From assembly GCA_950097015.1 (NCBI GenBank), contig CATNEN010000033.1, positions 1,426,001-1,490,000 on the forward strand: a DNA stretch of 64,000 bases, in the 5' to 3' direction. Below are positions 1 to 64,000 of the stretch, in pieces. Origin of the DNA: Macrostomum hystrix (taxonomy: Eukaryota > Animalia > Platyhelminthes). Position 1 is the stretch's first letter; each line of letters opens with the position of its first letter. A model generated the notes under the pieces. It made no database searches, was not told the origin of the DNA, and saw only the letters and a list, made by a program, of their open reading frames with translations. Made by a program: the position numbers and the translations under genes.

Positions 1-57
1 CTAGCATTTGCATCCCCAAAACGCATTCTATTCCGCCCTTCAAACTAACTTGGCCAC

Positions 58-512
58 TTTCGCCTCCTTTCCACCCCTTTCCGCCCTCTTTCCACTCCTT
101 TCCGCCCTCCTTTCACTCCTTTCCGCCCTTTTTCCACTCCTTTCCGCCCTCTTTTCACCCCTTTCCGCCCTCTTTCCAATCTTTTCCGCCCTCTTTCCAC
201 TCCTTTCCGCCCTCCTTTCACTCCTTTCCGCCCTCTTTTCACCCCTTTCCGCCCTCTTTCCACTCCTTTCCGCCCTTTTTCCACTCCTTTCCGCCCTCTT
301 TCCACTCCTTTCCGCCCTCCTTTCACTCCTTTCCGCCCTCTTTTCACCCCTTTCCGCCCTCTTTCCACTCCTTTCCGCCCTCTTTTCACCCCTTTCCGCC
401 CTCTTTCCACTCCTTTCCGCCCTCTTTCCACCCCTTTCCGCCCTCTTTCCACTCCCTTCCGCCCTCTTTCCACTCCCTTCCGCCCTCTTTCCACTCCCTT
501 CCGCCCTCTTTT
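58..512. repeat. 21-bp pyrimidine-rich minisatellite (CCGCCCTCTTTCCACTCCTTT), ~21 copies
   Basis: Period of 21 read directly (units start at 81 and 102); explains the periodic ORFs 8..535 and 45..527. Confidence 0.95.
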
Positions 513-735
513 CAAAGACTTTGTCAATGGATTAAACGCAGCAAAAGACGTGTTAAGCTTGAGTGACCGATTGTCTATTTAGCATGATAACGTGCATTTA
601 AATTTCATGAATACTTCGTTGCGGGCGATACAGAGCTCTGATAATAAAAAATTAAAAAATGGAACAAAAATCAATAAGGCAGCAATGCAACACAAATCAT
701 TCTGGGCGAGTTGACAACTGTGCGTGGCAGGCAGT

Positions 736-3700
736 TCAGTTAGCGAATCTGTAATTTAAATGGAAGGATTATTTAAGTAATATTTAATAATTAATTACTT
801 AAGTGTCCGCAACTTAACTACCTGAACTGAGAGATTAGCTCGAAGTTGACTATTAAGTTGAAGTTCTGAAATCTGGTCAAGCAAACACCCTGAAATGTTG
901 ATGTAGCGCTGGCTAAATTGCTGCAGAATATACAGTATGGAACTAACAAGTAGTGACTTTATCTAACCTTATACAGGCAGGACAGTGTTGGACCAAGTTT
1001 GAAGCACCTTGCAATTGTGGACTGCCAGAATGACGCCATGGCGGTTTTTCCCGCAACCCGGGCTGTGATGACAAAACTGGGGAGCTGCTGAAAATTTGGT
1101 TTCCAGTTTTGTTCAGAAAATGTATTTTCGCAATTACGAAATCCGTAATGCACTACTGACAAAATACAAGTAGTAAAATGAAGTTTCTAGCGCTTTCATC
1201 CAGACTAGTAAAATTGGAAATTAGTAAAAAGCGATGAGTTTTTACGTTTATTTTATAGGATGAAAAAATACGCACCCCAAATGAGGACACGTTTCTTGAC
1301 TCTTGTGTGACAGCCTTCAGTACGCCCTCACAATCAGCCATCACCTGAATATTCAGATTCCTTGCTGTGTCCAGCATCGTCTGGATTTCATGGTCGTATT
1401 CGGCTGTTGTTTGGCTGCAATGCAACCGATTCATATTTTGTGCTTTGCGCATCATCAACGATACATTATTAGCAACCCACTACCCCTCCGAAGAATGAGA
1501 CTAGGCTAGCAATCCATTTTATCACTCCGTGAATGAGACTAGACTAGCAATCCATTTTATCACTCCGTGAATGAGACTAGACTAGCAATCCATTTTATCA
1601 CTCCGTGAATGAGACTAGACTAGCAATCCATTTTATCACTCCGTGAATGAGACTAGGCTAGCAATCCATTTTATCACTCCGTGAATGAGACTAGACTAGC
1701 AATCCATTTTATCACTCCGTGAATGAGACTAGACTAGCAATCCATTTTATCACTCCGTGAATGAGACTAGACTAGCAATCCATTTTATCACTCCGTGAAT
1801 GAGACTAGACTAGCAATCCATTTTATCACTCCGTGAATGAGACTAGACTAGCAATCCATTTTATCACTCCGTGAATGAGACTAGACTAGCAATCCATTTT
1901 ATCGCCGCATCAATGCATCACATCGGCCTCACATCAGCAGGCGGTTGCCTTCTCCAGCTGCAGGATGGACAAGATGTCGCTGGCTAAATTGCAGCTGCTG
2001 TTTGAGCATGTGCTCAGGATTCCTGTACACAAATGCCCTGCTGAGTACAGGCTTCAGGCAGTACCTACTGGGACCCATCAGGCTGGACAGCCATTGTGAC
2101 AGGTCCACCGCCTGAAACATGTGAGACAGGGGTTAGACAGACCCGATCGATAAATCAGTGCACAAATTCCCACGGGCTGTGTTCTCATCGAACCTCTTCG
2201 GGCCAGCGGGCCACCAGCTCGTCCTCCCAGACTTGCCGCTTGAAGGCCACGACTTTCAGCGGCACCGAGTTGGTCCGGTAGAGAAGCGACGCGTTCGGCG
2301 ATGTGTGACCGAATGACTGCCGGAGAATGGGGTTGGGATTTTGAGATATTCCGATGGTTTTTTTATGATTGCGGGATATTTTGGGATATTTCGGAAGAGC
2401 TGGTAAAAACGCAGCCCGAGAACGGTCAGCATGTCCTGCCTGGTCATTCCAAGCGCCGATGCAGAACAAGTTGCTGTCATGAGCGAACAGCGGCAGAGTC
2501 TGGTTGAAGAAATCGATCAGATCGGGGCTTGGATCCACACCGTCCTCCATCAGGATGAGGATACTGAGCAGTCTGCAATGAGTTTGACCTTTATTGTCTT
2601 CCATTTCGTGGATTTGAAATTCTTACTGTACAGTTCAGGCTCGGAAAGAACATATGGGGAAGACACGGGAAGAGAAAAATTCAAGGGTGCAAAACAGAAA
2701 TAAACAGAACAGAACTCAGTGCAATGGGTAGAACCTGAAGGGGTAGAGCCTGAATGGGGAGAAACTGAAGGGGAAGAACCTGAATGGGAAGAACCTGAAT
2801 GGGAAGAACCTAAATGGGAAGAACCTGAATGGGAAGAACCTGAAGGGGGAGAGCCTGAAGGGGGAGAGCCTGAAGGGGGAGAGCCTGAAGGGGGAGAGCC
2901 TGAAGGGAAAGAAACTGAAGGGGAAGAACCTGAATGGGAAGAACCTGAATGGGAAGAACCTGAATGGGAAGAACCTGAAGGGGAATGACAAGATGGGGAA
3001 GAAACAGAAGGGGAAGAAACAGAAGGGGAAGAAACAGAAGGGGAAGAAACAGAAGGGGGAGAAACAGAAAGGGGAGAAACAGAAGGGGGTGTTTCAGAAT
3101 GGGAATATACAGAAGGAGTAAAACCTGAATGGGAAGAAACAGAAGGGGTGGAAGAGAAGGGATAGAAACAGAATACGCGCGAGAGTACGCGCCTGGAATC
3201 GCCGCAGGGAATCGGCCACGCCGAGCCTGTAGAGGCCGGAGCTGCCGCCGTCTCCGTGCCGCAGGCTCCGCTGCGAGTGGCCGACCAGCAGCAGCTCGCA
3301 GATCAGCCGGGGCTCCTCGAAGTAGCCTCGAAGCATTGCTGCAGTCTGCGAGGCGTTCAGCCCGCGCAGTTGCAGCAGCGAAGTCAGGGTCCTTTGGGGG
3401 GGACACAATTTTTAGTCTTTGTTCTTCTTTAGCTCCTTATCCTACTATCCTCTCGTAGTATTTTTCTGCATAAAAATATTTTCATAGATTTTGTTGCCTA
3501 AATGTCTTCCTGTAATAATTGTTCACCATTATACACTCTTCTTGTAGTCTTTGTTCTCCATCCCATTATTTTATTTTTATTAGCTTTATATCCCACGACT
3601 TCATGGCAGTCTTTGTTCATTATCATACATTTCTATCTTAGTCTTTGTTCTCCATCCTACTGTCTTCTCAAACTTTTAGTTCCCCAACATATTCTCGTAG

Positions 3701-6700
3701 TCTTTGTTCTTAATTCCACTATCTTTGTGTAAGTTTCTGACAACTTAGTTGTGGATAACTTATTTTATCATTGTAGTTCTCTGTCCCACAATTTTCTCGG
3801 AGTCTTTGTTCTAAGTTAGCACCCGACAGCTCACCTGTACAGGTATTGTGGCCGGTTGGAGCTCAGAACTGTGATTGGCACAACGGCAGATGTAGAGGCG
3901 AACCACGGTAGCTGGAGCATGCACAAATTCAAGATATTACGCTACATATCGGCTAACAAGTGCTAGTTCAATGCTTAAGTATGCTCAGTAGTCGAGTATG
4001 GCTCACGGGCCTCTGGATGAAGCTGATGCGACTGGGCTGTCCGCAGCTGCACACGTTGCTGAAGCCGTCCACCTGGCGGCAGAACTGGCGCCGCCTGTTG
4101 GTCTCCTCGCCCGGTGGCCACAGCGGGCAGACTGGCTCTGCAAAGGTTGGGAAAACATATGTATTTTCGATACATATCGGCACCGAAGATAAAGGATGCG
4201 TAGGACTATTTTCAGCCTCTTTGTATCAGATCAAAAGACAACCCCCACCTTCCTCCAGAGTCAATTTTACAGAGGCCGCCAGTTTCAGAAGTCCTCCGCC
4301 GGCCAGTCGTTTCTCGCCTATCCGTCCCACTGAATTTGGAATTTCATGTTCAAATATTGCTACTTAGTTATTTATAAATAGGTAGTAAAGAAAATCTAAT
4401 TTTTTTACATTTAGAGAAGGAAATCAGAATCCATAAGTCAGTTGGCTGCAGAGAGTCGAACTCTCGACTGCCAAGCGAAGTAAATGCTCTTTTGTAACGG
4501 CCGGATGTACTTTTAGTTGCGCAGGCTGCGGGCTGCGGGCGATACGATTCCGAGCCACTTAGTTAAAAATTTTACTTTAAATCTATGCAAAGCGGGATTC
4601 AATTGATTAGCGCGCCAATTCGAAGGATCAGAAATTTTATTTTTTCAAATAAAGGCACAGAGATTTTAAAAATACTCGCAACATACTACTCGGGTGAGCA
4701 GCAGCAGTCGGCCTGCGGCAGCGGAGAGGGCGACGTCTCGGGCCATCTGCCAGCTGCCAGTCGCGTGGTGCCGCATCAGCGAGGCCTGAGTGGGGTGAGT
4801 GAGCTAAAAGTGCAATCACAGAAATTTTCCTGACTCAAAAAACAAACCAAAGAGAAAGTGCAAATCATAATTAAAAAAATAATAAATAATTGATTCCACC
4901 TGCCCCAATTGGGCCGGGTGTGTTGCCCACAGCACAGCCGCAGCTAATTGCGCGTCGCATCTGAAGGCTGCGTACGACTGTTCAGTCCATGGACTGGTAC
5001 CCTATGTAACAGCTGGGTGAACTGAAGCAATGCAGAGTTAAGTGTCACGCCAAAAGGACACAAAGGACACAGTGGAGTCGGGAATCGAACTCCCGACCTT
5101 CTGAGTCCGACGCTCAAACCACAATGCTAAAATCCCCCAACGATTATGAAGTGAATCACACTACTTACAGTAGCTTGGTTCACGATGAAGACGTGGTAGC
5201 CGGGAGCAGTGTCGTTGACGAGCTGGAAGGTTTTAGAATTCCGTTTAAAGAAATACAAGTCACTAATAAGAGATTAAATGCACAAATGAATTTCTTATCA
5301 CCACCTCCAGAAAATATAGCTCATCTGCCAAAACCTGACAAAATCCCCATTCGAATACTAGGAAGGATAACTCCCCATTTTTTTAAGAACCGAAAAGAAA
5401 TCCTAATCAAATCCTAACTTCCCATCCCAACCAGAGAGAAATCCAAATTTTACATGCCAACCAATAATAAATTACAATTTTCCATCCTAATCAGAAAGAA
5501 ATCCCAATTTTCCATCCCAACCAGAAAGCAATCCCAATTTTCCATCCCAACCAGAAAGAAATCCCAATTTTCCATCTCAACCAGAAAGAAATCCCAATCC
5601 AATTTTCCATCTCAACCAGAAAGAGATCCCAATTTTCCATCCCAACCAGAAAGAGATCCCAATTTTCCATCCCAACCAGAAAGCAATCCCAATTTTCCAT
5701 CCCAACCAGAAAGAGATCCCAATTTTCCATCCCAACCAGAAAGAGATCCCAATTTTCCATCCCAACCAGAAAGAGCTCCCAATTTTCCATCCCAACCAGA
5801 AAAAGATCCCAATTTTCCATCCCAACCAGAAAGAAATCCTTATTTTCTATCTGAACAAAGATAAATCCCAAGAAATCCCAACCCAGCACAGCTCCCACTC
5901 TGTCATCCAGCGGACGTAGTCAGCTCACCAGCACCCCGTCGATGGCCAGCGCAGTGTGGCTGTCGCTGCACCAGGCCTCCAGATCCACGGAGGGCCGCGC
6001 ACTGTCGCTGAATTGTGTCGCTGAGCCAGCCTGGCTGATGTGGCGGTGTAGGCCGACTCCACTCTCAATCTGGGTCTCTGCGGAACAATGCAATTGCTGC
6101 AATTTTGATTGCCTGCTTTGTTTAGAAAAACAACTGCATAAGCACAATAAGCTCGTACATCTGTACTCAACCTTGCAGTCTGAGCAGCTACTGAGCACAA
6201 AATTTGTCTCCGTTAAAATCCCCAGCGACCTCGGGATGTGTGGACTGTTCTTCCACACCTTCGCTACCTTCTAATCTTTCCTACTGTTTCTTTTCAATCT
6301 CTTCTGTCCTCCTCTTGCTATCTTCCCCTCCCTTCCTCTCTCCCCCTACCTATCCTCTCTTCGTCTCTCTCTCAGAGTCTCTGACCCATTGTAATTCAGT
6401 TGCTACAATTTTCTCTCTCTATTTCTATCGATTTTTTATCCTTTAAAGTTTCGTCATTCAAAACATAATATATTCACGGCCCAGTGCGCCAAATACATTT
6501 CGCCTTAACTTTCTGCCCTAATGAAGACTATAATACGAGTAGTATTCAGCAAATTTAAACTCAAACTCTGCGCTTATTCTCTGCCTCGTCAGTCCCTAGA
6601 TTGGAGGTACTCTCACTCTCTCTCCATCTCCTCTCTCCTTCTCTCCCTCTCTCCCCCTCTCTCTCCCTCTCTTTCTCCCTCCCTTTCTCCCTCTCCTCTC

Positions 6701-9700
6701 CACCTCTCTCCTCTCTCCCGCTCTCTCCCTCTCTCCCTCTCTCTCAGGCCAGCACCGGCGTCTCGTACGACCGAGTCAGTGTCACGGAGTTGAGTGAGTG
6801 TGGATTGAGTTGCGGGGCGCTGCCGAATCGATTACGATATGTTGAGATTGAAAGCTGGATTTGAACAAGCGCCTATAGCCTAATGGCTAGAGCGCTAGGC
6901 TAGACTCTACTGATGAGCTCCAATAAGAGCGAAACGCGTCTGGAGTGGCCTTGGTTCGAATCCTGATTTCAATTTTTTCGATACATATCGGAATCGATTC
7001 CAACATTAGATTTTTGAAATTCAATGGGCAGTGTCCTCTCTCCTCTCTCCCTCTCTCCCTCTCTCTTTCTCCATCTACGTCTCTCCATCTCCTTTCTCTC
7101 CCTCACTCTCCACTCTCCATCCTTCTTCCTCTCTCTCCCTCTCTTTGATTGCGGAGGTAGGCTTTCAGGGAGCATCCGGACATCCAGCGAACTGACGCTA
7201 GCCTACTCACCCTGCTCAAACTGGACCTGGAGCGCCGGTTCGAGGTCGAGGGCCAGTTCTTTCTGCAAGTGAAAGGCACCGCGATGGGGAAGTGGTTTGC
7301 GCCCAGTTACATGGGCTACTGGGAGCAGAGGGGCTTGGAGGCCAGTCCGACGAATCCCGCACTGTGGCTGCGCTACATTGACGACATTTTCGGGCATCTG
7401 GCGCGGAACTGTGGAGAGCTCATCCGATTTCTTGACGGTCTTGACCCTAACATCAAACTGCTACTGAACTGCAGTAGCTCAGCAGTCAACTTTCTGGACA
7501 CCACTGCCTTCTGGGACCGCGAGAATACGATGCGAGCATCAAGAAGCTGGGCACCAGAGTGTCCTTCAGGCCAACTGACAGTCGAACCCTCATTCACCGC
7601 GGCTCGTTCAAATGAGTGGTCCCAACTTGTTAGGTAGGCACGACGCTGCTCGCTGATGGCGGATTTTGATACAGCCTGCACAGAACTGCTGTCCAGCCTC
7701 AGCGCTACAACAGACGCTTCCTACGTGACAACTCTCTTTTTGTCTCTCTTTTCAGTCTCTCGCTGTCCCAGTGCTTTCCTAGAATCATTGTCAGAGCGGC
7801 ACGAATTTCTTTGTTCAGGCAAAAAACACGCACAGACGATTAACTTCAGCCGACGCCCAGCAGACGGTAGCATTCTCTTTATTTGATTATCGATTTCGCA
7901 GCGGCCTCACAAAGAACAGGCAGCAGAAACTCAAAGGGGCAAAAGAAGTCCCCTGGCCTCCCGGTTACACGAGAAAGAAACGATTTCTGGGCGAGCCTCG
8001 CCCTTCCCCGTGTGGGCAAACAATGTCAGTTGGAGCGGAAGCCAACGAGCTGGAGGGAATCCCGAAGCGGTTCAATCAAACTGTGAAGGATGACTGACAA
8101 CCGCCAAAGCTATGGGATGGGGAGGAACTGGAGTTTATACCTGTGCGTGATGACGCCTTGGCCTGACGCGCTAGCGAGCTTGTCCAGTTTGGATCAAAGC
8201 CGCGAGCTAGGAACCCCATCACACGCCCGAGGTAGGGCACAAGGGAAACTACTAATTACAATGTCCCCAGTCTCACAATCTCCCAAAGTTGATTGCCCAA
8301 ACTGTAAAACGCGAGCATCGGTTCATATTTAGCTAAGGACTAAACATATGGATCTTTTAATAAAAATTATTTTCACTTTGGTTGGAAAGCCTTTAGCTAT
8401 ACTCAGACAATTAATTTCCCAAGATTTTCCCCTGAGGGATAGACCAGTACGTGACTGAATCCATCATCCCAGTGAGTGGGATAACGAGCGAAAGCCTTTT
8501 GATAGCTGGCAGGGCACAAGACGTAGCTGGGATACTCAATTCCCAGTCTCTCCCTCTCATCCCAGTCTCTCCCTCTCATCCCAGTCTCTCCCTCTCATCC
8601 CAGTCTCTCCCTCTCATCCCAGTCTCTCCCTCTCATCCCAGTCTCTCCCTCTCATCCCAGTCTCTCCCTCTCATCCCAGTCTCTCCCTCTCATCCCAGTC
8701 TCTCCCTCTCATCCCAGTCTCTCCCTCTCATCCCAGTCTCTCCCTCTCATCCCAGTCTCTCCCTCTCATCCCAGTCTCTCCCTCTCATCCCAGTCTCTCC
8801 CTCTCATCCCAGTCTCTCCCTCTCATCCCAGTCTCACCCTCTCATCCCAGTCTCTCCCTCTCATCCCAGTCTCTCCCTCTCATCCCAGTCTCTCCCTCTC
8901 ATCCCAGTCTCTCCCTTTGCTTTCTCCCTTCCCTTCCGTTTTCATTTTCTATCTCCCTCGATGACTATCTGCCCATCTCAACTCTGGCTGAGCCCAGAAT
9001 TGAGTTCAGTTTTCAAAGCGCAAGCACAGCGAGTTTGAGTCTCATTAAAGCAGCTGGGACGAGACTTGCAAGTAGTTTTATGCACAAATTAGATTTACCT
9101 AGCCAAGCGCCGTCTCGGACCAGGCGAGCTTGTATGTACTCAAACTCGAGCGGATAGCAGGGTCCTGCTCAGATCGATATTTGCCAACCCGCCTCTGTCT
9201 AAATGCGCATTCTCTAAGCAAATTAATTGTCACATTACACGCCAGGGAAGTGAGCAATTTTACTTGCAAATTCCTCTCAGTAGAATTCGTGCTCGACCTC
9301 GAAGAGACGAAACGGTGGCTGGCAAAGCTGGCAGGCAATCAGGGCTAATTGAATTTGCCTCTCCAAGACTGGGTGGGAAGTGGCAGGCTCCTGACTTCCC
9401 GTGCCGGTGGATGGTGGGTCTCTGCTGGGAGCTCAAGAGCAATGGGTGACGGGTGTGATTGTGTGATTGTGTGCGAGTGACTGTGAGTGACTGTGAGTGA
9501 CTGTGAGTAACTGTGAGTGACTGTGAGTGACTGTGAGTAACTGTGAGTGACTGTGAGTGACTGTGAGTGACTTGAGTGACTTGAGTGACTGTGAGTGACT
9601 GTGAGTGACTGTGAGTGACTGTGAGTAACTGTGAGTGACTGTGAGTGACTGTGAGTGACTTGAGTGACTTGAGTGACTGTGAGTGACTGTGAGTGTGTGT

Positions 9701-12700
9701 GAGTGACTGTGAGTGACTTTGAGTGACTTTGAGTGACTGTGAGTGACTGTGAGTGACTGTGAGTGACTGTGAGTGACTGTGAGTGACTGTGAGTGACTGT
9801 GAGTGACTGTGAGTGACTGTGAGTGACTGTGAGTGACTGTGAGCGACTGTGAGTGACTGTGAGTGACTGTGAGTGACTGTGAGTGACTGTGAGTGACTGT
9901 GAGTGACTGTGAGTGACTGTGAGCGACTGTGAGTGACTGTGAGTGACTGTGAGTGACTGTGAGTGACTGTGAGTGACTGTGAGTGACTGTGAGTGACTGT
10001 GAGTGACTGTGAGTGACTGTGAGTGACTGTGAGTGACTGTGAGCGACTGTGAGTGACTGTGAGTGACTGTGAGTGACTGTGAGTGTGTGTGAGTGTGTGT
10101 GAGAGACTGTGAGCGACTGTGAGTGACTGTGAGTGACTGTGAGTGTGTGTGAGTGACTGTGAGTGACTGTGAGTGACTGTGAGTGTGTGTGAGTGACTGT
10201 GAGTGACTGTGAGTGACTGTGAGTGTGTGCGAGTGACTGTGAGTGACTGTGAGTGACTGTGAGTGTGTGCGAGTGACTGTGAGTGACTGTGAGTGACTGT
10301 GAGTGACTGTGAGTGTGTGTGAGAGACTGTGAGTGACTGTGAGTGACTGTGAGTGACTGTGAGTGTGTGTGAGTGACTGTGAGTGACTGTGAGTGACTGT
10401 GAGTGACTGTGAGTGTGTGTGAGTGACTGTGAGTGACTGTGAGTGACTGTAAGTGACTGTGAGTGACTGTGAGTGACTATGAGTGTGTGTGAGTGACTGT
10501 GAGTGACTGTGAGTGACTGTGAGTGTGTGTGAGTGACTGTGAGTGTGTGTGAGTGACTGTGAGTGTGTGTGAGAGACTGAAGGTGACTGAGTCTGTGTAC
10601 AGTTGACCCGTCTGCGGTTGAGCCTGGAAATAAGCTAAGCCCCAAGCCTAAGCCGGACAATGTCACTTGATCTCTGCTCTCCACAAGTCGGCAGAGGAGA
10701 ATCGAGAATTGGGCAATAGGACCAGACAATGACCCTGCTCTAAAATTGAAGGAATGCAAGTCGCTAAGCGAAGTGAAGTCGGAGGTAACCTGATATTATT
10801 GAGTCCAGCCTTCTAAGCATTGGTCGGTGGGCTAACAATGCTCGCCCCCACTGATCCCACTGATCCCACTGATCCCACTGATCCCCACCAGATCCGAGTG
10901 ACGTTGTCAACTGTCATCAATACTCGCTTCGCATGTCTTTGCCGTCCTGAGCTCTCTTTCTCTCTCCCCCTCTCATTCAGTGTGGCTAGCGCTCGATCCG
11001 CGAAGCAAATTGTCGATGTCCGCAGTCAAATTAGATAGTGGGTCAGCCTCCTTTGCGGGAGCTGCAGAGGACAGGCGGGCAGATTGGCGGGTTTGGTAGG
11101 TAGCACCGCAGCGGTCCTGAGAGACAGGACAGAGAGAGGCTGAGAAATACTTGCGGGGCCGATGTAAGAGGGTCCTTGAGTAGCCGCCCCGGAGGCCAGG
11201 AGGCGACAGCGGAGAGGAGAGCTAGGAAGAACAGGACAAATGAGGATCTGGGATGTTCTACATTGCATTGTGACCTGCTCTCTGGTGTAGCAGCTGATGC
11301 AGCTGAGCTGGTGGGTAGGGGACACTCATCACTTCTCCTGGGCTGAGTCCACAATTTCTCTTTTGATTTCAGGCTACTGTAGGAACTATGATTTGCGTTG
11401 GCCTAATGCATTCTGCATTAAGTCTTTCTCAATCAAATGAATGCTTATGGAAAACAATGATTTATATTATGGAAATACGCATGCCCAGCTTATCCTTTGA
11501 ATTGTCTGGCTTCACTTAACCTCATATCGAATCAACTTTTATTACCGTCTGAATCCATCTAATCTCACTCACTTAATATAGTTCATCACACATCCAATCT
11601 AGTTCATCACACATCTAATCTAGTTCATCACACATCCAATCTAGTTCATCACACATCTAATCTAGGTTATGACACATCCAATCTAGTTCATCACACATCT
11701 AATCTAGCTTATCACACATCCAATCTAGTTCATCACACATCTAATCTAGTTCATCACACATCCAATCTAGTTTATCACACATCCAATCTAGTTTATCACA
11801 CATCCAATCTAGTTCATCACACATCTAATCTAGTTCATCACACATCTAATCTAGTTCATCACACATCCAATCTAGTTCATCACACATCTAATCTAGGTTA
11901 TCACACATCCAATCTAGTTCATCACACATCCAATCTAGTTCATCACACATCCAATCTAGTTCATCACACATCCAATCTAGTTCATCACACATCTAATCTA
12001 GTTCATCACACATCTAATCTAGTTTATCACACATCTAATCTAGGTTATCACACATCCAATCTAGTTCATCACACATCTAATCTAGTTTATCACACATCCA
12101 ATCTAGTTCATCACACATCTAATCTAGTTTATCACACATCTAATCTAGGTTATCACACATCCAATCTAGTTCATCACACATCTAATCTAGTTTATCACAC
12201 ATCCAATCTAGTTCATCACACATCTAATCTAGTTTGTCACACATCCAATCTAGCTTATCACTCATTCACCCATCTATCCATCAAGATTATCATATCCTAG
12301 CGATGGATTTTCAAGTAGTCGATTAATCCATTTAAATGCCAATACTGTTTCTCATCCAATTCCACTCGTTTGAATCTAGTGCCTATCAAAATAGAATGAA
12401 AAACTAATGCTCTTCAATAGCAGCAGAATTTAGGGTCTTGAGTAGCCATATACGATGGTACGATGCGATTTACCAAGGGGATAAAAGCTGCTGTTGATGG
12501 GCTAGTGTTGTGCTACTGAATGCAAACACAAATTAGCACATTGGTCCCACAGCTTTGCATTATATATAGTGCTATACTATTTCATTATAGCTATATGCTG
12601 TGTGAGTATGCACCTTGGTCTCAAGCTGGGTGACTGTTTGCTCCCGGTTTGGCCTGAAGTGTTGACACAGTGCACTCAAATAGTCCACACCCAAATATAC

Positions 12701-13896
12701 ACCACCCCACACCGTGCAGGCAAGGCAGGCTTGGAGCAGACTGCTTTGAAGGCATTCCAGAAACCTGAGTCACCACTGCTCACTCCGCCCTGGGCTGGAC
12801 AGCTCAGCGAGCTCCAATCTCACTCTACTGATGTCCCATCTCACTCTACTGATGTGCCATCTCACTCTACTGATGTGCCATCTCACTCTACTGATGTGCC
12901 ATCTCACTCTACTGATGTGCCATCTCACTCTACTGATGTGCCATCTCCCTTCCATCTTACCAACGGGCAGAGCGGGCAGCTGCGCCAGTTCCCTAGCCGA
13001 GCTGGGCCTGTCTGGCAGGTCAGGCTGATGCAGCAGAAAGTGAGCATTCAGCGCCAGGCCAACCAGTGCCAAAGCTGCTAGCAGAATCTGGAAAGTTGTG
13101 GTGGCACTAGGGATCTTGTCTGGACCAAATCTCAGCTGTTCACTGTCTGACCGCCGATTCAAATTGGATTCAGGCCTGGAGAGGCACTGGCTGCTCAGTC
13201 AGTCCCTCACTGGTCAGAGTTTAGCAATAACACTAAGTGGGGGTTAGTCTGTGGGGTCTGGCCCACCCACTTCCCAGAATCTGAGCCAGGGTCGGCAGTG
13301 TGAGGAACACGCGCCCAAGATAGAGAGAGATACACATTTGGAAGCGCCCCTCTGCCGGTTTGGGATTTTGGGATTTTAAGAAGACTGCTCTGTTGGTAAA
13401 AAACCAGAACAGCAGCAGCAGAAGCAGCTGATTGTCACGCAATCTTACAGGCAAAGCTGTGCATCTGGAGCTTTAGTTAGTGAAAGGAAAGGCAGGTGAG
13501 TTTCAACGCGAAGTTAAATATGAATAAAATTAGGAGACTAAAGAACTGGAGTGAGACGGTAGAGAGGGATAAACTGAGCTAGAGGGAGATATGGTTTGGG
13601 GGAGAGGGACAAGAAGACAGGTAGGGAGGGAGAGGGGTGAGAGGGAGACAGGTAGAGTGGAAGAGGGAAGAGAAGAGAGAAAAGGGGAGGCAAGGGAGGG
13701 AGAAGGAAACAGGGAAAAGGGAGAGGGAGAGAGGATGAGACGGAGAGACGGAGAGAGGAGAGGAGAAAAGAGGAGAGGAGAGGAGAGGGAGATAAAAGTC
13801 GAGTAAAATCTTATAAAAATAGTCATTGACAAGGAAAGAGGAAAATCTCACCTTGAAAAATGTTGCGCTTAAAATCTGAGATTTGTTCTGCCTCAT
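736..13896 (-). CDS. POMGNT1: POMGNT1-like protein (GT13 family, type II membrane protein with stem/lectin domain), multi-exon, probably catalytically divergent
   Basis: Manually spliced exons (minus): 13896-13852 (tentative start), 13186-12961 (TM FQILLAALALVGLALNAHFLL), 6077-5929 (VDLEAWCSDSHTALAIDG), 5222-5169 (YHVFIVNQAT), 4785-4687 (AAGRLLLLT), 4532-4409 (SLGS..DLW), 4329-4249, 4137-4007 (RRRQFCRQVDGFSNVCSC), 3911-3835 (NRPQYLYR), 3391-3191 (GYFEEP), 2572-2440 (LMED..CIGAWNDQ), 2316-2194 (LLYRT..RWP), 2111-1933, 1414-1276, 1087-968, 889-822, 748-736. Phases are consistent and sum to ~653 aa, close to the ~660 aa of vertebrate POMGNT1, with motifs in the same order. The first exon, the last exon and the 3191 donor are uncertain. 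Confidence 0.85.
1493..1903. repeat. 38-bp intronic minisatellite (GAATGAGACTAGACTAGCAATCCATTTTATCACTCCGT), ~11 copies
   Basis: Units start at 1531 and 1569; copies are near identical; lies in the POMGNT1-like intron 1415-1932. Confidence 0.95.
2720..3150. repeat. 15-bp purine-rich minisatellite (GAACCTGAATGGGAA grading into GAAACAGAAGGGGAA)
   Basis: Direct 15-bp periodicity; intronic; source of the EPEWE / FFPFR ORFs. Confidence 0.9.
4880..5138 (-). mobile_element. tRNA-derived CORE-type SINE, copy A (42-bp internal deletion)
   Basis: Homologous to 39685-39990 and 60700-61020. On the minus strand it has a tRNA head with B box GTTCGATTCC, a CORE-like block and an AT-rich tail. Confidence 0.85.
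5415..5850. repeat. 30-bp intronic minisatellite (AATTTTCCATCCCAACCAGAAAGAGATCCC), ~14 copies
   Basis: Period of 30 read directly (5641 and 5671). Confidence 0.95.
6610..6745. repeat. CT-rich low-complexity tract (similar tracts at ~6290-6420 and ~7030-7145)
   Basis: Nearly pure C/T on the plus strand. Confidence 0.85.
6869..6978 (+). promoter_or_regulatory. tRNA-type internal Pol III promoter (A box, B box, oligo-T terminator) bracketing the hammerhead
   Basis: A box TAGCCTAATGG 6876-6886; B box GGTTCGAATCC 6953-6963; TTTTTT 6973-6978. No acceptor stem, so this is not a tRNA gene. Confidence 0.7.
6897..6951 (+). ncRNA. Type I hammerhead ribozyme with minimal palindromic helix III
   Basis: CUGAUGA 6910-6916; stem II GCUC/GAGC with loop CAAUAA (6917-6930); GAAA 6931-6934; C-GC-G; GUC triplet 6938-6940. 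Stem I: ACUCUA 6904-6909 pairs with UGGAGU 6941-6946 and, after a 2-nt bulge, AGGCU 6897-6901 pairs with GGCCU 6947-6951. All core nucleotides match the consensus. Confidence 0.92.
7163..7710 (+). pseudogene. Degenerate Penelope-like element (PLE) reverse transcriptase fragment
   Basis: Translation gives F..HPD..R.D..LL.LL, FLQVKGTAMG..FAPSY, WLRYIDDIF, LDPNIK, AVNFLD, then after frameshifts RPTDSRTLIH and SQLVR*..CS..DF. This motif order is typical of GIY-YIG PLE RT/thumb regions. Stops and deletions are present. Confidence 0.85.
8542..8915. repeat. 19-bp minisatellite (CCCAGTCTCTCCCTCTCAT), ~20 copies
   Basis: Period of 19 (8542 and 8561). Confidence 0.95.
9464..10580. repeat. 10-bp tandem repeat (GTGAGTGACT, variant GTGAGTGTGT), ~110 copies
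   Basis: Direct periodicity; source of the 499-aa HSHSQSLTVT ORF. Confidence 0.97.
10846..10888. repeat. 9-bp repeat (CCCACTGAT) x ~4.5
   Basis: Read directly. Confidence 0.8.
11565..12265. repeat. 21-bp minisatellite (AATCTAGTTCATCACACATCY), ~33 copies
   Basis: Period of 21 (11581 and 11602). Confidence 0.95.
12817..12945. repeat. 21-bp minisatellite (ATCTCACTCTACTGATGTGCC), ~6 copies
   Basis: Direct periodicity; begins just inside the intron after the TM-exon donor at 12960. Confidence 0.9.
13550..13800. repeat. GA-rich low-complexity tract
   Basis: Nearly pure purine on the plus strand. Confidence 0.8.
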
Positions 13897-14254
13897 TCGG
13901 ATCCTTCTGGGCAAAATTTCCCACTCGTCTGCTATTGCCTTCTATGTCTCTCTTTTAAGATCTCTGAGTTGTTGGGACAATTTTTGCAACACAGCTGACA
14001 TCGGGATGGGGAAAGCACGATGAGTCGGAACTTTGAGGAATCAGTCTGGTCCTCAGTCCGTTCCTCTTATACCAGGCGTGCAATTTGCCACAAACCAATG
14101 AATGGAGACGGGGTCGGGGAAATCCGGTCTATTTTTAGATCGGCTCGCTGCCATTGGCTGAGAATGCGAATCTCGACCAGTCTAGCTAAGCCATGCCGAC
14201 GAGATAAACGACTGATGCGATAAATATTACAGAAATCTTTATCTCTAATAAGGA

Positions 14255-15135
14255 GCGGGTGAGTAGGGTGGAGAGTGGGAGTGGGTTAGTAGGATGGAGT
14301 GTGGGAGTGGGTGAGTAGGATGGAGTGTGGGAGTGGGTGAGTAGGATGGAGTGTGGGAGTGGGTGAGTAGAGTGGAGTGTGGGAGTGGGTGAGTAGGATG
14401 GAGTGTGGGAGTGGGTGAGTAGGATGGAGTGTGGGAGTGGGTGAGTAGAGTGGAGTGTGGGAGTGGGTGAGTAGGGTGGAGTGTGGGAGTGGGTGAGTAT
14501 TGGAGTGTGGGAGTGGGTGAGTAGGATGGAGTGTGGGAGTGGGTGAGTAGAGTGGAGTGTGGGAGTGGGTGAGTAGGATGGAGTGTGGGAGTGGGTGAGT
14601 AGGATGGAGTGTGGGAGTGGGTGGGTAGGATGGAGTGTGGGAGTGGGTGAGTAGGATGGAGTGTGGGAGTGGGTGAGTAGGATGGAGTGTGGGAGTGGGT
14701 GAGTAGGGTGGAGTGTGGGAGTGGGTGAGTAGGGTGGAGTGTGGGAGTGGGTGAGTAGAGTGGAGTGTGGGAGTGGGTGAGTAGGGTGGAGTGTGGGAGT
14801 GGGTGAGTAATGGAGTGTGGGAGTGGGTGAGTAGGATGGAGTGTGGGAGTGGGTGAGTAGAGTGGAGTGTGGGAGTGGGTGAGTAGGATGGAGTGTGGGA
14901 GTGGGTGAGTAGGATGGAGTGTGGGAGTGGGTGAGTAGGATGGAGTGTGGGAGTGGGTGAGTAGGATGGAGTGTGGGAGTGGGTGAGTAGGATGGAGTGT
15001 GGGAGTGGGTGAGTAGGGTGGAGTGTGGGAGTGGGTGAGTAATGGAGTGTGGGAGTGGGTGAGTAGGATGGAGTGTGGGAGTGGGTGAGTAGGATGGAGT
15101 GTGGGAGTGGGTGAGTAGGATAGAGTGTTGGATTG
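14255..15135. repeat. 26-bp G-rich minisatellite (GTGGGAGTGGGTGAGTAGGATGGAGT), ~34 copies with some 23-bp variants
   Basis: Period of 26 (14301 and 14327); source of three periodic minus-strand ORFs. Confidence 0.95.
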
Positions 15136-16025
15136 GAGTAGCAACTCTCAAATATTGCCATATATTGGAAGGCAATACATTTTTGACACTCCAGACTACT
15201 TAGTTAGTAGGCAACAGTGGATTTGATAGTTAAAATTATTCATCAGTGTAACGTACATTCTACTCCTAGCATCAAACCTAGAGTTCTGGAAACCCAATGC
15301 TTATAATAAAGTACATCTTTATTCTTCCATCTATCTTTGCCTTCGTCTTCTCAGTTTTGTAAAGGTCTCTCATTTTAATTGAGTGAGTGCTTTTCCAAGG
15401 AATTTCCAGTGCTAAAAATATATATTGCGCAATTTTTGCCGAAGTTAAAAATACGCTTTAACCGAGTTTACCACAATTGACCATAGACATGTTGCCGGCA
15501 GGCATCAGCTTTTTCTATCGGCTGCCGAAGTATAGAATATTAATCCTAAAGATTGGCCCGGCTCACGAAATTGCAAACCTGTTTAAAACTGTTTACAGCA
15601 ACTGTGACCATAGACTATATGTTTAATCGGCCTAGGCCGTTAAATCATATGTATATGATAGATTAGATATATAGATATATAGATAGATATATGACTATTG
15701 AGCGTGGCCGAGGACTTTTTAACCATAGACTGAAATTGAGCAGCCACTATTTTATATGAAATTCGATTTGGTTTGGCGCCCGTGATATGGTTTAATGGGC
15801 CCCGTTTTCGGGACCATTATATGGCACACTGGTTCAAGACTTCGCAGTTCCAACCATAGACGATAGATTCGTAGCTCAGAATGCGCCCATTAAACGTCCA
15901 TTAACGACGAAATCGGATTTTATATTGAAGTCACTTTTGCCAAAGTCGTGATTGAAAATGGTATATTCACTCTGAGACCATGGCCTTATCATCGCTTTGC
16001 AGATTTCACTTTCTCTTAAAGCGAA

Positions 16026-19000
16026 TCACGATCGGATCCTTCATTGTGATTCCTACCATGAATGATACAGGATTCACGGGAACTCATCACGATCGGATCC
16101 TTCATTGTGATTCCTACCATGAATGACGCAGGATTCACGGGAACTCATCAAGATCGGATCCTTCATTGTGATTCCTACCATGAATGACGCAGGATTCACG
16201 GGAACTCATCAAGATCGGATCCTTCATTGTGATTCCTACCATGAATGACGCAGGATTCACGGGAACTCATCAAGATCGGATCCTTCATTGTGATTCCTAC
16301 CATGAATGACGCAGGATTCACGGGAACTCATCAAGATCGGATCCTTCATCGTGATTCCTACCATGAATGATACAGGATTCACGGGAACTCATCAAGATCA
16401 GATCCTTCATTGTGATTCCTACCATGAATGACGCAGGATTCACGGGAACTCATCAAGATCGGATCCTTCATTGTGATTCCTACCATGAATGATACAGGAT
16501 TCACGGGAACTCATCAAGATCGGATCCTTCATTGTGATTCCTACCATGAATGATACAGGATTCACGGGAACTCATCAAGATCGGATCCTTCATTGTGATT
16601 CCTACCATGAATTATACAGGATTCACGGGAACTCATCACGATCGGATCCTTCATTGTGATTCCTACCATGAATGACGCAGGATTCACGGGAACTCATCAA
16701 GATCGGATCCTTCATTGTGATTCCTACCATGAATGACGCAGGATTCACGGGAACTCATCAAGATCAGATCCTTCATTGTGATTCCTACCATGAATGACGC
16801 AGGATTCACGGGAACTCATCAAGATCGGATCCTTCATTGTGATTCCTACCATGAATGATACAGGATTCACGGGAACTCATCAAGATCGGATCCTTCATTG
16901 TGATTCCTACCATGAATGACGCAGGATTCACGGGAACTCATCAAGATCGGATCCTTCATCGTGATTCCTACCATGAATGACGCAGGATTCACGGGAACTC
17001 ATCACGATCGGATCCTTCATTGTGATTCCTACCATGAATGACGCAGGATTCACGGGAACTCATCACGATCGGATCCTTCATTGTGATTCCTACCATGAAT
17101 GACGCAGGATTCACGGGAACTCATCACGATCGGATCCTTCATTGTGATTCCTACCATGAATGACGCAGGATTCACGGGAACTCATCAAGATCGGATCCTT
17201 CATTGTGATTCCGACCATGAATGACGCAGGATTCACGGGAACTCATCAAGATCGGATCCTTCATTGTGATTCCTACCATGAATGACGCAGGATTCACGGG
17301 AACTCATCAAGATCGGATCCTTCATCGTGATTCCTACCATGAATGACGCAGGATTCACGGGAACTCATCAAGATCGGATCCTTCATTGTGATTCCTACCA
17401 TGAATGATACAGGATTCACGGGAACTCATCACGATCGGATCCTTCATTGTGATTCCTACCATGAATGACGCAGGATTCACGGGAACTCATCAGGATCGGA
17501 TCCTTCATTGTGATTCCTACCATGAATGATACAGGATTCACGGGAACTCATCAAGATCGGATCCTTCATTGTGATTCCTACCATGAATGACGCAGGATTC
17601 ACGGGAACTCATCAAGATCGGATCCTTCATTGTGATTCCTACCATGAATGATACAGGATTCACGGGAACTCATCAAGATCAGATCCTTCATTGTGATTCC
17701 TACCATGAATGATACAGGATTCACGGGAACTCATCACGATCGGATCCTTCATTGTGATTCCTACCATGAATGATACAGGATTCACGGGAACTCATCACGA
17801 TCGGATCCTTCATTGTGATTCCTACCATGAATGACGCAGGATTCACGGGAACTCATCAAGATCAGATCCTTCATTGTGATTCCTACCATGAATGACGCAG
17901 GATTCACGGGAACTCATCAAGATCGGATCCTTCATCGTGATTCCTACCATGAATGATACAGGATTCACGGGAACTCATCAAGATCGGATCCTTCATCGTG
18001 ATTCCTACCATGAATGATACAGGATTCACGGGAACTCATCAAGATCGGATCCTTCATTGTGATTCCTACCATGAATGACGCAGGATTCACGGGAACTCAT
18101 CAAGATCAGATCCTTCATTGTGATTCCTACCATGAAGGACGCAGGATTCACGGGAACTCATCAAGATCGGATCCTTCATCGTGATTCCTACCATGAATGA
18201 CGCAGGATTCACGGGAACTCATCAAGATCGGATCCTTCATTGTGATTCCTACCATGAATGATACAGGATTCACGGGAACTCATCAAGATCAGATCCTTCA
18301 TTGTGATTCCTACCATGAATGATACAGGATTCACGGGAACTCATCACGATCGGATCCTTCATTGTGATTCCTACCATGAATGACGCAGGATTCACGGGAA
18401 CTCATCAAGATCAGATCCTTCATTGTGATTCCTACCATGAATGATACAGGATTCACGGGAACTCATCAAGATCGGATCCTTCATTGTGATTCCTACCATG
18501 AATGACGCAGGATTCACGGGAACTCATCAAGATCGGATCCTTCATTGTGATTCCTACCATGAATGATACAGGATTCACGGGAACTCATCAAGATCGGATC
18601 CTTCATTGTGATTCCTACCATGAATGATACAGGATTCACGGGAACTCATCAAGATCGGATCCTTCATTGTGATTCCTACCATGAATGACGCAGGATTCAC
18701 GGGAACTCATCAAGATCGGATCCTTCATTGTGATTCCTACCATGAATGATACAGGATTCACGGGAACTCATCAAGATCGGATCCTTCATTGTGATTCCTA
18801 CCATTAATGACGCAGGATTCACGGGAACTCATCAAGATCGGATCCTTCATTGTGATTCCTACCATGAATGACGCAGGATTCACGGGAACTCATCAAGATC
18901 AGATCCTTCATTGTTATTCCTACCATGAATGATACAGGATTCACGGGAACTCATCACGATCGGATCCTTCATTGTGATTCCTACCATGAATGACGCAGGA

Positions 19001-22000
19001 TTCACGGGAACTCATCAAGATCAGATCCTTCATTGTGATTCCTACCATGAATGACGCAGGATTCACGGGAACTCATCAAGATCAGATCCTTCATTGTGAT
19101 TCCTACCATGAATGATACAGGATTCACGGGAACTCATCAAGATCAGATCCTTCATTGTGATTCCTACCATGAATGATACAGGATTCACGGGAACTCATCA
19201 CGATCGGATCCTTCATTGTGATTCCTACCATAATTGATACAGGATTCACGGGAACTCATCAAGATCGGATCCTTCATCGTGATTCCTACCATGAATGATA
19301 CAGGATTCACGGGAACTCATCAAGATCGGATCCTTCATTGTGATTCCTACCATGAATGACGCAGGATTCACGGGAACTCATCAAGATCGGATCCTTCATC
19401 GTGATTCCTACCATGAATGACGCAGGATTCACGGGAACTCATCACGATCGGATCCTTCATTGTGATTCCTACCATGAATGACGCAGGATTCACGGGAACT
19501 CATCAAGATCGGATCCTTCATTGTGATTCCTACCATGAATGATACAGGATTCACGGGAACTCATCACGATCGGATCCTTCATTGTGATTCCTACCATGAA
19601 TGACGCAGGATTCACGGGAACTCATCAGGATCGGATCCTTCATTGTGATTCCTACCATGAATGATACAGGATTCACGGGAACTCATCAAGATCGGATCCT
19701 TCATTGTGATTCCTACCATGAATGACGCAGGATTCACGGGAACTCATCAAGATCGGATCCTTCATTGTGATTCCTACCAAAATGATACAGGATTCACGGG
19801 AACTCATCAAGATCAGATCCTTCATTGTGATTCCTACCATGAATGATACAGGATTCACGGGAACTCATCACGATCGGATCCTTCATTGTGATTCCTACCA
19901 TGAATGATACAGGATTCACGGGAACTCATCACGATCGGATCCTTCATTGTGATTCCTACCATGAATGACGCAGGATTCACGGGAACTCATCAAGATCAGA
20001 TCCTTCATTGTGATTCCTACCATGAATGACGCAGGATTCACGGGAACTCATCAAGATCGGATCCTTCATCGTGATTCCTACCATGAATGATACAGGATTC
20101 ACGGGAACTCATCAAGATCGGATCCTTCATCGTGATTCCTACCATGAATGATACAGGATTCACGGGAACTCATCAAGATCGGATCCTTCATTGTGATTCC
20201 TACCATGAATGACGCAGGATTCACGGGAACTCATCAAGATCAGATCCTTCATTGTGATTCCTACCATGAATGACGCAGGATTCACGGGAACTCATCAAGA
20301 TCGGATCCTTCATCGTGATTCCTACCATTAATGACGCAGGATTCACGGGAACTCATCAAGATCGGATCCTTCATTCTGATTCCTACCATGAATGATACAG
20401 GATTCACGGGAACTCATCAAGATCAGATCCTTCATTGTGATTCCTACCATGAATGATACAGGATTCACGGGAACTCATCAAGATCGGATCCTTCATTGTG
20501 ATTCCTACCATGAATGACGCAGGATTCACGGGAACTCATCAAGATCAGATCCTTCATTGTGATTCCTACCATGAATGATACAGGATTCACGGGAACTCAT
20601 CAAGATCGGATCCTTCATTGTGATTCCTACCATGAATGATACAGGATTCACGGGAACTCATCAAGATCGGATCCTTCATTGTGATTCCTACCATGAATGA
20701 CGCAGGATTCACGGGAACTCATCAAGATCGGATCCTTCATTGTGATTCCTACCATGAATGATACAGGATTCACGGGAACTCATCAAGATCGGATCCTTCA
20801 TTGTGATTCCTACCATTAATGACGCAGGATTCACGGGAACTCATCAAGATCGGATCCTTCATTGTGATTCCTACCATGAATGACGCAGGATTCACGGGAA
20901 CTCATCAAGATCAGATCCTTCATTGTGATTCCTACCATGAATGATACAGGATTCACGGGAACTCATCACGATCGGATCCTTCATTGTGATTCCTACCATG
21001 AATGACGCAGGATTCACGGGAACTCATCAAGATCAGATCCTTCATTGTGATTCCTACCATGAATGACGCAGGATTCACGGGAACTCATCAAGATCAGATC
21101 CTTCATTGTGATTCCTACCATGAATGATACAGGATTCACGGGAACTCATCAAGATCAGATCCTTCATTGTGATTCCTACCATGAATGATACAGGATTCAC
21201 GGGAACTCATCACGATCGGATCCTTCATTGTGATTCCTACCATAATTGATACAGGATTCACGGGAACTCATCAAGATCGGATCCTTCATCGTGATTCCTA
21301 CCATGAATGATACAGGATTCACGGGAACTCATCAAGATCAGATCCTTCATTGTGATTCCTACCATGAATGACGCAGGATTCACGGGAACTCATCACGATC
21401 GGATCTTTCATTGTGATTCCTACCATGAATGACGCAGGATTCACGGGAACTCATCAAGATCAGATCCTTCATTGTGATTCCTACCATGAATGACGCAGGA
21501 TTCACGGGAACTCATCAAGATCGGATCCTTCATCGTGATTCCTACCATGAATGACGCAGGATTAACGGGAACTCATCAAGATCGGATCCTTCATTGTGAT
21601 TCCTACCATGAATGATACAGGATTCACGGGAACTCATCAAGATCGGATCCTTCATTGTGATTCCTACCATGAATGACGCAGGATTCACGGGAACTCATCA
21701 AGATCGGATCCTTCATCGTGATTCCTACCATGAATGACGCAGGATTCACGGGAACTCATCAAGATCGGATCCTTCATTGTGATTCCTACCATGAATGACG
21801 CAGGATTCACGGGAACTCATCAAGATCGGATCCTTCATTGTGATTCCTACCATGAATGACGCAGGATTCACGGGAACTCATCAAGATCGGATCCTTCATT
21901 GTGATTCCTACCATGAATGACGCAGGATTCACGGGAACTCATCAAGATCGGATCCTTCATTGTGATTCCTACCATGAATGATACAGGATTCACGGGAACT

Positions 22001-25000
22001 CATCACGATCGGATCCTTCATTGTGATTCCTACCATGAATGACGCAGGATTCACGGGAACTCATCAAGATCGGATCCTTCATCGTGATTCCTACCATGAA
22101 TGACGCAGGATTCACGGGAACTCATCAAGATCGGATCCTTCATTGTGATTCCTACCATGAATGACGCAGGATTCACGGGAACTCATCAAGATCAGATCCT
22201 TCATTGTGATTCCTACCATGAATGACGCAGGATTCACGGGAACTCATCAAGATCAGATCCTTCATTGTGATTCCTACCATGAATGACGCAGGATTCACGG
22301 GAACTCATCAAGATCAGATCCTTCATTGTGATTCCTACCATGAATGACGCAGGATTCACGGGAACTCATCAAGATCGGATCCTTCATTGTGATTCCTACC
22401 ATGAATGACGCAGGATTCACGGGAACTCATCAAGATCGGATCCTTCATTGTGATTCCTACCATTAATGACGCAGGATTCACGGGAACTCATCAAGATCGG
22501 ATCCTTCATTGTGATTCCTACCATGAATGACGCAGGATTCATGGGAACTCATCAAGATCAGATCCTTCATTGTGATTCCTACCATGAATGATACAGGATT
22601 CACGGGAACTCATCACGATCGGATCCTTCATTGTGATTCCTACCATGAATGACGCAGGATTCACGGGAACTCATCAAGATCAGATCCTTCATTGTGATTC
22701 CTACCATGAATGACGCAGGATTCACGGGAACTCATCAAGATCAGATCCTTCATTGTGATTCCTACCATGAATGATACAGGATTCACGGGAACTCATCACG
22801 ATCGGATCCTTCATTGTGATTCCTACCATGAATGATACAGGATTCACGGGAACTCATCAAGATCAGATCCTTCATCGTGATTCCTACCATGAATGATACA
22901 GGATTCACGGGAACTCATCAAGATCAGATCCTTCATTGTGATTCCTACCATGAATGACGCAGGATTCACGGGAACTCATCACGATCGGATCCTTCATTGT
23001 GATTCCTACCATGAATGACGCAGGATTCACGGGAACTCATCAAGATCAAATCCTTCATTGTGATTCCTACCATGAATGACGCAGGATTCACGGGAACTCA
23101 TCAAGATCGGATCCTTCATCGTGATTCCTACCATGAATGACGCAGGATTCACGGGAACTCATCAAGATCGGATCCTTCATTGTGATTCCTACCATGAATG
23201 ATACAGGATTCACGGGAACTCATCAAGATCGGATCCTTCATTGTGATTCCTACCATGAATGACGCAGGATTCACGGGAACTCATCAAGATCGGATCCATC
23301 ATCGTGATTCCTACCATGAATGACGCAGGATTCACGGGAACTCATCAAGATCGGATCCTTCATTGTGATTCCTACCATGAATGACGCAGGATTCACGGGA
23401 ACTCATCAAGATCAGATCCTTCATTGTGATTCCTACCATGAATGACGCAGGATTCACGGGAACTCATCAAGATCAGATCCTTCATTGTGATTCCTACCAT
23501 GAATGACGCAGGATTCACGGGAACTCATCAAGATCGGATCCTTCATTGTGATTCCTACCATGAATGATACAGGATTCACGGGAACTCATCACGATCGGAT
23601 CCTTCATTGTGATTCCTACCATGAATGACGCAGGATTCACGGGAACTCATCAAGATCGGATCCTTCATCGTGATTCCTACCATGAATGACGCAGGATTCA
23701 CGGGAACTCATCAAGATCGGATCCTTCATTGTGATTCCTACCATGAATGACGCAGGATTCACGGGAACTCATCAAGATCGGATCCTTCATTGTGATTCCT
23801 ACCATGAATGACGCAGGATTCACGGGAACTCATCAAGATCGGATCCTTCATTGTGATTCCTACCATGAATGACGCAGGATTCACGGGAACTCATCAAGAT
23901 CAGATCCTTCATTGTGATTCCTACCATGAATCATACAGGATTCACGGGAACTCATCACGATCGGATCCTTCATTGTGATTCCTACCATGAATGACGCAGG
24001 ATTCACGGGAACTCATCAAGATCAGATCCTTCATTGTGATTCCTACCATGAATGACGCAGGATTCACGGGAACTCATCAAGATCAGATCCTTCATTGTGA
24101 TTCCTACCATGAATGATACAGGATTCACGGGAACTCATCAAGATCAGATCCTTCATTGTGATTCCTACCATGAATGATACAGGATTCACGGGAACTCATC
24201 ACGATCGGATCCTTCATTCTGATTCCTACCATGAATGATACAGGATTCACGGGAACTCATCAAGATCAGATCCTTCATCGTGATTCCTACCATGAATGAT
24301 ACAGGATTCACGGGAACTCATCAAGATCAGATCCTTCATTGTGATTCCTACCATGAATGACGCAGGATTCACGGGAACTCATCACGATCGGATCCTTCAT
24401 TGTGATTCCTACCATGAATGACGCAGGATTCACGGGTACTCATCAAGATCAGATCCTTCATTGTGATTCCTACCATGAATGACGCAGGATTCACGGGAAC
24501 TCATCAAGATCGGATCCTTCATCGTGATTCCTACCATGAATGACGCAGGATTCACGGGAACTCATCAAGATCGGATCCTTCATTGTGATTCCTACCATGA
24601 ATGATACAGGATTCACGGGAACTCATCAAGATCGGATCCTTCATTGTGATTCCTACCATGAATGACGCAGGATTCACGGGAACTCATCAAGATCGGATCC
24701 TTCATCGTGATTCCTACCATGAATGACGCAGGATTCACGGGAACTCATCAAGATCGGATCCTTCATTGTGATTCCTACCATGAATGACGCAGGATTCACG
24801 GGAACTCATCACGATCGGATCCTTCATTGTGATTCCTACCATGAATGACGCAGGATTCACGGGAACTCATCACGATCAGATCCTTCATTGTGATTCCTAC
24901 CATGAATGACGCAGGATTCACGGGAACTCATCAAGATCGGATCCTTCATTGTGATTCCTACCATGAATGATACAGGATTCACGGGAACTCATCACGATCG

Positions 25001-28000
25001 GATCCTTCATTGTGATTCCTACCATGAATGACGCAGGATTCACGGGAACTCATCAAGATCGGATCCTTCATCGTGATTCCTACCATGAATGACGCAGGAT
25101 TCACGGGAACTCATCAAGATCGGATCCTTCATTGTGATTCCTACCATGAATGACGCAGGATTCACGGGAACTCATCAAGATCAGATCCTTCATTGTGATT
25201 CCTACCATGAATGACGCAGGATTCACGGGAACTCATCAAGATCAGATCCTTCATTGTGATTCCTACCATGAATGATACAGGATTCACGGGAACTCATCAA
25301 GATCAGATCCTTCATTGTGATTCCTACCATGAATGATACAGGATTCACGGGAACTCATCACGATCGGATCCTTCATTCTGATTCCTACCATGAATGATAC
25401 AGGATTCACGGGAACTCATCAAGATCAGATCCTTCATCGTGATTCCTACCATGAATGATACAGGATTCACGGGAACTCATCAAGATCAGATCCTTCATTG
25501 TGATTCCTACCATGAATGACGCAGGATTCACGGGAACTCATCACGATCGGATCCTTCATTGTGATTCCTACCATGAATGACGCAGGATTCACGGGTACTC
25601 ATCAAGATCAGATCCTTCATTGTGATTCCTACCATGAATGACGCAGGATTCACGGGAACTCATCAAGATCGGATCCTTCATCGTGATTCCTACCATGAAT
25701 GACGCAGGATTCACGGGAACTCATCAAGATCGGATCCTTCATTGTGATTCCTACCATGAATGATACAGGATTCACGGGAACTCATCAAGATCGGATCCTT
25801 CATTGTGATTCCTACCATGAATGACGCAGGATTCACGGGAACTCATCAAGATCGGATCCTTCATCGTGATTCCTACCATGAATGACGCAGGATTCACGGG
25901 AACTCATCAAGATCGGATCCTTCATTGTGATTCCTACCATGAATGACGCAGGATTCACGGGAACTCATCACGATCGGATCCTTCATTGTGATTCCTACCA
26001 TGAATGACGCAGGATTCACGGGAACTCATCACGATCAGATCCTTCATTGTGATTCCTACCATGAATGACGCAGGATTCACGGGAACTCATCAAGATCGGA
26101 TCCTTCATTGTGATTCCTACCATGAATGATACAGGATTCACGGGAACTCATCACGATCGGATCCTTCATTGTGATTCCTACCATGAATGACGCAGGATTC
26201 ACGGGAACTCATCAAGATCGGATCCTTCATCGTGATTCCTACCATGAATGACGCAGGATTCACGGGAACTCATCAAGATCGGATCCTTCATTGTGATTCC
26301 TACCATGAATGACGCAGGATTCACGGGAACTCATCAAGATCGGATCCTTCATCGTGATTCCTACCATGAATGACGCAGGATTCACGGGAACTCATCAAGA
26401 TCGGATCCTTCATTGTGATTCCTACCATGAATGATACAGGATTCACGGGAACTCATCAAGATCGGATCCTTCATTGTGATTCCTACCATGAATGACGCAG
26501 GATTCACGGGAACTCATCAAGATCGGATCCTTCATTGTGATTCCTACCATGAATGACGCAGGATTCACGGGAACTCATCAAGATCAGATCCTTCATTGTG
26601 ATTCCTACCATGAATGACGCAGGATTCACGGGAACTCATCAAGATCGGATCCTTCATTGTGATTCCTACCATGAATGACGCAGGATTCACGGGAACTCAT
26701 CAAGATCAGATCCTTCATTGTGATTCCTACCATGAATGATACAGGATTCACGGGAACTCATCAAGATCAGATCCTTCATTGTGATTCCTACCATGAATGA
26801 TACAGGATTCACGGGAACTCATCACGATCGGATCCTTCATTGTGATTCCTACCATGAATGATACAGGATTCACGGGAACTCATCAAGATCAGATCCTTCA
26901 TCGTGATTCCTACCATGAATGATACAGGATTCACGGGAACTCATCAAGATCAGATCCTTCATTGTGATTCCTACCATGAATGACGCAGGATTCACGGGAA
27001 CTCATCACGATCGGATCCTTCATTGTGATTCCTACCATGAATGACGCAGGATTCACGGGTACTCATCAAGATCAGATCCTTCATTGTGATTCCTACCATG
27101 AATGACGCAGGATTCACGGGAACTCATCAAGATCGGATCCTTCATCGTGATTCCTACCATGAATGACGCAGGATTCACGGGAACTCATCAAGATCGGATC
27201 CTTCATTGTGATTCCTACCATGAATGATACAGGATTCACGGGAACTCATCAAGATCGGATCCTTCATTGTGATTCCTACCATGAATGACGCAGGATTCAC
27301 GGGAACTCATCAAGATCGGATCCTTCATCGTGATTCCTACCATGAATGACGCAGGATTCACGGGAACTCATCAAGATCGGATCCTTCATTGTGATTCCTA
27401 CCATGAATGACGCAGGATTCACGGGAACTCATCAAGATCGGATCCTTCATTGTGATTCCTACCATGAATGACGCAGGATTCACGGGAACTCATCAAGATC
27501 AGATCCTTCATTGTGATTCCTACCATGAATGACGCAGGATTCACGGGAACTCATCAAGATCGGATCCTTCATTGTGATTCCTACCATGAATGATACAGGA
27601 TTCACGGGAACTCATCACGATCGGATCCTTCATTGTGATTCCTACCATGAATGACGCAGGATTCACGGGAACTCATCAAGATCGGATCCTTCATCGTGAT
27701 TCCTACCATGAATGACGCAGGATTCACGGGAACTCATCACGATCGGATCCTTCATTGTGATTCCTACCATGAATGACGCAGGATTCACGGGAACTCATCA
27801 AGATCGGATCCTTCATCGTGATTCCTACCATGAATGACGCAGGATTCACGGGAACTCATCAAGATCGGATCCTTCATTGTGATTCCTACCATGAATGATA
27901 CAGGATTCACGGGAACTCATCAAGATCGGATCCTTCATTGTGATTCCTACCATGAATGACGCAGGATTCACGGGAACTCATCAAGATCGGATCCTTCATC

Positions 28001-31000
28001 GTGATTCCTACCATGAATGACGCAGGATTCACGGGAACTCATCAAGATCGGATCCTTCATTGTGATTCCTACCATGAATGACGCAGGATTCACGGGAACT
28101 CATCAAGATCGGATCCTTCATTGTGATTCCTACCATGAATGACGCAGGATTCACGGGAACTCATCAAGATCGGATCCTTCATTGTGATTCCTACCATGAA
28201 TGACGCAGGATTCACGGGAACTCATCAAGATCGGATCCTTCATTGTGATTCCTACCATGAATGATACAGGATTCACGGGAACTCATCAAGATCAGATCCT
28301 TCATTGTGATTCCTACCATGAATGATACAGGATTCACGGGAACTCATCAAGATCGGATCCTTCATTGTGATTCCTACCATGAATGACGCAGGATTCACGG
28401 GAACTCATCAAGATCAGATCCTTCATTGTGATTCCTACCATGAATGACGCAGGATTCACGGGAACTCATCAAGATCAGATCCTTCATTGTGATTCCTACC
28501 ATGAATGACGCAGGATTCACGGGAACTCATCAAGATCGGATCCTTCATTGTGATTCCTACCATGAATGACGCAGGATTCACGGGAACTCATCAAGATCGG
28601 ATCCTTCATTGTGATTCCTACCATGAATGATACAGGATTCACGGGAACTCATCAAGATCGGATCCTTCATTGTGATTCCTACCATGAATGACGCAGGATT
28701 CACGGGAACTCATCAAGATCGGATCCTTCATTGTGATTCCTACCATGAATGACGCAGGATTCACGGGAACTACTCAAGATCAGATCCTTCATTGTGACTC
28801 CTACCATGAATGACGCAGGATTCACGGGAACTCATCAAGATCGGATCCTTCATCGTGATTCCTACCATGAATGACGCAGGATTCACGGGAACGCATCAAG
28901 ATCAGATCCTTCATTGTGATTCCTACCATGAATGACGCAGGATTCACGGGAACTCATCAAGATCGGATCCTTCATTGTGATTCCTACCATGAATGATACA
29001 GGATTCACGGGAACTCATCAAGATCGGATCCTTCATTGTGATTCCTACCATGAATGACGCAGGATTCACGGGAACTCATCAAGATCGGATCCTTCATCGT
29101 GATTCCTACCATGAATGACGCAGGATTCACGGGAACTCATCAAGATCGGATCCTTCATTGTGATTCCTACCATGAATGACGCAGGATTCACGGGAACTCA
29201 TCAAGATCGGATCCTTCATTGTGATTCCTACCATGAATGACGCAGGATTCACGGGAACTCATCAAGATCAGATCCTTCATTGTGATTCCTACCATGAATG
29301 ACGCAGGATTCACGGGAACTCATCAAGATCGGATCCTTCATTGTGATTCCTACCATGAATGATACAGGATTCACGGGAACTCATCACGATCGGATCCTTC
29401 ATTGTGATTCCTACCATGAATGACGCAGGATTCACGGGAACTCATCAAGATCGGATCCTTCATCGTGATTCCTACCATGAATGACGCAGGATTCACGGGA
29501 ACTCATCAAGATCGGATCCTTCATTGTGATTCCTACCATGAATGACGCAGGATTCACGGGAACTCATCAAGATCGGATCCTTCATCGTGATTCCTACCAT
29601 GAATGACGCAGGATTCACGGGAACTCATCAAGATCGGATCCTTCATTGTGATTCCTACCATGAATGATACAGGATTCACGGGAACTCATCAAGATCGGAT
29701 CCTTCATTGTGATTCCTACCATGAATGACGCAGGATTCACGGGAACTCATCAAGATCGGATCCTTCATCGTGATTCCTACCATGAATGACGCAGGATTCA
29801 CGGGAACTCATCAAGATCGGATCCTTCATTGTGATTCCTACCATGAATGACGCAGGATTCACGGGAACTCATCAAGATCGGATCCTTCATTGTGATTCCT
29901 ACCATGAATGACGCAGGATTCACGGGAACTCATCAAGATCGGATCCTTCATTGTGATTCCTACCATGAATGACGCAGGATTCACGGGAACTCATCAAGAT
30001 CGGATCCTTCATTGTGATTCCTACCATGAATGATACAGGATTCACGGGAACTCATCAAGATCAGATCCTTCATTGTGATTCCTACCATGAATGATACAGG
30101 ATTCACGGGAACTCATCAAGATCGGATCCTTCATTGTGATTCCTACCATGAATGACGCAGGATTCACGGGAACTCATCAAGATCAGATCCTTCATTGTGA
30201 TTCCTACCATGAATGACGCAGGATTCACGGGAACTCATCAAGATCAGATCCTTCATTGTGATTCCTACCATGAATGACGCAGGATTTACGGGAACTCATC
30301 AAGATCGGATCCTTCATTGTGATTCCTACCATGAATGACGCAGGATTCACGGGAACTCATCAAGATCGGATCCTTCATTGTGATTCCTACCATGAATGAT
30401 ACAGGATTCACGGGAACTCATCAAGATCGGATCCTTCATTGTGATTCCTACCATGAATGACGCAGGATTCACGGGAACTCATCAAGATCGGATCCTTCAT
30501 TGTGATTCCTACCATGAATGACGCAGGATTCACGGGAACTCATCAAGATCAGATCCTTCATTGTGACTCCTACCATGAATGACGCAGGATTCACGGGAAC
30601 TCATCAAGATCGGATCCTTCATCGTGAATCCTACCATGAATGACGCAGGATTCACGGGAACTCATCAAGATCAGATCCTTCATTGTGATTCCTACCATGA
30701 ATGACGCAGGATTCACGGGAACTCATCAAGATCGGATCCTTCATTGTGATTCCTACCATGAATGACGCAGGATTCACGGGAACTCATCAAGATCGGATCC
30801 TTCATTGTGATTCCTACCATGAATGATACAGGATTCACGGGAACTCATCACGATCGGATCCTTCATTGTGATTCCTACCATGAATGACGCAGGATTCACG
30901 GGAACTCATCAAGATCAGATCCTTCATTGTGATTCCTACCATGAATGACGCAGGATTCACGGGAACTCATCAAGATCGGATCCTTCATTGTGATTCCTAC

Positions 31001-34000
31001 CATGAATGACGCAGGATTCACGGGAACTCATCACGATCGGATCCTTCATTGTGATTCCTACCATGAATGACGCAGGATTCACGGGAACTCATCAAGATCA
31101 GATCCTTCATCGTGATTCCTACCATGAATGACGCAGGATTCACGGGAACTCATCAAGATCGGATCCTTCATTGTGATTCCTACCATGAATGACGCAGGAT
31201 TCACGGGAACTCATCAAGATCGGATCCTTCATTGTGATTCCTACCATGAATGACGCAGGATTCACGGGAACTCATCAAGATCGGATCCTTCATTGTGATT
31301 CCTACCATGAATGATACAGGATTCACGGGAACTCATCAAGATCGGATCCTTCATCGTGATTCCTACCATGAATGACGCAGGATTCACGGGAACTCATCAA
31401 GATCGGATCCTTCATTGTGATTCCTACCATGAATGACGCAGGATTCACGGGAACTCATCAAGATCGGATCCTTCATTGTGATTCCTACCATGAATGATAC
31501 AGGATTCACGGGAACTCATCAGGATCGGATCCTTCATTGTGATTCCTACCATGAATGACGCAGGATTCACGGGAACTCATCAAGATCGGATCCTTCATCG
31601 TGATTCCTACCATGAATGACGCAGGATTCACGGGAACTCATCAAGATCGGATCCTTCATTGTGATTCCTACCATGAATGACGCAGGATTCACGGGAACTC
31701 ATCAAGATCGGATCCTTCATTGTGATTCCTACCATGAATGACGCAGGATTCACGGGAACTCATCAAGATCAGATCCTTCATTGTGATTCCTACCATGAAT
31801 GACGCAGGATTCACGGGAACTCATCAAGATCGGATCCTTCATCGTGATTCCTACCATTAATGACGCAGGATTCACGGGAACTCATCAAGATCGGATCCTT
31901 CATTGTGATTCCTACCATGAATGACGCAGGATTCACGGGAACTCATCAAGATCGGATCCTTCATTGTGATTCCTACCATGAATGATACAGGATTCACGGG
32001 AACTCATCAGGATCGGATCCTTCATTGTGATTCCTACCATGAATGACGCAGGATTCACGGGAACTCATCAAGATCGGATCCTTCATCGTGATTCCTACCA
32101 TGAATGACGCAGGATTCACGGGAACTCATCAAGATCGGATCCTTCATTGTGATTCCTACCATGAATGACGCAGGATTCACGGGAACTCATCAAGATCGGA
32201 TCCTTCATTGTGATTCCTACCATGAATGACGCAGGATTCACGGGAACTCATCAAGATCAGATCCTTCATTGTGATTCCTACCATGAATGACGCAGGATTC
32301 ACGGGAACTCATCAAGATCGGATCCTTCATTGTGATTCCTACCATGAATGATACAGGATTCACGGGAACTCATCACGATCGGATCCTTCATTGTGATTCC
32401 TACCATGAATGACGCAGGATTCACGGGAACTCATCAAGATCGGATCCTTCATTGTGATTCCTACCATGAATGACGCAGGATTCACGGGAACTCATCACGA
32501 TCGGATCCTTCATTGTGATTCCTACCATGAATGACGCAGGATTCACGGGAACTCATCAAGATCGGATCCTTCATCGTGATTCCTACCATGAATGACGCAG
32601 GATTCACGGGAACTCATCAAGATCGGATCCTTCATTGTGATTCCTACCATGAATGATACAGGATTCACGGGAACTCATCAAGATCGGATCCTTCATTGTG
32701 ATTCCTACCATGAATGACGCAGGATTCACGGGAACTCATCAAGATCGGATCCTTCATCGTGATTCCTACCATGAATGACGCAGGATTCACGGGAACTCAT
32801 CAAGATCGGATCCTTCATTGTGATTCCTACCATGAATGACGCAGGATTCACGGGAACTCATCAAGATCGGATCCTTCATTGTGATTCCTACCATGAATGA
32901 CGCAGGATTCACGGGAACTCATCAAGATCGGATCCTTCATTGTGATTCCTACCATGAATGACGCAGGATTCACGGGAACTCATCAAGATCAGATCCTTCA
33001 TTGTGATTCCTACCATGAATGATACAGGATTCACGGGAACTCATCAAGATCAGATCCTTCATTGTGATTCCTACCATGAATGATACAGGATTCACGGGAA
33101 CTCATCAAGATCGGATCCTTCATTGTGATTCCTACCATGAATGACGCAGGATTCACGGGAACTCATCAAGATCAGATCCTTCATTGTGATTCCTACCATG
33201 AATGACGCAGGATTCACGGGAACTCATCAAGATCAGATCCTTCATTGTGATTCCTACCATGAATGACGCAGGATTCACGGGAACTCATCAAGATCGGATC
33301 CTTCATTGTGATTCCTACCATGAATGACGCAGGATTCACGGGAACTCATCAAGATCGGATCCTTCATTGTGATTCCTACCATGAATGATACAGGATTCAC
33401 GGGAACTCATCAAGATCGGATCCTTCATTGTGATTCCTACCATGAATGACGCAGGATTCACGGGAACTCATCAAGATCGGATCCTTCATTGTGATTCCTA
33501 CCATGAATGACGCAGGATTCACGGGAACTACTCAAGATCAGATCCTTCATTGTGACTCCTACCATGAATGACGCAGGATTCACGGGAACTCATCAAGATC
33601 GGATCCTTCATCGTGATTCCTACCATGAATGACGCAGGATTCACGGGAACGCATCAAGATCAGATCCTTCATTGTGATTCCTACCATGAATGACGCAGGA
33701 TTCACGGGAACTCATCAAGATCGGATCCTTCATTGTGATTCCTACCATGAATGATACAGGATTCACGGGAACTCATCAAGATCGGATCCTTCATTGTGAT
33801 TCCTACCATGAATGACGCAGGATTCACGGGAACTCATCAAGATCGGATCCTTCATCGTGATTCCTACCATGAATGACGCAGGATTCACGGGAACTCATCA
33901 AGATCGGATCCTTCATTGTGATTCCTACCATGAATGACGCAGGATTCACGGGAACTCATCAAGATCGGATCCTTCATTGTGATTCCTACCATGAATGACG

Positions 34001-37000
34001 CAGGATTCACGGGAACTCATCAAGATCAGATCCTTCATTGTGATTCCTACCATGAATGACGCAGGATTCACGGGAACTCATCAAGATCGGATCCTTCATT
34101 GTGATTCCTACCATGAATGATACAGGATTCACGGGAACTCATCACGATCGGATCCTTCATTGTGATTCCTACCATGAATGACGCAGGATTCACGGGAACT
34201 CATCAAGATCGGATCCTTCATCGTGATTCCTACCATGAATGACGCAGGATTCACGGGAACTCATCAAGATCGGATCCTTCATTGTGATTCCTACCATGAA
34301 TGACGCAGGATTCACGGGAACTCATCAAGATCGGATCCTTCATCGTGATTCCTACCATGAATGACGCAGGATTCACGGGAACTCATCAAGATCGGATCCT
34401 TCATTGTGATTCCTACCATGAATGATACAGGATTCACGGGAACTCATCAAGATCGGATCCTTCATTGTGATTCCTACCATGAATGACGCAGGATTCACGG
34501 GAACTCATCAAGATCGGATCCTTCATCGTGATTCCTACCATGAATGACGCAGGATTCACGGGAACTCATCAAGATCGGATCCTTCATTGTGATTCCTACC
34601 ATGAATGACGCAGGATTCACGGGAACTCATCAAGATCGGATCCTTCATTGTGATTCCTACCATGAATGACGCAGGATTCACGGGAACTCATCAAGATCGG
34701 ATCCTTCATTGTGATTCCTACCATGAATGACGCAGGATTCACGGGAACTCATCAAGATCGGATCCTTCATTGTGATTCCTACCATGAATGATACAGGATT
34801 CACGGGAACTCATCAAGATCAGATCCTTCATTGTGATTCCTACCATGAATGATACAGGATTCACGGGAACTCATCAAGATCGGATCCTTCATTGTGATTC
34901 CTACCATGAATGACGCAGGATTCACGGGAACTCATCAAGATCAGATCCTTCATTGTGATTCCTACCATGAATGACGCAGGATTCACGGGAACTCATCAAG
35001 ATCAGATCCTTCATTGTGATTCCTACCATGAATGACGCAGGATTTACGGGAACTCATCAAGATCGGATCCTTCATTGTGATTCCTACCATGAATGACGCA
35101 GGATTCACGGGAACTCATCAAGATCGGATCCTTCATTGTGATTCCTACCATGAATGATACAGGATTCACGGGAACTCATCAAGATCGGATCCTTCATTGT
35201 GATTCCTACCATGAATGACGCAGGATTCACGGGAACTCATCAAGATCGGATCCTTCATTGTGATTCCTACCATGAATGACGCAGGATTCACGGGAACTCA
35301 TCAAGATCAGATCCTTCATTGTGACTCCTACCATGAATGACGCAGGATTCACGGGAACTCATCAAGATCGGATCCTTCATCGTGAATCCTACCATGAATG
35401 ACGCAGGATTCACGGGAACTCATCAAGATCAGATCCTTCATTGTGATTCCTACCATGAATGACGCAGGATTCACGGGAACTCATCAAGATCGGATCCTTC
35501 ATTGTGATTCCTACCATGAATGACGCAGGATTCACGGGAACTCATCAAGATCGGATCCTTCATTGTGATTCCTACCATGAATGATACAGGATTCACGGGA
35601 ACTCATCACGATCGGATCCTTCATTGTGATTCCTACCATGAATGACGCAGGATTCACGGGAACTCATCAAGATCAGATCCTTCATTGTGATTCCTACCAT
35701 GAATGACGCAGGATTCACGGGAACTCATCAAGATCGGATCCTTCATTGTGATTCCTACCATGAATGACGCAGGATTCACGGGAACTCATCACGATCGGAT
35801 CCTTCATTGTGATTCCTACCATGAATGACGCAGGATTCACGGGAACTCATCAAGATCAGATCCTTCATCGTGATTCCTACCATGAATGACGCAGGATTCA
35901 CGGGAACTCATCAAGATCGGATCCTTCATTGTGATTCCTACCATGAATGACGCAGGATTCACGGGAACTCATCAAGATCGGATCCTTCATTGTGATTCCT
36001 ACCATGAATGACGCAGGATTCACGGGAACTCATCAAGATCGGATCCTTCATTGTGATTCCTACCATGAATGATACAGGATTCACGGGAACTCATCAAGAT
36101 CGGATCCTTCATCGTGATTCCTACCATGAATGACGCAGGATTCACGGGAACTCATCAAGATCGGATCCTTCATTGTGATTCCTACCATGAATGACGCAGG
36201 ATTCACGGGAACTCATCAAGATCGGATCCTTCATTGTGATTCCTACCATGAATGATACAGGATTCACGGGAACTCATCAGGATCGGATCCTTCATTGTGA
36301 TTCCTACCATGAATGACGCAGGATTCACGGGAACTCATCAAGATCGGATCCTTCATCGTGATTCCTACCATGAATGACGCAGGATTCACGGGAACTCATC
36401 AAGATCGGATCCTTCATTGTGATTCCTACCATGAATGACGCAGGATTCACGGGAACTCATCAAGATCGGATCCTTCATTGTGATTCCTACCATGAATGAC
36501 GCAGGATTCACGGGAACTCATCAAGATCAGATCCTTCATTGTGATTCCTACCATGAATGACGCAGGATTCACGGGAACTCATCAAGATCGGATCCTTCAT
36601 CGTGATTCCTACCATTAATGACGCAGGATTCACGGGAACTCATCAAGATCGGATCCTTCATTGTGATTCCTACCATGAATGACGCAGGATTCACGGGAAC
36701 TCATCAAGATCGGATCCTTCATTGTGATTCCTACCATGAATGATACAGGATTCACGGGAACTCATCAGGATCGGATCCTTCATTGTGATTCCTACCATGA
36801 ATGACGCAGGATTCACGGGAACTCATCAAGATCGGATCCTTCATCGTGATTCCTACCATGAATGACGCAGGATTCACGGGAACTCATCAAGATCGGATCC
36901 TTCATTGTGATTCCTACCATGAATGACGCAGGATTCACGGGAACTCATCAAGATCGGATCCTTCATTGTGATTCCTACCATGAATGACGCAGGATTCACG

Positions 37001-37907
37001 GGAACTCATCAAGATCAGATCCTTCATTGTGATTCCTACCATGAATGACGCAGGATTCACGGGAACTCATCAAGATCGGATCCTTCATCGTGATTCCTAC
37101 CATTAATGACGCAGGATTCACGGGAACTCATCAAGATCGGATCCTTCATTGTGATTCCTACCATGAATGACGCAGGATTCACGGGAACTCATCAAGATCG
37201 GATCCTTCATTGTGATTCCTACCATGAATGATACAGGATTCACGGGAACTCATCACGATCGGATCCTTCATTGTGATTCTTACCATGAATGATACAGGAT
37301 TCACGGGAACTCATCAAGATCAGATCCTTCATCGTGATTCCTACCATGAATGATACAGGATTCACGGGAACTCATCAAGATCAGATCCTTCATTGTGATT
37401 CCTACCATGAATGACGCAGGATTCACGGGAACTCATCACGATCGGATCCTTCATTGTGATTCTTACCATGAATGACGCAGGATTCACGGGAACTCATCAA
37501 GATCGGATCCTTCATCGTGATTCCTACCATGAATGACGCAGGATTCACGGGAACTCATCAAGATCGGATCCTTCATCGTGATTCCTACCATGAATGACGC
37601 AGGATTCACGGGAACTCATCAAGATCGGATCCTTCATCGTGATTCCTACCATGAATGACGCAGGATTCACGGGAACTCATCAAGATCGGATCCTTCATCG
37701 TGATTCCTACCATGAATGACGCAGGATTCACGGGAACTCATCAAGATCAGATCCTTCATTGTGATTCCTACCATGAATGACGCAGGATTCACGGGAACTC
37801 ATCAAGATCGGATCCTTCATTGTGATTCCTACCATGAATGACGCAGGATTCACGGGAACTCATCAAGATCGGATCCTTCATTGTGATTCCTACCATGAAT
37901 GACGCAG
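16026..37907. repeat. 61-bp satellite array, ~359 copies, 21.9 kb (CAAGATCGGATCCTTCATTGTGATTCCTACCATGAATGACGCAGGATTCACGGGAACTCAT)
   Basis: Period of 61 (16027 and 16088); head-to-tail with sharp boundaries; one 60-bp unit near 19780; no unique spacers. Confidence 0.99.
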
Positions 37908-38377
37908 CATGGGAAATCATTCGTGATGTAATGACTGTAATGACAGTTACAATTATAATACAATACAACTGGTGGTGTGCACAGTGCTAAACTATATCTT
38001 CATACAGCCGAAGCTGTTTCCCATGGGTTTATCACGGCGCTGACCCGAAAATTCCATGAATACAACACGCAGGCTTGCCGCTAACACGAGTATTTAAGAG
38101 GTCTTCAGCCAAGCGAAACTTGTTTACTACGGGCAACAATCTCAGAGCCATAGTGATCTCTCTGTGTCTCTCTGTCCCTCTGTCACAGCGAGTTGTACAG
38201 GCGCATTGTGCAGGCGCATTGTGCAGGCGCATGCTCTATTATTTTAATAAATCCGCGAGAATTCCAAGGCTTGCCCATGGATTCTGCCATGCCCAGCCAG
38301 CTACAGTTAACTAATTGCTTTGGCAAGCCTTCAAGCTCAGCAGATCGCGGGATAACTTCATCGATTTTGAGCTGACC

Positions 38378-39076
38378 ATGCTTGCACAGATGAGCAGATA
38401 CCTGGTCCTGGCATTTGTGCTTCTGAGATTTGCTCAGCTGCTGCTGGCATGTCCTCAGGGCCAGTATGAGGATCCTCATATCGGCTGTCTCAACTGCCCA
38501 ACGCTACTAGCCGAGTCGGACTACAGGACCGCTTTCATGGCGGAGCACAAGGAATGCGCGATTGGTGCGGACAGCTACACACCGTCCAGCTCCACTGCCA
38601 CCACTTCACTGACCAGCTCAGCAACTGCTGATACAACAACTTCAAAAACCGACACCCCAACTACATCTACTACAGATGGTGAGTCAGCAGTGAGTCCACA
38701 TTGAGCTTAGTGTGTTCTGGTGATACTCAAGCAGCTCTTGGTCTCTTCTTCAGCCGCAGGCCCTGTCACCAGCTCCAGCTCCGCGAATGATGACGGTCAG
38801 CAATCGAAACGAACACCTGTTGCTATGGTGACAATCAGCGTAGCATTTCTGCTGCTGCTGTCGATTGTCAGTGCTTTTTCAAATTCTGCGCTTCGAAAAA
38901 CTGTGGTGCGATGCTGCCGCCGAGTCGTTCGCAGAGGCGGCGCGCCAACTTCTGATGTAGCTCCAACCGAATCAGAATTGCAGCGGTCACTACTGCAGTT
39001 GCCTGCGCAGAAGAGGACAACCAGCAGTCCTTGGACGCCGACAGTGGAGCTGCACCCACAGCAGTCGCCGGTGTAG
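38378..39076 (+). CDS. Type I membrane protein with a single TNFR-like Cys-rich module (paralog 1)
   Basis: Exons 38378-38678 and 38754-39076 joined by a phase-1 GT-AG intron. Signal peptide, CPQGQY-x6-C-x2-C-x19-C, S/T stalk, TM segment VAMVTISVAFLLLLSIVSAF, basic stop-transfer residues, tail ending SPV*. Confidence 0.8.
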
Positions 39077-39330
39077 GGCTATGACTCACACAGACGTGAC
39101 TTTAGTCGCAACCTGCTGCATTTAGAACGCAAATGATGCTTCTATACTAAGAAACCACGCTCAACAATTTCTAAATTTGTCTCTCTAACTTCATTTTCCG
39201 CTGCCATTCCAGAGAAAAGCCGGGGGAAAGACGCTCTTACTGTATTTAGATGACGCTGTTGCTCTACCCCTAGCAGCCAAGACCTAGCAGTCTCTCTGAC
39301 AGTTCACCCCAGAGCTGTTAAATAGCAAGC

Positions 39331-40693
39331 ATGAATAGTGCCGTATTGTACACTGTCTTAGTATTTACCTGCCTATGGGCCGCGCAGTGCCTTGTGATAA
39401 CTCGCAACACCAACTGCCCAGCTGGTCAGTACCCATCCATCAGCGAAATCTGCGCGCCCTGCCCAAACCGGAGCGTTGCCACGGACGCCTTCCTCAGATC
39501 ACTCGCTCTGACGCACCCGCAATGTCCGTATTCGCCTGCGACGCCAGTTCGAGGTGAGTTGCCGTTCCTGCTGCTAATGAAGTAACCAAAACTGCAGGTG
39601 CAGGTTTTAGTTCGAGTTCATTTACAGGTTTAGAGCCATGTCGGCTTGTAAATAGATTTCCTCGCTTGAAATCTATCAGAAATAATAAAAAAATAATTGA
39701 TTACACCTGCCCAAATTGGGCCAGGTTGGCAGCCGACAGCACAGCCGCAGCGATTGCGCGGCGCATCTGAAGTCTGCGTACGGCTGTTCAGTCCATGGAC
39801 TGGGGGGATGCCACACCCATTCTCAATTACCCCAGCTAGTGCTGGTACCCATTTAACAGCTGAGTGAATTGAAGCAATGCAGAGTTAAGTGTCTAGCTAA
39901 AGGGCACAAATTTTTATAATGGAGTCGGGAATCGAACCCCCGACCTTCACGTCGTGATTCCGACGCCCTAACCACTAGGCTAAAATCCCCTTGAGCAGAC
40001 CACAGAAAGGAAAGTTTTTGTTGTTAAAAACATGGCATAAATATATTGACGAGTCCTTTTGAGTCGCATAGCTCAGGTTCCAAGTTTATAGGGCAATACC
40101 GCGGTAGTTTCTGCGGTTATTTTTAGCTATCAGTTTATGCATGCTTGACTCATTTGAGCACGGTGTATTGCAAGGCTATTTATAGCAGTAGAAATAGGCC
40201 ATTTGAGACGAAAATTCTTACAGAAATAAATATTTTTATTTTATTTTCAGGCGGTCCAACAACTCTGCCAAAACCGGCTGTGCCGACCTATGCAGGCGGC
40301 GAGCGGTCGTCACCAGTAACTCGGCCTGGAACACCGACTAGCAGCCCGAACCTGAGCTCAACTGAAGATGCTGCAGCTGCCAACACTCTGGTTGAGGTGG
40401 CAGTTCAGGAGAACAGACAGCCTGAAGCATTGTGGTGGTTGGGGCCGTTGATGGCCGGCTTGGCAGTGTTTGGGATTTCTGTCTGGCTGGTCATCTACTT
40501 CCGCCATAGACAAGCTCGCCGGAAGGTCAAGACACACCCGACACACGGGAGAGGTGGCAATTGTCCAGCAGCCATTGGGCTGCTTCAGAACGGTACCATC
40601 TCGGGCCAGGAGGACCATAACGGCCCATCGACCCCACCGTCCACTGCTCATCCCACGGTTACTTACTGTGCTCAGTTCCCGCCCGACGCCTGA
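39331..40693 (+). CDS. Type I membrane protein with a single TNFR-like Cys-rich module (paralog 2)
   Basis: Exons 39331-39553 and 40251-40693 joined by a phase-1 GT-AG intron. Signal peptide, CPAGQY-x6-C-x2-C-x20-C, P/S/T stalk, TM segment LWWLGPLMAGLAVFGISVWLVIYF followed by RHRQARRK. Confidence 0.82.
39685..39990 (-). mobile_element. tRNA-derived CORE-type SINE, copy B (full length, intronic)
   Basis: Minus strand begins GGGGATTTTAGCCTAGTGGTTAGGGCGTCGGA, has B box GGTTCGATTCC, a CORE-like block and an A/T tail. Confidence 0.9.
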
Positions 40694-41046
40694 GAGCAAC
40701 TTTAGCTGACATTGAAGGCCAACAATTAAGAGTAAAAAACGGATGAAAAATGCTTTATACCGACAAATTGTCCTGACTGACAAAACTAACGAACTAAAAA
40801 ATAGCATGTAAATTGTAGAAAAATATAAATCTAAATAGAAAAATCCCCATCCATATTTTAGTCATAATCCTTATATCTTCTTCTTCCAAAATTTCGGATA
40901 TATATGTATATACTCGTAATTTCATACCTTCTAAGAAAAAGAGATGCCAAATATACGCTCGCAAAAACATATAACCACTGCCCTGTACAGAACTGACACA
41001 ACAGACACTCGAACAAACACCGCAATGTTGCTATTGTCTGTTTGTT

Positions 41047-41092
41047 GTGAGTGAGTGAGTGAGTGAGTGAGTGAGTGAGTGAGTGAGTGAGT
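41047..41092. repeat. (GTGA)n microsatellite
   Basis: Read directly. Confidence 0.9.
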
Positions 41093-41881
41093 AAGTTAGT
41101 ATGGCATAGTGAGTGAGTGTGTTGGTGGGTGCTGTCGACCAGACGATCAAAGGCTCACGGACCAGACAGCGGAGAAAAGGGAGATGAGGAGGCCTGGCAG
41201 CAATAGGAGATGTGCAAGGAGGAGGGAATGAGAGCTAGGAGGAGTCTAGAATGGCGGCCAAAATTTCTTTCCCAACGGGTACGATCTTGAGTACAGTCTG
41301 TCGGGCCCACGGCGGGACTAATAAACGAGCCCAACCCGAACTGCTTATGCTTGCTTACTTATTCCAATGCGGCCTTCTTAGTCATTCGTAAAAGTGCAGT
41401 CAAAACCAACTGGGAGCAGCGACCGTTGTCTCGCCCAGCAAGTCCAACCACCAACCAGCAAATAATGCATGCTCAGTGTGCACAGGACTCGTGTCTCGGT
41501 GCTGTACATCAGTGGCGTGATTCGCTCGGGTGGGCGCGCCTGTACAGAGCTCGGATTTTCTGAGAAAGAAAATAATTAGCTGCTGAGACGGAAAGAAGAG
41601 CAGGTAGACAGGTCAATTCGCTGCTACAACAGCGCATTTGGGCAGGTGCAAGAACAGTCTGCCGGTCAGTTTTCCTGGCTCTCTCTATCAGTCGGTGCAC
41701 TCTCTCACCAGCCCTCATTCCTCACCTGAGCTCTACCTTAGCCTAGCCGAAGAAGAAAGCCTTGTTGATAGCACGAAATAGGTTTGCAGCCGGTCCAAGA
41801 AGAGCCTGCGCGGCACACTGACCCTGATCCGCTCACAGGTGAGCACAGCTAGTGCGGGAGATTGCCACATCGCTGCGACAG

Positions 41882-44021
41882 GAATCGGGAGGCGAAGAGA
41901 CGGACAAAGACCTGGCCAGGCCGAGCGAAAGTCAGAGACTTGAAGGCGGGGGCTGGCGGGAGAGCCTCGCTTGCCACCGAGCTCTGCGCCGGCCCAGCCT
42001 TCGGCTGTCCCTGTTGAACGACCGGCGACCAGTGCGTTGCCACGGCGACCACCACTCGGATGCGGCCAAGAAGCCGAAGGCCGTCAAACAGGCCGAGCCC
42101 AAACCAGCAGCAGCTGACGAAGATGCCGACGATGTCGACGCTCCCGGCGGCTGCACGCACCGGCTGGACTTCACCGAGGTTGGCGAGGCTGGCATGATCG
42201 GCTCGGTGGTAGCTGACCTGCATGACGCGCTGCACGCCTTCGAGGATAAAGACTACCAGACCGTCTGCATCAAGGTGCTCCGCGGGTCACCAGGCAGGGA
42301 ATCATAATTCGACATAACGTCGGGATCTAGAAAATTTTGGGTCTGGGAGTCCGGGAAAATCAGATTATCGGGAAATTGAGAATTAATCCAGATACTTTGA
42401 TGAGTCGTGGTTTGTGCAATTTAATTTTAAATGAGCCACGGAAAATTTAGTAAAAAGGAAAAGTGCTTTTGACATCGAGTTTCCAGGATTTGTGCTTCTG
42501 ACATCGAGTTTTCAGGAATTGTGCTTCTGACATCGAGTTTCCAGGAATTGGGCTTTCGACATCTAGTTTCCAGGAATTGGGCTTTCGACATCTAGTTTCC
42601 AGGAATTGTGCTTTCGACATCGATTTTCCAGGAATTGGGTTTTTGACATAGAGTTTCCAGGAATTGGGTTTTCGACATCTAGTTTCCAGGAATTGGGTTT
42701 TCGACATCTAGTTTCCAGGAAGTTGTGCTTTCGACATCAAGTTTCCAGGAATTGGGTTTTCGACATCGAGTTTCCAGGAATTGGGTTTTCGACATCTAGT
42801 TTCCAGGAATTGTGCTTTCGACATCGAGTTTCCAGGAATTGTGCTTCTGACATCGAGTTTCCAGGAATTGGGTTTTCGACATGTAGTTTCCAGGTGTCTT
42901 TGATTGACATCTATTTTCCAGGAATCATGTTTCCGGGGAATCGAATTTCGAGGAATCGAGTTTTCAGAGACTCCTGTTTTTGAAACTGTCTTCAGAAATC
43001 AGGAAAATCAATTCCGGTAAACAATGCTGCAAAGAATAGAATTTCGAGCAGTCGGTATTGGAAATCTATTTCTAGGCCCCAACCTCAACCACAGGTACTG
43101 AAGGCGGCGGCGACATTGGCCGGCTATGACCAGGCCTCCGATTTCCTCAACGTACTCGACGGTGGCACCGAGTTACGTCAGCTATTCGAAAGCGAGCGCT
43201 ACCTGGAGCTCATGGCCAAGCTGGTGAAGCTGATCCCGCCAACCGGCGAGCCTGAGATCGACATCCCCCTGGGCGTGCTCAAGACTCTGGAGGTCGTGCA
43301 CCTGCAGCACGCGTGGGAGGCCTTCAACAAAGGCGACTATCGGCACGCCATTAGCGAGGTTAGCAGGCAATGAGTGCTGCTCCAAGAACTCCTGAGTAGC
43401 TGATACTGCTCTTACTATTAACACTTCAAGTTCAAATACTGCCACAACAATAGTTAGAAGCGGTGGCCACAAAACATTTGGTTCTAACACCTGTTAGACA
43501 CTGAGCATGAGCAGTTGGGAGGCTGGTTCCCACACCTGTTAGACACTGAGCATGAGCAGTTGGGAGGGGTGTTCCCACACCTGTTAGACACTGAGCATGA
43601 GCAGTTGGGAGGGGTGTTCCCACACCTGTTAGACACTGAGCATGAGCAGTTGGGAGGGGTGTTCCCACACCTGTTAGACACTGAGCATGAGCAGTTGGGA
43701 GGGGTGTTCCCACACCTAGCTGTCATCTGTCTGAACCCCACCGTATGCCCGCAGATGGGTGACGCGATTATGCCGCAGTCGATGGAGCAGGCGGTGAAAA
43801 ACACGCAGCCAAGCACGGTGGCGCCGGTGCTGGCCGGAGTGGTGGCCGGTTACTATGGCTACAAGGGACGCTTGGGCTACGGCATGCGGTCCAATTTCCT
43901 GCTGACGAGCTTCCTGTGCACCACAGGCATCAGCCTGGCCAAGCGTTACTCGCGCAACCTGGCCAAGCTAGGCAGCGTGTCCCTGTTCACAGGTGTGGAT
44001 GAACACCTGGTATTCACCTGA
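41882..44021 (+). CDS. Uncharacterised protein with helical (TPR-like) repeats and a hydrophobic C-terminal region; 5' end unresolved
   Basis: Phase-0 exons ~41882-42274, 43095-43358 and 43755-44021 join in frame over GT-AG introns that each contain a minisatellite; GC-rich coding-like composition. A candidate start exon is 41251-41278 (MAAKISFPT). Confidence 0.6.
42466..42895. repeat. 29-bp intronic minisatellite (TTTCGACATCGAGTTTCCAGGAATTGGGT), ~15 copies
   Basis: Period of 29 (42541 and 42570). Confidence 0.93.
43487..43718. repeat. 45-bp intronic minisatellite (ACACCTGTTAGACACTGAGCATGAGCAGTTGGGAGGGGTGTTCCC), ~5 copies
   Basis: Direct periodicity; lies between the donor at 43359 and the acceptor at 43754. 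Confidence 0.93.
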
Positions 44022-44721
44022 GACCACCCCGGGCGGGTGACATTGTAGAGCCTAGAAATCTGTGATAGCTAGAACAATTATTATCGTTTCTTTCAGGCAA
44101 TTCAGCAAAACGTTTTTTTTGGGGCAACCAGACGTTTGCACCGCGGCGACCCGTTTTGCGTTTCCATGACAACGCTTTCGAATTCCTCCTTGGATTTCAA
44201 GGAGAGAGGCTCAATGAAGCAGATAAACTCCCAATTAGCTTTTAGTCTTGAAAAATGCGTAGTCAACCGTACTTTACTACTTATTACTTCCTTTTAGCAT
44301 GCAATTCAGTAGCAAGTTAAGCTTGGCGACAGATTTTTCTGCTAAATCTACTTGTACATTAGTGCTTTGCAGTTTAATTATAAAGTTTGTGCTACACTCA
44401 TTCATTCGCCTAATAGCTCGCATTCTGACTCTGCTAATGAGCTTTCGATCAACTAACTAAAATCTCAAGCATAGTGAGTAGCAAGAAAATAATATAAATA
44501 GATTCAAACGGCCTTGCCTCAATTCAGAAATTCAAAGAACAAAGTCATGCAGCCGGCATGATTAAAGCATTGTTATTTTGTAACAATAGACCGAATTGAT
44601 TTATTAGTCTAGTAACCAGCAGCACGGACAGTCACTTCTAGGCCAGCTCACAGTTTGAGTCAACTAGGCTGCATATTAAATGACTAATTGAGAGTTAACA
44701 GGGGCAGTTTAAGAACTGTAC

Positions 44722-44722
<1 letters not shown>

Positions 44723-44751
<29 letters not shown>
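44723..44751. repeat. (CA)n microsatellite
   Basis: Read directly. Confidence 0.9.
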
Positions 44752-44753
<2 letters not shown>

Positions 44754-44986
44754 TATCGAATATGGGAGCATAGACACCGGTGACACTCGCAAATCTAATT
44801 TCTCATATATTATATTTTATGTGCATAGTTCGCACAGGTAAATAGACATTTTAAACAAGACTGGACAGTGCTAGAACTAATAGTTTGTTTTTTATTTCAC
44901 TGGCGAAAAAACTAGATATATAGAAGGACACTATAACTACACAAAATATATTAGTTCTGTTAGGGTAGAACAACTCTACATTTACA

Positions 44987-45275
44987 GGCGGGATTGGGAC
45001 TTCAGGTGGGATGGGGAATCCAGGTGGGATGGGGAATCTAGGTGGGATGGGGAATCCAGGTGTGATCCGGAGCATAGGTGGGATTGGGAATCCAGGTGGG
45101 ATGGGGAATCCAGGTGGGATGGGGAATCCAGGTGGGATGGGGAAAGAGGTGGGATTGGGAATCCAGGTGGGTTGGGGAATCTAGGTGGGATTGGGAATCC
45201 AGGTTGGATCCAGGTGGGATGGTAATTTAGGATGGGATTCCAGGTTGGACGGGGAATTAGGGTGGGTGTGGGAAT
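44987..45275. repeat. 18-bp G-rich minisatellite (CAGGTGGGATGGGGAATC), degenerate at the ends
   Basis: Period of 18 (45003 and 45021); just downstream of DCP1. Confidence 0.88.
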
Positions 45276-45453
45276 TTAAACAATTGGGAAGCATATTTGT
45301 GGACAGAGATGCTAGCCCAAGCAGTTCCTTAAAGTTTAGTTAAGCAACGTAAAAGCCTATGTCGAAAATGGATTGATGACAACACGATCAGGTTTAGAAT
45401 TGGACAACAGCAGGGACCGCCGACTACACCTGAGGGTTCTCAGGCAGCGCGCA

Positions 45454-46695
45454 TCAGATCCTATGGGAAGCAAGGCGGCGCTGAAGGCTAGCCACGTAGG
45501 CCCGGTGCAGCGAGCTCAGAAATGCGTCGTCATTCTCAAGCAAGTAGAACAGGCTCTCTCGAAGCTGCTCCTTGGTCAGGGCGGGAATGTCGCCGCTACT
45601 GGACACATGCGCCTGCTGCTTCTGCTGCTCTCTGGATTGCTGCCGCTGCAACTGGGGCGGCGATGTTGGAGTCTGCTGCTCCTGGGGACAGTCGGCCATG
45701 AGCTGGCTGGCTGCGCCCTCCAGCATGCCGGGAGTGAGCAGAAATTCTTCCTCTTCCTCATCAGCAGCTGAGCAGGAGGCCTCGCTTGATCGGGTTGGCT
45801 GCTGCTGCTGCTGCTGCGGCTGGGGCTGCCTTGGGTGTTGCTGCGGCTGTTGCAGCTTCTGCAGGCCAGTAACCAGGCCCAGCTGCTCCTTGATCTGGTG
45901 CGACATCTCGGCGTATTGATCTCGCTGCTGCCGCGGCAGAGGAGGCCCGCCAACTCCACCGTTAGGAACGCTAGCTAAAGTGCTTGAAACAGTAGACGGA
46001 GGCTGCTGCTGCTGCTGCTGCTTGCTGGCGCCACCAAAAAGGCTGTCAAGGCTAATTACCTTTGGCTGCTGCTGCTGCTGCAGCTGTTGCGGTGGCGGCT
46101 GGGGCAAGCCTCGGTGTTTAAAATCAGTCTGAGCTCGACTTAGCATTTGCAGAATGCTGTTGGCCGCATCGGCATTCGCTGATTGCCCCGAGGATGGCTG
46201 TTGCTGCTGCTGCTGTTGCTGCTGCTTCGCAGAAGATACCGCAGCTCCAGCCTTGCCTTTAGCAGCAGCGGCTGCCCGGTCCTCTACAAGCCGTAGCGAG
46301 TCGCCGCCAAGCGACACAACCAGCTGGCCGACTGAGGCGGCGATACGCTGGCAGTCGCGCTGAGTGTAGAACCACATGCCGTGAATCTCGCCGGACTCGG
46401 TTCGATACAGAAGGAAAGGCGGCTGTAGCTGCAGGCCCATGGCTTTGGTGATTTGCTGGACATGATTCTGGGTGCTGCGCTTGTTCAGCAGCATGAAGGC
46501 ATACTGTGGCGCCACAGTGCGCCGATACAGCAGAAATACACCGTCGCAGTTGGATTTCTCCCATTTGCCTTGCACATACTTGTACAGGGCGCTGGAGGTG
46601 CACTTGTCCAGCACCTCGCAGCCGAATTTATCTGTCTTTACAATTGCAGACAAATTCAAGGCGATGTCTTCCGAGCTTTTGCTGTCCTGAGCCAT
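45454..46695 (-). CDS. DCP1: mRNA-decapping enzyme subunit 1 (EVH1 domain plus C-terminal trimerisation domain), single coding exon, 413 aa
   Basis: N-terminal LNLSAIVKTD..ALYKY..WEK...GVFLLYRR..P.Y...LN.....LQPPFLLYR...EI.G.WFY matches the Dcp1 EVH1 domain; C-terminal LTKEQLRESLFYLLENDDAFLSSLHRAY matches the metazoan Dcp1 trimerisation domain; Q-rich linker between them. Confidence 0.95.
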   Translation of the reverse strand: MAQDSKSSEDIALNLSAIVKTDKFGCEVLDKCTSSALYKYVQGKWEKSNCDGVFLLYRRTVAPQYAFMLLNKRSTQNHVQQITKAMGLQLQPPFLLYRTESGEIHGMWFYTQRDCQRIAASVGQLVVSLGGDSLRLVEDRAAAAAKGKAGAAVSSAKQQQQQQQQQPSSGQSANADAANSILQMLSRAQTDFKHRGLPQPPPQQLQQQQQPKVISLDSLFGGASKQQQQQQPPSTVSSTLASVPNGGVGGPPLPRQQRDQYAEMSHQIKEQLGLVTGLQKLQQPQQHPRQPQPQQQQQQPTRSSEASCSAADEEEEEFLLTPGMLEGAASQLMADCPQEQQTPTSPPQLQRQQSREQQKQQAHVSSSGDIPALTKEQLRESLFYLLENDDAFLSSLHRAYVASLQRRLASHRI

Positions 46696-47697
46696 GGGAG
46701 CTACTAGATTAGCTGAGGCTGGGAGCTGCAGAGTTAGAGTTTTAGCATACCATTCAAGGTCTCTTATAACTTTTACTTGTGCAAAAATAAGTGCAAGTGA
46801 TGCTAGCAGTGTACAAATTCATAAATAGCAAGACAGGTGACAGAACTAAATATTTTTCAATAGTATTTTAGTTTTGTATTGTATTGACTGCAATTTAATT
46901 TTTCTTAGCATGTCTAGCAGTGAATTTTATAAGTACAAAATGTACTTGTATTCATAGTTTTAAGCTGCACTTTTGACCTTGTTTCATTCTTTCACCCTTG
47001 ATATATCCTAAATTTAATGCAATGTCCTCTTTGTTTTAAGTTAAATCTTAATGTGACCAATATTATATAACTAACACTCATTATATGACTATACACTCTA
47101 ATAAAACTGATTCTCAATTTCTAATTCTCCATATTTCCATAGTAGTATATGGTTCTGTAGTTTTGTAAATTCTGCAATTATTTTTTTCAGGCTTAACAAG
47201 ATTTTTACAGACAGTGTCTAAGAGTACATGGTGTTGCAAGCAAACTTCTTACAGGTGGCTAAATATCCTGTGCAAATATCCTTAGACAAATATTTTTAGC
47301 TTTCCTACATTCATAACTTTCTAAATAGACAAGTTTCCTATAGGCTAATGTATTGATAGAGACCTTATATTTGGGTGTAACTATTGCAAAAGCAGTAAAA
47401 ATTTACCCAGCTTAATAACTAGATATGACCCATCTAAGCTTCTAACTAAAACTACAAAAAACAAGAGATCTTAAGAAAAAATTAGCCAAAAAAGTAACAC
47501 ATTTTTAGTTGATGATGCTTTACTATAGCAATGCCTAGTGGTAACAAAAAAGATTTAATTAGCATATAATAATGAATTAAGGAAAAACTAAAGAGTGTCT
47601 TCTATAGGCCTAGCATAAATTTTGCTTAAATATCATGGCATAGGCCTACCAATAACCAATATAAAGTAGGGTAATGTATCAACAACCAAACAAGAAT

Positions 47698-48377
47698 GGC
47701 AGAGCTTATTCCCACGGTCCCGTGCCGATAATTTCAATTTTATCCACACGGATCCGTGCCGATAATTTTCTGCTTATCCACACGGCAGCTTGTATGAATA
47801 GGCTAAGTCTAAAACTCTTTACATAAATATGCCGTGCCGTTAATTTCAATTTTATCCACAAGGTTCTGTTCTTTAAAACAAGGCCCTTTCGGGTTTGAAC
47901 GTTTTGTTGAACCCTCAAGCCAATAGATTGACAAAGTTGACAGTGTGTTACGACAGTGTTCTACATTCGACATACACATTCATTAACCGACATTAGTGTC
48001 ATCCTTTTTAATTATTGTAATAACAACTTACTAAATCTTTTGTCATCGTTACGTGTTTTCATTCGAAAAGTATTGACTTAAAAAAGTAAGAAGTCTATCT
48101 AAGAAAATCATACGAGTCAACCAGTAGAATTCTAGTCAGCACCAAACTCGTCACACACATTATAAATCATTGCTATTCTTTTACACTATGCATTGATAGT
48201 GTACACTATACACTATACTCGGAAGCATAAGCCTTATGCTCAGAGAAGAATAGGTAGGGACTTGAAAGTAGACCTATTCATACAAGCTGCCGTGTAGATA
48301 AGCAGAAAATTATCGGCACATATCCGTGTGGATAAAATTGAAATTATCGGCACGGGACCGTGGGAATAAGCACTTCC
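47698..48377. mobile_element. Non-autonomous Mutator-type (MULE) MITE, 680 bp, ~100-bp TIRs, 9-bp TSD AACAAGAAT
   Basis: 47698-~47800 is the near-perfect reverse complement of ~48274-48377; AACAAGAAT lies at 47689-47697 and 48378-48386; no transposase ORF. A 9-bp TSD with long TIRs is the MULE signature. Confidence 0.88.
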
Positions 48378-50701
48378 AACAAGAATATGGATTTTTTTAC
48401 TTCAAACCTAAGCTAGGCCTACAGATTTTCTATTTAAGATATGATGATAAATCAAAAGCCAAGTTATAGAAAACAGTTAGGCCTACATCTTTCTAAAAGT
48501 ATCTGCTTTTGCTATTTTATAAACTAGAAAAAAGTTATTCCTGCTTTTTATCTAAAACCGAACAATGATTTTCATGTATCTTCAAACCAAACAGAGAATT
48601 TGATGTTTGGTTTTACAATTTGAGTGAGTGGTTTAATCTTAATTTTAAGGAGTGAACTATCATGAATTATGTAATTTGAAATCATTTTTCATGCTCTATA
48701 AATAACTATATTTATGGTCATTTAATTGGCAAGCAACCACATACAATCTTCATCTAAAGGACATACAGAAAAAATGTTGTTAAAAAGTATGCTTTTGCAA
48801 TAAAAAATTCTACTGAAACATCAATATCTTTCTTTCCTCTTAATGCTTCATTGCACATCATGCCTCAGCTTGTAGATAATTTCTTCAACTTTCAAATTAG
48901 TTGTTCTGTGAAACACAATAGGCCTAGCTTGTTTCTGTCTTGCACAAGACCAAGGAAGAAGTCAAAATTCTTGTTCGTTTTTTAAAGATATACTGTTCGG
49001 TTAATGATACATTACCCTAACAAATTAGCCAATTAAAAAGATTTAGCTGCTAGGCAAAAATAGTTTTTTAGGAGACCTAGTTTTTTATATACAGGCCTAT
49101 GCTAGGCCTACACAAAAAATATACACATTCAAGAAAAAAGTTTCTTGTTTTAATGCATAAAATAGGCCCTAGTCATTTATTTATTCTTACTCTTTTGGGT
49201 AGCCAGGGTGAAGCACCCAAATATACCATGTCAAGTGTAAAATGATAATAAAAACGCAATCAAATACAAGCAATTTTCGTTTTATTTGGTAAATTGGCCT
49301 AGTGATAGGCCTACATCTTAACTCAGTCTGACAACGAATGAACTCATACGAAAAAGTCCTAACAATCAATATACAGCACATACCTATTATTTATTTATGA
49401 TTAAACGAGCAGGACCTAAAATGATATCGGGACCTAGTTAGCTAGGCTAGGCTGCAGATGATATAAGTGCTACAATTTTGCCATATAATATTTTAGCAAA
49501 TCTGTGCCACGTTCATAAGTAAGTGTAAGCATAGAGGATTTAAACTATCTGAGTTTAATTTGAATAGATTAACTGATAATTTAATATAATTTCACGACAA
49601 TTGAACAGCCTTATATAAAGCAATATGCAAAAATGCATAAAATATCAATATTTTTTTATCATCAATCTTATAATCAAGTTCTCATCCTTGGAGCTTGTTG
49701 CACAATGTTGCACAATTACCAATTTTAAAATGTTTTACTTTAGGTTTGACCATTTGAATCTCCAGCAACCTAATTGTTACTTTAAACAAATATAAGGAAA
49801 ATGGACTAAATTTGTAAGACATCTACAAGAAACGAATAAAACAAATATATCAACAGAAAAAGACAGTCATCGTTTTTTCGGAAACTGATTCGCATTAGTA
49901 GTCTTTTAGCAAAGTAACGATTGATAAGGTTGACAGATTTTCTATTGAATTTGAGGTAAGGATTTCGAAAAGTGATACACATCAGTCATAAAATAAATAT
50001 GCGCCTCCTAGTTCTGCTTTCTGAAGCGACCATCAAATTTCATGAAAATAGTGCAATTTTCTGAATTCGAAATTTCTGTCGAATTTTTTATGTATGGAAC
50101 ATTTGGGTTGCTAATATACAGCCTCTAAACGGCTCTTCACTTAGTACAAAAACTACTAAAGCTTACTACGATGCAGTTTACTACGAGTGGTCCTAGATAT
50201 GTATACGCCGAGTATACGCCGTAGCTAGTATACGCCGTTGTGTATACTAGCGGGCAAGAACAGAATGAAATAACGTATTTTTAACAGAGCACTCCTAATC
50301 ACTTATAAATTAACCGGCGCTTGTTATCCATTACACTCTCTAACGGAACATGCGGTATCAGCACACGGCAGACATACTCGTATTTTCATGAGAACTTTAA
50401 ATACCAACTGTGAAATAAAAATTTTAGGAGGCTATATGCTGCATGCTTCAATATTATCTCATGAGAATACGCTCGTCAGCTTCTATTGGTTTGTCGCCTT
50501 CAATGTCAGGCTTGATCGGTGGCATGGCATCGGAGAGCATAAGAACAATGCTGGCCGATTGTACTATGGACGCATAGCATATTGTATGATTGAGTGCAGC
50601 TATTCATTCAGCAATTAATTGAACAGCTAGCAGTAATTGCAACCAGCATTAAGCAGAAAAAATCATAGTTGACGAATTATAGCTGAATAAATAATAATCA
50701 G

Positions 50702-52360
50702 CTACTTCTTGCTCGATGCAGCACTGCTTTCAGTCGGGTGAATGCCATTGAACACTGAGCCTATGTACACAATCGCGTAGCCTGAAGTTTTCGCCTTGGC
50801 CAGGCTGAGCCAGTAGCAGTCGGACATAAAGCTGAGCACATCGCCGGAGCCAAGACGCCGGGTCTGGTTGCGGTAGTCCGGCTGGCCGACCTCGGCGGGG
50901 CAGCACTCAGGCTTCAGCGCCAAGCTGACGGACACCTCGCCGTACAATGAGAAAGCAAAGGCAAGCCCGCGAACTGTCTCCAAGTCGCCCAGCGGTACGC
51001 TTTCATCGGCAGGCAGGCCGTCACCCAAGAAGATGAACTGCCTGGCGAACACGTCCTCGGCCAATTCCGGCACGTGGTTCGGCCGGCGTACGGCTTGCCG
51101 CAGCAGCCGAATGGCCGGCAGGTGGCCGAACAGCCAGGCGATGGCGCGGCCTGGCGGCGGGGACTTGGCAGCTGTGCCGTCGGTCTGTATTTTTATGAAC
51201 AGTGAGTCTTATAGAACGCGTTAGGGGAGTGATTGGCAGACAAGTCTGCAGCGTTTGCCTTTCGCACCAAGGTCCCTGAGCTCGATTCCAAATTCTGTTT
51301 AGGCGCATGCAGCCGCAGAAAAAAAGGCTAGGCGGCTTGTCATGCAATTCACGCACTTGAGGGTTAACCTCCAAGGCACAGTGAGAGTGTACACTGCCTG
51401 ACGATGATAAAGTCAGTGCGGATGTACACACCTGCGTACAGTATCAGCTGTGTGCGTGTGCTCCAAGGACTAAATTGAACTAACTACAACTAACTGCTAG
51501 CGGTCCTTGGTGTGCGCAGGCACCAGCGGAATAGGCAGAATTACTGAAATAACATGCCGAGCCCACAGCCCACTGGAAATGTAGTTATTTTCGACAGTTT
51601 GAACGCCCTGAAACTATTAAAAATGCCGCATTTGTACATGTTCCAAATGAAAACATTGAGACACCACGCCAATGCCTTTTCAACAACAACAAAGGCTTAC
51701 ACCATCAAGGAACAGACGCTCCACACTGCCCGCCGACTCGCCCGCAGCCGTCGCCTCAGGTGGCCACAGGAGGCTCAACCGGTTGGATCCGGCGGTCACC
51801 GCCTCCCAGTCAGTAGCGAGGATGTCACTGAGCTCTTGGAAGCTCAAATCCGGCTGGCTGTTGTTGGCGTAAGCGAATGGGGTCACCATGCGGCTGTAGA
51901 GACGCTCGAAGCCGTTGCGTATCGATTCGCCGGAGCGCGCCACCGCCACTTGCAGCTTGCCGCAGGGACAGCAGCGCAGCGGCCGTTTGTACAGCGGATT
52001 CGGCACGAGGCACTGCTCACGCTCCCTGGCTTGCAGCAGCTCGGACTTGTGCAGGCCCAGGCTGACAGTGGCCTGGCGCACCAGGTGGTTTAGCTGCAGC
52101 TCAGCCCTAGAGAATTCGTTGGAGTTCTGCATAAGCTGCCACAGAGCCGGGTACTGGCCGAATAGCAGGGTGCAACAGACGCTGGTCAGGGCGTACAAGA
52201 GGGCGGCCTTGGCTGCCAGCGAGGCCACACGGCGTACTCGACTGCGACTGCGCCGCCGAATTTCGTCAGCGAGATCTGACGCAGCCGTGTGGGAATCATT
52301 CAGTAGCAATCTGACGTGCTCAGATGCTAGAATTCTACTCACGGTATCTCCTGTGGACAT
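50702..52360 (-). CDS. C6orf89/BRAP-like type II membrane protein with a cupin-like C-terminus
   Basis: Exons ~52360-51800, ~51431-51355 and 51184-50702 (phase 0; middle exon tentative). TM after RRRSRSRVRR, CLVPNP...CCPC, FERL, and GE.S.SL.L.P.CC..L.SGDVL...W resemble recalled C6orf89 family features. Confidence 0.6.
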
Positions 52361-54365
52361 TTTCGTACGCTCTCACAGAAGACACAAAAACTCGAGGTTT
52401 ATTTTATAGATAAAATTCTAATCTGAGGTGGCTGGAGCCCGAAGTGAGCTAGTTCTCTATTGTTCCATTGCTCACCGGGCTCACTCCAGAGAGAAGCCTT
52501 CCTAGTGTGCTCAAACTTGCACAATAATAGCCACTGAGTGCCTGAGCTGAATGCATCACAAAAGAGTCTGGAGTGCACTGGCTGCAAATCCTAAACACAA
52601 AAAGCACGCGTGAACAAGCATGAGAGCATTGTTTGACTGATAGGCTGCATCATCATGGACCTCTATAGCTAGCAGCTGAACAGGAAGCTGACTATTTTAC
52701 TATTGGCTATTGCTTTAAATTCCACTAAAGACCAGTTGATTTTTCGTATTTACCTTAGATACACACAGTATTTGTAAATATAACCCAAGTAAACCCCCCT
52801 GATAAAAAATAGAAATTTTCTAATTTGGATAAAGGTTTGTAAGCACGAGTATATGCTACAGAGCTTTGATCAATCCAATAAACTGATAGAGTGCTGAGTC
52901 AGTAAAAATAATGTGTGTATATATAAAATTTTATCGACGAGTATTTGCAAAAGAGTCAGTCATGTTTATAACAGTTTAGGAATTGCCATATTTATAGTCA
53001 AATCGATTGACGATAAATCAAATTAAATATTTAGCAGGATAAAAAACAGCAAAAGTATATGGGACAGATGGAAGACAGAAGCGGAACAAGGTGGAATACG
53101 CGTTAAGGGATAATAACGGTACAGTTTGTGACGGAAATCAAGATGCTTTAGAAAGTGTAAAAATAACTCCAAAGGTGGAAGAGTTGACAGGCATTGCAAA
53201 AACAGAGCTAAAATATTGGAAAGGTTGCTGAAAGAAATAAAATAGACACGTTTATTATACTGTCGCGTGTTGATTAATTTTGCACACGAAGGAGGGGCAA
53301 GAATAAACAAAGACAAAAGACAAGGACTTTAATCAAATTAGATTGGAATACTTTTTAACAATAGAACAATTAAAATATTCAGAAATCGAACTTAAACACA
53401 AGCCTAGATGTGAAAATGTCCTACAAAATCGGTCTTGATTGCATTATCAATAATATCATGGATAGATTAAAAACAATAAATCATGATAGTCCGCGGCAGG
53501 GGTGACCTGCTACATGGCATGTTTGTTTGATCGACCGTGGATCGAAAATTTTTAATGAATAATTGCACAAAATAGGACTGCAGGTAGTAATCTAGCGACT
53601 GTTATAAGGAGGCGGTAAATCAGAAGGTTAGTGAATATAATTATCGGAAAAAATGTGCAGAAAAAAGAAAAGTATAAAAGCATTTCAACAAGAAATTGGT
53701 TCTTAAATCCATTTGTTTGTTTCTAGTTCGTTTGGATCTGGTTTGTTTCTAAATAATTGCCAATAATGAAAACTTGATATTATGACAAAATTAAGTAAAT
53801 ACAACACTGAATACGAATAAGAAAATGTCATAATAATTGTGCATTTTACTGTTTAAGTACTGAAACATACCAAACTGTTAGTTTGCATTATTGAGAACTC
53901 ACATCTCACAAAAAAGTTATTTTTTTCCTTCAAGTGACTTTGAATTAAGGGGCGTGTCTCAGTTCTTAAGAGGTCTCATCGTCTTTAAATAGAATCAATG
54001 TACGCACACGAATCTGTCAATAAGTCTTAAGCGGGGCGAAGAAGTGAGAGAGTAGGAACCGTGCCTGCTAGATTCTATTTTTAGAATCAATGTACACGCG
54101 CCAGCCAGTAAATCCCCCTTACGAGTACGAATAAGAGTAGGCTTTGGCTTCTATTTTTAGAAAAGTATAATAAGTGTGCATGTACGCTTGTATGTGCCTG
54201 TTTTGGATTTTGGAATCAGAAAGTAAATATATAACTGATAAGAATATACGAACCCAATGGACTCGTTCTGGTATAATCCACTCATATAAACAAAGAAAAT
54301 TAATAAAGCTACTATAGCTTAAAAAGCTACTGATTGCCAAGGTCGAGAAATCAAGACAAAAGGGT

Positions 54366-57300
54366 TTAGTCTGAATGCTTGTGAGTGCTAACTGTGCTAT
54401 TTTTACAATTGTTATTGTTATTGTTGCCAACTGTCTTCTTGGATTCTTGGTCATCAAATTCGCGAGTGTCTTCAAGCTCGCGTTGATTTCCGGTGGCCAC
54501 TCGAATCAGCAGCAGAATGATAAACTGTAAAAATATTTACAATTAAAAAATACTAAACCAAAATTGCACATGAGAAATGATGTTTTGAAATAGGGCTTCA
54601 ATTTTCCGGGAAAAGTTTCGGATTTAGGAGGGTTTACGTTTCGGTGAGAATTGCCTTGTGAATGGTGTCAATGAGGCCTAGTGCAGTTCCTGAGGTTCAG
54701 TGGAATTCCTGAGGTTCAGTGGAATTCCTGAGGTTCAGTGGAATTCCTGAGGTTCGGTGGAATTCCCGAGGTTCAGTGGAATTCCTGAGGTTCGGTGGAA
54801 TTCCTGAGGTTCAGTGGAATTCCTGAGGTTCAGTGGAATTCCTGAGGTTCAGGTGGAATTCCTGAGGTTCAGTGGAATTCCTGAGGTTCGGTGGAATTCC
54901 TGAGGTTCAGTGGAATTCCTGAGGTTCGGTGGAATTCCCGAGGTTCAGTGGAATTCCTGAGGTTCAGTGGAATTCCTGAGGTTCAGTGGAATTCCTGAGG
55001 TACAGTGGAATTCCTGAGGTTCAGTGGAATTCCTGAGGTTCAGTGGAATTCCTGAGGTTCAGTGGAATTCCTGAGGTTCGGTAAAATTCCTGAGGTTCAG
55101 TGGAATTCCTGAGGTTCGGTGGAATTCCCGAGGTTCAGTGGAATTCCTGAGGTTCGGTGGAATTCCTGAGGTTCAGTGGAATTCCTGAGGTTCAGTGGAA
55201 TTCCTGAGGTTCGGTAAAATTCCTGAGGTTCAGTGGAATTCCTGAGGTTCAGTGGAATTCCTGAGGTTCGGTGGAATTCCCGAGGTTCAGTGGAATTCCT
55301 GAGGTTCGGTGGAATGGAGACTCACATAGAACCAGTAGATGTGCAGCAATTGTAGGGCCAGCAGCATGCAGTTAAAAAACAGCACAAGCTTGTGCTCGCT
55401 GTGCCTGTGATGAATGTACATACCCCAGGTGCTGGTGTACAACACCTTCGTCGGGTACCAGTAGAGACGGAACCAGGCCCTGCGAATGAAAAATATAAAT
55501 GAATTCAACCTTTGAAGCACTGCATTGAAGATTGGACCAAAAGTCAAGTCACAGAAGGGAGTGTCTTGACTCAACTAAGTCATCCTGTGGGTAAAGCATG
55601 CAAAAACTGATAAGAAAACCTTTGGAATTCATTTTTAGTTTTATTCAACAGTCAAGACTGCTGAGTTTATCTGAGGGTTTGACATAAAAAATGACACCAG
55701 ACACAGGCAATGTTTGTATGCGTGCAATATGCAATGCCTTACAGGCCTACCGAGTACCAGAGGACCTGCAGCTTGAAACCACAACCTTGACCGATTTGAC
55801 CGATTTGAACCTTGACTTTAAGTTGAGCAATTAACTACAGCTCCACGCTTCCACTGCTCACTCACCAGCTCAGGCTGAATAAAACAAAGCCCACATTGGC
55901 CATCCATTCGTGTAGTAGCCACTCCCTTTTAGCGCGATCCTTCAGGTACACCTGCACTTTAGTGAATTCCAGCAGAATGTCGCTTAGATCGTGAAGAAGC
56001 AGCACTAGAGCTCCGATTTTGTAGTACCTGCAGTTTCAACGCGTGTGAGGGGTTTAGCAGCAGCGACTGGAACCAACTGTAACCAGATTGCTCCTAACCT
56101 TACTGAAGCCCTAACCCAAAAACCCGCGTCACACCGCGCCTAGCCTACAGGCAACCACCTCACACCATTCCTAACCCACAGACACCCACCTCACACCATT
56201 CCTAACCCACAGACATCCACCTCACACCATTCCTAACCCACAGACAACCACCTCACACCATTCCTAAACCACAGGCAACCACCTCACACCATTCCTAAAC
56301 CACAGGCAACCACCTCACACCATTCCTAACCCACAGACAACCACCTCACACCATTCCTAAACCACAGACACCCACCTCACACCATTCCTAACCCACAGAC
56401 ACCCATCTCACACCATTCCTAACCCACAGACACCCACCTCACACCATTCCTTACCCACAGACACCCACCTCACACCATTCCTAACCCAGAGGCACACATC
56501 TTAGCACCCGTTTTGACCAAATCGTTCCAGAATGTTGACTAAATGACAGCTTCAATCTTACCTGACTAAGAAGGAGAACTCTAAAAGAAAAATGGTGAGC
56601 CCGTGATGCAAAAGCATCATTATTGAGTCTTTGCGCCAAACGTCCATGTACAGTGTGCCAAAAATAGAATGCACATAGAATCCCAGCTGCAGCATGTACA
56701 TCCAGTAGATATCGCTGGGCACTGGCTGCTTCAGTTGGGCGTCTGCAAAATGCAGTTTCAAAAAATTCAAATCGACATTTCTTAGAAGCCAATTAGATTG
56801 ATTCGATCCCCTGCCGCATCGCTTTTCCAATGTTGTGGTTCAATTTCCTCGTGAGTCTTATTGATCTCACAATCTCATCTCAGTCTAAACTCCACATCTC
56901 TCCAATATATTATCTCTCCCTACGTCCCATCTGTGCGTCCCGCAACTGTCTCAATGCTTCAGACTTACCACCAAAAACGAAGTCCTTAAAAATGTCCAAC
57001 GGGTTCTGCAGAAATGTGTACCTGCCACTTAGCACTACAACATACAAGGACTGCATCCACAGACTGGAATAGGTTAGCAATTTCCACAGCGATTCTGGCC
57101 ACTTTGATCGGTGAGTTGAGGCCACTTGAAGTACATCAGCTAGTGGCTGAGGGAACAAAAGCAAATTCCAACAGTTGTATAGATTTATTAATGAGACACA
57201 TGATATGCAAAGTTCAAGGAATTTTCTCAAAGTGAAAAAAGAAACTTACAGCGAAGATGAGATTGGTAGACAGAAATCGCAGCACTGTGAAGATTAATGC

Positions 57301-57471
57301 AATTAGCAGCACAGTAAAGACATCGAGCAGCTTGATAGAAAAAATCATGCTTAATGCAAAGCTCATGTCAAATGGCTTGTCAGTAGTTAAACAGAGTTCA
57401 TTGAATGAAGTAAAAACTCTTTGGAAGAACTCAGAAACAGTTGGTTGCACATATTGCTGCTTGGAAAGCAT
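54366..57471 (-). CDS. CERS1: Ceramide synthase 1-like (TLC/Lag1 domain, no Hox domain), 6 exons, 351 aa
   Basis: Exons 57471-57250, 57146-56969, 56742-56562, 56027-55866, 55479-55326 and 54524-54366, all GT-AG with consistent phases. Motifs PESLWK, RKDSIMMLLHH, HDLSDILLEFTK, WFRLYWYPTKVLY and ELEDTREFD are CerS1-type. Confidence 0.93.
54689..55315. repeat. 19-bp intronic minisatellite (CCTGAGGTTCAGTGGAATT), ~33 copies
   Basis: Period of 19 (54689 and 54708); fills most of the last CERS1 intron. Confidence 0.96.
56150..56488. repeat. 31-bp intronic minisatellite (CACACCATTCCTAACCCACAGACACCCACCT), ~11 copies
   Basis: Period of 31 (56161 and 56192). Confidence 0.94.
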
Positions 57472-59102
57472 TCTTCAATTTGTTAGCAAGCCAAATCAAC
57501 AATACTCTGGAAATGTAAGATTTAACAACTCAATAACAAATGGAACTGTCCTAAGGATGTATTTGTTTGGAGGCAATGGACTCCATACATTTTGGTTCCA
57601 GTTTATACTTTTTGGTATAGCTTCTAGGATAGGGTGCCTTTTTGGTTCAATGCATTTTTCCCAGCGTAATATTTTGTTGTATTTCATATTTGTAAAACTA
57701 TATGTAGTAGTATAAGGTGTACTATGAAACCACATTTTCTGAGAACTGTGGCTTTTTTCTTTCTGCAGGTTGCACTGCTAAAGTCAAATGGCAAGCAGTG
57801 AAGCTATAATCAAATTATGGCAGGCCTTGAAGCTGGTGGTACTTCTCTCTGCTTACACCACTTACACATTTTCAATGTTGCCATAGCTGACAATGATCAC
57901 ATTGAAGACCCTCTTGTCCAGGACAAAATGATTGCTGGCAGACAAGACATTGATTACACAAATATAGTAAAATCAAATTTTCAATGTAAACTTATAGACT
58001 TATCTAATTAGGGGCCTACTGCTATCAAATCAAATATGAATATATGCAATGCAGCAAATTTTTCATATTGACCACATGGTATTGAAACAAAATCCCCACT
58101 CCAAGGGCTATACCAAAAAGCACTGACAGGTACCTAAATACATGGTACTAAAATGCACATGTACCTAAATGCATGGCACTGTAGCAACAGAGTCCAGTTT
58201 TTTGGTTAACATTTGTACACATTTTCACAAAGCATTTTTAAACAAAAAATACTTTTATTTATTATTTATAATGTATACTAATCTTTCATGTTTATTAGCT
58301 ACTATCCTCTTGTGACATGACATTCGTATGTTCTTAAGTGTTTTCCTTATAAATAATTTAAAAACCGCAACCTATCAAAAACATTGCAGTGGCATGAGCT
58401 GTTAAAAAATAGTCTGAACGAATTATAACTTCAGCAAGGATTTTAGTCACATAAAAAGAACTTCAAAAGAGATTGTCCTTGAATGCTGAAATTTACAGCA
58501 CTCTGCAACGCCCTATCTCTCCCTCCTTTTAACACAAGTGAACAACAGTTTCAAGGTATTTATTGGGTTATACACTGATACTGATAGTGATAGCTACAGG
58601 TTGCAGTCACATCTGAGTTTATTGTACAGTAAGGAAATATCCTCAAAGGTGGGAAGTAAAAACGGCACAAATATTACTAATTTCAATTTCATAAACAGTG
58701 TATCAGTCAGTTCTGAAATATTAGAGTGGAAACAAATCAATCAATAACTTGGGTCTCAGCAGTGTTCTACGAAAAGTTTTTATTAAATCGTTGCTTTATT
58801 CATAAACATAAAAACAAACGTAATAAATAATTTTGCGACGTTATTTGGTATTATTTGAGTGGTTTGCATTGTTTAATAAATAGAGTTTACATTGAAGTTG
58901 ATATCAAAGGATCCTATTACCGACATTTCAGTTTTTTTACTTTTGCACTGTAATTGAGATAATTTAAATTAATAATGTCAAGTCATTAATTTACAATACA
59001 CTTCGAAAGAAATCGATCTCACCTCACTCATTTAGCAGTTTAGACTTGTAAAGTAAAAAAATAATCGCTTCATTTATTTAGCTTTGAAATTCTTGTCGAG
59101 TT

Positions 59103-62100
59103 ATGGCCCTTGAAAGTGTTTGTGGAATGAGCTTTTATTCGAAGGATAAAGAACGACCTGATATTATAAAAGAGTTAGGTACAAAGTTTTCATCTATGCT
59201 TGAAATTCCTACAGATGCAAAGGTAAATGAACTTAATGGTGTGTTCGCCAGACGTATTATATATTCTTGTTTTATTAATTTTTATATTACATGGGATGCT
59301 TGACTTTGTTGTGCTTGTCTTTGTCTAATACCATATTTTTACAATGGATAGGGGGCCTAAATGTTAGGTTTTAGGGGCTCTATGTTCTTAAGGGGACATA
59401 ATATATATATTTGTAATTATTTATATATATATATATATATATTGTTAATAATATATTGCCCTTAAAGATATATCACCTGATAAGATCACAACATGTTATA
59501 TAATTCTACCCAGAATAATCTAAGCGTAACTTATAACTTGGCAATAGTGCACTTTCATTTGCAAAATTATTTTTCAGTTTAAATTTGAAAGTTCAAAACC
59601 AGAATATATGCTAATATATGCTTTAGTCTTAGTCTATGGTCGAAATCCTTAAGCGGGTGTGTGGGATGCTCTATTATTAATTTTTTCATTAAATCTGTGC
59701 CATGCCTTTTTTTGTGCCATGCTTGAATGCTACTTGAAACGCAAGTTGTCTGTGGAAAAAATAGTTTTAAAAAATAAAAAAGGGGAGTTTATGTGGTGCA
59801 AACAGGGCTTTCGGAAACATGCTTTTCTGGATTTGCCACTACTACAATGCCCAGTGACAAGCTCTGTGTCCGCCACTAGAACACAATGATGAGTTGGCAA
59901 GTTCGGCAACCAAAGAGCTAAAAATAGACACTGTGCTCTGGCACAATCATTAGAATTGTTCAAAGCATCCAGACTCCCAATGGTATACATGTACCCCGGA
60001 AAATTCCGGCATATAGAGGGGTCAGCATACCCCGTTGGCGTACAGCTTGGCCTACACCCGCCTTGGTGTATACCTATCTCTGGCCTAATGGCGTAACTTG
60101 GTGTATCACATTAATGGCGAAACATGGAGTAAGGCATTTACAGCATAACATTGACAGCGTAATATTTCTCAAAATTGCGCCACTCTGCAACCAACATCAC
60201 ATTAATTTTCAAAAGTGCAGTACTAACAATTGCTGAAATTTTTCTTTAAGCCTTTTATTTGTTATTTAAATATACAATATTTGAAAGACAAAAATCTTCT
60301 TTAGTAAATTACATTTTTACTGTCAACACTTTGTTTAATATTGTTAACCAACAGATGTCATTTTTTTCAAATCTTTTTTTGGTTGGTCAGTCGTAAACTT
60401 AATAGACTTTATAATTCCTTTATCTGATAGACGCGTGCGAACATAAAATATACAATAAAGTTAATGTAAGTCAGTGCAAATTTTGCTAGGCATACTTTCG
60501 TGAGCGATATTAATCTGCTGGCGTACATTGGCGTACAGGAGCTAGGGAATCAAATTTCATTCCCGCATACACCAGCACTTGATACTGACACTGGCAAAGA
60601 ATCAATTTTTGTTGTTGTTATTGTTTTCTGGTTTCAAAGTTTTAAATTTAAACGAAAAATAATTTCACCAACAAAAGTGCACTATTGCCTATAACTCTTA
60701 TAGTATTGTAGCCTAGTGGTTAGGGCGTCGGACTAACGACTTGAAGGTTGGGGGTTCGATTCCTGACTCCACTGAAACAATTTGTGTCCTTTAGCAAGAC
60801 ACTTAACTCTGCATTGCTTCAGTTCACCCAGCTGTTAAATGGGTACCAGCATCAGCTGGGATAATTGAAGGTGGGTGTGGCGTCCCCCCAGTCCATGGAC
60901 TGAACAGCTGTACACAGCCTTCAGATGCCCCATGCATTAGCTGTGGCTGTGCTGTCGGCTGCACATCTGACCCAATTTGGGCAATCAATTATTTGTAATC
61001 AATTATTATTATTATTATTATATTTAACATACATCTAATACTGTGGTGGTCAGCAAACATGTAACCAGCTAGGGCTAGCATAGCTGCACTCCTAACCCCT
61101 CTCTGTGGCTGCACCCCAAATAAATGTGGCCTCGCCGTGGAATCGAACTTAGGGACTGTGGTGCAAGAGGCAAACATGATAACCGCTCTCCCACTGACCC
61201 CCCTGTCTCTCTGCGGTTCAGCTTTAAGAGGGCTTTGCGTAGTCAGTGAGACAGACATGGGACTGCTGCCCTGGACTGCTTGCATCTGTCCAGGTGCTGT
61301 GCCTCTATCTAGTGCTTCCGCTTGAGGTTGGTCACAGTGACGGGGATAGGAGTGCCGGCTTCTGGCCCCGCCAGGGTGCTGGCTGCTCATGCTTTTGCTA
61401 GCTGGTCTGCCATCTCATTCCCTGGGAAGCCAGCATGACCTGGGATCCATTTGAGCTTGACCTCGTTGGCCCACGCAAGCTCATTTAGCTGCTGCAGTTG
61501 AGGGGAAGTTGTGCAAAGTTGCACACTCTTTTTGTACCTTTCAGTTGATATATAAGTATATGCACAATGCAGCCCACAATTTTTGCTGCCAATTCATCTC
61601 TTAAACAAAAGGCCTTCAACTTTAATGCTTATATCTGCTTGTATAATTATGGTATTAATGTCAATAAATTTAATTGATTTATAATTTTTTTTGGACTTAG
61701 TATATTGTTAAATGTTAATAAAATTATAATAAAATGTTTCAAACAAAAATAGTTTGTAATAAACCTCACTGTGTACTTTATATAAAAAATAAAAGTTTTA
61801 TAATTTTTGTTTGTGTGGATGAGCCAAAACAGTTCCCATTATATACTTTGGCAATAAACTACCATAAAGTTAAAAACAATTTAAGTCGTATAGCACAAGG
61901 TTAAGGTAATTTGAAGCCTATTCACATTGTTATCAAAGCATTCTAGATCAAATGATTGAATATTCTTTTTAATGACCATAAATTTAAACATTTAATTGCT
62001 AAACATTATAAAATCTAATGTGTTAACTTGCCTTTATTTATAATTTTTCAGAAATTTCTATGTGCTGTCAATTTTCTCCTCAATTTATCAAGTAGAGTTC

Positions 62101-63557
62101 ATTTTTATATCTAAATATAAATGATCAAGAATTTCTTCAGCTATCCTGCATTTCCTTTTTACTAGTATAGAAAAAATATAACTTGTACTAGTTTTTTATT
62201 ATTAAAGTTAAATAAAATGCTATCACTCAATAGATTTTATCATTTATCATAAAAAAATCTAAGTCAATGTTAAAGTTCTTAAATTAATTACATTTAGTTA
62301 CCTCTATGAATTTGCCTTATCATTTCAAACAATGCAGAAGGGTTTTAGCAGTTCTGCATCCCCTACCCACCCACCTAGGCCTGTGTACATCCAGTCAAGC
62401 ATGGAGTGCAGAGCAGCAATTTGCGCATTAATTTCAATCATGGCACTACCTGTCTGGCCTTCAAATACTCTGGCGGCATTGTGGTCTCCGTTGATAGCAG
62501 AGCCTCCGCTGGTGCCTACATCGCATCCGGTACTGTGAAGAAGGTCATCGAAATCAATCCGTTCCTGTTAGGCACAATGGCTGGCGGCGCGGCCGACTGT
62601 CAGTTCTGGCAGCGAGTGCTCAGTCAGGAGTGCCGACTGTACGAACTGCGGAACAAGGTCTGTGCACTGTGGCCTTATTTATGCTTTATTATTTCTCAGC
62701 TTTATTGGGATGGTGTGGCAGCAGTCTACGGACTGTTTGTATTTGTTTGTGTGGGAATGCTGTTGCCATTTGATTAAAAAAGATTCGGATGGATAGCTGT
62801 GATCAAGAGTTGAAGCTTAAAAAATTTTTTTCTCTTACATTTTCGGACCTATAAAAAACAACAATTAAGCGTTACATTTCTAACTATTAATAAACAGTTT
62901 TCTGTATTAGTCATAGTAATAACCCACACGTCGTTTTTTATGTATTAACGAGCTTCTAATTTAGAACTAAAATTAGTATATCGTTACATTTAAGAAGTAA
63001 GATTTTGATAACTCAAAGCACTCGATCAGTATTGGCAGCAGCAATAGCACTTTGATGAAAATATTCAATATTTTTAACGATTAACGATTACTTCTAACCG
63101 ACTTTAATTAACGAAATAAAAAATTTCTAACGATGCCATCCGCTGCCAGGAGCGCATCAGCGTAGCGGCCGCCTCCAAGCTGCTGGCCAACATTCTGTAC
63201 AGCTACAAAGGCTACGGCCTCAGCATTGGCACTATGATTGTCGGCTGGGACAAGAAGGGCCCGGGCCTCTACTACGTGGACGATGACGGCACTCGCCACT
63301 CTGGCAACCTGTTCGCCGTCGGCTCCGGCTCCACCTACGCCTATGGCGTGCTGGACACTTGCTACCGCTGGGACATGACCGACGAGGAGGCCCTGGAACT
63401 GGGTCGGCGGGCTATTTATCACGCCACCTATCGCGACATTGGCAGCGGCAATAGCAACAATGTCTACCTGGTCAAGCCTGAGGGCTGGCGGTTTATTGGT
63501 AATTATGATACGGCTAATCTGCACTATCAGTACAACCCGGTAGCCGCTGTCAACTGA
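59103..63557 (+). CDS. PSMB5: Proteasome subunit beta type-5 (chymotrypsin-like), 3 exons, ~268-aa precursor
   Basis: Exon 59103-59222 (MALESVCG propeptide start), ~62379-62657 (HG|[34 protein letters not shown]) and 63150-63557 ([38 protein letters not shown]). Mature Thr1 is at 62445. Linking exon 1 is an inference from phase and propeptide similarity. Confidence 0.92.
60700..61020 (+). mobile_element. tRNA-derived CORE-type SINE, copy C (PSMB5 intron 1), with (ATT)n tail
   Basis: A box TAGCCTAGTGG, B box GGTTCGATTCC, the block TGTGTCCTTTAGCAAGACACTTAACTCTGCATTGCTTCAGTTCACCCAGCTGTTAAATGGG resembling the MIR CORE, and a tail ATTATTATTATT; homologous to copies A and B. Confidence 0.9.
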
Positions 63558-64000
63558 ACTTTTCAACGACCGGTGTTCATTAGCTTACTGCTTCTCTTTA
63601 TTTGCCGAGAGTGCTGCCGAATAGCGAGTTACTCTGTCTTGTGTACTTTGGCTACGCATTGTTCGGAGTGTAACATGCTGTTAGTTTGGGTTGGGTCAAT
63701 CTAATTTGCTAATAGCGCCTTACTAAACTCAGTTACCAGGTACAACACAGTTTGTTACATTTATGCTTTTTCTCGGTAGTAACTCAAATAACTAAACAAA
63801 GGGATTTCAGGACCAGCTAGTCCTAAAATTATTATTTTCCTCCTTTAACTATCGACTAGGAAACTCAATCCATGCTTATCCCGTGCTCCAAGTTCCTATT
63901 TGGCTATATTGGATTATCTAAAAGCAAAATAAATTCAATTAAGAATCTTAACTTGTCGTCAAATTGTTAACACAAAACAAGAAACATATTTCGGCTTCAC

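Follow-up and report, generated by a model that had tools for sequence, protein, structure and literature searches.

The closest described systems to the element studied here are the animal non-LTR retrozymes (Cervera and de la Pena 2020, PMC7229834), the schistosome repeats Sm-alpha and Sj-alpha (originally Ferbeyre 1998 and Laha 2000, as cited in PMC2770079) and the non-autonomous derivatives of Penelope-like elements (PLEs) (Craig 2021, PMC8557442; bioRxiv 10.64898/2026.07.22.740005). Non-LTR retrozymes are non-coding units of about 150-450 bp with a canonical type I hammerhead ribozyme, in which a helix I of 6 bp and a helix II of 4 bp are combined with a very short helix III and a palindromic loop. 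A palindromic helix III is a known design of canonical metazoan hammerheads (PMC4209133). PLEs themselves form pseudo-LTRs, leave variable target duplications and prefer microsatellites (PMC8557442), and a dependence of animal retrozymes on PLEs has been proposed (PMC7229834; bioRxiv 10.64898/2026.07.22.740005).

In the window (the whole stretch of 64,000 nucleotides that was analysed), positions 6703-7072 are probably a solitary full-length copy of a young non-autonomous retroelement of about 336 bp, which is of the non-LTR retrozyme or Sm-alpha-like kind and appears to be copied by a PLE. The features are listed in Table 1. With the non-LTR retrozymes it shares a non-coding unit of about 300 bp (here 291 + 45 bp), the type I hammerhead with the same helix lengths, a self-paired rod-like RNA, which is here a predicted fold, target duplications of more than 4 bp and coexistence with PLEs bearing minimal hammerheads. 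It differs in that most loci hold 1-1.6 units instead of long tandems and in its CT-rich microsatellite targets. Retrozymes are arranged in tandem, as dimers up to multimers, and occur as linear and circular RNAs of unit length. The ribozyme is also nested within a tRNA-derived module, an arrangement that is mentioned neither in PMC7229834 nor in bioRxiv 10.64898/2026.07.22.740005.

As described in the citing text of PMC2770079, Sm-alpha and Sj-alpha are likewise flatworm repeats of about 330 bp in which a tRNA-related head of the Pol III type is joined to a type I hammerhead, with a very similar core and loop II and a dimer-prone helix III. According to the same text, tRNAscan-SE labels Sm-alpha copies as tRNA-Gln genes or pseudogenes, so the tRNA-like part of Sm-alpha is presumably contiguous. 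In the window element, as compared with that citing description, no tRNA can be called and the ribozyme splits the tRNA-like part; a text search of the accessible parts of the literature returned no description of the Sm-alpha box positions relative to the ribozyme. As to the suggestion in the initial annotation that the family could be undescribed, hammerhead-bearing non-autonomous retroelements have already been described, and it is the nested arrangement that appears to be undescribed. The ribozyme within a tRNA-derived module appears to be the sole novelty of a family that otherwise belongs to a described kind.

Table 1. Features of the element and its flanks (window coordinates; u = window coordinate minus 6744)
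Feature	Position	Strand	Basis or remark
PLE copy A, 3' untranslated end, flanking context	6380..6612	+	About 70% identical to 3' ends of RT/GIY-YIG PLE copies
Decayed minimal hammerhead in PLE copy A	about 6517-6551		CTAATGA in the window, CUGAUGA...GAAA in intact relatives
Locus-specific CT-rich array (PLE tail or target microsatellite)	6613..6702	+	Array motif varies between loci
Conserved CT linker, end of preceding monomer	6703..6744	+	Linker of about 45 nt precedes nearly all full-length copies
Unique part of monomer (u1-291)	6745..7035	+	Multiple alignment, 30 loci
Upstream arm of inverted repeat	6843..6866	+	Complementary to B-box region 6953-6976; arms pair in predicted monomer fold
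tRNA-like 5' half: D-arm region with A box and 5' strand of former anticodon stem	6869..6903	+	SINE-head homology
A box TAGCCTAATGG	6876-6886	+	Matches 10/11 positions
Type I hammerhead ribozyme	6898..6950	+	Predicted cleavage between 6940 and 6941; motif reading, Rfam, covariation, folding
Helix I, distal (4 bp)	6898-6901 with 6947-6950		Bulge A6902/G6903
Helix I, proximal (6 bp)	6904-6909 with 6941-6946		Sequence reading
Catalytic core CUGAUGA	6910-6916		
Helix II (4 bp)	6917-6920 with 6927-6930		Loop CAAUAA
GAA	6931-6933		Conserved GAAA at 6931-6934
Palindrome ACGCGU, helix III strand able to pair between two ribozyme copies	6934..6939	+	Self-duplex -8.9 kcal/mol
Cleavage triplet GUC	6938-6940		C17 = 6940; last base other than G, as a hammerhead requires
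tRNA-like 3' half: decayed T arm with B box	6951..6972	+	SINE-head homology
B box GGTTCGAATCC	6953-6963	+	Matches 11/11 positions
T6 run, Pol III terminator-like, internal to mobile unit	6973..6978 (u229-234)	+	Intact in 62/70 sampled copies
T5 run	7011-7015 (u267-271)		Consensus feature, as is T6
CT linker, 3' end of monomer	7036..7072	+	Alignment of copies
Locus-specific CT-rich array	7073..7146	+	Motif comparison across loci
PLE copy B, 5'-truncated, RT fragment with stop codons, flanking context	7147..7650	+	Translation shows RT motifs

The hammerhead and the tRNA-like module around it

The initial annotation had described an intact type I hammerhead, and the core, helices I and II and the GUC triplet are found at the predicted places. 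Genome-wide, there are 73 matches to the core pattern, compared with one occurrence of the reversed control. In the predicted fold, base pairs of helices I and II reach probabilities of 0.58-0.99, and helix III is unable to close inside a single molecule. In PMC4209133 the dimer type is marked by a small palindromic loop on a helix III of 1-2 bp, as is present here; together with the stability predicted for the ACGCGU self-duplex, this agrees with the earlier proposal that the short helix III makes the ribozyme dimer-prone.

When Rfam hammerhead models were compared with the window, as had been suggested, HH9 (Hammerhead_HH9, RF02275) matched at 6895-6959 with 35.5 bits (E 1.3e-7). This score is below the gathering score of 52, resulting in no Rfam match at the default threshold. 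The shortfall can be explained by the missing helix III loop, as HH9 has a helix III of 3 bp with a loop, whereas the window ribozyme has 2 bp and no usable loop. The core and helix II sequences of the two are identical, and both have an internal loop in helix I.

Covariation had been proposed as a check for both stems. Across 8 element families, 89.7% of the helix I cells are paired, a value reached by 0 of 500 shuffles, and all six proximal pairs are altered on both sides; when the helix I partners were slid against each other as a control in this cross-family alignment, pairing dropped to 19-46%. Helix I therefore covaries, while helix II is invariant in this set because the sequences were selected on helix II. 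The 26-nt sequence of the core and helix II was also present in 36 metagenome contigs, from other element families, and the related ribozymes in other organisms are without A and B boxes. Judged by sequence and folding, the hammerhead motif is real, far beyond chance, intact and of the dimer-prone metazoan type, and self-cleavage is predicted.

The A box, the B box and T6 likewise lie at the reported positions. In the same genome, the head of a tRNA-derived SINE is homologous to both halves that flank the ribozyme, with identity at 24/28 positions in the 5' half (z 11.4) and at 16/19 in the 3' half, which supports the earlier view that helix I sits at the place of an anticodon stem. The 5' half also has GCCTAATGG in common with real tRNA-Arg genes. 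By homology, the box-bearing halves are tRNA-derived, from either the tRNA-derived SINE head or a tRNA-Arg-like gene. The position of the anticodon loop is occupied by about 33 nt that are read as the catalytic core and helix II, preceded by the proximal 5' strand of helix I. The former anticodon-stem region is predicted to work now as helix I, and the central module is read as a chimera.

The T stem of the window copy is paired at 3/5 positions, and subfamilies with G or A at 6964 regain one more pair. The identity of the module as a tRNA gene was rejected, as ARAGORN and Rfam found no cloverleaf tRNA with an acceptor stem on the plus strand, including with introns allowed or thresholds lowered, and in-silico removal of the ribozyme by 260 deletions still gave no plus-strand tRNA. 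The Rfam tRNA model matched the opposite strand only (15 bits, E 1.8), and the calls on that strand were deemed spurious.

A 336-bp repeat family

The genome search that the initial annotation had called for returned about 115-130 copies, which are scattered over many contigs at more than 100 loci. The candidate loci number at least 126, of which 40 were scored and showed 97-100% identity; 122 non-redundant copies lie 1-4% from the consensus, with the window copy differing at 3 positions. A search with 31-mers, allowing up to 3 mismatches, found 63 segments for the A box, 92 for the core and 115 for the B box, in line with 5' truncation.

The monomer is 336 bp long, with 291 bp of unique sequence and a 45-bp CT linker. 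A linker of about 45 nt follows position 291 in every copy, and in L005, a copy bounded by target duplications, the insertion terminates with the 45-nt linker. The BLAST hits have variable starts, but 77 of 83 end at u291. In front of around 20 full copies lie the linker and a 3' piece of another monomer, and true tandems or arrays are confined to a few loci (L031, L034, L047, L051 and L086). In a head-to-tail dimer, the longest stretch without a stop spans 90 codons, and the monomer RNA is predicted to fold into a rod (-130 kcal/mol, z -6.4). The divergence profile is flat, at 1-5% per position, and the sample was picked using the same motifs, so the profile is uninformative on selection at the boxes or core. 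The conservation pattern is that of a young repeat and not of a gene.

The 110 nt from the boxes to T6 had initially been taken for a unit of its own, a compact Pol III cassette or minimal retroelement, which would cut itself into products of about 72 and 37 nt. The spacing of the A box, B box and T6 does resemble that of an intron-containing tRNA gene, and the A-box core recurs in real tRNA-Arg genes of the genome, which have their T6 about as far away. The core is intact together with both boxes and T6 in 33 of the 70 sampled copies that span the A-box position, and one copy, L085, lies outside CT-rich DNA and ends directly after T6. The search of sequencing runs covered Logan contigs, none recorded as RNA, which cannot show starts, ends or circles. 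Contigs of four runs, aligned to the element, revealed no joints, starts or ends; one of 157 nt from a possibly-RNA run spans 6822-6978 and stops at 6978, but the end of a contig is no sign of an RNA end.

However, the 110 nt are the middle of the 336-bp monomer, as the copies remain alike for 124 bp upstream of them and, on the other side, for about 100 bp downstream. The starts of copies match no Pol III start site, and their ends, with L085 as the one exception, are not at T6. Co-inheritance of the boxes and the ribozyme, which had been expected, is seen in the 33 jointly intact copies but not in the 5'-truncated copies and the L031 tandem array, which keep the ribozyme without the A box, and the divergence of 1-4% everywhere points to a young repeat instead of a gene. 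The 110-nt reading is therefore unlikely; it fails as a mobile unit and is possible as a side product of the element.

Penelope-like neighbours, insertion sites and 5' ends

The window element occupies the CT-rich junction between two PLE fragments, copies A and B, of which copy B has 69-72% identity with PLE copies that lie on three further contigs. The PLEs at the window flanks and at L066-L068 encode a reverse transcriptase (RT), a CX5CxxC linker and GIY-YIG with CxxC between GIY and YIG. They were classified by motifs read in translation and by language-model neighbours, with Pfam matches on the PLE frames that were sub-threshold (RVT_1 E 0.013, GIY-YIG E 0.044). Their 3' UTR carries a minimal hammerhead, whose helix II covaries between copies, and CT-rich tails are terminal.

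Short PLE 3' ends and the 336-bp element sit in each other's tails at at least 7 loci. The element shares with the PLE 3' end a CT-rich tail and a CAGTGYC motif, and u26-50 match the PLE terminus at 19/25 positions, which is weak (E about 5). Like the described non-autonomous derivatives of PLEs, the family combines a hammerhead with pseudo-LTR-like partial tandems, head-to-tail insertions, microsatellite bias and variable target duplications. It differs from them in that it resembles its candidate partner's 3' end only weakly and in its central module, which comes from a tRNA-derived SINE head and not from a PLE pseudo-LTR.

Most insertions are flanked on both sides by one locus-specific CT-rich motif. 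Target duplications measure about 83-87 bp at L005, about 92-100 bp at L089, 37 bp at L019 and 25 bp at L112. For the window copy, a duplication formed by GATTGGAGGTA (6600-6610) and GATTGCGGAGGTA (7147-7159) was rejected, as both are PLE sequence: GATTGGAGGTA is the conserved PLE 3' terminus and GATTGCGGAGGTA lies inside the RT reading frame. Full copies that follow a 5'-truncated copy, as in a pseudo-LTR, variable target duplications and microsatellite bias are the features of a Penelope partner. With 5' truncation at a fixed 3' end, partial tandems, microsatellite targets and duplications of 25 to about 100 bp, the copies behave like non-autonomous partners of PLEs, with LINE enzymes as a possible alternative for the copying.

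The 5' ends are clustered at u147-156 (7 ends), u161-169 (11) and u181-197 (20), with none at u170-180 or u198-204, copies starting after u204 being missed by the B-box pattern. L005 begins at u197, the first base past the cut site, and the majority of the hot-spot ends lie 2-16 nt upstream of the cut site and not on it. The pile-up in the ribozyme and the start of L005 hint at a trace of in vivo cleavage. The hot-spot ends could also have arisen without cleavage, if the polymerase was blocked by the ribozyme in its folded or dimerised form, or through microhomology with the CT-rich targets.

A classical tRNA-derived SINE, made as a Pol III transcript and copied by a LINE with the hammerhead as a passenger, is distinctly unlikely. 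The box-bearing halves are homologous to a true SINE head of the same genome, and Sm-alpha of blood flukes is described in PMC2770079 as a SINE-like element with a hammerhead. However, T6 and T5 are both internal to the mobile unit, and a Pol III transcript from these boxes therefore cannot serve as template for transposition. The unit has its tRNA-like part in the middle and not at its 5' end, with full copies reaching at least 124 bp upstream of the head, and the 3' end is the CT linker, without a poly(A) or LINE-like tail. The partial tandems, duplications of 25-100 bp and microsatellite targets are a better fit to PLEs (PMC8557442).

A satellite-like repeat spread purely by unequal exchange, segmental duplication or other DNA-level events, with a ribozyme-like and tRNA-like sequence of no role, is very improbable: higher-order arrays have grown at the DNA level at L034 (5 copies with a 2.3-kb period), L047 and L051, but the family is dispersed at more than 100 loci on many contigs, with graded 5' truncation at a fixed 3' end and single insertions within clean target duplications.

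A proposed life cycle and its implications

For the PLE-copied retroelement, which we prefer, transcripts exceeding one monomer would fold into a rod, and two ribozyme copies would pair via ACGCGU, forming helix III and cutting after C6940, leaving a 2',3'-cyclic phosphate and a 5'-OH. The resulting RNAs of unit length, either linear or ligated into circles, would be copied by the RT of a Neptune-like, endonuclease-bearing PLE of the same genome, with the CU-rich linker being primed at nicks in CT-rich microsatellites. If so, the pile-up of 5' ends at the ribozyme would be a genomic record of the form of the template RNA.

The A and B boxes together with T6 could, from their sequence, drive a Pol III RNA of about 110 nt that is not the transposition template. 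We see a slim chance that this tRNA-shaped hammerhead RNA, made by Pol III from many copies, acts as a helper in trans, licensing cleavage via ACGCGU or recruiting RtcB or other tRNA-splicing enzymes. In the first route, the 110-nt RNA would pair through ACGCGU with a single ribozyme in long element transcripts. In the second, the tRNA-like shape would recruit tRNA-splicing enzymes such as the RtcB ligase, which would close the circles. If true, this would be a Pol III-driven helper ribozyme for a retroelement, and would explain why the A box, B box and T6 have been retained.

As a young family of about 120 copies, the element can serve as a testbed for the proposed dependence of animal retrozymes on PLEs, with clean target duplications, pseudo-LTR-like junctions, microsatellite targets and a candidate partner all present. 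It shows how a tRNA-type promoter module can fuse with a self-cleaving ribozyme into one compact RNA, and, if the genome is that of a free-living flatworm, the family is also relevant to how the Sm-alpha elements of blood flukes arose.

A 336-bp monomer and the origin of its copies

The initial annotation proposed a minimal tRNA-like Pol III retroelement or small-RNA cassette of ~110 nt. Its A box, hammerhead, B box and T6 were all read within 6869-6978 as it described, and at least 126 candidate loci were found when the 220-Mb genome (42 contigs) was searched, with 97-100% identity at the 40 loci scored over 6825-7000. The proposed size, however, was too small. In an alignment of 30 loci the unique sequence common to the copies ran from 6745 to 7035 (u1-291 in element numbering, the window coordinate minus 6744), and a CT-rich linker of ~45 nt preceded nearly every full copy and came after every copy. 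With this constant linker on both sides of the unique part, the monomer is therefore 336 bp, and the 110-nt stretch is no unit by itself.

Divergence from the consensus was 1-4% in 122 non-redundant copies sampled, with three differing positions in the window copy. Among the 70 copies covering the A box, this box was intact in 50, the core in 56, the B box in 59 and T6 in 62, while all four were kept together in 33. Among L084, L109 and L116 are copies with internal deletions of the tRNA-like 5' half (u116-154 or u137-159) in which the ribozyme is kept; one copy (L116) retains u1-159 and is missing the ribozyme.

Using 31-base probes with three mismatches allowed, the genome yielded 63 segments for the A box, 92 for the core and 115 for the B box, a rise that is the gradient expected from 5' truncation. 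The 3' end was at u291 in 77 of 83 BLAST matches. In front of about 20 full copies lie the linker and the 3' part of a further monomer; the start of this part ranges from u126 to u285. The motif of the CT-rich arrays flanking insertions varies by locus and agrees on both sides of each; the element inserts into CT-rich micro- or minisatellites. Where the flanks were not simple, target duplications were long and variable in length (~83-87 bp at L005, ~92-100 bp at L089, 25 bp at L112 and 37 bp at L019), and at a few loci the array had grown at the DNA level. For Penelope-like elements (PLEs), the stated hallmarks are partial tandems resembling pseudo-LTRs, target duplications of variable length and a bias towards microsatellites (PMC8557442).

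Features of the window copy, its PLE neighbours and their relatives
Feature	Position	Remark
A box TAGCCTAATGG	6876-6886	read from sequence
Hammerhead	6898-6950	read from sequence
Helix I	6904-6909 with 6941-6946	one G-U pair included
Helix I distal extension, 4 bp	6898-6901 with 6947-6950	behind two-base bulge
Core CUGAUGA	6910-6916	
Helix II, 4 bp, loop CAAUAA		between CUGAUGA and GAA
GAA	6931-6933	
Palindrome ACGCGU	6934-6939	
C17	6940	predicted cut site, between u196 and u197
B box GGTTCGAATCC	6953-6963	read from sequence
T6	6973-6978	
PLE copy, 3' untranslated end	6380-6612	
Another PLE copy, RT fragment	7147-7650	5'-truncated
Better-preserved PLE relatives	L066:924-2465 (-), L067:1111-2472 (+), L068	

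A hammerhead nested in a tRNA-derived module

The motif at 6898-6950 is a genuine type I hammerhead, as annotated, with predicted cleavage after C6940. Rfam gave no match for the window sequence at gathering scores, while at a permissive threshold the HH9 model matched 6895-6959 (35.5 bits, E 1.3e-7), the score being reduced because the helix III loop is missing. The core pattern occurred 73 times in the genome, compared with once for a reversed control. An identical 26 nt (core and helix II) was present in 36 metagenome contigs representing several other element families, in which helices I and III differ. In an alignment of eight hammerhead families 89.7% of cells were paired, and covariation was evident in proximal helix I, where 6/6 pairs were changed on both sides; the observed level was reached by 0/500 shuffles, and slid partners paired at 19-46%. 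Helix II was invariant because the search had selected for it. At least four other families with the 26-nt identity are found among metagenome contigs L117-L152, their helices I differing and their helix III palindromic (ACAGCUGU, ACAACGUUGU), and two of these contigs agree with the HH9 consensus itself.

For the 69-nt RNA in isolation, predicted pair probabilities were 0.58-0.99 in helices I and II, whereas helix III was predicted to be unable to close within a single molecule; between two copies, the palindrome gave a computed duplex of -8.9 kcal/mol. Such a layout is canonical for metazoan type I hammerheads and is most active as a dimer (PMC4209133). The folds agree with the annotated dimerisation through the palindrome.

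A pattern search showed that GCCTAATGG is common to the element and genuine tRNA-Arg genes of the genome. The same search picked up a SINE family of tRNA origin. The SINE head was identical to the element at 24/28 positions of the 5' half (z 11.4) and 16/19 of the 3' half, a match partly guaranteed by the choice of references and extending beyond the selected words. Gapped alignment to one SINE head gave two blocks, u124-157 and u191-222, 33 nt apart; the insert, which contains the core, helix II and the proximal part of helix I's 5' strand, lies at approximately the anticodon loop. Therefore, helix I had been correctly placed at the anticodon-stem position, and the former anticodon-stem region now serves as helix I. 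The tRNA likeness holds for the box-bearing halves, which show real homology, but not for a foldable tRNA: ARAGORN found no tRNA in the window, none was called by any program used, even with the ribozyme removed in silico, and the module is without an acceptor stem and pairs at 3/5 T-stem positions.

The SINE family is dispersed at L071-L077 and L079 (e.g. L076 around 1500-1650); its head resembles the box-bearing halves, and its body is similar to the CORE/Nin-DC type of SINE domain. The pattern search also picked out a 13-kb stretch with eight nearly identical tRNA-Arg(TCG)-like genes (G000:C38:20168247-20180975).

In the six sequencing runs that contained the sequence it was present as assembled contigs, and no run is recorded as RNA. 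Run contigs aligned to 6740-7040 revealed near-identical copies in two organisms; in a third, the ribozyme core was identical at 36/41 nt, with different flanks extending helix I and no boxes. At the 36 metagenome loci, no box resembling A or B lay within 120 nt. As the boxes are missing beside related ribozymes elsewhere, the nested arrangement is specific to this lineage within the data examined.

Pol III transcription and the template RNA

It is possible that the copies give a ~110-nt Pol III RNA as a by-product or helper. Boxes and T6 are tRNA-gene-like, and T6 lies at a similar distance in real tRNA-Arg genes of the genome. However, T6 and a T5 (7011-7015) are inside the mobile unit and copies do not start near the Pol III start site; therefore, this RNA is not the transposition template, and the annotated Pol III unit could have only the lesser role. 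A single copy, L085 (u64-235), ends right after T6; another enzyme could have made it by reverse transcription of a transcript terminated at T6. This copy lies at G000:C7:10882100-10884300 (minus strand) in AT-rich, not CT-rich, DNA and may have a short A-rich target duplication. Folding of the monomer RNA was predicted at -130 kcal/mol (z -6.4), with the B-box region paired to its own inverted copy at 6843-6866 and the A-box region in a separate hairpin, so RNA structure alone could maintain the box sequences. A 157-nt contig from one run of uncertain type spans exactly 6822-6978, ending at the last T of T6, although contig ends are no evidence of RNA ends.

The 5' ends of copies containing the B-box probe were very uneven along the element: 28 at u1-146, 7 at u147-156, 11 at u161-169, none at u170-180, 20 at u181-197 and none at u198-204. 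Upstream partial copies, identified independently of the probes, had 0 starts at u198-225 and 14 at u226-285. The predicted cut site coincides with a sharp edge of the 5'-end distribution. L005, bounded by its target duplication, begins at u197 and continues through the linker and a full monomer to a final linker, as would be expected of a reverse transcript from a cleaved multimer. Within the cluster, most ends are 2-16 nt upstream of the cut site, chiefly at u191 and u193, and do not follow from simple run-off. The polymerase may have jumped to the 3' end of a second cleaved RNA and been released early, or have been blocked by the paired palindrome; microhomology with the CT-rich targets is a further possible cause. 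The pile-up is only suggestive as a trace of the template RNA.

Penelope-like neighbours and known hammerhead retroelements

The window copy sits between two PLE pieces. GATTG..GGAGGTA, present on both of its sides, was ruled out as a target duplication because both are PLE sequence. The better-preserved relatives (L066-L068), a Neptune-like family, carry, in order, RT motifs, a CX5CxxC linker, a GIY-YIG nuclease (CxxC between GIY and YIG) and, in the 3' UTR, a minimal hammerhead, and they end in long CT-rich minisatellite tails. Helix II of this minimal hammerhead shows covariation among the copies. RVT_1 and GIY-YIG were below the Pfam threshold in the PLE frames, the language-model neighbours of which were animal proteins with both domains. 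Short PLE 3' ends and element copies lie in each other's tails at at least 7 loci, and their 3' ends have weak direct similarity. This neighbourhood fits a PLE-linked origin of the element copies, and PLE dependence has been proposed for animal retrozymes (PMC7229834; bioRxiv 10.64898/2026.07.22.740005).

Positions 6770-6794 (u26-50) match the PLE 3' terminus (L066 513-537) at 19/25 positions including GTCAGTGCC (E ~5), and CAGTGYC also closes the unique part at 7029-7035; the similarity may reflect a common recognition motif or be due to chance. At 5400-5880, immediately before the PLE fragment, a ~40-bp unit (AATCCCAATTTTCCATCCCAACCAGAAAGA and variants) is repeated in tandem about eleven times. 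An intronless 413-aa ORF lies at 45454-46695 (-), with Pfam matches to DCP1 (E 2.4e-28) and the mRNA-decapping C-terminal domain (E 9.6e-12).

Compared here from sequence, the element works like non-LTR retrozymes and schistosome Sm-alpha; apparently unlike in both, its ribozyme splits the tRNA-derived module. Sm-alpha copies were called as tRNA-Gln by tRNAscan-SE (PMC2770079), and these calls, as given in that citing paper, suggest a contiguous tRNA-like part. The retrozyme papers in the literature searched made no mention of a B box. Hammerhead-bearing retroelements are already known as a general kind, of which this element is a variant with a nested ribozyme. This analysis contributes the definition of the unit with its linker, the microsatellite targets, the long target duplications and a candidate PLE partner. 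It also places the ribozyme in the anticodon loop by homology and describes the 5'-end pile-up.
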